The notes below the pieces were generated by a model that saw nothing but the letters and a program-made list of their open reading frames with translations, was not told the origin of the DNA and ran no database searches. DNA of 64,000 nt from Eledone cirrhosa (Eukaryota), in assembly GCA_964016885.1 (NCBI GenBank), contig OZ024747.1, positions 74,834,001-74,898,000 on the forward strand, written 5' to 3'. The translations under genes and the position numbers were made by a program. This document shows, piece after piece, positions 1-64,000 of this stretch. Every line of letters starts with the position of its first letter. Positions within the stretch are counted from its first letter, which is position 1.

Positions 1-82
1 GTTAAAAATACATTATGAAGAGAGAAGAAACATTTAGATATAATTAGTAATAAAATGTATCATACCTAAACTGTTCCTAAAT

Positions 83-170
83 TCCTCGACTACGTAGTTT
101 CGTGGCATAAACAAAAACAATATATCAAAGATATAGAGTCCTTGCGAGGTCTGCCGACTTATCAAGAGGA
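83..170 (-). ncRNA. Mirror copy of the U3-A8 hammerhead ribozyme
   Basis: Reverse complement of 519-606 within the left palindrome arm. Confidence 0.8.
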
Positions 171-518
171 TACCTCATTTTACTAGTCTCAAGAACGCGT
201 CTACACGACGTGAGAAAGAATCCCAAAAGGCGGAGGGGGAGATAGTCACGCGATATAACGGTCGAGAAACAGAGCTAAGCCTCTTATAACCACGAAGAAA
301 ATACCACGGAGGCGGAGGGGGTATTCATATCGAGGGGGTATTCATATCTGCGGCCTCGATATGAATACCCCCTCCGCCTCCGTGGTATTTTCTTCGTGGT
401 TATAAGAGGCTTAGCTCTGTTTCTCGACCGTTATATCGCGTGACTATCTCCCCCTCCGCCTTTTGGGATTCTTTCTCACGTCGTGTAGACGCGTTCTTGA
501 GACTAGTAAAATGAGGTA

Positions 519-606
519 TCCTCTTGATAAGTCGGCAGACCTCGCAAGGACTCTATATCTTTGATATATTGTTTTTGTTTATGCCACGAAACTACGTAGT
601 CGAGGA
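519..606 (+). ncRNA. Type I hammerhead ribozyme, U3-A8 variant core
   Basis: Stem I TCCTC(519-523)/GAGGA(602-606); core TTGATAA(524-530); long stem II closed by GT(C)GGCA/TGCCAC; GAAA(588-591); palindromic stem III ACTACGTAGT; GTC cleavage triplet ending at 601. Confidence 0.8.
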
Positions 607-847
607 ATTTAGGAACAGTTTAGGTATGATACATTTTATTACTAATTATATCTAAATGTTTCTTCTCTCTTCATAATGTATTTTTAACTCTGATACTGGT
701 TCAGTCTAGTTCAAACTGAATTGGTCTGTCCCAGTCATTCATTGAGCAACATCGATGAAGTTGGCACCCTTAACTCACAGTTGGGTGCGGATGCATTCAT
801 GTATATATGTGTGTGTCCGCATGTATCTGTGTGTTTCTAAATATATT

Positions 848-880
<33 letters not shown>

Positions 881-889
881 ATATATATA

Positions 890-1420
890 TCATCATCATC
901 ATCATCATCATCGTTTAACGTCCATGTTCCACGCTTGCATGGGTTTCAACGGGAGTTTTCCCACTTGAGGCAAGAGTGGTTGTCTTGCTCGCATAGGACT
1001 GTCTGGCGGGTTTTCTACAGCTGGATGCCCTTCCTAACATCAACCACATTTACAGTGTGGAACTGGGAGGTTTTTACCGTGTTGCCTACACGGCCACATT
1101 ACAGCGCGGACTGTGTGTTTTTTTGTCGTGACACCTACACGATCTCATTTGTTTCGGCCTGGATGTTGTGGCACCAACATAACTTTACATTGAAAGGGGC
1201 GGTGTGGATGGGGTGGTGGGACGGGGGTGTATTTTGTTAGAGATGCCTACTGACTGTAGTAGGTTTTACTTTGTATTTAGGTAAGGCGGGTCTTCTCTAT
1301 TACTGAGTACCGCCAAAGATCTCGGTCCAGTGACATTGTCTTGGAGAGGTGTAAGTGTGTGAGGTCGGAATTTATCAGGTCGTCCCAGGTTTTTCTGGGT
1401 CTGCCTACTCTGTGGCCCTC
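890..1420 (-). mobile_element. RTE-clade LINE 3' end with (CAT)n tail
   Basis: Highly similar to the reverse complement of 5590-6064. A partial duplicate follows at 1497-1650. Confidence 0.8.
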
Positions 1421-1464
1421 CACTTTTTTATACATATATTTTATATATATATATATTTATATAC

Positions 1465-1496
<32 letters not shown>

Positions 1497-1659
1497 ATCA
1501 TCATCATCGTTTAACATCCATGTTCCCCGCTTGCATGGGTTTGGACGGGAGTTTTCCCACTTGAGGCAAGAGTGGTTGTCTTGCTCGCATAGGACTGTCT
1601 GGCGGGTTTTCTACAGCTGGATGCCCTTCCTAACACCAACCACATTTACAATATATATT

Positions 1660-1780
<121 letters not shown>

Positions 1781-1910
1781 GAGTAGTGGTTGTTGTTTGC
1801 GAGGTGATGTGGTGTTTCTGTACTGATAAATAGCCAAGTGTGGATAAGGAGACAATAAGCATTTCACCTACTAAGCTGCGTTATTGTTGGTTGTTTATCC
1901 TTTCCTTTGC

Positions 1911-1961
<51 letters not shown>

Positions 1962-1964
<3 letters not shown>

Positions 1965-2069
1965 GATGGTTCAAAAGTCATCATTTTATGAAAATTTATT
2001 GCATTTAAAAAATAACAAATATTATGGCAAAGTGTTATTTTACTGGTGCACAACTTTTGTGCCACCCTC
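1962..2069. mobile_element. Tc1/mariner-type MITE
   Basis: Imperfect TIRs CAGGATGGTTCAAAAGT ... ACTTTTGTGCCACCCTC, flanked by TA. Confidence 0.6.
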
Positions 2070-2129
2070 TATATATGTGTGTGTGTATATATATATATAC
2101 ACACACACACATATATATACACACACACA

Positions 2130-2204
<75 letters not shown>

Positions 2205-2959
2205 GGTGGAAAGAAGTGCCTTCCTCCCACTTCCCCAATTCACCTACCTGGTCCATACCAAGCTTGCATAGAAAGCCAGGTATGCCCCACAGAATACCAC
2301 TAGACAAAACTCCCTCTCTTTAAGGACACCTCCATAAACCAGTGTTTCCTCTCATATCGTGATATCACCCACTCCCACTTCCATCAATGCTGCCACACTG
2401 TTGGTGCCACAGTAAAAATGTATTCAGCCTCTTCTGTAGAATGTTTGTGCTTGTGCCACAATGAAAAAAACACAGTCTGCACTGTTGGGTGGTAATGCTC
2501 ATGAAACAAAAAAGCACTCAGGGCACCTTGTAAGATGATAGTGCCAAGTCATGATAAAATGCTCCCAGTACATGGGATGAAGTGCTAAAAACAGACCTTG
2601 CATAATTAAACCTCTCAAAGGTGGTGATACAGGATCAAGATCTCTAACGATATACAGTACTGTGAAACATCAGCCTTCCTATGTAAACAGGATGAAGCAA
2701 AGATCTAGTGGACATTTGTATGAACCAAATCTGCTACTCTCAACTGTCCATACATATCCCATGTCTTAACACTTCACCCATCACCAGCTTATTACTCCAC
2801 CTTAGATACACTAATTCTCATCCTGCATACACACACACCTTCCACACCTGATACACCTCTCTTGGCCAACCCAGGGTATATTAACATGGAAGACTGGACA
2901 CACTTTCGCACAATGCTGTTGAAATGGTTAAAATCTCTTGGTTCATTCTGACACAACAA

Positions 2960-3200
2960 AATCCACCCTGTAAGGTGGTTGTCCACCCTGTAAGGTGGTT
3001 GTCCACCCTGTAAGGTGGTTGTATTGCTGACATGGCAAAAAGCTCCCAATCCGCCCTGTAAAGTGTTCGTATTGATGACATGACAAAAAGCACCCAATCC
3101 GCCCTGTAAAGTGGTCGTGTTGGTGACATGACAAAAAGCACCAAGTCCGCCCTGTAAAGTGGTTGTGTTGGTGACATGACAAAAAGCATCCGCCCAGTAA
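2960..3200. repeat. 20-bp and ~49-bp tandem repeats derived from the LINE/SINE 3' UTR motif (ctgtaaagtgg...aaaaagcacc)
   Basis: TCCACCCTGTAAGGTGGTTG x3, followed by longer related units. Confidence 0.75.
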
Positions 3201-3274
3201 ATTGGCCATATTGGTGACCCAAATATTGCTTATCTTTCAGGTATACTAATATGTAAATAGTGTCTCTATATACT

Positions 3275-3570
3275 ACTCACCAACATCACCATCATCACCA
3301 TCATCATCACCATCATCACCATCATCATCACCACCATCACCATCATCACCAACATCACCATCATCACCATCATCACCATCATCACCAACATCACCATCAT
3401 CACCATCATCACCATCATCATCACCATCATCACCATCATCACCAACATCACCATCATCACCAACATCACCATCATCACCATCATCACCAACATCACCATC
3501 ATCACCAACATCACCATCATCACCACCGCCATCACCAACATCACCATCATCACCATCACCATCATCATCA
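3275..3570. repeat. (CAT/CAC)n trinucleotide microsatellite
   Basis: Direct inspection; it produces the spurious poly-His ORF. Confidence 0.95.
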
Positions 3571-4103
3571 TGGGTTGTCATGGTATGAGACAAGTCAGAT
3601 CAGATGAGCAGGTCTTGCTCATATGGATCTTGGCTTAGTTTCTATACCTGGATGTCCATCCTAATGCCAACCACATTGCCATGTGGACAAGATGCTTTTT
3701 ATTGTGGCACCAGAAAATCTAACAGGGTGAACTACGTCATTCCTCATCATGTCTCAAAAACAACCACCTTACAGGAGGCTGGGGGCTTGTAGGAGGGACT
3801 TACAGGGGGGACTGGGCACATTTGGTCATGTTACTGGCAGGACTGTGTTAAGCTGTGGACTGGGGCTTTTTTCTCATGTCACCAATATGACGACCTTACA
3901 GGATGAAATGGTTGCATCTGTTGTGGCATCAGATCACCATACAATGTGGCAACAGCAGACTGGAAGAACAGATGTAGAGTATGTCTTGCTTCCATGCAGG
4001 TATGTATGGCTTAGGCAGGAGTGATGTGTGTGTGTGTATGCATGTATATATATATATGTATATATATATGTGTATATATGTATGTATATGTATGATATGT
4101 GTG

Positions 4104-4514
4104 ATAAAAGCCGACCTTACCCAACTACACCTCTCAAAGTCAATGACACACGACCGTGACTTCTGGCGTCACGCAGTAATACAGGGTACCCGACCTCCCA
4201 TGGGTACATGCTGAAGCATATAAACAATATGCCCCCCCCCCCACCGCAAGGTGGTCGTGGAGGCGCCACGGCAAAAAAGCACCCAGCCCACACTGTAAAG
4301 TGGACGTGTAGGCGCCACGAAAAAGCACCCAGCACTCACTGTAAATGAGGTTGGTGTTAGGAAGGGCATCCAGCTGTAGAAATCAAGCCAGATCAGTTCC
4401 TGTATGAGCAAGGCATGGTCAGCCGACCAGACACTGCCCACAACAGGACAACCCGTCTAACCCATGCTAGCGTGGAAGAACGGACGTAAAACGGTGATGA
4501 TGATGATGATGATG

Positions 4515-4516
<2 letters not shown>
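4104..4516 (+). mobile_element. RTE-clade LINE 3' end (related subfamily) with (GAT)n tail
   Basis: Encodes DLTQLHLSKSMTHDRDFWRHAV, similar to the C-terminus of the 5311-5704 remnant, and shares the 3' UTR motifs. Confidence 0.75.
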
Positions 4517-4570
<54 letters not shown>

Positions 4571-4573
<3 letters not shown>

Positions 4574-4940
4574 TAAATATACACGGGTTTGTATGATTGT
4601 GTATAGAAGATTATATTAATTGTTTCTACATTTGGCACAAGGCCAGCAATTATCCCAGTGTATAACTGGTGCTTTATTTTATCGACCCCGTAAGGATGAA
4701 AGGCAAAGTTAACCTCGGTACTTTCATGCTTTCGCAATCTTCAGGTTCATATTCTGTGGTGACAGTCAAGTTTGCAATTTTCAACTGTTCCACATGCGAA
4801 AGCATGAAAGTATTTGTTCAATTAACACTTAACATTTAATATTCTACCATACTATTTCATTCTAATACCATTATAAATTTTAAAGTATTGTAAATAAAAT
4901 GGGTAAATCAGACAAAGTTGGAATTCCTTTTATTAATATA
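4571..4940. mobile_element. Rearranged HHR-associated fold-back element (same family as 11433-11715), with an intervening SINE fragment
   Basis: 4818-4940 matches 11550-11670, and 4571-4620 is the reverse complement of about 11665-11715. There is an 18-bp inverted repeat at 4719-4736/4795-4812. The minus strand at 4744-4719 reads CTGAAGA-TTGCGAAAGCAT-GAAA. Confidence 0.65.
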
Positions 4941-4989
4941 TATATATATAAACAATTAATATATATATATATATATGTATATATGTTTA

Positions 4990-5032
<43 letters not shown>

Positions 5033-5310
5033 ATATATATATGTTTATATATGTGTATATATATGTGTATATATATATGTTTATATATGTGTATATATAT
5101 TTGTATATATATATATGTTTATATATGTGTATTTATATATGTATATATATCTATCTATTTATATATGTATATACATATATGTGTATATATATATGTATAT
5201 ATATATTTATATATGTTTATATATGTGTATTTATATGTGTATATATATATCTATGTATATATGTATATACATATATATCTATGTATATATGTATATACAT
5301 ATATATATAT

Positions 5311-6064
5311 AGAGGATATACGCAGACTAGAGAGGAACGAAGCTTGCATGCTCCGCTGGATGTGTAATAGTAATATACGTGAACAGCAGAGCATAAACGA
5401 ACTAAGGAAAAAATTAGAAATAAGAGGGATCAGATGTTGTTTACTCGAGAGAAGGCTACATTGGTATGGTCACGTGATGCGCATGAAAGTCGATAGCTGT
5501 ATAACAAAGTGCAGGGCAATAAAGATAGACGGTAGCCACGGAATAGGCAGACCTAGAAAAACCTGGGACGAGCTGATAAACTCCGACCTCACACACTTAC
5601 ACCTCTCCAAGACAATGTCACTGGACCGAGACCTTTGGCGGTACTCAGTAATAGAGAAGACCCGCCTTACCTTAATACATAGTAAAACCTACTACAGTCA
5701 GTAGGCATCTCTAACAAAATACACCCCCGTCCCACCACCCCCACCCCATCCACACCGCCCCTTTCAATGTAAAGTTATGTTGGTGCCACAACATCCAGGC
5801 CGAAACAAATGAGGTCGTGTAGGTGTCACGACAAAAAAACACACAGTCCACACTGTAATGTGGCCGTGTAGGCAACACGGTAAAAACCTCCCAGACTCAC
5901 ACTGTAAATGTGGTTGGTGTTAGGAAGGGCATCCAACTGTAGAAAACCTGCCAGACAGTCCTATGCGAGCAAGACAATCACTCTTGCCTCAAGTGGGAAA
6001 ATCCCCGTCCAAACCCATGCAAGCGTGGAACACGGACGTTAAACGTTGATCATGATGATGATGA
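5311..6064 (+). mobile_element. 5'-truncated RTE-clade LINE: ORF2 C-terminus plus 3' UTR and (ATG)n tail
   Basis: [18 protein letters not shown]...[12 protein letters not shown]...GRPRKTW matches the typical RTE ORF2 C-terminal motif (LRWxGHVxRM...RGRPxKxW). Confidence 0.9.
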
Positions 6065-6236
6065 TATATATATATGTATATATATCTATATATGTGTATA
6101 TATATACTTATACATATATATATGTATATATGTATATATATACATATATATATATATATATGTATACATATATATATGTATATATGTGTGTGTATATATA
6201 TATATTTATATATATATACTTATACATATATATGTG

Positions 6237-6291
<55 letters not shown>

Positions 6292-6307
6292 ATATATATA
6301 TATACTT

Positions 6308-6340
<33 letters not shown>

Positions 6341-6395
6341 CTTATGTATATATATATATATATGTGTGTGTGTGTATATATATATATATATGCTT

Positions 6396-6439
<44 letters not shown>

Positions 6440-6651
6440 ATACATATGTACATATATATATATATATTTAAATGTGTGTGTGAGAGTGTAGCCTCATGAC
6501 CCTGCATGTAGACTGGTGAACTCCCGAGTAACAAGTCTTACATTTGTCCTTAATGTAATAATAATAATAATAATAATATATATACATATATATATCATTT
6601 TCATCATTTTCATATATATATACATATATATATATACATATATATATATAT

Positions 6652-7000
6652 GGAGGCACATGGCTTAGTGGTTAGAGCATTGGCCTTGCAATCGAAAGGT
6701 TGTGAGTTCAATTCTCAGACCGGGTGATGTGTTGTTTCCTTGAGCAAGACACTTTATTTCACATTGCTCCAGTTTACTCAGCTGTAGAAATGAGATGATA
6801 GGGACTGGGGTCCCTATCATTCCACTGCAAAGTGGTCGTGGAGGTGCCACGGCAAAAAAGCACCCAGCACTCACTGTAAATGAGGTTGGTGTTAGGAAGG
6901 GCATCCAGCTGCAGAAATCAAGCCAGAATCAGTTCCCGTCCCACCCTTGCAAGCAGGGAAAATGTGGACGTAAAAATGATGATGATGATGATGATGATAC
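6652..7000 (+). mobile_element. tRNA-derived SINE with an RTE-like 3' tail
   Basis: A box TGGCTTAGTGG, B box GTTCAATTC, central ccttgagcaagacactt domain, tail shared with the RTE 3' UTR. A near-identical copy lies at 20640-20960. Confidence 0.85.
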
Positions 7001-7714
7001 ATGTATATATATATATATATATATATCCTTATGTAATATACTTTACATATTTTAATATATAATCCTTCAAATCAGATGACATCCTTATAAAATATATTAG
7101 TAAATTATATAAATGTTAATGATTACAGTAATTATGGTGATGGTGGTGTGGTGGTGATGATGGTGGTGGTGATGGTGATTATTATGGTGGTGATAATGGT
7201 GGTGGTGATAATGATGGTGATGAATTCTCTCTATATTAATACTGCTTATATACATGTGTGTGTATGTGTTTTTGTGATTGTGCGTGTATGTGTGTGTGTG
7301 TGTATATGTGCTTGTGAGTGCATGTGTGTGTGTGTGGGTATGTATGAGGCATATTTATGTTTAAGCGATTGTGTATATATGTGAATGTGTGTGTGTCTCT
7401 CTGTGTGTGATTGTGTGTATGTATGTGAGTGCATGTGTGTGTGTGTATGTGGCATATTTACGTATGATTGAAAAAAAAAACAATCTTTCTATTATAATTG
7501 TATTTACTTTAATTTCATTAATTTATTCACTTATAGATATTTCCATATTTCAGTTTAAATTATTTTCCTGTAATAACATCATCTAATGAGTTAAACAGAG
7601 ATATAATGAATGCAGGATTAATATCAGCAACAGTAACCTATCTCTGACCAAAATATTTCTATCGTTTCCCAACCCTTCACCTAGGCCACATTTCACCTAA
7701 ACATCGAACAAATA

Positions 7715-7910
7715 CGAAGCTCAGCTGAAAAGTTCATATTCTGACCAAGATACTCTCGTGGAATGACCAAACGAGGTTTATTTTTCAACATAGTCTCTGG
7801 AAAGAAACAATGCATTTATTAATGAGAAGAAAGTTGAAATTAATGCATGCAAGATTTCACAGCCCTAGCATTACTCCTTCATAGTCTATGAACTTTTCAG
7901 TTTAACCTCG
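7715..7910. mobile_element. Mariner-type MITE
   Basis: TIRs CGAAGCTCAGCTGAAAAGTTCATA ... TATGAACTTTTCAGTTTAACCTCG, with TA at 7713-7714 and 7911-7912. Confidence 0.75.
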
Positions 7911-8839
7911 TATTTGCATGGTCGTCTTTTCTTTTTCTTTCTTTTTTTTTTCTTTGATAAAAATAATAAATCTCACCTGTTTATATTATTTAATAATTAT
8001 TACAATTTTACTTGTTTTATTCAACCAAGTTATTTACTTTAAAAGAAAAAATCATTTCCTGCTGTCCCCGTCACCACCCTCATCGTTATAGTTAAAAGTG
8101 AAAGTAGCGGTACAGGGTGTCACAACTATATGTCACTCTGTAGATTATCACGTAATTCAAACTGAAAATAGGTCATATTTAGAATTCTCTTCATTATCTA
8201 CAAATAATTTTACCTTTATTATTAAAATATTAAATATATATATATTAGACATTACATCTGCTGTTTAATTTTCCCTAAAGTTTTACTTTTATAACCGAGT
8301 GTTTATGTTTTAAGACTAAATGGTGTATTATTTCTAAAGGAATGGAAAGCGACTAATCTCTGTCTGTCGCCCCCCCCCCCCCTCTCTCACCTGTCTTCTA
8401 TAATAGATATATTATCAAAAACAACATTCGTGTACTTGTGCCTTGACAGAAATTACCATCAAGTTAATACATTTATAATCAATATGTAGAAATATTTACA
8501 ATCGTGATTGATATTTCATATACAGATATATCGAACCATGGCTGTCGAACCTCCCAAAACATCAATTTATAATTGATATCTAAGATGACCACCATATCCA
8601 CCGAAAAGAATCACGTGCATGCAGACACACACACACACACACACATGCACGTGCACATACACACACATGCACGTGCGCATACACACGCACATGCACATAC
8701 ACACGCACATGCACAAATAAATTAACACAAGCGCGTGTGTGTAAATTGTATACACACGCATCCCAAACCTCGGCATAGAGGCCAGCAGTTCAGTAAATCG
8801 TTTCTAATGCTGTGGTATATGTAGGATTTTATATATAGG

Positions 8840-9680
8840 ATGTAGTGTGCTGTGTGTGTGTGTAGTGTGTGCTGTGTGTGTGTGTGGTGTTTGTGTGGTG
8901 TGTGGTGTTTGTGTGGTGTGTAGTGCGTGTGCGTGTGTGTGGTGTGTGGTGTTTGTGTGTGGTGTGTAGTGTGTGGTGTGTGTGTAATGTGTGTGTGTGT
9001 GTGGTGTTTGTGTGTGGTGTTTGTGTGGTGTGTAGTGTGTGGTGTTTGTGTGGTGTATGTGTGGTGTTTGTGTGTAGTGTGTGTGGTGTTTGTGTGTGGT
9101 GTTTGTGTGGTGTTTGTGTGGTGTGTGGTGTTTGTGTGGTGTTTGTGTGGTGTGTGGTGTTTGTGTGGTGTGTAGTGTGTCTGTGTGGTGTTTGTGTGTA
9201 GTGTGTGTGTGTGGTGTTTGTGCGTGGTATTTGTGTGGTGTGTAGTGTGTGTGTGGTGTTTGTGTGTTGTGTGTGTGTGGTGTTTGTGTGTGTGTAGTGT
9301 GTGTGTGTGTGTGTGTTGTGTGTGGTGTTTCTGTGGTGTGTAGTGTGTGTGTGTTGTGTTTGTGTAGTGTGTGTGTGTGTGTGGTGTTTGTGTGGTGTGT
9401 AGTGCGTGTGTGTGGTGTGTGGTGTTTGTGTGGTGTGTAGTGTGTGGTGTTTGTGTGTGGTGTGTAGTGTGTGTGTGTAGTGTGTGTGTGTGTGTGGTGT
9501 TTGTGTGGTGTGTAGTGCGTGTGTGTGGTGTGTGGTGTTTGTGTGGTGTGTAGTGTGTGGTGTTTGTGTGTGGTGTGTGTGTGGTGTGTAGTGTGTGTGT
9601 GTGTAGTGTGTGTGTGTGTGTGTGTGTGGTGTTTGTGTGGTTGTGTGTGTGTGGTGTGTGTGTGTGGTGTGTGTGTTTAC
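8840..9680. repeat. Compound GT-rich satellite (gtgtggtgttt / gtgtggtgtgta units)
   Basis: Direct inspection. Confidence 0.95.
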
Positions 9681-9780
9681 ATTGCTTTTCATCCATTCTA
9701 GCTTGATGAAAAGGTACCAGTCTACTACTGGGGTTGATTCTTCCTCTTTAAATCTTTCTCACTTCCATTCTCTCTCTCTC

Positions 9781-9845
<65 letters not shown>

Positions 9846-10166
9846 TTGTCTGGAAGAAATCTGGTGTATTCAGACCTGGTTCTACCAGGTTTAACCCAAA
9901 TAATGCCCCTAAGAAATGCCATATGTCAATATGGCATCCCTATGACTCCCTCAGGCCTCCCACATCACATATATTTACAGACATACCATGCCAAATACCA
10001 TACACACACACACAGACACACACACACATATATAAGTTTAGCCCAGGTTCAATTGGTGGTAACCACAGTAAGTAAGGTACTCAATACAAAGCAGAGTGTA
10101 AATATTTGATATAGAAAAGCTTTTACAGGACTAGAACTGTTTCATTCGTGAGAAAACATCAGGTTA

Positions 10167-10215
10167 GCTTCCTGATGATTTCTCATGAATGAAACAGTTT
10201 TAGTCCTGTAGAAGC
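10167..10215 (+). ncRNA. Type I hammerhead ribozyme; a degenerate inverted partner lies on the minus strand at about 10118-10166
   Basis: Stem I GCTTC/GAAGC; CTGATGA(10172-10178); stem II T-TTC-TCAT-GAA-T; GAAA; stem III ACAG/CTGT; GTA cleavage at 10210. It sits in an imperfect palindrome at about 10101-10232. Confidence 0.75.
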
Positions 10216-10479
10216 ATTTCTATATTAAATATAAATATATATATATATATATATATAAAATCGATGACTGATTCATTGAAGATGAAAATTCTAGGTACTC
10301 AGGTATGCCGTTCGGCTGTTTAAGATTTATTGTTAAAATAGGAAAATGGTTAACTACGGTAGTTGATGACAACGGCCAAACCTGAATTTTAAGTAGATAT
10401 GTACAGATAGTAGTAAGACGAGCAATAGATGCCTTCTGCTATACTAAAGGTATAAAGTATGGATGTCTGTGCATAAAGT

Positions 10480-10595
10480 AGTGGTGGCAGTAGTAGTAGT
10501 AGTAGTAGTGGTAGTAGTAGTGGTAGTGGTGGTGGTTGTGGTAGTGGTGGTAGTAGTGGTGGTGGCAGTAGTAGTAGTAGTGGTGGTGGTGGTAA

Positions 10596-10628
<33 letters not shown>

Positions 10629-10690
10629 CAGTGGTGGTGGCGGTGGTTGTGGTGGTGGTGGTGGTGGTGGTGGTGGTAATAGTAGTAGTA
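10480..10690. repeat. (GTA/GTG)n microsatellite
   Basis: Direct inspection. Confidence 0.95.
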
Positions 10691-10750
10691 GCTTGGTGAC
10701 TAAATACAAAACAATCTATCACTGAAAATATTGATAGGATTCTAACATTT

Positions 10751-10990
10751 ATAACATATATATTGTACTCTGTCACTTTAGTGCATCTTAGTATAAAATT
10801 AGAGTACTAACCAGGATCCTGCCTCAGTCCAACAATGCAGAACTGAAGCAGGCTTCTAAAATGCTGCATTATAATATATATATTGCACTCTGTCACTTTA
10901 GTGCATTTTAATATAAAATCAGAGTACTAACCAGCATCCTGCCTCAGTCCAACAATGCAGAACTGAAGCAGGCTTCTAAAATGCTGCATT
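10751..10990. repeat. 120-bp tandem duplication containing a putative exon of the GT13 relic
   Basis: Two near-identical copies with a period of 120. Confidence 0.9.
10919..10975 (-). pseudogene. Putative last recognisable exon
   Basis: ttttag|KPASVLHCWTEAGCWLVL* resembles QLAKCLHIWDLD and is in phase with the 12462 exon. Confidence 0.45.
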
Positions 10991-11115
10991 CAACCAGAAT
11001 TTATGTTTTATAGAATCAAAAAGTAAAAAGGAAATTATTATGTTTTCATTGGTTTCAATTTAAATTGAAAGTGAAGAAAAATTTTAAAGATTGCAACAGT
11101 TGTAAACCTAGCTAA

Positions 11116-11209
<94 letters not shown>

Positions 11210-11432
11210 GGAAAAGAATGAAACGAAATTTCATTTCTCATATACGTACATATATATATGTGTGCATGAATATATATATACATACTACTGTGCATCTGTA
11301 TACATATATGTATGTACGGTATACATACTTACATTTAGGTATCAGCCGTACTAAGAGTGAGAAATGAAATTTCGTTTCATTCTTTTTCATGTAAACAATA
11401 TGTATATATATATGTGTATATATATATATATG

Positions 11433-11670
11433 TATTAATAAGAGGAATTCCAACTTTGTCTGATTTACTCGTTTTATTTACAATCCTTTAAAATATATAT
11501 AATGGTATTATAATGAAATAGTATGATAGAATATTAAATTCTAAGTGTTAATTAACACTTAGAATTTAATATTCTATCATACTATTTCATTATAATACCA
11601 TTATATATATTTTAAAGGAGTGTAAATAAAACGAGTAAATCAGACAAAGTTGGAATTCCTCTTATTAATA
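11433..11670. repeat. 238-bp near-perfect palindrome with no spacer, in a (TA)n context
   Basis: Centre GTGTTAA|TTAACAC at 11551/11552; one arm mismatch seen. Confidence 0.95.
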
Positions 11671-11734
11671 TAATCTTCTATACACAATCATACACACCCG
11701 TGTATATTTACCTATCTATATCTATATATATATG

Positions 11735-11793
<59 letters not shown>

Positions 11794-12461
11794 CTTCTCT
11801 TCTAATAAATGTGTGATCTGAGAACATTGGAATAATAAATTTCCTTTGATCTAAATTCTTTGATAATTTAATAATTAATGTTATAAAGGTAGATTTAATT
11901 TATGAATTAATATTAGATTATTATCATTATTTTGATGTGTTTAGCTTCAATACAATGTATACACCAGAAACACTGTTATACAGTAATAATTACCATCTTC
12001 CTCCTACACATCATCTTACTCCTTATCAACATTATCTATCATCACCATCATCATTGCAATCGTGAGGTTGCGAGTTTGATTCCCAGAGTGGGCGATGTGT
12101 TATGTCCTTGAGTAAGACACTTTATTTCACGTTGTTCCTACTGCCAGGAGTTCTTACAACCAGTAAATAGTATCAGCAATTTTGAAGACCAATGGAAACA
12201 TTGTTTCCTTGGTCTAATTTGATGAGCTCCACCCCCACTCAGTAAACAAATGAGGTCTGGGATCTTGTTGATCGATTTCTTTTATAAGAAATATAAGCTT
12301 TATGTATTTCAAATAATTTTGAAAACCTATTATTTGGTGGGATGTAATAAAATAAATACAATTGTCAGGAAATTGTTGTTTGGAATATAATATACCATTT
12401 AGTTAGAATTTATCATGAAGTGGTTGTAGAGAATCACCTCTATCTTCTTGTGGTAACTTAC

Positions 12462-12507
12462 CAGAAACTCTTTGGCACTATTTTGTTCCAATGTAAAAGC
12501 TATCAAT
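12462..12507 (-). pseudogene. Putative penultimate exon
   Basis: Textbook splice sites ctttctctttcag| and CTG|gtaagt. The single open frame is LIAFTLEQNSAKEFL. Confidence 0.6.
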
Positions 12508-12778
12508 CTGAAAGAGAAAGAGAGAGAGAGAGGACATCTTGAAGCCGATCATTAAAAAATATAAAAAAGCAAGATTGGAGATACCGTATATTCTAAAAGA
12601 TCTCCCAACTATAAAATCTTTGAGTACATGGAGGTTGCAACAAGATTCAGCAACAGAACCTTCTAGATGATTTACAGCTTCCCTTGCTTCACATTTTTTT
12701 TGTTATTCTTTTTTTAATGCTCATTTTGCCTCCAGTTGGCCTTCCCTGTTTAAATTATAGAATCTCATTATTACTTTC

Positions 12779-13001
12779 ATGGGAAGAGCAGTGGATTAGC
12801 AGATTCGTTAGATTGTCAGACAACATGCTTTGAGGCATATAATTACTCCTCTTTACATTCTGAGTTCGAATCTTGCCGAGGTTAGCATTGCCTTTCATTC
12901 TTATAAAGTCGATAAATAAAAGTACCAGTAATGCACTGGGGTCAATGTAATCAACTCCCCCACCCCCTTCAAATTGCTGGCCTTGTACCAAAAGTAGATA
13001 C
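12779..13001 (+). mobile_element. tRNA-derived SINE, second family (gcctttcatcc...gtcgataaa domain), with a 13-bp TSD
   Basis: TSD CATTATTACTTTC at 12766-12778 and 13002-13014. Confidence 0.8.
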
Positions 13002-13019
13002 CATTATTACTTTCCTGGA

Positions 13020-13620
13020 AATTTGGTGATTTGTGCCGATGCAATAAATCAATAATAGATGAAAATCCAAACTGATTGATCTTCATTCACATCATTTATA
13101 TTTGATATCTTCAAACAACTTGCAGTGAAAAATCAACATTTCACATGACTCACATAACTGCATAAAGACTCTTTCACTGTTTAACTGGTTTTAGCCAGTG
13201 ATCTCTATTAACACTGCTACATGTAGCCTTTCTTTGGAATTAACTGTTTGCTGAATGAAGCAATTTAATGCCATTGTCCTATGTGGTTCCATCTGTTGCT
13301 GTGAAGAAGAAGATTCACCTGTCATCTTTTGCTGTAGAATGGCCAAGTGTTTTTTACATCTGTTGATATCACGTCCATGTATATTCCTTAGTAATTGTGA
13401 ACTGTGGTTCTTTTGAACCTGTAGTGCAGGTATCCCCACCCAAACATTTTAGATGTCTCATTGAACCCAGACATACTTTACTTAGACTTACAAGATTCTG
13501 TGTCTTGTAACACATAAGGCAGCCAAAGTGCTCCACTGACCATTGTCAGTTACATCTATCAATACATTCCACGTCTTGAGACAGATCTATAACTTCTATG
13601 GGTGAACTTGAACCAGTCCT
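13020..13620 (-). mobile_element. Possible decayed hAT-family (KIAA1586-like) transposase fragment
   Basis: HFGCLMCYKTQNL...SQLLRNIHGRDINRCKKHLAIL loosely resembles the LGCxxC...LRKKIxEH zinc-finger region; frameshifted. Confidence 0.3.
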
Positions 13621-13736
13621 CTGTGAAACACACATAACAGGTCGATACACAATAAAAATCTTAATACATGTAAACAAAACTTCATCGTTTGTATATATTT
13701 ATTTAATTACATAATAAACAACATAATATAATTATT

Positions 13737-13807
13737 CTATTACCAAACGTTTCAAGAGACTAGATGATTCTTACAGAAATATCCAGCTCGTTCATCAGAT
13801 GAAATAG
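13737..13807 (-). ncRNA. Hammerhead-like motif with a long stem II and minimal palindromic stem III
   Basis: CTGATGA(13798-13792), hairpin GAG-CTGGAT-TTCT/AGAA-ATCTAG-CTC, GAAACGTT, imperfect stem I CTATTTCA/TGGTAATAG. Confidence 0.55.
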
Positions 13808-14679
13808 CTCTGTACTACACACAGAGCACTCTTCTTTCCTTTACCTTTTCTATGGAAATACTTTATATATGTATATATATTTCTATGGAAATACTTTATA
13901 TATCATCATCATCATCATCATCATTACGTCCTCTTTTCCCTGCTTGCAAGGGTGGGACGGGTCTTATTCAGCACAGCATCTCTCCACTCGTCATGGTCCC
14001 TCGTCATCTCCACCGTGAGAATATATATATATATATATATTCATTTATTTGACCAAGTAATGAATATTGGTACTCTAGAGTTTCATCTGTGTGCAGGGGA
14101 AACATACAAACACACACACACACACACACACAGGCATACGCACACACAGACATACGCACACACAGACACACGCACACACAGACACAGACACACACAGACA
14201 TACACACACAGACAAACACACACACAGACAGACACACACACACAGACATATGCAGACACACACAGGCACACAAACACAGACATACACACACAGAGACATA
14301 TACACACACAGCCCCACACAAGCACAGACATACACAAAAATATAAATGTTTTGGTAGATATCACTGTAGGATACATTAGATCAAAATAAAAAATAAAACC
14401 TCCATCGCCATATTTTGATAAGTAGTATTGATCTTAAAAAAATATCATTACTTTGGTAATAATCCATCGAAGATAATCAATTTATGTGTATTTCGGATAG
14501 GAAGTATCTAATATATTTGATTTAGTGAAAATGATAAGAGTTGCCAAGTGAGATTGCTATAAAAATATTGTTTATTGATTATTATTATTATTGTTATTGT
14601 TGTTGTTTCTTTGCTCAGTTTCTAATGCTGGAGATATATTACAGTGTTAGCTATTCATTACTAGTGAACTGAGGTAACA

Positions 14680-15305
14680 TCCCTCATTTTTCAAATACCC
14701 TCCAGAGTATTCAAGCAGTTCCAAGCAATGCTGTCTTTTGTAAATGTTCCATCTGTTTTGCAATCCTTATTTGTTTAATGTACTTCTCAAGACCTTTACT
14801 CACTGTTCCTAAGACTCTATTATTAGTATTACCACCACCTTTTTAAGTGACCACAACTGCTTAACCTCCAAAGCTAACCTATCATATCTATCAATTTTCT
14901 TCCTTCTTTATCACACACCTTGTTATCAGCTGAACAGACTATATCTATGATCCAACTCAGTGTCTTCTTTCTAAATTAGTACAATATCTGGTCTCCTATG
15001 TTCAATCTCATGGTCACACTGTATCACAAAGTCCCACAGGATCTTTGCACCATCATTTTCAATAACACCTTCAGGGTTATGTTCATACCACATTTCTGCT
15101 CTGTCGAGTACATATTTGCCACAAAGTGTCCAATGGACTATCCTTGTTATGTTGTCATGACATTTCTTATATTCTTTCTGAGCTAGTGGTGTACATTGAC
15201 TGGTAATATGCCATACAATTTCTCCATTCATGCCACATATTCTACACTTACCACTTTCTGTTGTGTGGTCTACTCTATAGTTCTTAGTACTTGTTCTTGA
15301 GCAGC
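14680..15305 (-). mobile_element. Non-LTR retrotransposon 3' fragment with CCHC knuckle and restriction-like endonuclease (R4/Dong/NeSL-type)
   Basis: CRICGMNGEIVWHITSQC...HD...KILWDF...EHRRPDIVLI; (ATT)n nearby at the 3' side. Confidence 0.85.
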
Positions 15306-15450
15306 ACAGATTAAGGTTAGCTTTGCCTTTCATCCTAATGAGGTCGATAAAATAAAGTACCAGTAATGAACTGAGGTTTATTTAAACAACTTTCCACTCT
15401 CCAAAATTGTTGGCCTTGTGCCTTAATCAGAAACCAATATTAGAAGATGA

Positions 15451-15665
15451 GGGCAGTGGATTGGCAGTATCGGTAGAGGGTCGGACGCCATGCTTTACAG
15501 CATAGTTACGGCTCTTTATGATCTGAGCTCAAATCCCGCCGAGGTTAACTTTGCCTTTCATCCTTATGGGGTCGATAAAATAAAGTACCAGTCACGCACT
15601 GGGGTCGATTTAATCGCCTTTCCCCTCCCCCCCAAATTACTGGCCTTGTGCCTATATAAGAAAAT
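15451..15665 (+). mobile_element. tRNA-derived SINE, second family (other copies near 4620, 15310, 33340, 37850, 45740, 46105, 48535)
   Basis: Shared gaggttaactttgcctttcatcc...ggggtcgataaaataaagtaccag...ggccttgtgcc body. Confidence 0.8.
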
Positions 15666-17547
15666 TAGAAGAAGAAGAATTATTTTTGAAAGTGTGAAGA
15701 TAATGAAGAATATTAATTGCAAAGCTTCGCATTTTTCTTGAAATATTTGGCACTTGAAACATTCCAATAAATGGTAGTTGAATATTTGTTATGCTTTATC
15801 AGCTATAAGTTTTCTTCTATCAGAGACAGCATCAAGAGGACTATGACTGAAGAAAACTAACCAGTAGGGTCAGTAGTATGTATGTGGAGTCATGTGACCT
15901 AGTGGTAAATGTATTGGACCTACAATCATAATGTTGTGGGTTCGATTCCTGGACTGGATTGTGTGTTGTGTTATTGAGCAAAACACTTCATTTCACATTG
16001 CTCCAGTATACTCAGCTATGTTTGTGGATTATATACACACATTTGACACAAAACACTGGTTTCTAGTATGAACTTATGAAAGAATTTTATAACATACCCC
16101 CACCGCTTTCTTGTTTTATGTTTGTGTTCTATGAATTCTAAATATAGATTTTAGAATGTTTTTGACAGATCTAACATTTGTATGACAGACAGACAAAATC
16201 TTTATAAAACTATTATAACATAGATTAGTTTCTGAATTTCAGTACGAATATTGCTGTACTTGAAATACTAAGAAAATATTCTAAAATGATTGGTTCAACT
16301 ATATACTCTGTATTTTTCAGCATATAAGTCACTTTTTTTACTCAAACATATTCTGTTAAAATCTGCCTGTGTCCTCCTCATCATCATCATAATTGGTTTT
16401 ACGTCTGTTTTTCCATGCTTGCATGGGTTGGACAGGTCCTTCTCAGCTCAGTATCTCTCTCCTCGCTGCATTTCTTCATCATCTCCTTCATGAGTCTCAA
16501 CAATTTGAAGTTAGTTCTCACCACCTCTGCCCAGGTTTTTCTCAGGTTCTATACAATAAAATTATGAAGACCACAATAAAAATAACACATGCATATAATA
16601 CACAACCCATCTGTAAGTAAATCTATATATTTAAATAGACATGCATGGTTTAGTTTATTTTAATACCAATATTGATATTTTCATTCTAAAAAATATTTAC
16701 ATTATTGGCTTCTCTGTAAAGAAGGAAAAATATAACTATTTACATTGCTTGGTTATTTGTAAAAATAAATAAAAACTCAGTTTATAGTTAATAGACGCAG
16801 ATGAAAGTATTTTTAAATGGACTCTAATCACTGTTCAACATGGCACAAAATAACTCTATTCAGTTCTTTTGTGTCTAGAACAATACTCTTTTTTTAATAT
16901 CAGGTTGAATTTTTGTTTAATAAAAATCTTTTAGATACTACTATAACTGTTTTCCACAAAGCTTTTCTTCAAAATAGGGGTGTCCCATATATCCCATGTC
17001 CTGGAAAATATGGTAATTTTCTTTAATTTTGGTGGTGATGGTAGTAGTAGTAGTAGTAGTAGTAGTAATGGTGGTGGTGCCACCGTCAAGTCTGATAAGT
17101 GTTCCAGTTACTCGAACAACGGAACAGTCTGTTCGTGAAATTAGCATGCAAGTAGCTGAGCATTCCTCAAATATGTTCACCTCAAATGCAGTTATCAGGG
17201 AGATTCAGCATAATACAGAATGTGACAACAAGACTGACTCTTTGAATTACAGCTACAAATCATTTATATTATCTGAGCATACTGGAGCAGTGTGAAATAA
17301 AGTGTCTTACTCAAGGACACAACACACTGTCTCAAGGAACCTAGTCCAGAAATCGAACCCACAACACTAGGATCATAAGTCCAACACCCTTACCACTAGG
17401 CTATGCAACTCCACTACCAGGATTCAAACTCATAACCTTACAACCATGAGCCAAATAGCTTAACCAATAAACCACATACCTTTAAAATGGTTTAATGTAA
17501 TCTAAATAGAAAGCATTGATTTATTTTTCTTTTCATTGGTCCCTTAC

Positions 17548-18662
17548 AAGATTCTATTAAGGTATTAAATTAGCTGAGTAACAGTTGGTTGTCCTTTCTT
17601 CAAAGATAAATAACATTGCAAAGACATGAATCGTCTTTCAAAGTGTTCAACAATTGCTGCTTTTTAAAACATCTCCTAGGTTTGTGTAGGCAATAGAATT
17701 ACAACTTTTCATATGAATCAGTATCTTTATAAATAATGTTAGCCTGATATCATTATTGATGGTTTTGTGGGGGACATCTGTGAAGTTGTGAAAGATGCTA
17801 AAAATAGATGTCAAATTTCCTCAAATCACATGCTATCTATCTTCCTTTTCGCATTTTTAATATCAAAATGCTTGAAACCAACCTTGATTCTATGATACTA
17901 AGTTGTTTAGTTATACAGCAAATAACATTTTAATGAATTCATCATCATTATCATCATTTAAAGTCCATTTTCCCTTCTAGAAAATGCTAGCAAGTATTGG
18001 ATGTGTCATTACAGATCAAGTCAATACTTAATCGGAGCTAGTAACCTCTAAGACAAGCTGGGGTACCCACAACTCACTTATATATATGTATATATATATA
18101 CATTCCCACATTCTACAGAGTACACCAGGTGCATTTTATTTTGGCCCCAGAACTAAGGAGGTTGTCATGTCTTTGACACAACTGAAGAATCTTAATAATT
18201 TTATAATTTCAGTTCCATGTTTTACTATGATTTTACAAAACCTTCACACTCTCATCAAAATCATTAGATATATATAGTAATATATTTGGAGATGATCATG
18301 TTACCAGTGTTGCCAAAGACAAGATAGAGTAACAGACTAAAACAAGAAAGAAGAGGAGGCACAAAAAGAGAACAAATAGTCATTGAGGAGGTCACAGAAT
18401 GCATGACGAAAGACTTTAGATGAACTACCCTATAACTAGTAATAAAGATAAAGTGAAAAAGTGAAAATGATATGGTGTGTGTGTTATTGGCAAGGATGGC
18501 GACATGACCATACCTAAATATTACAATATCGGTTTCAACAAATTTTACAGCAAGAATCTTGCAAAAACAAATACATAAATGTAAAATTATATATATAACA
18601 TATTTGTATTCCGGCTCCATACTTGTCTGGCCAGTGTCTTGATCTGTGTTTTTCTGTTGAAA
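17548..18662 (-). pseudogene. Two putative late exons (18623-18662; 17548-17675) of GT13 module 2
   Basis: FNRKTQIKTLARQ|gtatgg, and EMF*KAAIVEH..KDDSCLC...|gtaagg, which resembles LLSEAEVLDHSKNPC. Confidence 0.35.
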
Positions 18663-18913
18663 CTAAATCAATTACACAAAGAAAGTGTCATTTTAACCAT
18701 TTAAACCTTTTGTTACAATATTTCTAATGGATAACACTGCCTATGGTTTTCAATCCTGCTTGTTTGATAATAATCAGTAGCTCATGCGACACTCATCAGT
18801 TTAATTAGATGACCACAGCATTGTGAACACCAGTGGCTTCACAAATGATCAACTATTAATTTGACAATGGGTTGGCACAACTGTTCCAGCTGGCAAAGAA
18901 ATCTATGAGTATA

Positions 18914-19528
18914 CAGGTGTGACATGCCACATATATTCTAACCATTAGAGAAAGCAGGTGTGACATGCCACATATATTCTAACTATTAGAGAAAGCAGGT
19001 GTGACTTGCCACATATATTCTAACCATTAGAGAAAGCAGGTGTAACATGCCACATATATTCTAACCATTAGAGAAAGCAGGTGTAACATGCCACATATAT
19101 TCTAACTATTAGAGAAAGCAGGTGTAACATGCCACATATATTCTAACCATTAGAGAAAGCAGGTGTAACATGCCACATATATTCTAACCATTAGAGAAAG
19201 CAGGTGTAACATGCCACATATATTCTAACTATTAGAGAAAGCAGGTGTAACATGCCACATATATTCTAACTATTAGAGAAAGCAGGTGTAACATGCCACA
19301 TATATTCTAACTATTAGAGAAAGCAGGTGTAACATGCCACATATATTCTAACTATTAGAGAAAGCAGGTGTAACATGCCACATATATTCTAACTATTAGA
19401 GAAAGCAGGTGTGACATGCCACATATATTCTAACCATTAGAGAAAGCAGGTGTGACATGCCACATATATTCTAACTATTAGAGAAAGCAGGTGTAACATG
19501 CCACATATATTCTAACCATTAGAGAAAG
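18914..19528. repeat. 41-bp minisatellite, 15 copies
   Basis: Unit CAGGTGT(A/G)ACATGCCACATATATTCTAAC(C/T)ATTAGAGAAAG; 615 bp = 15 x 41, with no spacers. Confidence 0.95.
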
Positions 19529-20639
19529 CAAAATAAATTCTTCACTTTCAATGGAGGAATGACTCAAGAAGGAAATGGTTTTCAAATAATTTTGAAAATA
19601 ATCAAGGATTTTTCATTATTAAACTGGTGCTTGGAACATAACTTAACAACGGTTAGTACATAAAATTATGATGGAAGGTTTTATAGATAAATGTAAACAT
19701 TTTAAAAACAAATAGCTTTGTATATCAGAACCAGGGATAGTTTCATGTGGTTTGGTATAAAAACACACATAAAAAAACTGTTAAATTTCATCATCACCAC
19801 CACCACCACCACCATCATCATCACCACCACCATCATCGTTATCATCATCATCACTATTATCAACATCATCACCACCTTTGCCACCATCATCATACATCTG
19901 TTTTCCCTGTTAGCAAGGGTTGGATTCTTAAATTTATCATTTTTGTTACACAGTCTGTGGCCTGATCACTGATACAATTACACTGTGTGACAAAAATATT
20001 GACAATTACAAAGTTAACAGTTATTTGTATGTTTTAAAATGGCTGATATATTTGTAATTGTCTAAAGTTCACCTAAAGTTCACCTTCTTAAAAATATATT
20101 ATCTCATGCAAATTATAATAATTTTTTTTTTTTTACAATATACTTAACTTTTCCTACACACTAAATTGTTCTTTAATATATTTGACTTTCCAACCACATT
20201 CATGATAAAATATATGCTCCATGATGGAACCCCAATGTGGTCACTCTATCTGCTAGAAGAAGCAGCAAACTTTCCTCAAATCACATCATACTATCTTTAA
20301 AAAAAAGGAAGGGCAAATTGCACAATGAAGTCCCTGATTTACAGAAGGAAGGGCAGGTTGCACAATGTAGTCCCTAACTTACAGAAGGAAGGGTAGACTA
20401 TACAATATAGTCCCTAACTTACAGAAGGCTTACCTGGTATTAAACAACAACAATAACAATCCTATTATTTTAAATAATCACTAAAAAGAAGATTGACATT
20501 TTAAAACCATATCCTAACATTTTAGATTGTTTTATACATACATTCTACAAATATAGAAATACTAGAATATATATATATCATCATCATCACCGTTCAACAG
20601 CCATTTTTCCATGCTTGCATGGGTTGGACATATATATAT

Positions 20640-20960
20640 ATGGCTTAGTGGTTAGAGCATTGGCCTTGCAATCGAAAGGTTGTGAGTTCAATTCTCAGAC
20701 CGGGTGATGAGCTGTGTCCTTGAGCAAGACACTTTATTTCACATTGCTCCAGTTTACTCAGCTGTAGAAATGAGATGATAGGGACTGGGGTCCCTATCAT
20801 TCCACTGCAAAGTGTTCGTGGAGGTGCCACGGCAAAAAAGCACCCAGCACTCACTGTAAATGAGGTTGGTGTCAGGGCATCCAGCTGTAGAAATCAAACC
20901 AGAATCAGTTCCCGTCCCACCCTTGCAAGCAGGGAAAGGTGGACGTAAAATGATGATGAT
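20640..20960 (+). mobile_element. tRNA-derived SINE with RTE-like tail (copy of 6652-7000)
   Basis: Near-identical sequence. Confidence 0.85.
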
Positions 20961-21324
20961 GATATATATATATATTGTTGTATTCAGTATTCATGTTGAC
21001 TTGCTTATGCGGATGATGTCCATCTATCATGCACTAGAAGAAAGAATAAGAACCAGAAAACTACGTAGTAGTAGTAGTGGTGGTGGTGGTGGTGGTAGTG
21101 GTGGTAGTAGTAATAGTGGTAGTAGTAGCGGTGGTAGTAGTGGTGGTAGTGGGGGTAGTAGTAGCAGTGGTAGTAATAGTAGTAGTAGCAGCAGCAGTAG
21201 TAGTAGCAGCAGCAGCAGTAGTAGTAGTAGTAGTAGTACAGTCTACAGTAAAAGGAAGCAGTTGTTCTATATCACATAAATGGATAATAAAACAATTTAA
21301 ATCTGACAAAATATTGTATTCTGC

Positions 21325-22640
21325 TATACAGTGTGTGTAGAATATATATATACAGTGTGTAGAATGTATATATACAGTGTGTAAATTGTTTATATACAGT
21401 GTGTAGAATGTATATATATATAGTATGTAAATTGTTTATATACAGTGTGTAGAATGTATATATATAGTATGTAAATTGTTTATATACAGTGTGTAGAATG
21501 TATATATACAGTATGTAAATTGTTTATATACAGTGTGTAGAATGTATATATACAGTATGTAGATTGTTTATATATAGTGTGTAGTGTGTGTATATACAGT
21601 GTGTAGAATGTATATATAGTGTGTAGAATGTATATATATATAGTATGTAGTGTGTATATACAGTCTATAGAATGTATATATATAGTATGTAGTGTGTATA
21701 TACTGTATGTAGATTGTTTATATATAGTATGTAGTGTATATATATAGTATGTAGATAGTTTATATATAGTATGTAGTGTATATATATAGTATGTAGATAG
21801 TTTATATATAATATGTAGTGTGTATATATACAGTCTATAGAATGTACATATATAATATATAGAATGTATATATACAATATGTAGATTGTGTATATATAAT
21901 GCGTAGACTTTGTATATACAGTGTGTAGAATGTGTGTATACAGTCTGTACAATGTGTATATACAGTGTGAAGAATGTGTATATACTATATGTAGAATGTG
22001 TATATATAATCTGTTGAACATGGATATACAGTGTGTAGAATGTGTATATATACAGTGTGTAGAATGTGTATATACAGTGTGTAGAATGTATATATAGAAT
22101 GTATATATACAGTGTGTAGAATGTATATATATAGCCTGTAGAATGTGTATATACAGTGTGTAGAATGTGTATATAGTGTGTAGAATGTATATATACAGTG
22201 TGTAGAATGTATATATATAGTCTGTAGAATGTGTATATACAGTGTGTAGACTGTGTATATACAGTGTGTAGACTGTGTATATACAGTGTGTTGATTGTGT
22301 GTATACAGTGTGTAGAATGTATATATACAGTGTGTAGAATGTGTATATATAGTGTGTAGAATGTGTATATACAGTGTGTAGAATGTGTGTATAGAGTGTG
22401 TAGAATGTGTATACACAGTGTGTAGAATGTGTATATATAGTGTGTAGAATGTGTATATACAGTGTGTAGAATGTGTGTATACAGTGTGTAGAATGTGTAT
22501 ATATAGTGTGTAGAATGTGTATGTACAGTGTGTAGAATGTGTGTATACAGGCTGTAGAATGTGAATATACAGGCTGTAGACTGTGTATATACAGTGTGTA
22601 GAATGTGTGTATACAGTGTATATACAGTGTGTAGAATGAC
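21325..22640. repeat. ~22-bp minisatellite (tatatacagtgtgtagaatgtg)
   Basis: Direct inspection; the middle is degenerate. Confidence 0.95.
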
Positions 22641-23005
22641 ACTGTGAGTCATCCAGATTTTAGTGTTTATCTTCTGTCAATTCCTCTTCCCCTTCTCTTA
22701 AATTATTTGAGAAAGAGGAAGAAAAAACAAAAGAATGCTGTTGGATACAATTAAAACAATTTTAGATCGATAATGTGGGTAGAATTTAAATAAACAGTTG
22801 TCTTCTCTTGAAATATAAAGTATTTGTGTTGACTTGAGATATTTTGTGAAAACAGAGAGACATATTCTATCAAAACACAGAGACAGTGAGAGAGATAGAG
22901 GGATAGATAGAGAGAGATTTAGGGAGACAGAGAGAGAGATAGACAGGGAGATAGAGGGATAGATAGACAAAGAGACAGAGACATAGGTAGACAGGGAGAT
23001 AGATA

Positions 23006-26000
23006 TGTTTCTTTATTAGCCACAGGGGCACAAAAGAAGGGGACAAATACAAAGGGGGAAGTTTACATACAATAAAAGCGTGTAAAATATTATCACAAAT
23101 GTAATTTAAAAATTAGTCGATTTTCCCCAACAGGGGGGAACATTTCATATGGGTAACACATATCCCCGGAAAAAATGTGCAACCCTCATCTTCAGGAGTA
23201 CAAAGAGTTTGTACTCCTCTCCTCCTCTTTTTCCTCAACCAGGCTGATATAGAGAGAAGGCCCATTCACTCAGGCAATTCTCGCCACTTTCACCCACCTT
23301 TCATAAAATTTGCTGGGGTACAGCACCTCTCTCTCCATCCTGATTCTTCTTCCAACCTTGTCCACCTACAACCATAGCTATCACACAAAGGAAAACCGCC
23401 TCTCCTTCGTTTTTGAAGAAGGGTGGCGGTTTGATCATGACAATGGACTCGGTGGTCAACCGGATTGGTTCCACCCGCGACAATAGTCGTTCTACATAGC
23501 CCCACAGGTTGGTAACGCCCGGGCAGTGTATGAAGGCGTGCGCGATGGTTTCTTCGTCTCGCACGCACCTCGGACAGATCTTTTTTGCAGGGTCCCTGCC
23601 CGGGCGCTCATGTCTGTAGAGCTTGTCTCGAACTGATAGAGCTCCTCGGTAGCACTGCCAGGCCAGGGACTTTTGGAAGTTGTCCATCGGTCCCGGGCGG
23701 AAGGTCCTACCGAACAGACTGGCCAGTTCGTCTTCCTCTACGCCTAGAGTTTCACCGAGCACGTTGTCACACTTGCTGCTAATCAACCCTCTATAGAATG
23801 ACGAAGTGGAGTCTCCACTGATCGCCGGGTCCGCCTGCCAGAGGGCTGTGAGCGCCTGAGCACATTCGATGTGCCAGTCGCCCATTTTCCTCAGTCTTTG
23901 CTTGACCCAGGACTGCAGCTCGGTCAGCGAGACGAGTCATGAGAAGGCTCGCCTCACGAACGGGGCCCACACCGGTTGTCCAGTGAGGAATACGTAGAGA
24001 TGCCGAAGCCTGAGCACGTGTTTGCGCATCGTCAGCCACGGCATCCCCAGCCCTCCGTTGGAAGGGCGTTGGCAGCAGATGGATCTTCTCACCATAGGAG
24101 CCCGCCTCTTCCAAAGGAATTGGAAGAGCGCGCGCTCCATTTTGGCGAGCGTTTTGGCTGGACAAGGCACGACGGTCAAGCGGTAGTAGATGGCGGACGC
24201 TATAAGAGTGTTCGCCACCTCCGCTCGACCTTTCAAGGATAGTTTGCACTCGGCCCACTTCTGGGTGAGTGCAAACACCTTGGCCGACACCTCGTTCCAG
24301 TTCTTCTCCACCTGGAGGTCCGAACCAAACCAGACCCCGAGTAGCTTTACTGGTCCTTCCGTCAAGCGTCCGACGACGCCATCGGAAGGCATCGGTCTGC
24401 CTCTCCACGATCCGAGTTGCAAACCGATGGACTTGTCCCAGTTCAGCTTCGCTCCTGTGAACCTTTTGTATTCCTTCAGTAAGGTGTCAACTTCCTCGAC
24501 ACCATTACTGTCACGTCGTCGGCGTAGGCCGACGCCGCTTTCTGCAGTCCCGGTTCCAGAGGGATGCCCTGCAATAGCTCCAACTTCTGCAGTAGTGGCT
24601 CGAGAGTCAATACGTACAGAAGGGAGGAGAGAGGGCATCCCTGTCGAATGGATCGCGTGATATGGAACGGCTCCGAGAGGTAGCCGTTCACCTTAAACTT
24701 GAGCAGATGTTGTTGTTATGCATTGCAGCAATCCTGCCCCTGAACACGGATCTGAAGCCTGCCGCCTCGAGCACCGAATCCAGGTAACGATGGTCAACCC
24801 TATCGAAAGCCTTAGACTGATCCAAGTTGATCAGGGCCCCACCGAAGCCGGGTTTACACCCTACCCTCTCTATGATGTATCGCATGAGGTGGAGGTTGTC
24901 ATGTATGGACCTGGTCGGGATTGCGCATGTCTGCGCTTCTCCCACCAGGTTCCCGACGACAAGCGCCAGCCTCTTTGCCAACAACACCTTGGCCAAAATC
25001 TGTAACTCTGTGTTTAGCAGAGTTATGGGCCGGAAGTTGCCTATGTCATCCCCCTTATTCTCGTCCTTCCTGACTAGTGTGACTACGGCCCCAGTCACAG
25101 AACTGGGAATTCTCCCGTTCTGTTGCCAGTTGCAGTAGACCGCTTCCAGGAGACCGGAGAACAAGTCCGGCATTGCTACGTAAAATTCGTAGGGTAGACC
25201 ATCGAGACCTGGAGATTTGCATTTGCCGCATTGGCTCAATGCGTCTCCTATCTCAGCGGCTGAAATCGGCTTTTCGCAGAACTTTGCCTCGCTGTCCGAG
25301 AGTCACGGTAGGCCATCGAGGTATGGACTGAAACCCATAGCCCCTCCCGGCGCGCCGCCCTGCCCGAACAGCTGAGCAAAGTGCCGCTGAAAGGCCGCAC
25401 ACATCTGCTTTGGCTCATGTATCACGCGTCCGTTTTGGTCCTTCAAAGACCGAATCGTGGACTTGTTGCCACTTTTTGCCTCCGTCACCCGGGCCCAGCT
25501 AACAGCTTTGGCTCCCTCGTTTCCCAGAGCACGTATTTTGCTTCTGACAACGCAGCCCTCATGCTTTGTGTCGAAGAACTGGTCCAAGGCCGTTCTCGTT
25601 GCTAGCACGCTGGCTACGTTGCCACTTCTAATTGCCTCTTCTACTTTATCTACCAGTTCTTTCTCGGTTCTATTTCTATCTAACGCTAATTCTTTACTAA
25701 AAACTAACGAGTCTAATCTAACTGCCCTCTTGAGAGAGTACCACCATCTGTTGTTGACAATGGCCCCTGTCAAGTGCTGTTTAACTAAAGTGCTAATCCG
25801 TCTACTGTAGGCTTTGCATGTCGGTAACGACAAGTTCAGCTTCCAGTAGCCGGGTCCTTGTCTATGGGTTCTATCAAGGTTGACCATGCTGGTCACTAGT
25901 TTGTGATCTGAATAGGCAACCATGAACATTTGTGGACAGCTTAACATGTCCCTATCCTTATTTCTAACTAGAACCTTATCTAGGTACGATCTAGATGTTC

Positions 26001-26064
26001 CGCTACAATTAGTCCACGTCCACAGTGGCACAGTCGGAAAATCTAGTCGATATCTATCGGCCAG
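23006..26064 (-). mobile_element. 5'-truncated Tx1/L1-clade LINE; frameshifted ORF2 (APE C-terminus, RT, C-terminal CxxC-H-C zinc motif)
   Basis: WTW...SYLDKV...SDHK...GYWKLN; KSPGLDG; FRPITLLN; LDQSKAFDRV; RQGCPLS; AYADDV; CPRC...ETIAHAFIHC. AATAAA near the 3' end. 16-bp TSD GACAGGGAGATAGATA at 22990-23005 and 26065-26080. Confidence 0.95.
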
Positions 26065-27408
26065 GACAGGGAGATAGATAGACAGAGAGATAGGTAGACA
26101 GAGAGGTAGATAGACAGAGAGATAGGTAGACAGAGAGGTAGATAGACAGGGAGATGCGTAGACAGGGGGATAGGTAGACAGGGGGATAGGTAGACAGAGA
26201 GATAGGTAGACAGGGAAATAGATAGACAGACAGTGAGACAGATATTTTATCAAAACAGAGACAGATAGACGGAGTGTAATAAAAATAGTGTAAAAAGTAA
26301 AATATTAAAAAAAAAACTTTTAAAATTATTTATCTTTAGGATCTCAGTTCGAAATGGTGTGATTACAGTTTAGGGACTATAATAGAAAAATAGTACCTAG
26401 GTACTTAGGTACTGCCAACTTCCTCTTATCACCCCCTAGGCAGGGGTATAACTAGGGTGTGCCAAACTTGGTATGGGCATCATTTGGTCTAGGAGCACTT
26501 TCTACTAAAGTCAGATAAGCTATTGTTGGAGAGTGACAGTGTTGTGTATTGAACTTGTATTGAGTGTTACTTGACAAGTGCTGTGTAATTGTTTAATTAT
26601 TTAATGACAGCCAATCATATCACAATCACGTGTTTCAAGTGTGCTCCTGTTTTTTTACCTATATATTATACTTGAGCTAAACGGGAGTACACAATTCTAT
26701 CCAGAAGGTTTGAAGTACAGTCCGACAGTTTGAGGAGTACACAATTCTTTCTGTCACCACAGAATTATGTTCAGTGTTATTATTATTATTATTATATCCT
26801 TGCTACAGTTCTACAGTTTATTGTACTTCACTGTGTCGAAATAGAAATTGGTAAATTACTGTTCCTTGTTCATTACCTACATAGAGAAATAAACAAGACA
26901 CAACAGTGGCATTGCTGATAGGATAAGGAAAGTATCTTAGCAATATAAATCTACAGTTGGTCAAAGATGTCACAACCTGGCTTATGGCTTTTGAAGCAAG
27001 GATTTACGTGGACCAAGTGTAGGATAACTTACAAGATGGTGGCCTAAGTCTTATGGTTATGATGTTCATTTCCTTGGTCGAAATACAAGAAATAACGATT
27101 GCAAGCATTGGATGCAGAAAAGGTGAAGTAAGGTATTTGATTATGTGATATTGAACCAAAGCTTTTAATGTGCTAGAATAATTAACAGCATTTGACTTTT
27201 TGAGCTTTTTGACTTTAAGCTTATTTATCTAATTAACCTGGGTTTGGAGATAAAGAGTTTATAGTCAGATGGAAGGTGGAAGAAGTTTTAAGAATTACTA
27301 ACTCTATTAGGTGGCCTTGTTTATTACCAAGAATGAAGACAGTAATAATTATTATTTCAAACAATGGTGTCAAACAAAGCCTCTTCTTGTTGACAGTTAC
27401 AATATTAC

Positions 27409-27476
27409 CATTAGGTATTTTAAGTCTAGGCCATTCTTTATGGCATGGAACTTTTTCTGCAGCTCTTCAACTGATT
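27409..27476 (-). pseudogene. Putative exon, GT13 module 2
   Basis: Strong acceptor ttttttttgcag and donor gtaata. IS*RAAEKVPCHKEWPRLK resembles VLRRSLYKEELEPKWP; an alternative frame is open. Confidence 0.4.
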
Positions 27477-28877
27477 CTGCAAAAAAAACAAAAAACACTT
27501 GTTAAGAGTATCAAAAAAAGCTCTTAAGGACATCTATTTGTGAACTTCTGTGTTATTGCCTCAAGGTCTCTTATTAATAGATGTTGATGTGTGAACAGAA
27601 TTCTAGAGAACAGATACACTAAACCGGTACATTAAATATATTGCTGCAATTCCTAGTATAGTATAGCTTACACAGTTCTTACAGATCATAGTTATTATAG
27701 CCAGATCACAGTTATTACAGATGACAGTTATTATAGCCAGATCACAGTTATTAGAGATCACAGTTCTTACAGATCACAGTTATTATAGCGAGATCACCAT
27801 TCTTACAGATTACAGTGCTTACCTACTCCTAGTTTCCTTAGCACCCTCAGTACAAAATATTAAACATTTTTTGTTTGTTTGTTTGGATCACCAATTCAAT
27901 TCTAAAATATTTTGGGCACAGAGTCTTGTACATTAGAATCATCATCATCATCATCATCATCACCATCCTTTTATATCCACTTTCCATATGGATGTGCATT
28001 GGACAGGCTTTCACAGTTTAGTCTAGACTAGTTACTTGATTTTATGACACAAGAATTCTTCTTTTGAAATGTTCATATTTAAATTAAAACCTGTTATAAT
28101 TTAATATAGGAGACTTTTCTTAATTTATGCTCCAAAAATCATCTTAAAATGAAAAAAAAAAATTATTTTATTAAATCCATCAAAAGCCGTGATTAAACAT
28201 TAAATGAAACACACTGGCAGTGTATACATTAGAAATATGGCCACCAAAGGATTAATGATCCACATATTAAATATGTTAATACTAACTTGTATGTGCATAA
28301 CCTAGTGGTAAGGGTGTTGGACTTAGGATCATAATATCATGGGTTCGCGTCTTGGACTGGCTTGTGTGTTGTGTTCTTGAACAAAGCATTTCATTTCATG
28401 TTGTTTCAGTATACTCAGCTGAAAATGAATACCAGCAATAACTGGGGGCTTAACCCTGTGTTGGACTGGCGTCCTGTCCGGGGAAGACTTGTACTCTCAG
28501 TTGCTTAATGCCATGGAAACTGGGATAAGCACTGGCCTGATGAGCCTCTGACATTGTAATCCAACACCCTTACCATTAGGCTACACACCTCCACTGACAT
28601 ATGGAAATAAAAGAGTTAAAATTATTGACATGCTGAATAGTTCTAGCTGACATATCTATTAGAGTATATTCTCTATAGTTTATCAAATATCTTCACAGTT
28701 CATTGACACATAGGTTTTCAATATTTGTAATTCAAAAAAGTTGATAAGTGGCAGAAACCACTGAGCATTAGATGAAATACTTTGCCCTTTGATATTTAAA
28801 ATCAAAATATTTCTGGATTCAACTTTGTTTTTTATTTTATATCCAACATGAAATAACAAAAATGTACTGGTGCCTAC

Positions 28878-29143
28878 TGGATTTCCTTCAATTGTCTCTA
28901 TTGCTTGCACCCTTCTATACATATAATCTTGTAGCAATGCAGTAAATGAAAATTTCTGATAGTCGGGAGTTCAATACACTTGATAACAGATACTGCATCT
29001 GCTATATATTGGAAATTTTTCTATAACAATTTTGATCTGTTTCCAAGCAATGTACATAAATCGTTTTGTCTCAATCTTCTGGTTGACAACTGGTTCCATT
29101 CTTATTTCATGGCTGGATGGTTAGCAATAGGAAATGAATCCAA
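28878..29143 (-). pseudogene. Putative exon, GT13 module 2
   Basis: tttttttacag|...CCA|gtaggc. KRFMYIAWKQIKIVIEKFP...DYMYRRVQAIETIEGNP, with stops. Confidence 0.45.
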
Positions 29144-29449
29144 CTGTAAAAAAACAATATGTATATCTCATAAATTTATTTTTTTAAATCAGTGCATTGA
29201 TGCCAGAAATGGATATTAGATACAAAATAGCAAAAAAAATGACAAGAGAACTAAGTAAGTTACAGTATGTATTGTAATATAAGTAGGTGTTAGTTTAAAA
29301 CAATGAGTTGGAAACTTTTGTTTTTTCATCTCAATATAGGAAAGAGTGTTGTTACCATAGTTCAGCAATCTTACCTTACTACAAGACAATGAAGTAACCT
29401 GCAAGAAATAGCAGCCAAATTTCACTTGAATCCCATCATACTATCTTAA

Positions 29450-29720
29450 GAATGTGACAGAGAAATAGAGCCAATGATGGATGTTGTGAAGTGTAATGTA
29501 ATGAGATGGCTTGGTCATGTGTTGAGGAAGAATGAAAAGGATTTCATGAGAGGAATAATGGAAACCAGAGAAGGAAGAGGAGGGAGGGGAATACCATGAA
29601 AGACATGACTAAAGGTAATGGGGAGGGGAGATGAAAGAGGGTTGGAGAGGAGAGATGAAGCCAGTAAAATAAAGAAACGTGTTCCACCCACAAGGCTAAT
29701 CCTTGCTTTGACAGGGGAAA
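29450..29720 (+). mobile_element. Old RTE-clade LINE 3' fragment
   Basis: RWLGHVLRKNEKDFMR...GRGGRGIP*KT. Confidence 0.6.
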
Positions 29721-30185
29721 TGACCTTAAAGCACTTGTGTGTGTGTGTGTCTTTGTTTGATGTGTCATGAGTACATCTCATATATATGTGTGTATGTCAT
29801 ATATATGCATATATGTGTGTATGTCTATATATATGTATACATGTGTGTATGTGTGTATGTCATATATATATATATATGTGTGTATGTCATATATATATGT
29901 GTATGTCATATATATATGTGCATGTGTGTATGTCATATGTGTGTATGGCGTCATATATATGTGTGTATGTCATATATGTCTTGAGTGAGTATATGACTCC
30001 TGTATGTTTTGTGTTTGTCTTGTGTGTAATTGCATGTTTCTAGGTATGTGGTGTATGTATATGTATGTGTGTGTGTGTGTGTGTGTGTGTGGATACGTGC
30101 GAATGTATGTGTGTACATGTGAGAGTGTATGTATGTCTGTAATCTATGTGTCATGTGTATATATATATGTTATATATATATATAT

Positions 30186-30635
30186 ATCATCATCATCATC
30201 GTTTAACGTCCATCTTCCACGCTAGCATGGGTTAGACGGGAATTGTCCTACTTGAAGCAAGATTAGTCAGGTGACTGTGTCACCCTTGTATAGGACTATC
30301 TGACAGGTTTTCTACGGATGGATGCCCTTCCTAACACCAACCACATTTACAGCGTGGACTGTGTGTTTTTTGTCATGACACCTACACGATCTTGATCTCA
30401 TTATCTCATTTATTTGGACTGGATGTTGTGGTACCAACTTTACAGAGAGAGGGTGGTGTTGGTGGGAGTGGGAGGATAGGGTAGGGGTAGTGGATTGGGG
30501 TGTATATTTGGTTAAGAGGTGCCTAGTGACTGTAGGTTTCGCTTTGTACATAGGCATGGCAGGTCTTCTGTATTACTGCGTAGCGCCAAAGATCTCGGTC
30601 CAGTAACATTGTCTTGGGGAGGTGCAAGTGTGTAA
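30186..30635 (-). mobile_element. RTE-clade LINE 3' end (diverged copy of the 890-1420 family)
   Basis: (CAT)n tail plus shared 3' UTR and gccaaagatctcggtccag segment. Confidence 0.8.
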
Positions 30636-30639
30636 GTGT

Positions 30640-31700
<1,061 letters not shown>

Positions 31701-32019
31701 GTATGTTCTATAAGGACCAAATACTGATGCCTAGACAGTGTTGTTAAATATGTCAGAAAAGAAGAAATAACCCCTAAAATAGGGACCTCATTGTGGAACA
31801 ATAGAACAAGGTAGGCCACAGAACAGTATACATACATACACACATACATACACACATACATACATACACACACACATACATACCCACATATTTACATACA
31901 TATAATCATACATACATATACACATGCATACAAACACAAGCATACAAACACTCACCACACACACACACACACACATGCATACAAATACACTCACCACACA
32001 CGCATACAAATACAATCAA

Positions 32020-33100
32020 CACACTCACCATAAAGACACTCACTCACCATAAAGACATACACTCACCATAGTGACACTCACTCACCATACAGACACTCAC
32101 TCACCATAGAGACACACTCACCATAGAGATACACTCACCATAGAGACACACTCACCATAGAGACATACACTCACCATAGAGACACACTCACCATAGAGAC
32201 ACACTCACCATAGAGACACACTCACCATAAAGACATACACTCACTCACGATAGAGACACACTCACCATAGAGACACACTCACCATAGAGACACACTCACC
32301 ATAGAGACACACTCACCATAAAGACATACACTCACCATAGAGACACACTCACCATAGAGACACACTCACCATAGAGACACACTCACCATAGAGGCATACA
32401 CTCACCATAGAGACACTCACTCACCATACAGACACTCACTCACCATAGAGACATACACTCACCATAGAGACATACACTCACCATAGAGACATACACTCAC
32501 CATAGAGACATACACTCACCATAGAGACACTCACTCACCATACAGACACTCACTCACGATAGAGGCACACTCACGATAGAGGCACACTCACCATAGAGAC
32601 ACACTCACCATAGAGACACTCACTCACCATAGAGACACTCACTCACCATACAGACACTCACTCACCATAGAGACATACACTCACCATAGAGACATACACT
32701 CACCATAGAGACACTCACTCACCATACAGACACTCACTCACCATACAGACACACTCACCATAGAGACACACTCACCATAAAGACATACACTCACCATAGA
32801 GACACTCACTCACCATACAGACACTCACTCACCATAGAGACACACTCACCATAGAGACACACTCACCATAAAGACACACACTCACCATAAAGACACTCAC
32901 TCACCATAGAGACATACACTCACCATAGAGACACACTCACCATAAAGACACTCACTCACCATAAAGACACTCACTCACCATAAAGACACTCACTCACCAT
33001 AAAGACACTCACTCACCATAGAGACATACACTCACCATAGAGACATACACTCACCATAGAGACACACTCACCATACAGACACTCACTCACCATAGAGACA
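32020..33100. repeat. 16-20 bp minisatellite (cactcaccatagagaca variants)
   Basis: Direct inspection. Confidence 0.95.
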
Positions 33101-34089
33101 GAGAATACTATTGGGAGCATATAGAGATCAGTTGACCAATGGGAGGTTGACATTGCTAACAATTGAGATTGTTAGCAATGTTGTTGTTGTTGTGAACTGA
33201 GATTGTTGTTGTAGTTGTAAAGAAAGATTGTAACTGTTGTTGTAAATAGCTGTGATGGTGTTCCAGTAATGACCATCCTGTCAGGTCATATTTCTGGTAC
33301 AATATTACCTAAATGTGAATTGTCAAACCATTGGAGGTGAGGCACAGTTTCTCGTTGGTTCAAATCCTGACATGGTCAACTCTGACTTTCATCATTTTGA
33401 GGTTGATAAAATAAAAGTATCAGTCAAGTACTGGATTCTATTGTTCTTGTATATGTCTATCTCCCTCTCCCTCCCTCCTTCCCCTATCGCTGCCCCCCCC
33501 CCATCTATATCTGTTCCCTCCCTTCTATCTTCCCCTCCCCTCTCACATTGGTGATGGTGGTGGTGGTAGTTGGTTTATAACGATACAAGGTCACAAATTT
33601 TGGAGAGAAAGTAGTAGAGTTGATTAAATTTCCGCTAGTAATTGACTGCTACTTATTTCATTATTAACTTGTATACAATAATCACTCCAGCAATACCAAT
33701 TACTACTTAATTAGTAAATTAGTAACATGCTGAAAACAGATACTGTTTCTTATTGGTGAAGTTAACAATTTGTAGAATATGAATATAAAAACAATTCACT
33801 CATTTCTACAATATGCAAAAAGTACATTTTTGCCAAGAATTGTTCCATCAGTGATAGCATGGAAAGAGAGGAAAAAGAGAACTACATTTATAGTATTCTC
33901 TAAAGTATACATCGGCTGATTAGCCTAATTTGCATACCAAGCTGACTTTGCCGAAAATTAAAAAAAGCAAAATTAGAATTTGGTTTTTGGCTCTAACATA
34001 GCGTATACGTAAACATATTTGTGAGTTTTATATCAAATGATAATAATACTCAATATGTTTATAAGCAAACAGCCTCGTTATGCTATATA

Positions 34090-34222
34090 TTCTCCAGAGT
34101 CCTAGTGAATGACAGAAGAGAGATACACAGTCTTGACAAAGGGCAATAACCCAGAAACAATATTCCAGAGGATGGAGACCAGTATTTTGAGTAACTTGTG
34201 CAGGTTTCTGTTCTCACCAATT
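34090..34222 (-). pseudogene. Putative exon, start of GT13 module 2
   Basis: IGENRNLHKLLKILVSILWNIVSGLLP resembles [24 protein letters not shown]. Confidence 0.45.
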
Positions 34223-34790
34223 CTATGAATTCATAGAAAAATGGTAGTGCATAATATAAAGCACTCAACTAATACTGTTAAAAGGTAGTGCTGGTGCCAT
34301 GACAAAAAGCACACAGTCCACCCTGTAAGGTAGAGGTGCCAGAGTTAAAATAAAATGCTTTCTGTACATGTGGTTGGTGTTAGGAAAAGCATCCAGCCAT
34401 AGAAACCAAGCTTCCAGTACACACTGTAAAGTGGTTGGTGGTAGGCAGGGCATCCAGCTATATAAACCAGGCCAAAACAAAGCATACAAGCAGGACCAAA
34501 TCAGCTGACCAGTCTAGCCTCAGTACACGACAGCTGACAGCCATCTAATGCATGCAAACAAGGATCATTAAATGGTAATGATGATGATGATATATATGTA
34601 TTCTGTTATTACGGGATTACTGGTTATCTCTGAATGGCTTATCCTTCTGGTGTTGATTTGAATATGTTCAATGAAGACAAAAAACGTATATATATACATA
34701 CAATCCCATATATATGTGTACATAACATATATACATAGTCATATATATGTGTTTACATGACATATACACACACACACATACACATATATA

Positions 34791-35016
34791 TTATTCAAAA
34801 CACACGTGGGAGAAAAAGGTAACAGAAAACTCGGAAAACACAGACACAAGGATAAATTCACACTCACCAGCTGTCTTCTGTTGATCATTATAGTTTCCAA
34901 TACTGTCTTTAAAGCATCCAAAACTATAATGATTCACAGAAGATAGCTGATGAGTGGGTATTTGTGTCTTCTGAGTTTTCTGGTTTCCTTTTTCTCCCAC
35001 GTGTTTTTTTAATAAT
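34791..35016. repeat. Imperfect fold-back (~100-bp arms)
   Basis: cacgtgggagaaaaagg...cagctgtcttctgt..tcattatagttt / aaactataatga..acagaagatagctg...cctttttctcccacgtg. Confidence 0.85.
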
Positions 35017-35571
35017 ATTATCTCAGTAATCACACAGTCCTATTTTAAAATCATCTGTTTTGTATGTGTGTGTGAGTGTGTAAAATCCAGACTGTGGGAC
35101 CTAGCGGTTTCAGCTTGTGTGTCGAAACCACTTCGTGCCATGGTCAGGATTTCACATATCTCTATACCCACTCTATATCTCCATGCATTGAGTACTCCCA
35201 TAATTAGTGGTCTCAGCACTGCAGACTCTCTCTCTCTCTATATATATATATTTTTTTTCCGACTTTCGTCAAATTAGACTGAGGAAACAATGTGTTTGTT
35301 GGTCTTTCCAGTTGCTAGTACTATTTATCGGTCACAACTCCAGGTAGAAGGAGCAACATGAAAATAAAGTGTCTTGCTCAAGGACATAACGCATCGCCCA
35401 GTCCAGGAATCGAACTCACAACCTCAGGATTGTGAATCCAATTCTCTAACCACTCAGCCACACGCCATCACACATATGTATATACACACTCACACACATG
35501 CATATATACATATATATATATACACACTCACACACATGCATATATATATATATACATATCATCATCATCAT

Positions 35572-35622
<51 letters not shown>

Positions 35623-35769
35623 TGTGTGTGAGTGTGTCTATATATATTTGCCAGTGAAGATGTCAACAAACTATCAATATCACCTCAGGATATAACTGCT
35701 ATATTTGACTAATGGTACATTACTGTAATATATGGTATGTTGTCAATAGATGTAAATAGTTGGAATCAC

Positions 35770-35798
35770 CAAATTTGTGTATTTTTCTCTCAAATGTT
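35770..35798 (-). pseudogene. Putative micro-exon, GT13 module 1
   Basis: ctttttcag|...TTG|gtgatt. Reads RTFERKIHKF and is phase-compatible with the previous exon. Confidence 0.4.
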
Positions 35799-36160
35799 CT
35801 GAAAAAGTGAGTACAAGAAGGTCAGCAATGAAAAGTTTACAACATATATAATATAGCATATAGTTAAGTTGGCAGAATAAAGCATTTAATAGAGCTTTTA
35901 CAAATTTCTTCTCCTCTTCTTCTTCTGCTTTCCTCCTCCTCCTCTCTCTTCCCACCATCACCAATATTATGACAGCTTTCATACAGGTATTGTTAAGACA
36001 TATACATAATATGGAGTATCTCACTTGTGTCTATCTGTATCCAGCATGTTCATCTCTCCCTTACTCTCTTATCACTTATTTCTTCTTTGATCTTACTACC
36101 TTACCTTTACAGAAGTAACCTTTTTGTTCAATACCAGTCACCCATTCTCATTATATACAT

Positions 36161-36194
<34 letters not shown>

Positions 36195-36433
36195 ATATTA
36201 TAAACCAGCATATATCTGTAGTATTCATTGGTCAGAGTGTTTCCTATAACCAGCTGCAGTGTTTAACTGTCTTTCATCTTAGTTTATAGTTCACATCAAA
36301 CAAACCATATTTTCCTTTCACTTTCCTCTTGCTACTACATCCACAACCTCTGCTGTTTTCAACTAGATAGCAGTGTACCCTTTTCACTCAAACTTACCAC
36401 ACCCACCCATCATCTCTCCTCTCTTCCCAATAC

Positions 36434-36575
36434 CTTTACTGTATCCCAAATGCCAGATCTTGAATAAAACATTTTGCCTGGTTTGTCCTCCCCTAAGCTG
36501 CAACTATTCCCAACTTGACCAGATTATTTTTACTCCAGTTATTAAGCTACAGATATTCAAGATGTATCTGGACAT
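36434..36575 (-). pseudogene. Putative exon, GT13 module 1 (W-rich / C-x-I-x-D region)
   Basis: atgtag|...AAG|gtattg. HLEYL*... / IIWSSWE*LQLRGGQTRQ / KCFIQDLA resembles ELEPKW...[24 protein letters not shown]. Confidence 0.55.
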
Positions 36576-38121
36576 CTACATATTAAACTTCTGCTGTTAT
36601 TGACCAACAGATGTGTTTTAAGCACATTAACCTTTTTGTTACAATATTTCTCATAAAGACACTGCTGATCTAAACCTGGTCATAACAACATTTTCTGATG
36701 TATATTAGGTACACCTGGGTGCGGTGACACACCTCTCAGAGGTTGTTGTTGTTTTGGGGTTTTTTTTAGACAGAACATCTGTCTCTCTTATACTCTCATG
36801 TCTGTCATCCATTCACTCTGATCCATCTTCTGCCATTGCTTTCTCTTCTATTCACACTATTGCCTTTAATAAACAGATATGAAGGGTATGGTGTACCTTT
36901 TAGTTTTGCAAGGTCCAAGTTAAACACACTGGTGCTGGTGCAACAATAAAATATACCCAGTACACTCAGTGAGTAGTTGATTTTAGGAGGGACATCTAGA
37001 TTTAGAAATCATGCCACAAATAGAACATATAAGCGAGTCATGGTTCGTCAACTCAGCTAGTTTCAGAACATGACAACCACTTAATCCACGTCAGCGGAGA
37101 AAGTGGGCATAAAATGATGATATCTAAGACTACATTATCCTATGTTGTGATTTGAGAAAGATTTAGCTGCTATTTCTAGCAGGTTAAACAACTGGATAGA
37201 GGCTTCCTTGTTGTCTTTCTGAGCTGGGATTTATTAGTACAGGTCATGGATTTGTAGAATTAAGGGATCTAAAATAAAGATGTTGTGCTGAAGTCTCAGC
37301 AATTAAGCCCCCAATCTAGCTGCAATGTGTTTAGAAGAAGCCAACAGAATATAACTGTCAGTGAAAATCTGGTGAAGAAATAGAAAAAAAAGGAGATTAT
37401 TCTCATATTTCACATATTTGATACTACATAATCCTGAGTTAAGTCTCAATCTTAAGAATCTTCATTGGGAAAAGATTATGTGAGAACACTTTTTTTGTTT
37501 TTTTTCCCTATTTTTCCAATGTCTACCACCCAAAGTCATTATTATCATTATTGATAACTTTGTGTGGTAGATTAAGAAAATGGGGTGGAGGGACGAAAAA
37601 ACAAAGCTGGCTCAAAACATCTGGTTCAGCTTTTTGTAGGTCAGAGTTCAGATTAAATCATTCAGCTGGATCTTTTTATTTTGCTTTTGTTATTTTTTTT
37701 ATCATATTTGCTGGATTAAGTTATTTAACCCTTTTGTTACCATATTTCTAATAAAATACTCTCTGTTTTAATTAATTCTGAAAATAGTTTTTTAAAAGGG
37801 GAGGAATTTAATTAAATTACTAACTTTTTTATTTTTTAATTGGTGTTTAGGGTGGTGGATTTGCAGAAGCTGTAGAGTGTCAAATGATATGCTTTGTGAT
37901 ATTTGTTCCTGCTCTGACGTTCTGTTTTCAAACCTCACCAAGGCTTTCATCCTTTCGGGTTGATAAAATAAAGTACCAGTAACACACTGGGGTTGATTTA
38001 ATTGACTATGCCTGTCCCTCAAATTTCTGGCCTTGTGCCTAAATCAGAAACCATTATTAAGTTGGTGTTTAAGATGGTAGGTAGATTGGCAAAATTGTCA
38101 GAGCACTGGACAAATACTAAC

Positions 38122-38204
38122 AAAGTACTTGAAATGTTGGCCTTAGCACACAGACTCTTCCGCCCCATACTCCTTCATAAACTTGGACATTGTTGACATA
38201 GATG
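38122..38204 (-). pseudogene. Putative exon, GT13 module 1
   Basis: ttttccaag|...T|gttagt. Open frame IYVNNVQVYEGVWGGRVCVLRPTFQVL, phase-compatible with both neighbours. Confidence 0.5.
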
Positions 38205-38920
38205 CTTGGAAAATATATAATATAATTTTTTCAAGATATTATATTCTAAGAATAAATTTGTTTGGAATCTATCTCTTTGTAAATGTTATTAAATTTGATA
38301 CAAACTATAAGATTTTAACATTTACTTGGTTAGAAAATAAAAAAATAAGCTATATTTCCTTGATTTTTCAATATTCAATCCCCAGAAAGAAATTAATTTG
38401 AATAATAGTTGGTCTATTTGCATAAATGTTCCATTTTCTATGTGAGTTCTTAAATGGAAGCATTATGGTATTTACATTAAAGAAATAAAATTATTTAAGA
38501 ATGAAAGTTATCTGGTAATAATTCTCTTTATTGCCAAATTAATTTATACAGTTAAACAACTATTGTCCAAACTAGGGTGTCAATTGATTTTGCTATTAAC
38601 GAGCTTTGTACTCACTAAACTGCTATGAAATTCTTAATGGTTATTATTATAACCTTCTGCCCACCCTACCCCAGCTTCTCTCTTTTTTTCTCACCACATA
38701 CTCACACATATGTATGTGTGTATGCATGTATGTGTGTATGTATGTATGTGTGTATGTATATATATGTGTGTGTATGTGTGTGTATATATATATATATGTA
38801 TATATATTTATATATATCTATATATATATATATAGTTCTGTGTGTGTGTTTGTGTGTGTTTGTTAGTGTGTGTGTGTGTGCAACTTCTGACATATTTGAA
38901 ATCTGTTCTTGTTTGTTTAA

Positions 38921-39127
38921 CCCTTTAGCATTCACATTATTTTATAAATACTATTATATTTTCATGGTAAAGGCTTTACCTCACATAATATCGAATCTAT
39001 GAGATTTTGAAAGTATTTATTTTGAGAACAATACCTTAACATTAGTTTGAGTGGCCAGTTACAGCCAGTTTCAACAGAAAGAGGTAGAGAATTCTGGCCG
39101 GTTTTGGCCGGTTTGAACATTAAAGGG
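38921..39127. mobile_element. piggyBac-like MITE (TTAA-CCC...GGG-TTAA); relatives at 47068-47263 and 49776-49993
   Basis: TTAA flanks, termini CCCTTTAG.../...TAAAGGG, and three mutually similar copies. Confidence 0.75.
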
Positions 39128-39409
39128 TTAATTTAGATAGGTACTTAGACATTGGCTTGATTAAATAGCTGGCTTACATGAAGTTTATACATACATACAT
39201 ATATATATATAATCATCATCTTCACTGTCTAATATCCATTTTCCACACTAGCATGGGCTAGATGGGTTTTCCTGTTGTAAGACAAGTCATATCAGATGAT
39301 CATGTCTTGTCTTGCTCACACAAAGCTGTTTCTAGCTTGGTTTCTACTGTTGGATGCTCTTCTTAACACCAACCACAATTACAGTATGGACACACACACA
39401 CACATACAC

Positions 39410-39443
<34 letters not shown>

Positions 39444-40339
39444 ATAGGTACAGGCATGTCTCTGTAGTAAAAATTTGGGGCTTGATCCTACTACCTGGCA
39501 ACTTAGGCAAGAAGAGTGTTCTACTATCGATCCATTTAGGTCTTCCTTGGTCTTCCTTTACTGCAGCTTCCTTCCACTGGGATTACTTAGCACTTCTTCA
39601 CCCACCGATCATCATTCATATATATATATATATATATATATATTAATATATATATATATAAATCAAGATGGAATCTGTTTGAAACTAGTTAGAGCATTAC
39701 TCAACAGAGTACTCAATACTTGGGGTAGTAGAGTGTGGTCAGGAACTAGCTTTTGAAATGATGAGCTCAGTCGTCAGGTCCCAACTCTTTATGATATATA
39801 TATATATATATATTATAATCATCATTATCATTTTACATCTGTTGTTCCATACAGCATCTGTCCTCTTGTTGTATTCCTTTGTCATCTCTTCCGTGAGCTT
39901 TAATAATCTGAGGTCAGTTCTCTCCACTTCCAACCAGGTCTTCCTTGGTCCTCCTCTAATGTGCCTTCCTCTAATGTGCCTTGGATTATTTAACACTTCT
40001 TCAACCAGTGATCACCATCTATGCTGTTTTACATAAATATTTATATTTCATCAACAAATAATTTTTTTACCATATTAGCAACAACAATAACAAAAAAATA
40101 AGAAAATAACTTTATGGAAAAAATAAATTAATAGCAAAAATATTTTTAAGATAAATAATTTTATATATAGACTATTTTCATTAATTGCCAAACAAAATTA
40201 CGGACAATTTAACACAACAAATTAGTTATTAATTCAGCCAAACAACCAACTCATTAAAATTAAAAATACTTTTATACAATGGTTCTCAGACTATCGTCAA
40301 CATCATTTAACGTCCGTTTTCCTTAGTAGCAAGAGTTGG

Positions 40340-40512
40340 ATGTGGTTCTCAACTGGGGTCCACATGGACCCCCAGGGTCCATGTAATATTTCTGGGGGTC
40401 CACAGGCAAAAAATAGAATAAGCTTTTCTTTTGTCGACTAGCTATGAGGGGTTCCAGCCCCCCCAAAATAAGGGAAAAGGGGCCATGAGTAAAAAAAGGT
40501 TGAGAACCACTG
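40340..40512. mobile_element. hAT (Charlie-like) MITE
   Basis: TIRs GTGGTTCTCAAC ... GTTGAGAACCACTG. Confidence 0.75.
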
Positions 40513-40874
40513 GTCTAGACAGACCAAGTCAGTACTGAAGCAGGACCATTGACTTCCCAGATAGGCCATGGAGGTCTGTAACCCACTTACATACGGTCAT
40601 TACTGAGTGCAGAGGAGTTCTCATGTCTTTCGACACAAAACTGAGGGTTTGTCCTAACCCCTTGTTTGGCAAGCTTTATATGGCTGGATGCCCTTCCTAA
40701 CACTAACCACTTTACTGCATGTACTGGTTGCTTTTATTGTCAATCACCAACAAACACTATATATATATATATAGTAAATTCTTGAAACTTGATCTATTTC
40801 TTGTGTTATATATATATATATACATATATGTGTGTGTGTGTGTGTATAATGTATTTATTTCTGTTTGCTTTATG

Positions 40875-40908
<34 letters not shown>

Positions 40909-40969
40909 GAGCATGAACCTAATAAACCTTTATTTGTCTGCCTCTCTGTTTTGTTCCCGTCTAAATTTG

Positions 40970-41012
<43 letters not shown>

Positions 41013-41546
41013 TATAATAATATCATGCAATGGTGTCATTATACTAGAAGTAAATGTAGATATTGTACTCAAAATATATAGTAGAAAATTGAGAAGCTGT
41101 TATGTTGTTTAAAAGGGGAAAAAGAAAAAATATATATTATATATATATTACTATAGAGGTGTATTATGTTTTATAATTATAGATAACCATTGTTGTGTAT
41201 TGTTAAAATTAAAACCTCTCTCAAGGAAAAAAAAGGGGGAATTAGGTAAAGAAAATAAATAATTCTTCAGTATTTCTTTTCTAATCCTATTATTGTAAAA
41301 TGGTTGTGTCCTTCATTGACTAAATTTTGTGAACAGAACTCTCCTTGTCTCAATAATAACTCTTTCTACCTCTCTCTCTACCTCTCTCTCTATCCTAGTG
41401 GCAAATAAAAGAAACTTATCTATCTATTTTTTTCTCTCTCGCTCTCTAACTATCTATCTCTTTCTCTCTCTCTCTACATATATTTCCTACTTTATCCCTC
41501 TCTCTAACATCCTTTCACTATAGTTCTCTTTCTATCCCTCTCTACA

Positions 41547-41578
<32 letters not shown>

Positions 41579-42104
41579 GCTCTCTCATATATATATATCC
41601 CTATCTCTCTCTCTTTCTATCCTTTCTCTACATGGGCTGCTCTCTATCTATCTATCCTCTACTTCTCTCCCTTTCTCTCCCTTTCTCTCTCTACCTCTTT
41701 TTCTCTACTACTTTCTCCATCCAACTACTTCTCTTGCTCTCCTCCCACTCTCTCATTGTCAATCATCTTTTCTCTAACTCTTCCTCCCTACATTTACCTT
41801 CCTCTCTCTCTACCCCCTCTTCTCCCCTCCTACCTATACAGGAGATCTATAATACATGCACTCTACTATTGACCATTGCCACTCACACTCCCCTTCATTC
41901 TAATGGCTTCATCTAATGCTTCTCACTCTCTCTCTCTCTCTACCTCTCTCTCTCTCTCTCTCTCTTTACCTCATCCCTCTCTCGTTGTCTACCTCCTCTT
42001 TCTCTCTCTACCTCCTCTTTCTCTCTACCCCCTTCTCTCTACCCCCTCTCTAACCCTCCTCTCTCTACGCCCCCCCCCTCTCTCTCTCCATCATTGATAC
42101 ATAC

Positions 42105-42166
42105 TGACAGACAAGCACTGCTGCATAAAATTCCTTTGAACACCACAACGCTATCAACATATGTAA
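42105..42166 (-). pseudogene. Putative exon, GT13 module 1
   Basis: attcag|...CA|gtatgt. LHMLIALWCSKEFYAAV resembles LYCISAWNDQGYEHTA. Confidence 0.5.
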
Positions 42167-42179
42167 CTGAATATATTTA

Positions 42180-42545
42180 TCATCATCACCACTATCACCA
42201 TTGCCACCACTACCACCATCACCACTATCACCATTGCCACCACTACCATCATCACCACCATCACCATCACCACCACCACCATCACCACTATCACCATTGC
42301 CACCACTACCATCATCACCACCACCACCATCACCACCACCACCATCACCACTATCACCATTGCCACCACTACCATCATCACCACCATCACCACCACCACT
42401 ATCACCATTGCCACCACTACCATCATCATTACCATCACCATCACCACCACCATCATCATCACCACCAGCACCATCACCACTACCATCACCATTGCCACCA
42501 CTACCATCATCATTACCATCACCATCATCATCACCACCACCATCA
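42180..42545. repeat. (CAC/CAT)n-derived higher-order repeat
   Basis: Direct inspection. Confidence 0.9.
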
Positions 42546-43176
42546 TTATTATTATTATTATAGGATTTCTGATACAATGTAAAAAAGGAAGAAAAATCCC
42601 CAGGAAAGTCTATATAAATATATAGAGTCTATATAAATATATAAATATTTATATAGAACTGGTTTCTAAGGATATAATATATATTTGGGGGTGTATAATA
42701 TATAGTTGGGTGTATATAATATATAGTTGGATGTGTATATAATATATAGTTGGAGGTGTATATAATATATAGTTGGGGCTATATATAATATATAGTTAGG
42801 GGTGTATAATATATAGTTGGGGGTATATATAATATAGAGTTGGGGGTGTATAATAAATATTTGGGGCTATATAATATATATTTGGGGCTATTTAATATAT
42901 ATTTGGGGCTATTTAATATATAGTTGGGGTATATATAATATATATTTGAGGCTATATAATATATATTTGAGGCTATATAATATATATTTGAGGCTATATA
43001 ATATATATTTGAGGCTATATAATATAGGGTAAATATTGTAATAAAGGTAGTGTATAAAAAATGTAGCATATTGATGTAGAGTAGAATATCATTGACCTAA
43101 TTTTTGATAAATTATGATGCAGCAATATTTTAGCATATATATATATCTACATATATATATGTATCCACACACATAC

Positions 43177-43208
<32 letters not shown>

Positions 43209-43289
43209 CCACACACATACATATAAATATATATATATATATATATATATCCACACACACACACACATATATATATCTGTATATATATA

Positions 43290-43349
43290 TATATGTGTGT
43301 ATACATACAAACATATACATATATGTATATGTGTGTGTATGTATACTTA

Positions 43350-43384
<35 letters not shown>

Positions 43385-44046
43385 TTAATTCTATGAAGGT
43401 TTCAATTCCTGGCAATGTAAACTAAAAAACTCTTTAAGGTGTGAATGTAGAAAATAAGAAATGGAGAGAAATATATATATATATGGGTACAAGCTGAAGC
43501 ATATAGACAATATGCCCCCACAACCCCCACTGCAAGGTGGTCGTGGAGGTGCCATGGCAAAAAAGCACCCAGACCACACTGTAAAGTGGATGTGTAGGCG
43601 CCACGAAAAAGCACCCAGCACTCACTGTAAATGAGGTTGGTGTTAGGAAGGGCATCCAGCTGTAGAAATCAAGCCAAATCAGTTCCTGTATGAGCAAGGC
43701 ATGGTCAGCTGACCAGACACTGCCCACAACAGGCCTTGCTCATACAGGAACTGATTTGGCTTGATTTCTACAGCTGGATGCCCTTCCTAACACCAACCTC
43801 ATTTACAATGAGTGCTGGGTGCTTTTTCTTGGCGCCTACACGTCCACTTTACAGTGTGGTCTGGGTGCTTTTTTGCCATGGCACCTCCACGACCACCTTG
43901 CAGTGGGGGTTGTGGGGGTATATTGTCTATATGCTTCAGCCTGTACCCATATATATATATATTTCTCTCCATTTCTTATTTTCTACATTCACACCTTAAA
44001 GAGTTTTTTTAGTTTACATTGCCAGGAATTGAAACCTTCATAGGAT

Positions 44047-44094
<48 letters not shown>

Positions 44095-44145
44095 TAAGTA
44101 TACATACACACACATATACATATATGTATATGTTTGTATGTATAT
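43290..44145. repeat. ~410-bp-arm inverted duplication with a 32-bp spacer, including an RTE 3' UTR fragment and its flank
   Basis: 43733-44145 is the reverse complement of about 43290-43700, with a few substitutions. Confidence 0.95.
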
Positions 44146-44288
44146 ATATATATATATATATAAAGATATTATCAGCACGAGACCACCATTACCATAGGTG
44201 TGTGTATATATGTATATATATATGTGTATGTATGTATACGTGTGTGTGTGTGTGTGCCTGCATGCTCGTGTGTCTGTCAGTATGCATT

Positions 44289-44331
<43 letters not shown>

Positions 44332-44601
44332 ATTGTGTGTTATATAGAGATGTGTATCGATATGGAATAAACAGCCACATCCTTAATGTTTTTCCATGAA
44401 ACTCTGTCTTATTGTTTTTTAAATATTTTTTTCTGTCACAACTGATCTCTTCCTAATGTATCAATATACTCTGTATTTCTCTCCCTCCCTACTCTCTCTC
44501 TCTCTCTCTCTCTGTCCTCGTGCAATCATTTTAATTTCAATAAATAAGCAGCTTTCCCTACTATATGAAATAAATTCAGAATTATATCTATATTATTTCA
44601 C

Positions 44602-44753
44602 CAGCTCAGCAAATACTAATTATTTGTGAGTTCGGTTAAAAAGATCATATATTAATAGACAAAAAAACCCTAAAGAAATTCAATTGTAGATATGTGAAAT
44701 AAGTATCTTAATATATGGCCTATGACAGCATAGATCCTTAGTTTTATTTTCAG
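44602..44753 (-). pseudogene. Putative exon, GT13 module 1 (region of the EED motif, degenerate)
   Basis: tttacag|...CTG|gtgaaa. ENKTKDLCCHRPYIKILISHIYN*ISLGFFCLLIYDLL resembles [33 protein letters not shown]. Confidence 0.45.
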
Positions 44754-45209
44754 CTGTAAATAGAAATATGTTAAGAGAAGTTTAAAGATGTTTGATTTAC
44801 TGTATGTATATGATGTTATGTGAGAAACATGAGTCAAAAAGCCAGCTATTCTATTCTATATAAATGATGGTTCTTAGGATAGAGAGAATGAATTAGCTAG
44901 TTTTGTGTTCAGCTACTGTCTGTCTATAACAACACAGTAAAGATGGCTTGATTTAAAGCCAGATCTGTCTGTAACTGTGTGTGTGTTCCTGATGGATGGA
45001 TAGATGGATAGATGGCTTGACTTGAAGCCAGATCTGTCTGTAACTGTGTGTGTGTGTGTTGGATGGATAGATAGATGGCATGATTTAAAGCCAGATCTGT
45101 CTGTAATTGTGTGTGTCTGTGTGTGTCCCTGATGGATAGATAGATAGATGGATGGATGAAATGGATAGATGGATGGAGCCATATTGGTAGTAGTAGTGGT
45201 AGTGGTAGC

Positions 45210-45322
45210 AGCATTGGAGTAAGCCTGGAGCTGTGAATGCCCAGCAATAGCAGAGAAGTTGCAGTTTACATTGGTTGCTGAATTGGATTGTCGACATGTT
45301 GAACAATTATCTTCTCTGCTGT
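45210..45322 (-). pseudogene. Putative exon, GT13 module 1
   Basis: KIIVQHVDNPIQQPM*TATSLLLLGIHSSRLTPM resembles [30 protein letters not shown]. The donor is unclear. Confidence 0.5.
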
Positions 45323-45499
45323 CTACCCAGGAAAAATAAAATTGATTTAATGGATTCAAAGAAAGGAACTAATAAATCATCTTAAAGTAGGACTTGGGAG
45401 AAATAAATATAACTTAGCATTTTTCATTTTTATATGGAAGTGGGGTTGCTGTTGCTATGCTCTAGCCTGACCATTTTTTAAGCTAAAAGCTAAATTAAA

Positions 45500-45725
45500 T
45501 AGCTATTTTTCTTCTTTTTGCATATGAGTTGGTCTCAGGTTGTTGTTCACCTGATCAAGATCAGAGATCAGTGACCAGGGCCCACTACGAGAAGGTCGAC
45601 AAACTTGGGCCCAAATTGTTGACCTCCTAGTGGTGGGCCCTGGAAACTGATCTTTGATCTCTGATCAGGTGAACAACAACTTGAGACAGCAACAGTCTCA
45701 TGCACAAGAAGAATTAAATAGTTGA
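45500..45725. mobile_element. Fold-back MITE-like palindrome centred on GGGCCC (45609/45610)
   Basis: gtctcaggttgttgttcacctgatca...ccagggcccacta / tggtgggccctgg...tgatcaggtgaacaacaacttgagac. Confidence 0.75.
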
Positions 45726-46698
45726 ATGCTCTTTGGGCGTATCACTGGTACTTTATTTTATCGACCTCATAAGGATGAAAGGCAAAGTTAACCTTGGCGG
45801 ATTTGGACTCAGAACCCAAAGAGCCATAACTATGCTGCAAAGCATGGCATCTGACGCTCTACCGATACTGCCAAACCACCTCTAATGTTGTCAAAGAGAA
45901 AGCAAAGGTCAATACAGCCTGATGCCACTGTTGTCAACTCAATTTTTTAAAACTCAGTCAACTAAAGATACATGAAATAAAATGTCTTGCTCAAAGATGC
46001 ATTCCCCAACACCCTCTGGTGATCAAACCCATAACCTCCTGATTGTGAGCCCAGACCCCTTACTACTAAGATACTAAAAAAAAGTTTCTAAAGTCTGTCT
46101 AAAGCACTGAGTTCAAATCTCACCAAGGTTAAATTTGCCTGTCATTCTTACGATGACAATAAAATAAAGTACCAGTAATGCACTGGGGTAATTGCTGGCT
46201 TTGTGCCAAAGGTAGAATCAATAATGAGCTTTCTTCTGATAATCTTTTCCACAATATCTTCAAACACCTTTTTTCATTTACATACCTTTACAACACAACC
46301 AAATGCTCATTAGATGCTAGAATCTCATCTTAATTGGGAATAAGGAATGAGTTCAGTCATTTAATGTGTTTATAACAGCTTAGAGTTAATGGTGAAAAAC
46401 CATTAAAAAACCATTAAAAATTATCTCTATTATAATCAGTTTCCATGGCAAAAATACAACAAACAAAGAAACAAATATAATTACATGCAGAAAGGTGAGA
46501 TTTAAAAAATAAATCTCCATGAATATTGTTGCATGAAAACACAAAAAAGTGCACATGCATACACACACACACACACACACACACTTATTTATAGCCACTC
46601 ATACACAAGCATGCATTTATTCATCCATCCATTCATGCATACATACATACATACACACGTGTGTATGTGTATGTATGTTTCCCTCTTCATATCAATAC

Positions 46699-46791
46699 CA
46701 TTTAAAACAAGCAGTAATATTTGTTTGAGTCCTGCATAAAAATATGTGAAACTGTTTAAGAGTTTGATGAAAGTTAACAGTATATACCATA
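46699..46791 (-). pseudogene. Putative exon, start of GT13 module 1
   Basis: tttcaaag|...ATG|gtattg. NSFTYFYAGLKQILLLVLNG resembles NRPNYLYRMLRSLLSAQG. Confidence 0.5.
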
Positions 46792-48307
46792 CTTTGAAAT
46801 TAAACAAACAAAGGTAACAGGAAGGGTGTCTCATGTGAAGGTGCATTGTCTAATAGATGTTTGACATAGAATCGGGCAGTATTCTTGAGCAAAACACTTT
46901 ATTTCAACTGAGATTGAGTACCAGCAGTAGCTGGGGAGTTAAACCTGCGATAGACTGGCGTCCTATCCAGGGAGAGTCTTGTACCCTCAGTTACTTGGCA
47001 TCAAGGAGACTGGGCATAAGTACAGGTTGCTGCATCTTTGGCTTAGAACAGACTTTAACTATCTTGACTCTTTAGCATTTAAACCAGCCATATCTGGTTC
47101 AAACTGGTCAGAACTGATTGCTCTTACTTATGTTATGGTATTGTTCTCAAAATAAATAATATAAAAATCTCATAAATTCAATATTATGTGAGATATTATT
47201 CAAGATAAAGCCTTTACCACAAAAATACAATAGTATATATAGAATAATGTGAATGCTAAAGGGTTAAAGTGTCTCATCCAACTCATGTAAGCCTGGAAAA
47301 GCAGACATAGAAATGTTTATGGAATAATACATTTATCAAAAATAGCATTATTATTGACAGCTTAGATAATTAAAACTAACAATAGACATTCAAAGTTACT
47401 TCCGTGTATGAAATATATACAATGATAATTTCACATTAATTTAGTATTCATTATTAATAAACCTTGACAAATATTTAGACTTAGGATATTAACTTAGAAT
47501 ATTTCATCAAAAACATTTACTGAAATTTCTGCTATAAAAGGATATTGCACTTAGGCTACAAGCAACAGATTATTCTCCTTTTCTAAACTAGACACCACCA
47601 ATTTCTTCTTAAGGTATGGACACACTGCAATTATGTATGTGGCCAAGTGGGTTTGATTCCTGGACTTGGTTGTGTGTTGTGTTCTTGAGCAAAACACTTC
47701 ATTTCAAGTTGCTCCAGTATACTGAGCTCAAAATGAGTACCAGTAGCAATAGCTTCTAACCCTGTAATGGACTGGCTTCCTGTCCAGGAAGAAGTCTTGT
47801 ACTCTCAGTCACTTAACACCACAGACAGCCTTTAGACAGGTTCCAGTGTATTACTTTGTCCAGGTGCCTAAAATGCAGTTAAAATTACATTTTTAATTCG
47901 ACTGCTTGCTGCTTTAAAATTTTAATTTATAAATATTGAATATCATATTAAATTATCAAGAATTGATCTACCTACAAGCAATCTTTATATAGATGTTTTA
48001 GGATGTTTTAGGATATTTTAGTATGCTTTATATTACTCTCTTACATAATCCACTACTTTTTGAAAATTCCATTTTACTTGTTACTAAATGCATTTGGAAA
48101 CCCTGTTGAATCTACATCTTCAGCTTTGTTGCCTAACATACAATTGATGGAGATAGACCCAGATTTTGTTGCCCGACAAGTTGAAGATTGCAAGTATTGG
48201 CTGCTATCCAATAGGTTTATCATTGAACCTATATCGGTGATGACTTCTGGCATTCTTAGTCCCCATACCACCACCCTACTCATTACTATTGGGGTGGAGT
48301 TAGTCAC

Positions 48308-48502
48308 CTGTAGGAGTGAGCCCCACAAGTTGGAATGGTTATTTCAACACTTCTCCCTCTTGCTATTCTCTGGGGTAATGCTTTCTCCATTCTGTCCATT
48401 GGGATCACAAGGCAGCTTGCTACACCTGGGTTTCTGTACACCAGAAAGTGTACTCCCACAATGTTCTGGCTTGTTTCAATGGGATAGCAATGAAATAGGT
48501 TA
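48308..48502 (-). pseudogene. Putative exon of the POMGNT1-like relic (end of stem, Cys linker)
   Basis: ctatcag|...CAG|gtgact. PENSKREKC*NNHSNLWGSL resembles ELNRRRRRFCSKVEGYGSV. A frameshift is needed. Confidence 0.45.
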
Positions 48503-49775
48503 CTGATAGTAACAGAAATACTTGTCAACTACAATGGTTTCTGATTTAGGCACAAGGCCAGCAATTTTGTGGAGAGGGGAAAGTCGATTAAATTGACTCC
48601 AGTGTATTACTGTACTTTATTTTATCAACCTCATATGGAGGAAAGGCAAAGCTAACTTCGGCGGGGTTTGAAATTGGAACATAAATGTATGTAACTATTT
48701 GCTGTGAAGCATGTTGTCTGGCATTCTACTGAATTGTCAACTTCAATAATAATAGTTTGAAGGTGAAATTACCGCAACCGTAAACACGCAACAACAAAGT
48801 GTTAACGATAATCAGCAGTTTTTATATTTTTTTTATTTTTATTTATAAAAAATTATTTTCTAAAATAGAAATAGTAAACCTAATTCATCAGAATATTAAT
48901 TTACATTAAAATATCTTGAAATACTTTGATATTTTGTATTCTAATAAATTGACAATTACATTATCACATATTGACTATTGAGTAAAATAGATTGACTATA
49001 CAGATCAAACTAGCTTATAGTATCAAACGTTGCTACTTTAAACTCTTTGATGCTTCATTAGTAAATGTAACGATTTATTTGGTAATTGATTTAAAGCTCA
49101 ACATATAAATTAGTGATATCTATTTCATTTATTTTGATAACGAGCATTCAGTTAATCAATCAATGGCATATGCTATTGTTAAATTAATATGTAAGTGGCT
49201 GAGTATTTCACAGGCACATGAACCTGTAATGTAATTATTAATTCAACATAACAAAGTAAGGCCTTCGTTAATTTACAGATAATCCAAAAAAACAAAACGT
49301 TTGTGTCATGATGGGCATCCAGCCATAGAAAAACTTCCTTGAAATATCTCTTATCCAAACTATGCAAGCAGGGAAAAGTGATGAGGAAATGATGATGGCG
49401 ATGATGGTCAACCTTCTTTTCTTCTCCTTCTTTGCCCACTTTTTCCTGAGAGGGTCATGGCAGCTGAGCCTTCAATCACTCCTTCCAGCAGGTCCTGTCA
49501 GAAGCAACCATCTTCAATTGATCAGGCTTGAACCCTGCATGAGACCAGCTGAGTTTATGGATGTTATTCAACATTCTGGCTCAGGGTCTACCCCTGGGTT
49601 TCCTGTCGGTTGGTTATGATGGTGAACCTATTTTGCAAATAATCAAGACTTTGGAGGTTTTTAGTAATAAGATAACTTTCTCATTTTTAATCTGGTATTT
49701 CAATTATAACTTAACAAAGGTACTTACATACAATTATGATGGAAGGTTTTAAATAGATGAATATAAACACTTTAA

Positions 49776-49993
49776 CTCTTTAGCATTTAAACCAGCTATG
49801 TCTGCCAGAATTCTTTCACCCTTTTCTGTCAAAGTGGCCATAACTGGCTGCTCATACTGATGTTAATGTATTGTTCTCAAAATAAATAATATCAAAATCT
49901 CATAGATTCGATATTATGTGAGATAAAGTGTTTACTGTGAAAATATAATAATATATATAATAGTATATATAGGGTAATGTAAATGCTAAAGGG
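49776..49993. mobile_element. piggyBac-like MITE nested at a TTAA inside another repeat
   Basis: Rejoining the flanks gives the uninterrupted sequence seen at about 19670-19740 and 61895-61950. Confidence 0.75.
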
Positions 49994-50209
49994 TTAAAAC
50001 AAATAGTTTTCTATAATAGAACCAAAGGCAGTTTGTTGTGTTTATCCTCCTTAACTTTGATTATTTATTCTTTGTCATTACTTCAACATTCTTCTACACA
50101 TATATTCCATAAAGATTATTCTTACTATAGTATCCATATTATTTCTTTACTATGTCTTCTTCACCACTTATTCTAAAAAAACATTACACAAGTTTATAAT
50201 GATGTAGCA

Positions 50210-50300
50210 CACTTTTTATAAGAACAATGGGGCTCTCTTAGTTAGAACAATGAGCTTTTTAAAACTGATTATCTTTAGAAAAATTTATAAAGCTAAAAGC
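50210..50300 (-). pseudogene. Putative stem-domain exon of the POMGNT1-like relic
   Basis: ctctag| then AL*IFLKIISFKKLIVLTKRAPLFL, resembling [27 protein letters not shown]. The 3' boundary is uncertain. Confidence 0.4.
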
Positions 50301-50491
50301 CTAGAGAATTCAATGAAATTCATAAAGAAAAATGTAATATTGTTGTATTACATCCAGAAGATAGAATGTATGTAGGCATACAGACACACAAACACATGCA
50401 CACGCACACACATACACGTGTGCGCACATATATATATAGTAATAATACTTTCTTTACAAAAACCAAAATCCAAAGAGGACTCAATCAGGGT

Positions 50492-50561
<70 letters not shown>

Positions 50562-51169
50562 CACATAGAGCAAATATTTATAATTTGTACACATTAAAAG
50601 TTTAAGCAAAACATTTCTGCTTTCACTCTAAGCAGGATCATCATTTCCAAATTGTTACTAGACATAATGGTAGTGTGTAGGGGTGTTCTCTTGAGATGAG
50701 TGAATGTATGCAAGAAGGATTACATCATTGTGTGGAATGAGAACAAATGTTTTTCTATGGAAAAATCATATCCTTGCTAAGTAACAATCAGGAGACTAAT
50801 GTTCTTTTTAGAATAGCAGAAGCCAGAGCACTTTTTTGAATTCCATATTGTCTAACATCCAACAGGGTTATGACACAAATCTAATCATAGCTTTGTGGCA
50901 TGTAGTTTGTCATAGCCCTGTTGGATGTGACTTGTGTCATAGCCCTGTTTATATGTGTTATAACTATGTTAGAAATGGTTTGTGTCATAGATCTCCTGTT
51001 AGAAGAGATTTCTATTATAGCCCTGTTTTACTGCAAAACAAATTCATATGAGAAAAGATGAAGCAATGTATATAATAAGCAGCAGAACAGGATTATTTCT
51101 TCTTACTTTATAAGCCTTGTTTTTCTATAATAAATTCATGAATGTTCAGCCTAGAGCTAAACAAGATAC

Positions 51170-51453
51170 CTTGGGATTAGATACCATATCAAGTTCTTCA
51201 TCTTCAAAGCTTCACATACATACACAAAACCTCCAAAGAACAAGCAAGTATATATTTTCACATGTATTGGGTCCCTAGTATCATATTTTTTCACAGTTAA
51301 AACATGACTGGAATTAACTGACTTATTGCTGATATTTACAGAACTTCTGAAATTTTTAGATATGTTCCTTTGATATCCTACATGGTTATATAGAATTGTT
51401 GACTCTCTCAGATACGTGATAATGCATATAGCATGTATCATATGATATTTCAT
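51170..51453 (-). pseudogene. Putative first coding exon of the POMGNT1-like relic (hydrophobic N-terminus and stem)
   Basis: Non-repetitive ORF MKYHMIHAICIITYL...DPIHVKIYTCLFFGGFVYV; donor-like AAG|gtatct. Confidence 0.4.
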
Positions 51454-51674
51454 TTTAAATCAGTCCCCCTCTCTCTCTTACAACGATACTTTGAAGTTAT
51501 CTTTTCTAATAAAGTACATTTTAAGTTACCATTATAAAATGATGGTAACTTTCAATGGGAATAAAGCTTGGTAAATTTTGCATATTTCTATGAAATTATA
51601 TTTTTAAAATCTCAAAAAGTTTTATATATATATGTGTGTGTGTATGGATGTACATATGTGTGTGTGTATATATA

Positions 51675-51707
<33 letters not shown>

Positions 51708-52104
51708 TTATATGCACACACACACATGAGTGTTCAATATAAAATCATACATAGAAATAGTCAAACATTAATTAAGTTAGTACTGGGAACATGAGTAGAG
51801 TATAGGCATTGTTTTTTGAAGAAAAGTATATCTACATTTAACTATCTCTTCCTACCTGCCAATTTATCTTTATATATATATATATATATATATATTTCAT
51901 CATCATCATCATCGTTTAATGTCTATCTTCCTTGCTAGCATATATATATATATATAATATTTATAATATAATTTACCTTTATTTATATATAGAATTGAAT
52001 TAGAAATAGAAACTTTGCCATAATGTTATAGTCTACTAATGGGTGTATAAACCCACTGAATAGAAAAAGATGGGCACCAGTATATATAAATATATATATA
52101 TATA

Positions 52105-52625
52105 GTAATAATAATAAATTTGAAGACTAAAATCCAAAGAGGGCTCGATAAGGATAAATATATATCAAATATATAAGAACCGTAGAGCAAATATTTATTA
52201 AAATAACAGATTAAAGTTTAGGCAAAGAATCGCTGCTTTCACCCTTAACGGGATCTTCTGAAACTAAAAAAGTCAATCTGTGAACGCAGAAGTAAATATT
52301 TCAAAAAACGTTGCAACCGAACGAAGAGAGGAAGACGATACTTTGGTTCGTGGAAACGTTCCCTGGCAAAGAACGGAAAAAAACGAAGATAATACGTCTT
52401 TATTTGGAGCGGTGATAAACAATTACACGCAAAGACAAAACCACGTTTATGGTATAAATGAAGTCGTAGACTAATATTCTATTAGGTGGTTCATGGAGAC
52501 GTTCTCTGGCAATGAACGGAAAAAACGAAGATAACACGTCATTATGTGGAGCGGTGAGAACAATAGCACGCAAAGACAAAACCACGTAAATAGTATAACT
52601 GAAGTCGTAGACTAAAATTCTAACT
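52105..52625 (-). mobile_element. HHR-bearing element in (TA)n with an internal ~140-bp tandem duplication; relatives at 50440-50650 and 59501-59670
   Basis: Shared segments A (52105-52183) and B (52193-52286); HHR-like fold at 52215-52265; duplicate units at about 52343-52480 and 52486-52622. Confidence 0.7.
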
Positions 52626-55613
52626 AGGAAATTGAATGATTCTCGGCTTCAGAGTTAAGAATAAAGTAAATAAAATACATATATATATATAAAATATATA
52701 TATAAATATATATATATATGTGTGTAACGTCTTTCTCATATAATCTATTTTGGGCTTGCTGTTATCGATGGATGCCCTTCCTGATACCAACCACTTTACA
52801 GTATGTACTAGGAGCTTTTTTCATTGCACCACTACCATTCAGATTAGACTGAGTGCTGTTTGTTACAGCCCTGCTACCTTACAGAGAGCTTGCAACTTCA
52901 ATTCTCAGACTGGACAATGTGTTATTTCCTTGAGCAAAATACTTTATTTCACGCTGCTCTCTCTGCCAGGAGTTGCAGCCAGTAAATAGTATCAGCAATG
53001 GAAAGATTGATGGAAACATTGTTTCCTTGGTCCGATTTGATGAGCTCCACCCCACCCAGCAAATGAATGAGGTCTGGGATCTTGTCAAACGATACCTCTC
53101 TAAACACAAGTATATGTAGTAATTACATGCCATGAGAATGCATTCTACTGAGTGCACGGGGGAGGTTGTCATGTCTTTGACACAACTGAAGGTCCTCCCA
53201 ATCCTTTTTTTGGCAAGCTTATTACAGCTGGATGCACTTTCTATCACCAACCACTTTACAGCATGTACTGAGTGTGTTAAGCTGATCCGAATATAAGCGA
53301 CATCCTCCCATTTTATGTCTGAGAAATGGGCAAAAATCCAAAACCTCATTTATAATCCGAGGCAGCTAATCAATATATTGTTTAGATAGCATATATAAAC
53401 TGCCGACCACCCCCTCCCATTTTACCATGAATATTTTGGTCACATATTCCTTGGTTTATATTTGACTATATAGAATATATAGTGATTTTCTTCCTTTTAT
53501 CGTAATTATATAAATCCATGAATTTTTCAAACTAAATTCACTTCTAAAATTATATAAAATCGATAAGTTTGAAATAATTGCATAACATTATTATTGAATT
53601 GAAACAAAACTATTAGAAAAAAATACTTATTGAATTTATAAAGAATGAAAGATTTCCACAAACTATTTAAATCAATTTGTTTCTAGTAACATGTTTAAGA
53701 TTAGGTTGATTAATTATATAGTATTGATGATAAATATTGTTATACTTGTTCAACTTTAGCAGGAAACTAATCAATATTTTCAAACCCTGAAAATAGTTAA
53801 TTTATTCTTTTTACTTTTACTGGTTTCAGTCATTAGAGAGCAGCCATGTTGGGGATTTAGTGGATCATATTGATTGTGTTACTTACTTTTTTTGCAAGTT
53901 TAGTACTTATTTTATCAATTGCTGTTTGTCAAACTAATAAGTTACAGGACAGATACACATACACACATTCACACAGACATACCATACACACATACACGTA
54001 TTCATACATACATTCAAACATACACACACACATACGCACACACATGCATGCATATATACATACATAATTATCCTCATCATCGTTTTTCGGCCATTTTTCC
54101 AAACCAGCATGGGTTGGATGGGTGATGTATACTGTTTAACGTTCATTTTCTAATCAGGAGCTTCTGCACAATTTCTGATAACCAAATTTAACTCAGAAGG
54201 CATTGGTCAACCTGAGGTTATAGTAAAAGACACTTGCCTAGTTTCACACAATGGGACTGAACCTAGGACCACATGGTTGCTAAACAAACTCCATAATCCA
54301 TGCCTGCACCTAATTTACAATTATTTATATTTTAACTATGTTTTTCCATATCATCATCATCATCATTATTTTTGCATCTGTTTCTCTAAGCTCACTTGGG
54401 TTGGATGGTTCCTTTTCAGCACAGCCTCTCTCCAATTGTCACATTCCTTTGTCATTTCCTCTGTGAGTCCCAGTAATTTGAGATCAGCTCTTACCACGTC
54501 TACCCAGGTCTTGGTCTACCCCTAATGTGGCTTCCTAATATGCAAAAAATATATTTCCAACTATTCCAACCTTTATTCTAAATCTAACAATTTTCAATGT
54601 TTCCAAACAGGTTTTCTTTTGGTTTTTTAACCCCATAAAACATATTTTTCTAAAATTGAAAATAAATCTTGGAAAAATAATATATTGGTAGTGTAACCTA
54701 GGTGATAGTTCTTATCTATCAGAAACAAAACACTTTATTTTTCTCTGTTAGCAATAAGGAAATGAATTTTTTTTTTTTTTTTTGTTTGTTTTTTTTGTTA
54801 TAAAGCTTCAAATGTAATTGCTAACAAACCAATATACTTTAATATTTAGGTCTCGACACAATAAATATAAAATTACTGAATGTTAATTATTATAACTGAT
54901 AAATTGGTAGGTATTCTCTAACACTGAAATACATTTTCTTTCTTTTGTTATTTCTCAATCATTGTTATACTGTGCAGTATTAAAAACTCTGCTATATGAT
55001 GCAATTATAATGTTAATGTTAGTTAATAGACTGATAAACTCATAAGATACCACATTAAATATTATATACTTCAATATTAATGTCTGCTACAAAACGTAAT
55101 GCTGAACAATAATGAATAATAATAATGTAATAAATATTAATATTGGTCTAAATCAGGCAAGTATGGAGAAAAACGGATGTAAAATGATGATTGTATACAT
55201 TAGATTATATATACATTGTATATACACTGCCACACTTATACACACACACACATACATATATACACAATCATAGATATATATATATATATTTATATATATC
55301 AAATATATATATTTATATATATCAAATATATATATATATATATTTATATATATCAAATATATATATATATATATATCATATATATATCAAATATATATAT
55401 TTATTTTTTTTTATATATCAAATACATATATATATATATTTTTTTTTATATATATCAAATATTTATATATATATTTATATATATATCAAATATTTATATA
55501 TATACATATAAATATATTGAGTACCTTACTTACTATGGTTACCTCCGATTCATACTGTTGATTTAAAACTGAACTATCCACAAGTGTTTTTTAACCTTCA
55601 TATCATGTCTTCC

Positions 55614-55681
55614 TGTTTTGTCTGATGAAAACACAAATATTATTGCATGATATTTGTTTTTGAAATGCGCATAATAAAATA
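55614..55681 (+). ncRNA. Type I hammerhead ribozyme, canonical core
   Basis: Stem I TGTTTTGT/ATAAAATA (8 bp, 2 G-U); CTGATGA(55622-55628); 14-bp stem II with one mismatch; GAAA(55662-55665); palindromic ATGCGCAT stem III; ATA cleavage at 55673. Confidence 0.85.
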
Positions 55682-55711
55682 CATGGAACTCTTTTAACCA
55701 TCTTTTGTTCT

Positions 55712-55751
<40 letters not shown>

Positions 55752-55835
55752 TCCTATTACTCACTCTACTACCCTAAGTATTGAGTACTCTGGTGCATTA
55801 GGGTCCACCTGGTATCTTACCACACCCTCTTTGTT

Positions 55836-55935
<100 letters not shown>

Positions 55936-56011
55936 CAAAAGGTAAATGGAAAAACACACCAGAGGATGAAGTACAATGAAGATATTATTTTCATGCTTGA
56001 TATAGTAGGAA

Positions 56012-56052
56012 AAGTCTTAGCGTTTCAGACATTAGTCCTTCATCAGAAAATA
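56012..56052 (-). ncRNA. Minimal hammerhead-like motif
   Basis: CTGATGA-A-GGAC-TAAT-GTCT-GAAA-CGC-TA; weak stem I. Confidence 0.55.
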
Positions 56053-56989
56053 GAAAGATAGAGGAGAGTGGGCTGGGGTAGAAACGAAAAACATTTCTAT
56101 GAGAAAAGCAGGTCTGTTTATTTCACCATATATATATATATATATGGTTGGTATTAGGAAGGGTATCCAGTCCTAGAAATCATGCCAAAATAGAATGTAT
56201 GAGCAAGACACAGTCACCTGACATGTCTGGCTTCAGAACAGGTGGCAACCTGTCTAACCCATGCAAGCATAGAAAATAGACATAAAATGGTAATGATGAT
56301 GGTAATGCACACACACACACACACACACACACATACATACACTCCCACACACAGAGTAGAACCCCCCCCCCCTTCTCTGGTTTATTGTTTGTTTTTCTTT
56401 TCTCTGGTTGTTGTTTCTCTCAGCAAGTTAGATAAGACACACATGATGATAACCAGTGTGTTGTTGGTTAATACTGGTTCACTGAATATTCTCAACTGAT
56501 TTAATACAAGCTGCAATAAACTGACTGGCTGACTCAATGGTCGGATGGCTGGGTAGCTGGCTGGGTAGCTGGGTGGTTGGATGGTTGGATGACTGGCGGG
56601 CTGGTGGGCTGGATAGATGGAGGGCTGACTGGATGGATGGTTGACTGGCTGGATGGTTGGATGACTGGATGGAAGGATGGTCGGATGGCTGGCTGGATGG
56701 CTAGCTCTCTTCCTTTCCTTCCCTCTCTCTCCCTATATATATATATATGTGTGTGTGTGTCTTTCTCACACACTCTCTCCCTTTCTCTCTCTTTCTCTCC
56801 CGATCTCTCTCCCTCCTCTCTCTACCCCTCCTCCTCCTTCATCCCTGTCTCCACCAACTACTCCTCTGTAATACAGCAGCATTAATATGGATATTGATCG
56901 AAGTGTAGAAATGGATGTGCTGAACTGTGTAGTTCATAGGCTGACCCAGATTGGAGGACAAATCTTAGGAGAGACCCCCAAAATCCAGC

Positions 56990-57570
56990 ATCAACACCAC
57001 CACCACCACCACTGGCTTCATCACTACCATCACCATCATTACTACCACCATCCACTACCACTACTATCACTACCATCAGCATCATTAATATCCCCATCTA
57101 CTACTGCCACCACCACCACTACTACCATCACTACCACCACCACCATCATCATCATCATCATCCTCACCACCATCATCATCATCATTACTATCACCATCCA
57201 CTATTGTATCCAACACCACCACCACTACAAAGACTATTATCATCACAACTAGCATAACTCCTACCACCACCACCACCACCACTGTCACTACTACCACCAT
57301 CCACTATTGTCACCACCACAACCAACATCACCAGCAGCCTCACACAAGCAACAGCAATACCACTACCACCACCACCACTACCACCACCACCGCTAGCAAC
57401 ACCACCACCACCATCGCTAGCAACACCACCGCTACCACTTGCAACCCCACCACCATCACTAACAACACCACCACCACGGAAACCACCACCATCACTGCCA
57501 CCACCACCACTATCACTGCCACCACCACCAACATTATCACCACCAACACCACCACCACCACCACCACATT
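56990..57570. repeat. (CAC/CAT/TAC)n low-complexity tract
   Basis: Direct inspection. Confidence 0.9.
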
Positions 57571-57851
57571 TGCTATAAAACACTTCCACTACAATCAGGA
57601 CCTTCACTAGTATCAACAGCTGCAGTAGCAGCAACAGCAGCAATAACAACAACAGCAGCAACAGGAATATGTGATTCCACTGTAGCAAGTCTGCAAAGTA
57701 GTAGCTTTCTTTCACTACGAGACAATTTCACTTATTATGCAATTGATTTATTCGGGTATATTTATCTAATATATATTTTTTTAAATAATTTATAAATTAA
57801 AATATTTTTAAATTTTGAATTTCAATATAAAGACACTAACAACAAGATATG

Positions 57852-57885
<34 letters not shown>

Positions 57886-57886
<1 letters not shown>

Positions 57887-58960
57887 GGCACCACAGAAAA
57901 AAAGCACCCAACACTCACTGTAAATGAGGTTGGTGTTAGGAAAGGCATCCAGCTGTAGAAATCAAGCCAGACTCAGTTCCTGTATGAGCAAGACAAGGTC
58001 AACCGACCGGACACTGCCCACAACAGGACAACCTGTCTAACCCATGTTAGCATGGAAGAACGGACGTAAAATGGTGATGATGATATATATATATATATAT
58101 ATGTATATATAATAGCATAGATGCTTGTCACCCCTATTGTGTATAACAACTCGAATTTTCAGTATTATATATTTATGAGTATGTATATCTGTATGTATAT
58201 GTGTTTATGAGTATGTGAGTATGTATATGTGTATGTATATGTGTTTATGAGTATGTATATGTTACACACACACACACATACGCACTCATAAAAACATTTC
58301 TCTCACTCTCTCTCTCTCTCTCTTGCATACACACACACACATCGTTATCTTCATCAATATATTGCTTGACCGCTGTAATGTGGTTATCTAGGTCTCATGA
58401 GAAAAAGCACCCAGTCTACCCTGTAAATGTGGTTGGCATTAGAAAGGGCTACTAGCCATAGAAACCAGGCCAAAACCAGTTCTGTATGAGCAAGATACGG
58501 TCACCTGATCTGGTTTTTCTCACAATGGGACAACTTGTCTAACCCATGCTAGCGTGGAAAAATGGACATTAAATGGTGATGATATGAGGCAATAAAAAAA
58601 TGAGTGTCAGGAGAGGCATCCAACCATAAAACACTCTTTCAAAAAGATCCCCAGAGATGCATAGAAGGCTAATAACTGCCCACACTGTAAAGTGGTCATG
58701 TAGGTGACACAACAAAAAGATCCCCAGAGATGCATAGAAGGCTAACAACTGCCCACACTGGTCATGTAGGTGACACAACAAAAAGCATCTAGTACTCACT
58801 GTAAAGTGGTTGGTGTTAGGAAGGGCATCCAGCTGTAGAAACCAAGCCAGAACCAGTTGTGTATGAGCAAGACATGGTCACCTGACCTTGCTTGTCTCAC
58901 AATACGGCAACTCATCTAACCCATGCTAGCATGGAAAAATGGATGTCAAACGATGATGAT
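57886..58960 (+). mobile_element. Cluster of three RTE/SINE 3'-end fragments with (GAT)n tails
   Basis: Repeated aaaaagcacc...ctgtaaa...ggttggtgttaggaagggcatccagc...tctaacccatgctagc motif. Confidence 0.75.
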
Positions 58961-59048
58961 GATAATGATGATTTTCCATGCTGGGATGGGTAGACAGGAC
59001 TTTTTGAGACAGATTTTTTAACATCAGAATGCCCATCTTAACACCAGG

Positions 59049-59088
<40 letters not shown>

Positions 59089-59427
59089 GATATATATATA
59101 TATGTATATATATATATATGTATATGATATATATATATATGTATATGATATATATATATATGTATATGATATATATATGTATATGATATATATATATATG
59201 TATATGATATATATATATATGTATATGATATATATATATCATATACATATATATATATATCATATACATATATATATATATGTGTATATGATAAATATAT
59301 ATATGTATATGATATATATATATATATCATCATCATCATCTTCGTTTAACGTCCATCTTCCAAGCTAGCATGGGTTAGACGGGAGTTGTCCCACTTGAGG
59401 CAAGGTTGGTTGGGTGACCGTGTCTCA

Positions 59428-59506
<79 letters not shown>

Positions 59507-59522
59507 TAAAATAACAGATTAA

Positions 59523-59573
59523 AGTTTAAGCAAAGAATCGCTGCTTTCACCCTTAACGGGATCTTCTGAAACT
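59523..59573 (-). ncRNA. Hammerhead-fold variant with CAGAAGA core
   Basis: Stem I AGTTT/AAACT; CAGAAGA; T-CCC-GTTAA-GGG-T; GAAA; stem III AGCAG/TTGCT; CTT triplet. Confidence 0.6.
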
Positions 59574-60489
59574 AACAAAGTCAATCTGTGAACGGTTCTT
59601 ATATATTTGATATATATTTATCCTTATCGAGCTCTCTTTGGATTTTAGTCTTCAAATTTATTATTATTACTATATATATATATATATATTTATGTCTAAG
59701 TCACACCAGTAAATAAACGTCATGTTGGTTTTACATGAATCCTTAATGTAGTTCTGAGAGTAATTCAGCATGACATATCTCACATACATTGCTAAACTTT
59801 TTCGAGGGGAGTATTGTATTGTGGCACCAACACTTGGGGGGTTGTTACGTCTTTAACACAACTGAAGAGTCCTTGACTCTTTGTTGGAAAATTTCCTATG
59901 GCTAGATACCCTTCCTATCACCAATAGTATGGTCAATGAGTGGGAGAGGATGGGTGAGGAATTATGTCATGGGTGTATGACAAGCGTGTTGAGAGAGAGA
60001 GAGCGAGGAATCTTTGATAGAATATGATGATTACTTAAAAATAACTACCAAGATTGGAGGTAGAATATATTGTCAAACATCTACAAACAATAGACAATAT
60101 CTTATATCTTGTTTATGGTTGGTAGATCTTTGAAAATATCTTTGAAAATATCTTTGAAATATTCTACCTCCAATCTTGGTAGTTTTTTAAAGACCAAGTG
60201 TCTAAGTACTGAAAGACCTGGACACTTCCTTCCACTGGCACTTCTTCACCCACCAATCATCAATGTGCATCACATGTCTGTACCAATGGAGTTTTCTCTC
60301 CTGTACACCTCCAAATATATGCATGTGTGTATGTATATTAAAACCCATGCAAGCGTGGAAGATGGACGTTAAACGATGATGATGATGATGATGATGATAT
60401 ATATATATATGTGTGTGTGTGTGTGTATATGTATATATATGTATATATGTATATACATATATACATATATATGTGTATATGTATATATG

Positions 60490-61095
60490 GTGGCTGCCAA
60501 CTCGTTTTCGAGTACGGCCACTACTTTATATCCATGTAGGAGAACCCCTACCGATGCGCTGAACGAATGTGACTTTTTATTCCAGCCAGCGACTTGAAAA
60601 CTCTGGTACAAACACTACACTTGTGACAATTATTGACACATAGTGCTGGGCCCATGGTACCCTGTGACGACAAGTGCAGAGATCTCCAGATATAAAGCAA
60701 TGCCTGTGCCGTGAAGCTTTTATAGTGAGCAAAGGCACTGCACAAAGCCAGTCCCACTCTCTTAACCAAGGTGATATTTACCAAAAAGAAGAACAAGTCA
60801 ACATCATTGGATACCATCAGGGTTGCAGGTGTTATATCAGAGTTTTCCTTCTCCTAGAATTCTGCCTTGACAAAGGCTAAGGGGTCATCTCTCCCGGTGA
60901 TTTTGGATGGCCATTGACTCTTAAGAGCTCCTTTGCCCTTTGACAGGTTTTGTTTTTAGTCCTGCAGGATGTCCAAAGTCACCCTCCTCACCAAGAAACC
61001 TTGGTGGGGTTGCCAGTTTAGTCGCCAACGACCCGACCATGAGACAGGTTGTACTGGGATACATGTTACCAGTAGCACCAACTGGTGACCTGACA
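60490..61095 (-). mobile_element. Internally deleted RTE-like LINE: structured 5' UTR joined to a C-terminal C2H2 zinc finger
   Basis: HKCSVCTRVFKSLAGIKSHIRSAH at the 3' end and a GC-richer, hairpin-forming 5' segment. Confidence 0.6.
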
Positions 61096-61565
61096 TAATA
61101 TGTATATATATGTATATATGTATATACATATATATACATATACATATATGTACATATATATGTATGTGTAAATATATTTACACACACACACATATTATAT
61201 ATATAGTATTAATACAAATGCTCATGCACGCATATATATATAAAATTGAATATTAGGTTCCTTTTTATTAGTTTTGACAATTTTTCGGAAATGTCTTATA
61301 TAACAATTGTTATTAACTGTGTTGACTGTTCTTTACATTCCATCTCGTGATACCTCCCACTCTCACTAGTCCCAAACCTCTTACTGCAGCTCACTCTCCA
61401 TTTTATTATTTCACTCTCCCTCACTATTATTTTCATCCTCTCGTCCATGTGTTTGAATTAATTCTGAAAATAATCACGAAGACAGAGCAGTTTCATAAAA
61501 TAACCAACTTTTCCATTATTAAGCTGGTCTTTAGAAGATTTTAATGTGAAACTATGATGGAATGT

Positions 61566-62336
61566 TTTAACCCATTTGTTACTATATTTCTAATGAAAAA
61601 CTCTGTTTATAATTTTGATTCTTCTTCTTTGCCCACTTATTCCTGAGAAGGTTGTGGGGGCAGAGTCCTCAAACACTCCTTCCAGTGGGTCCTGTCAGAA
61701 GCAACCATCTCCAATTGATCCAGTTGGATCCCCAAGTGAGACCAGCTCATGGTTGTTATCCAACCATTTTGCTCAATTTTTAATTAATTTCGAAAATATT
61801 CAAGAATTTTGAGAGATTTACAAATATAACTTTCTCATTATTAAGCTGGTATTTTGACCATAACTCAACAAAGGTTCTTACTTAAAATTATAATGAAAGG
61901 TTTTTCGATCAATTTAAACACTTTAAACTAAACAGCTCTGTATTGTGAAATGAAGGGTGATTTCATGTGTTTGGTATCAAAAGGTAAAGACTTTAATATT
62001 GGTGGTTTTGCATCCTTGAGGTTGTTTCAGGGTTTACGGAGTTACAAATAAAGAATATTTATGGTGTAAATTAATTCCAATATTATATACAGTTCAACAT
62101 TACATACAGTTCAATATTATATACTTTTACTCAGTTGCTTGTCTGCAGTTTTTGTCCAGCTTCCAAGATTAACCCTTTTCATATCAAACCATTGAAACTG
62201 TCCCCAGTTCTATTTTTTATTTTAAAGTGTTTATATTTATCCACCATAATTTTATGTAAAACATTTGTTATGCTCCAAACATCAGCTTAATAATGAGAAA
62301 GGGCAGTTTTAGGTGGTTTGCTATTCGGGGGTTAAT
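61566..62336. mobile_element. Two piggyBac-like MITEs of a second family (ttaaccc...; relatives near 19570, 36627, 37724, 49640); the first carries an RTE 3' fragment insertion at about 61620-61767
   Basis: TTAACCC termini and shared ttctcattattaagctgg/ttatgatggaaggtttt segments. Confidence 0.55.
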
Positions 62337-62966
62337 CAGCTTTATACTGAAGACACAGAGGTGGGTTCAGATGGTTAGGTATCAATTGGTTGAAGTGGTA
62401 CATTTTCCAAACACATGGTTCTGGGTTTAATCACACTGTGGGGCACTTTGAGGCATGTTTTTTTCTTTTTTTGTTAACCAAAACTTCAAGTTGACAAATA
62501 TCTTATGAGTGAAGATTTGTTCAGAAACTGTTTGGAAGCCAATTGTATATATAACCCAAATGAACTCTTTCTGGGTTTTGCAATTGAATTTTATAAGTAA
62601 ATGTTATAAGTAAAGTGAAGTTATTCCAACCAAGAATCAAAACAGATTATCAAACTTTACTAACTGACAATTTGGCACCAGTTTGTGGTAATTCCCAACA
62701 TGGAGAACTAAATCAATTTACAACAAACTGAACAAAGATCAAAATGTCTTTGGTCAAGATAATTTACATACAAATTCATCATTCAATGAATGAAACAATG
62801 GGCAACATCTGTAGTCATTTGATCTGCTAGAAATCTCCTACACATCAAACTCTGTCTTAAAAAAAAAGGACACATTTGATAATGTAGTCCTAGATATACA
62901 AAAACACCACATTGTCAACAACAACAACATTCTATAGCTTATTTAGTATCTGTTGGTGCAAATAAT

Positions 62967-63152
62967 TGTTTCTACTTTTGGCACAAGACCAGTAATTATC
63001 CCAGTGTATTACTGGTACTTTATTTTATCGACCCCGTAAGGATGAAAGGGAAAGTTAACCTCAGCGGGATTTGAGCTCAGACCATAAAGGGCCGTAACTC
63101 TATGCTGCAAAGCATGGCATCCGACCCTCTACTGATACTGGCAATCCACCTC
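62967..63152 (-). mobile_element. tRNA-derived SINE (second family) with a 17-bp TSD
   Basis: TSD CTGTTGGTGCAAATAAT at 62950-62966 and 63153-63169. Confidence 0.85.
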
Positions 63153-63249
63153 CTGTTGGTGCAAATAATATCTATAAAACATGAATATCAGAAAACAGTT
63201 CATACTTTCCACCAGGCTACACAAAAATTTCTTTAAAAGAGTCTAAAGT

Positions 63250-63455
63250 CTGTCTTGAACCCAGAGGCTCATCAGAACGGTGCTTTTCCTGGCTTCTGTG
63301 GCATGAAATAACAGAGTACAAGACCTCCCCCTGGACAGAACACCAGTCCATCACAGGGTTAACCCCCTAGATATAGCTGGTACTCATTTTCAGCCGACTA
63401 TACTGGAGCAACATGAAATGAAGTGTTTTGCATATGAACTCAACACACAACCAGT
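63250..63455 (-). mobile_element. tRNA-SINE family 1 variant (relatives near 15880, 17270, 28290, 35340, 46860, 47640)
   Basis: Reverse complement of the ttgagcaaaacacttcatttca...ctccagtatactcagctg...ttaaccctgtg.tggactggcgtcc body. Confidence 0.7.
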
Positions 63456-64000
63456 TCATTTCAGTCTTATCTCTGTTGTTAAATTGTATATTCTTATAAT
63501 TAAAAATCTACACACATTACTTTTATTTCTCAATTTCTTCTTCATGTTGTTTAAAAGAAACTCTATAAGTAATTAAATATGTGTAGCTTTCATTGAAAAT
63601 ATATTTACATTACAAAGACCATTTGAAATTACTCCATAATATAAATATATAAGATAATTAATGCAGCTTTTGTCTTAATTCAGAACATGATTAATTATCT
63701 AAATGGAATCTGCTTTGCAAATGTTTTGTTTTTCAACCACTTACTAGCTTACCAAATAATTTGTATTTCTTTTCCCCAAGCACAAAAACGAATTTGGTTA
63801 GAGGGTAGTGGGTATAATTAATTGAATTGACCCACATTTTACTGCTTCTTGATCAATCTTAGGAGGAAAGTAAATTTAACACAGTTAAGATTTGAACTCC
63901 GAACAATGATGTACTAAATATAGGTATCTGTAAAGTTATGTAACTTTATACAGTAAACTATGTCTCACTTATCTTTGACATCATCATCATCACCATTTTA

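What the first reader, a model, noticed from the sequence alone, without database searches (positions are those of the whole stretch)
1..688. 688-bp palindrome carrying two mirror-image hammerhead ribozymes with a compensatory U3-A8 core
Seen: 335-bp arms around an 18-nt loop containing most of the second copy of a 17-bp direct repeat. Each arm folds into a full type I HHR: stem I TCCTC/GAGGA, core UUGAUAA, long stem II, GAAA, palindromic ACUACGUAGU stem III, and a GUC site (601 on +, 88 on -). Known: C3 pairs with G8 in the active HHR, so U3-A8 is a compensatory double change rather than decay. Penelope-like elements and retrozymes carry HHRs with palindromic stem III that can act as dimers, and Penelope pLTRs often occur inverted. 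Inference: this is a young, protein-free, self-cleaving fold-back retroelement that standard CUGANGA searches would miss.
Basis: partly seen in the sequence, partly recalled or inferred. Interest (0 to 1): 0.9.

Follow-up and report, generated by a model that had tools for sequence, protein, structure and literature searches.

The report
Two-armed U3-A8 hammerhead retrozyme insertion
The palindrome is the cut-off middle of one insertion of a 591-base non-coding repeat that carries a hammerhead-ribozyme motif, has thousands of near-identical copies in TA repeats of this genome, and often sits as two back-to-back arms ending at two different fixed points; it is likely a 'retrozyme' RNA pasted in by a Penelope-type retrotransposon enzyme, and its self-cutting is predicted, not tested.

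Summary
The palindrome and both hammerhead motifs are real, but 1-688 is not the element. The window cuts a head-to-head insertion with arms of 919 and 501 nt and three ribozymes. The unit is a 591-nt non-coding monomer with one type I hammerhead (U3-A8 core), at least 5,201 copies, in arrays of up to 11.8 units in (TA)n. Arms end at two fixed sites, about 80 and 245 nt after the cleavage site. Of 57 two-armed young loci, 54 use one of each, none uses the same site twice, and 3 are irregular or unresolved. Arms share rare variants (26 of 66; permuted mean 0.0). Ribozyme columns show 0 of 44 fixed differences to an 85%-identical subfamily. A young Neptune-type Penelope element here also has a U3-A8 core and ends at +81/+149 (12 of 12 pairs mixed). 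Template-inherited variants are A>G-rich (28 of 69, against 9 of 179), possibly from ADAR editing. Verdict: animal non-LTR retrozyme with a Penelope footprint. U3-A8 is already published; cleavage and circular RNA are untested. The scan noted two-armed retrozymes and ADAR scars before, on other DNA.

The parts
1..335 (-). Part of the left arm inside the window. The whole arm is 919 nt (1.55 monomers), begins 584 bases before position 1 (G000:C7:74833417) and has its 3' end at site A (+80) in (TA)n; it holds two ribozymes 591 nt apart, so it could release one exact monomer.
83..170 (-). Type I hammerhead motif, U3-A8 core, predicted cleavage after C at 88. A third copy lies 591 nt further upstream, outside the window.
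336..346 (.). Head-to-head junction: 11 extra bases that re-copy the end of the left arm and make the 17-bp direct repeat (315-331, 332-348); read as a slip of the polymerase before the two copies were joined (inferred).
347..847 (+). Right arm, 501 nt (0.85 monomer; monomer positions 337 to 246), 3' end at site B.
519..606 (+). Type I hammerhead motif: stem I 519-523/602-606, core 524-530 (U3, A8), stem II domain 531-587, GAAA 588-591, palindromic stem III 591-600, C17 at 601.
513..523 (+). Competing short hairpin that would sequester the 5' strand of stem I in the circular monomer (predicted off-state).
660..681 (+). Site A: fixed 3' end point at monomer position about 80 (pyrimidine tract, then a TA-like word); passed through by this arm, used as the end of the left arm.
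682..846 (+). [quoted passage not shown]
830..846 (+). Site B: fixed 3' end point at monomer position about 245; end of the right arm.
847..890 (.). (TA)n target microsatellite; the left flank outside the window is also (TA)n.

Best explanation
This is one insertion of a 591-nt non-coding hammerhead-motif repeat with two back-to-back arms in a TA microsatellite, likely a non-LTR retrozyme whose RNA would self-cleave and circularise and was likely copied into both cut strands of the target by a Penelope-type enzyme starting at two fixed sites. Steps: (1) arrays of more than one unit are transcribed in the ribozyme sense (inferred from strand-specific structure and variant spectrum); (2) two ribozymes, probably pairing through the palindromic stem III, cut out a 591-nt monomer that is ligated to a circle (inferred from known retrozymes; untested); (3) a Neptune-type RT/GIY-YIG protein, probably a dimer, nicks both strands of (TA)n, and the two 3' ends prime on the same RNA at +80 and +245, each helped by a short TA-like match (the fixed ends and the one-of-each pairing are shown; the enzyme and dimer are inferred); (4) each cDNA runs round the template for a variable length, up to 11.8 units (lengths shown; rolling circle inferred); (5) the cDNA 3' ends are joined at short microhomology, by slip-and-copy or by snap-back, giving the palindrome; if one cDNA is lost a single-arm copy results (junction features shown; order of events inferred).
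For: Unit and copies: 591-nt period, longest stop-free stretch 86 codons, GC 41.6%; 5,201 exact matches to a 30-nt ribozyme word, control 0; median divergence 0.6% over 104 arms. Fixed ends: 10 of 10 two-armed loci mixed; 19 of 21 in a position-ordered set plus 4 of 4 added loci; 21 of 22 in a further set; none with the same site twice; chance for the 33 is 2e-11 under independent choice. Independent run X2 shows loose ends going into TA at both sites. Older subfamily, 85% alike: 13 of 15 distinct two-armed loci regular, the other 2 with the short arm ending at 69 or 56 and the long arm at 246-247. One template: arms share 26 of 66 rare variants, permutation mean 0.0, maximum 0.011; rare variants are in all units (17) or one unit (42), seldom between (7). 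RNA-level constraint: 0 of 44 ribozyme columns among 84 fixed differences, P 0.001; 13 pairs broken against 25 expected, P 0.0002; circular fold z -6.9 and -5.7 in ribozyme sense, -0.4 and -0.5 antisense. Candidate enzyme: RT plus GIY-YIG family, 150 of 150 scored copies 98-100% identical in the RT, U3-A8 hammerhead, ends at +81 and about +149 in (TA)n, 12 of 12 inverted pairs mixed. Literature: two internal RT start sites, both strands cut and extended, predicted dimer (PMC11167929); tail at one end and inverted 5'-truncated copies (PMC8557442, PMC3846280).
Against: No cleavage or RNA data. The active fold is not the minimum-energy fold; 8 of 9 Xenopus retrozyme dimers did not cleave in vitro (10.64898/2026.07.22.740005) and ribozyme cleavage was not needed for insertion by the anole element (PMC11167929). 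No alignable similarity between the monomer and the candidate Neptune element beyond simple repeats, and other Penelope families exist (10,595 GIY-YIG candidates), so the partner is not identified. Shared variants cannot tell a circle from a long transcript of a uniform array. Only 2 of 165 consensus pairs show a change on both sides, none in the ribozyme. 3 of 57 two-armed loci are irregular or unresolved (L123, L145, L244). In the anole element the start sites have no match to the target, unlike here. Loci came mostly from contig C1 and from exact-match searches, which favour young copies.
Confidence: 0.8

Rival explanations
1. Same element and enzyme, but no circle: the template is a long linear read-through transcript of a uniform tandem array, and the ribozyme cuts rarely or only sets transcript ends.
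For: Active fold is disfavoured by 1.8-8 kcal/mol; uncut RNA was the main insertion substrate for the anole element (PMC11167929); uniform source arrays would also give shared variants.
Against: Arrays of up to 11.8 units with private variants in every unit of both arms (14 of 14 units, 8 of 8 units) need an equally long, uniform source each time; the whole 591-nt unit, not only its 3' end, is under structural constraint.
Confidence: 0.25
2. One cDNA only: a single priming event, then the cDNA folds back and copies itself (self-priming, as proposed for Adineta Penelope elements), which makes the palindrome.
For: 7 of 36 junctions have both arms starting within 15 nt of each other, 1.9 expected, P 0.002 (one of the 7 is a duplicated locus); this window is such a case; PMC3846280 reads inverted junction palindromes as self-priming.
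Against: 29 of 36 junctions join unrelated monomer positions; self-copying gives no reason for the second arm to stop always at the other fixed site, and here it passes site A without stopping. Snap-back fits better as one way of joining two cDNAs.
Confidence: 0.1
3. One reading: a discrete 688-bp fold-back element whose two mirror-image ribozymes act together.
For: Perfect 335-bp complementarity inside the window.
Against: The arms go on beyond the window and are unequal; junctions differ at every locus; 26 of 47 loci have no second arm; the two ribozymes lie on opposite strands, and a transcript through both arms would form about 490 bp of duplex that hides them (inference).
Confidence: 0.02
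4. Assembly or chimeric-read artefact.
For: The junction of this locus was not checked in raw reads.
Against: Arms are unequal, differ at one base and have different flanks; 54 other-or-same loci follow one biological rule; both end sites appear in an independent run.
Confidence: 0.02
5. Satellite DNA amplified by DNA-level recombination, with a dead or chance ribozyme motif.
For: Head-to-tail repeats; Rfam finds no hammerhead.
Against: Dispersed short arrays with fixed 3' ends, ragged 5' ends and a (TA)n target; strand-specific fold and strand-specific A>G excess; ribozyme columns invariant between subfamilies.
Confidence: 0.03

Closest known systems
Animal non-LTR retrozymes (Cervera and de la Pena 2020, PMC7229834: passages and sections 13 and 17 read; Li, Clavereau and Pollet 2026, 10.64898/2026.07.22.740005: parts 1-3 of 5 read)
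   Same: Non-coding tandem repeat, one type I hammerhead per unit, GC under 45%, thousands of copies, stable predicted circle, Penelope elements in the same genome.
   Different: 591-nt unit (150-450 in Cervera, 51-972 in Li); U3-A8 core with a 57-nt stem II domain; the parts read describe no inverted arms, fixed end sites or microsatellite target ('inverted' and 'microsatellite' have 0 occurrences in PMC7229834). Cleavage and circles were shown there, not here.
Penelope-like elements with inverted pLTR and one-sided tail (Craig 2021, PMC8557442, passages; Arkhipova 2013, PMC3846280, passages)
   Same: Partial tandems, inverted 5'-truncated copy head to head, a tail at one end only, (TA)n preference.
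   Different: No ORF; tail of 165 nt instead of 30-40; both arms may be multi-unit arrays; the tail is described there as optional or 'often' one-sided, here it is 54 of 54 regular pairs.
Poseidon element PAc of Anolis (Frangieh 2024, PMC11167929, parts 1-2 of 4 read)
   Same: Two internal RT start sites downstream of the hammerhead define the tail; both strands cut and extended; AT-rich target; predicted dimer.
   Different: PAc sites are close together, have no match to the target and showed no strand preference in vitro; here both sites end in TA-like words and are used one per strand.
U3-A8 hammerheads (Perreault 2011, PMC3088659, passages; Cervera and de la Pena 2014, PMC4209133, parts 1-2 of 4 read)
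   Same: Natural C3-G8 to U3-A8 covariation; stated to be active in vitro; about 1,300 Schistosoma motifs, and pairs on opposite strands 100-700 bp apart.
   Different: Those are minimal motifs, mostly single and heterogeneous; this one has a full palindromic stem III and sits in a very young tandem family.

Membership tests
Type I hammerhead ribozyme | Core CUGANGA/GAAA/UH, or a Watson-Crick 3-8 covariant | tested here: met
   UUGAUAA, GAAA, GUC; U3-A8 accepted as natural variant in PMC3088659
Type I hammerhead ribozyme | Three helices, open helix I, G10.1-C11.1 | tested here: met
   Constrained fold -21.5 kcal/mol against -23.3 minimum; 0 of 44 columns differ between subfamilies
Type I hammerhead ribozyme | Match to an Rfam hammerhead model | tested here: not met
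   No match at gathering score or E<=10; not a defining feature in the papers read
Type I hammerhead ribozyme | Covariation in the ribozyme stems | tested here: inconclusive
   Stems I, III and base of II are nearly invariant in 13 aligned monomers; no change on both sides
Type I hammerhead ribozyme | Self-cleavage | not testable with these tools
   needs in vitro transcription
Animal non-LTR retrozyme | Tandem repeat with at least two consecutive units bearing a complete type I hammerhead | tested here: met
   Left arm here has two, 591 nt apart; 57 of 104 arms exceed one unit
Animal non-LTR retrozyme | Non-coding, GC under 45-50%, no LTR | tested here: met
   Longest stop-free stretch 86 codons, GC 41.6%; no terminal repeats other than the unit itself; PBS and PPT not searched
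Animal non-LTR retrozyme | Stable predicted structure of the monomer circle | tested here: met
   z -6.9 (40 shuffles); -5.7 for the old subfamily, about -0.4 antisense (25 shuffles each)
Animal non-LTR retrozyme | Expressed as linear and circular monomer RNA | not testable with these tools
   no RNA holder listed
Autonomous Penelope-like element | ORF with RT and GIY-YIG | tested here: not met
   No ORF in the monomer; so a passenger, not a member
Penelope-type insertion footprint | Inverted 5'-truncated copy, one-sided tail, (TA)n target | tested here: met
   tail 165 nt rather than 30-40
Derivative of a specific Penelope pLTR | Sequence similarity to the pLTR of an autonomous family | tested here: not met
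   No alignable match in 50 GIY-YIG loci or in one candidate Neptune unit; only 50 loci of 10,595 candidates were examined

The most novel reading that the evidence does not exclude
One Penelope enzyme dimer grips a single 591-nt ribozyme circle at two fixed sites and copies it by rolling circle into both strands of a cut (TA)n at once, which explains the inverted repeats and one-sided tail of Penelope elements; and the circles are edited by ADAR before copying, so RNA editing is a main source of heritable change in this family.
Probability: 0.35. Interest if true: 0.75.

Novelty: new variant of a known kind. Interest (0 to 1): 0.5.

Why it matters
How Penelope elements make their tandem and inverted insertions and their one-sided tail is named as open in PMC8557442, and the link between retrozymes and Penelope enzymes rests so far on co-occurrence and pLTR similarity. 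This family offers thousands of young insertions with a strict rule (one arm from +80, one from +245, both from one template) and a short defined RNA, so the two-site, two-strand model can be tested in vitro with a co-resident enzyme. It also shows that a U3-A8 core supports a very successful family that Rfam and CUGANGA descriptors miss, so retrozyme censuses undercount. If the A>G excess is ADAR editing, the family records RNA editing in the germ line.

Tried and rejected
Rfam: no hammerhead match (two weak unrelated hits ignored). Folding 505-625 alone gave no signal. Search for C3-G8 members of the family: none in the first 100 of 4,298 rows; the rest were not listed. Search for an autonomous element carrying this monomer: none in 50 GIY-YIG loci; L093 holds a copy only as a neighbour in (TA)n. 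Covariation: only 2 of 165 pairs change on both sides. Expression: no RNA holder listed; not used as evidence. Horizontal transfer: 20 runs under 17 organism codes hold the unit, but of 8 runs laid only X2 has it at very high depth; X1, X5, X6, X10, X12 and X15 hold near-identical pieces at depth about 2-105, and about 1 in 100 of a Hi-C run of organism F gave only simple-repeat reads. I read this as trace carry-over or diet, which I could not test; it is not evidence of transfer. ADAR context: 5' G depleted and U/A favoured in the first set but not significant in the pooled rare set (P 0.13 and 0.08), and edited A's are no more paired than others (P 0.44). Bacterial promoter scan and tRNA scan were uninformative. 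One search stopped on an error after printing the ribozyme variants; the alignment was redone. Rows dropped: hits under 93% identity were left out of the variant counts; the duplicated locus L056 was counted once for ends and; L162/L169 and L170/L172 were each counted once; L158 (arm cut by the locus edge) was not counted; L236 and L237 overlapped earlier loci and were left out.

Full report
Observation. The inverted repeat is real: 1-335 and 354-688 are fully complementary with 18 nt between them, and a 17-bp direct repeat lies at 315-331 and 332-348. Each arm holds a complete type I hammerhead motif at the stated places, with UUGAUAA in place of CUGANGA. The 20-nt 3' motif occurs twice in the window and never in 100 shuffles. 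Rfam has no hammerhead match at gathering score or at E up to 10. The fragment 505-625 folds no better than shuffles (z 0.23); the active fold is 1.8 kcal/mol above the minimum in the ribozyme fragment and 8 kcal/mol above it in the circular monomer, where a short hairpin hides the 5' strand of stem I. The palindromic stem III gives no stable hairpin alone but a -12.9 kcal/mol duplex with a second copy, as expected for a dimeric hammerhead (PMC4209133).

The real extent. The window lies at G000:C7:74834001. The DNA before it shows that the left arm starts 584 bases upstream, is 919 nt long and holds two ribozymes 591 nt apart; the right arm is 347-847. Both ends abut (TA)n. The 688-bp size is therefore an effect of the window edge. 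The unit is a 591-nt monomer, GC 41.6%, with no stop-free stretch over 86 codons. A 30-nt ribozyme word has 5,201 exact matches in the genome against 0 for the control; 104 arms have a median divergence of 0.6%; arrays reach 11.8 units. The host is probably an octopod; this rests on my recall of such repeat content and on earlier scan notes, not on a call.

Two fixed ends, one per arm. Counting from the predicted cleavage site, 3' ends fall at about +80 or +245, each a TA-like word that runs into the target; 5' ends are ragged. Two-armed loci are always head to head. All 10 have one arm at each site. Of 47 loci taken in order of position, 26 have one arm (16 at +80, 10 at +245) and 21 have two; 19 of the 21 are mixed and 2 have a short arm that ends at neither site. 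Four added loci are mixed, and 21 of 22 in a further set, one unresolved. In total 54 of 57 are mixed and none uses one site twice; for the first 33 the chance under independent choice is 2e-11. An older subfamily, 85% alike, gives 13 regular pairs of 15 distinct two-armed loci. Run X2 shows loose ends into TA at both sites. Junctions show an overlap of at least one base in 28 of 36 cases and inserted bases in 4; 7 of 36 have both arms starting within 15 nt, 1.9 expected. The 17-bp repeat here is one such junction, with 11 re-copied bases.

One template. The two arms of a locus share 26 of 66 rare variants, against a mean of 0.0 and a maximum of 0.011 in 300 permutations; neighbouring units share 97 of 209. 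At positions covered three times or more, rare variants are in all units (17) or in one (42), seldom between (7). This fits repeated copying of one monomer, but a transcript of a uniform array would look the same.

Selection on the RNA. Between the young and old subfamilies there are 84 fixed differences in 598 columns, none in the 44 ribozyme columns (P 0.001); the three longest invariant runs are the approach to site B and the two ribozyme halves. Substitutions break 13 predicted pairs against 25 expected (P 0.0002). The circular fold has z -6.9 and -5.7 in the ribozyme sense and -0.4 and -0.5 antisense. Against this, only 2 of 165 consensus pairs change on both sides, none in the ribozyme, and no C3-G8 member was seen in the first 100 of 4,298 rows (99 U3-A8, one U3-G8). 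U3-A8 is thus conserved, but its compensatory nature rests on the literature: natural U3-A8 cores, active in vitro (PMC3088659, passages), and about 1,300 such motifs in Schistosoma (PMC4209133).

A>G excess. On the ribozyme strand, A>G makes up 22 of 51 rare variants present in all units of a locus but 3 of 85 present in one unit (P 1e-8). In 38 new loci the figures are 8 of 22 and 6 of 94 (P 7e-4); pooled, 28 of 69 and 9 of 179; distinct sites A>G 21, T>C 7, G>A 11, C>T 7. Some loci carry clusters (6 in L136, 4 in L134). One-unit variants lean to T>C, so polymerase error in the last round does not explain it. ADAR editing of the template is the likeliest cause (my estimate 0.6). Against: the neighbour preference is not significant when pooled (P 0.13, 0.08), edited A's are no more paired than others, G>A is also raised in the new set (6 against 1 C>T), and clustered sites are not independent (18 loci with A>G, 8 with T>C, of 37).

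Candidate enzyme. The genome has 10,595 GIY-YIG candidates. One family has RT and GIY-YIG domains with a cysteine linker that I read as Neptune-type from the description in PMC8557442 (no tree was built). All 150 scored copies are 98-100% identical over 211 RT residues, and 36 have the same 775-codon frame. Its own hammerhead has a U3-A8 core and palindromic stem III, its ends fall at +81 and about +149 in (TA)n, and 12 of 12 inverted pairs are mixed. The first end lies at the same distance from the cleavage site as in the retrozyme, and the second ends in a similar word. There is no alignable similarity, so this is a candidate only.

Mechanism and comparison. The best reading is a non-LTR retrozyme (PMC7229834; 10.64898/2026.07.22.740005) mobilised by a Penelope enzyme that cuts both strands and primes at two internal sites of one RNA, as shown in vitro for the anole element (PMC11167929), leaving the inverted copy and one-sided tail known for Penelope elements (PMC8557442, PMC3846280). 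Shown here: unit, copy number, ends, pairing rule, shared variants, constraint. Inferred: cleavage, circle, dimer, partner, editing. It meets the sequence tests for a retrozyme and fails the test for an autonomous Penelope element. I did not find the strict two-site rule for retrozymes, a cephalopod retrozyme or ADAR editing of retrozymes in print in searches; the library lacks most subscription papers and I read no supplements. Earlier notes of this scan report two-armed retrozymes of other sizes, two of them in this genome, and ADAR scars in Penelope copies; I saw them after forming each reading, and no note matched this sequence.

Verdict. New variant of a known kind; interest 0.5.

Noticed in passing
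L214:1708-5171 and L215:1853-5316 (+ strand): The young Neptune-type family has two overlapping frames, 409 and 775 codons, with the second in the -1 frame and a T TTT TTA heptamer in the overlap; 36 of 150 scored copies have the 775-codon frame. Penelope elements are described as single-ORF, so a programmed -1 frameshift is possible. No strong hairpin follows the heptamer; one search showed no listing on this.
   Followed up: partly
L076, L078, L081, L091, L094, L096, L105, L108: A second Penelope family has a hammerhead-like motif with UUGAAAA and GCAA in place of GAAA, the same in all copies seen; L090 has UUGAUAA with GAAA.
   Followed up: no
L098:493-545: Another, unrelated U3-A8 hammerhead motif with a long palindromic stem III in a short repeat ending in (TA)n; canonical CUGANGA motifs occur at L077, L100, L104 and L105.
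   Followed up: no
L056-L061 (G000:C1:19618708-19625258): One two-armed insertion is duplicated in tandem with a period of 2,554 bases and the same junction.
   Followed up: no
L149:1142-1436 and L050:775-1071: Old copies only 72-94% alike to the young unit form small head-to-head pairs with ends near +81 and +235-237, so the family and its rule are older than the present burst.
   Followed up: partly
runs X1, X5, X6, X10, X12, X15: Near-identical monomer at low depth in runs under six other organism codes; likely carry-over or diet, not tested.
   Followed up: partly
window 890-1416, 1444-1650, 5311-6218: Abundant LINE/SINE-like 3' ends with a (CAT)n tail flank the insertion; a 94.6% alike copy lies inverted upstream of the window.
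   Followed up: no
window 2962-3191 and 3218-3627: Tandem repeats with periods of 20, 48 and 9 bases.
   Followed up: no
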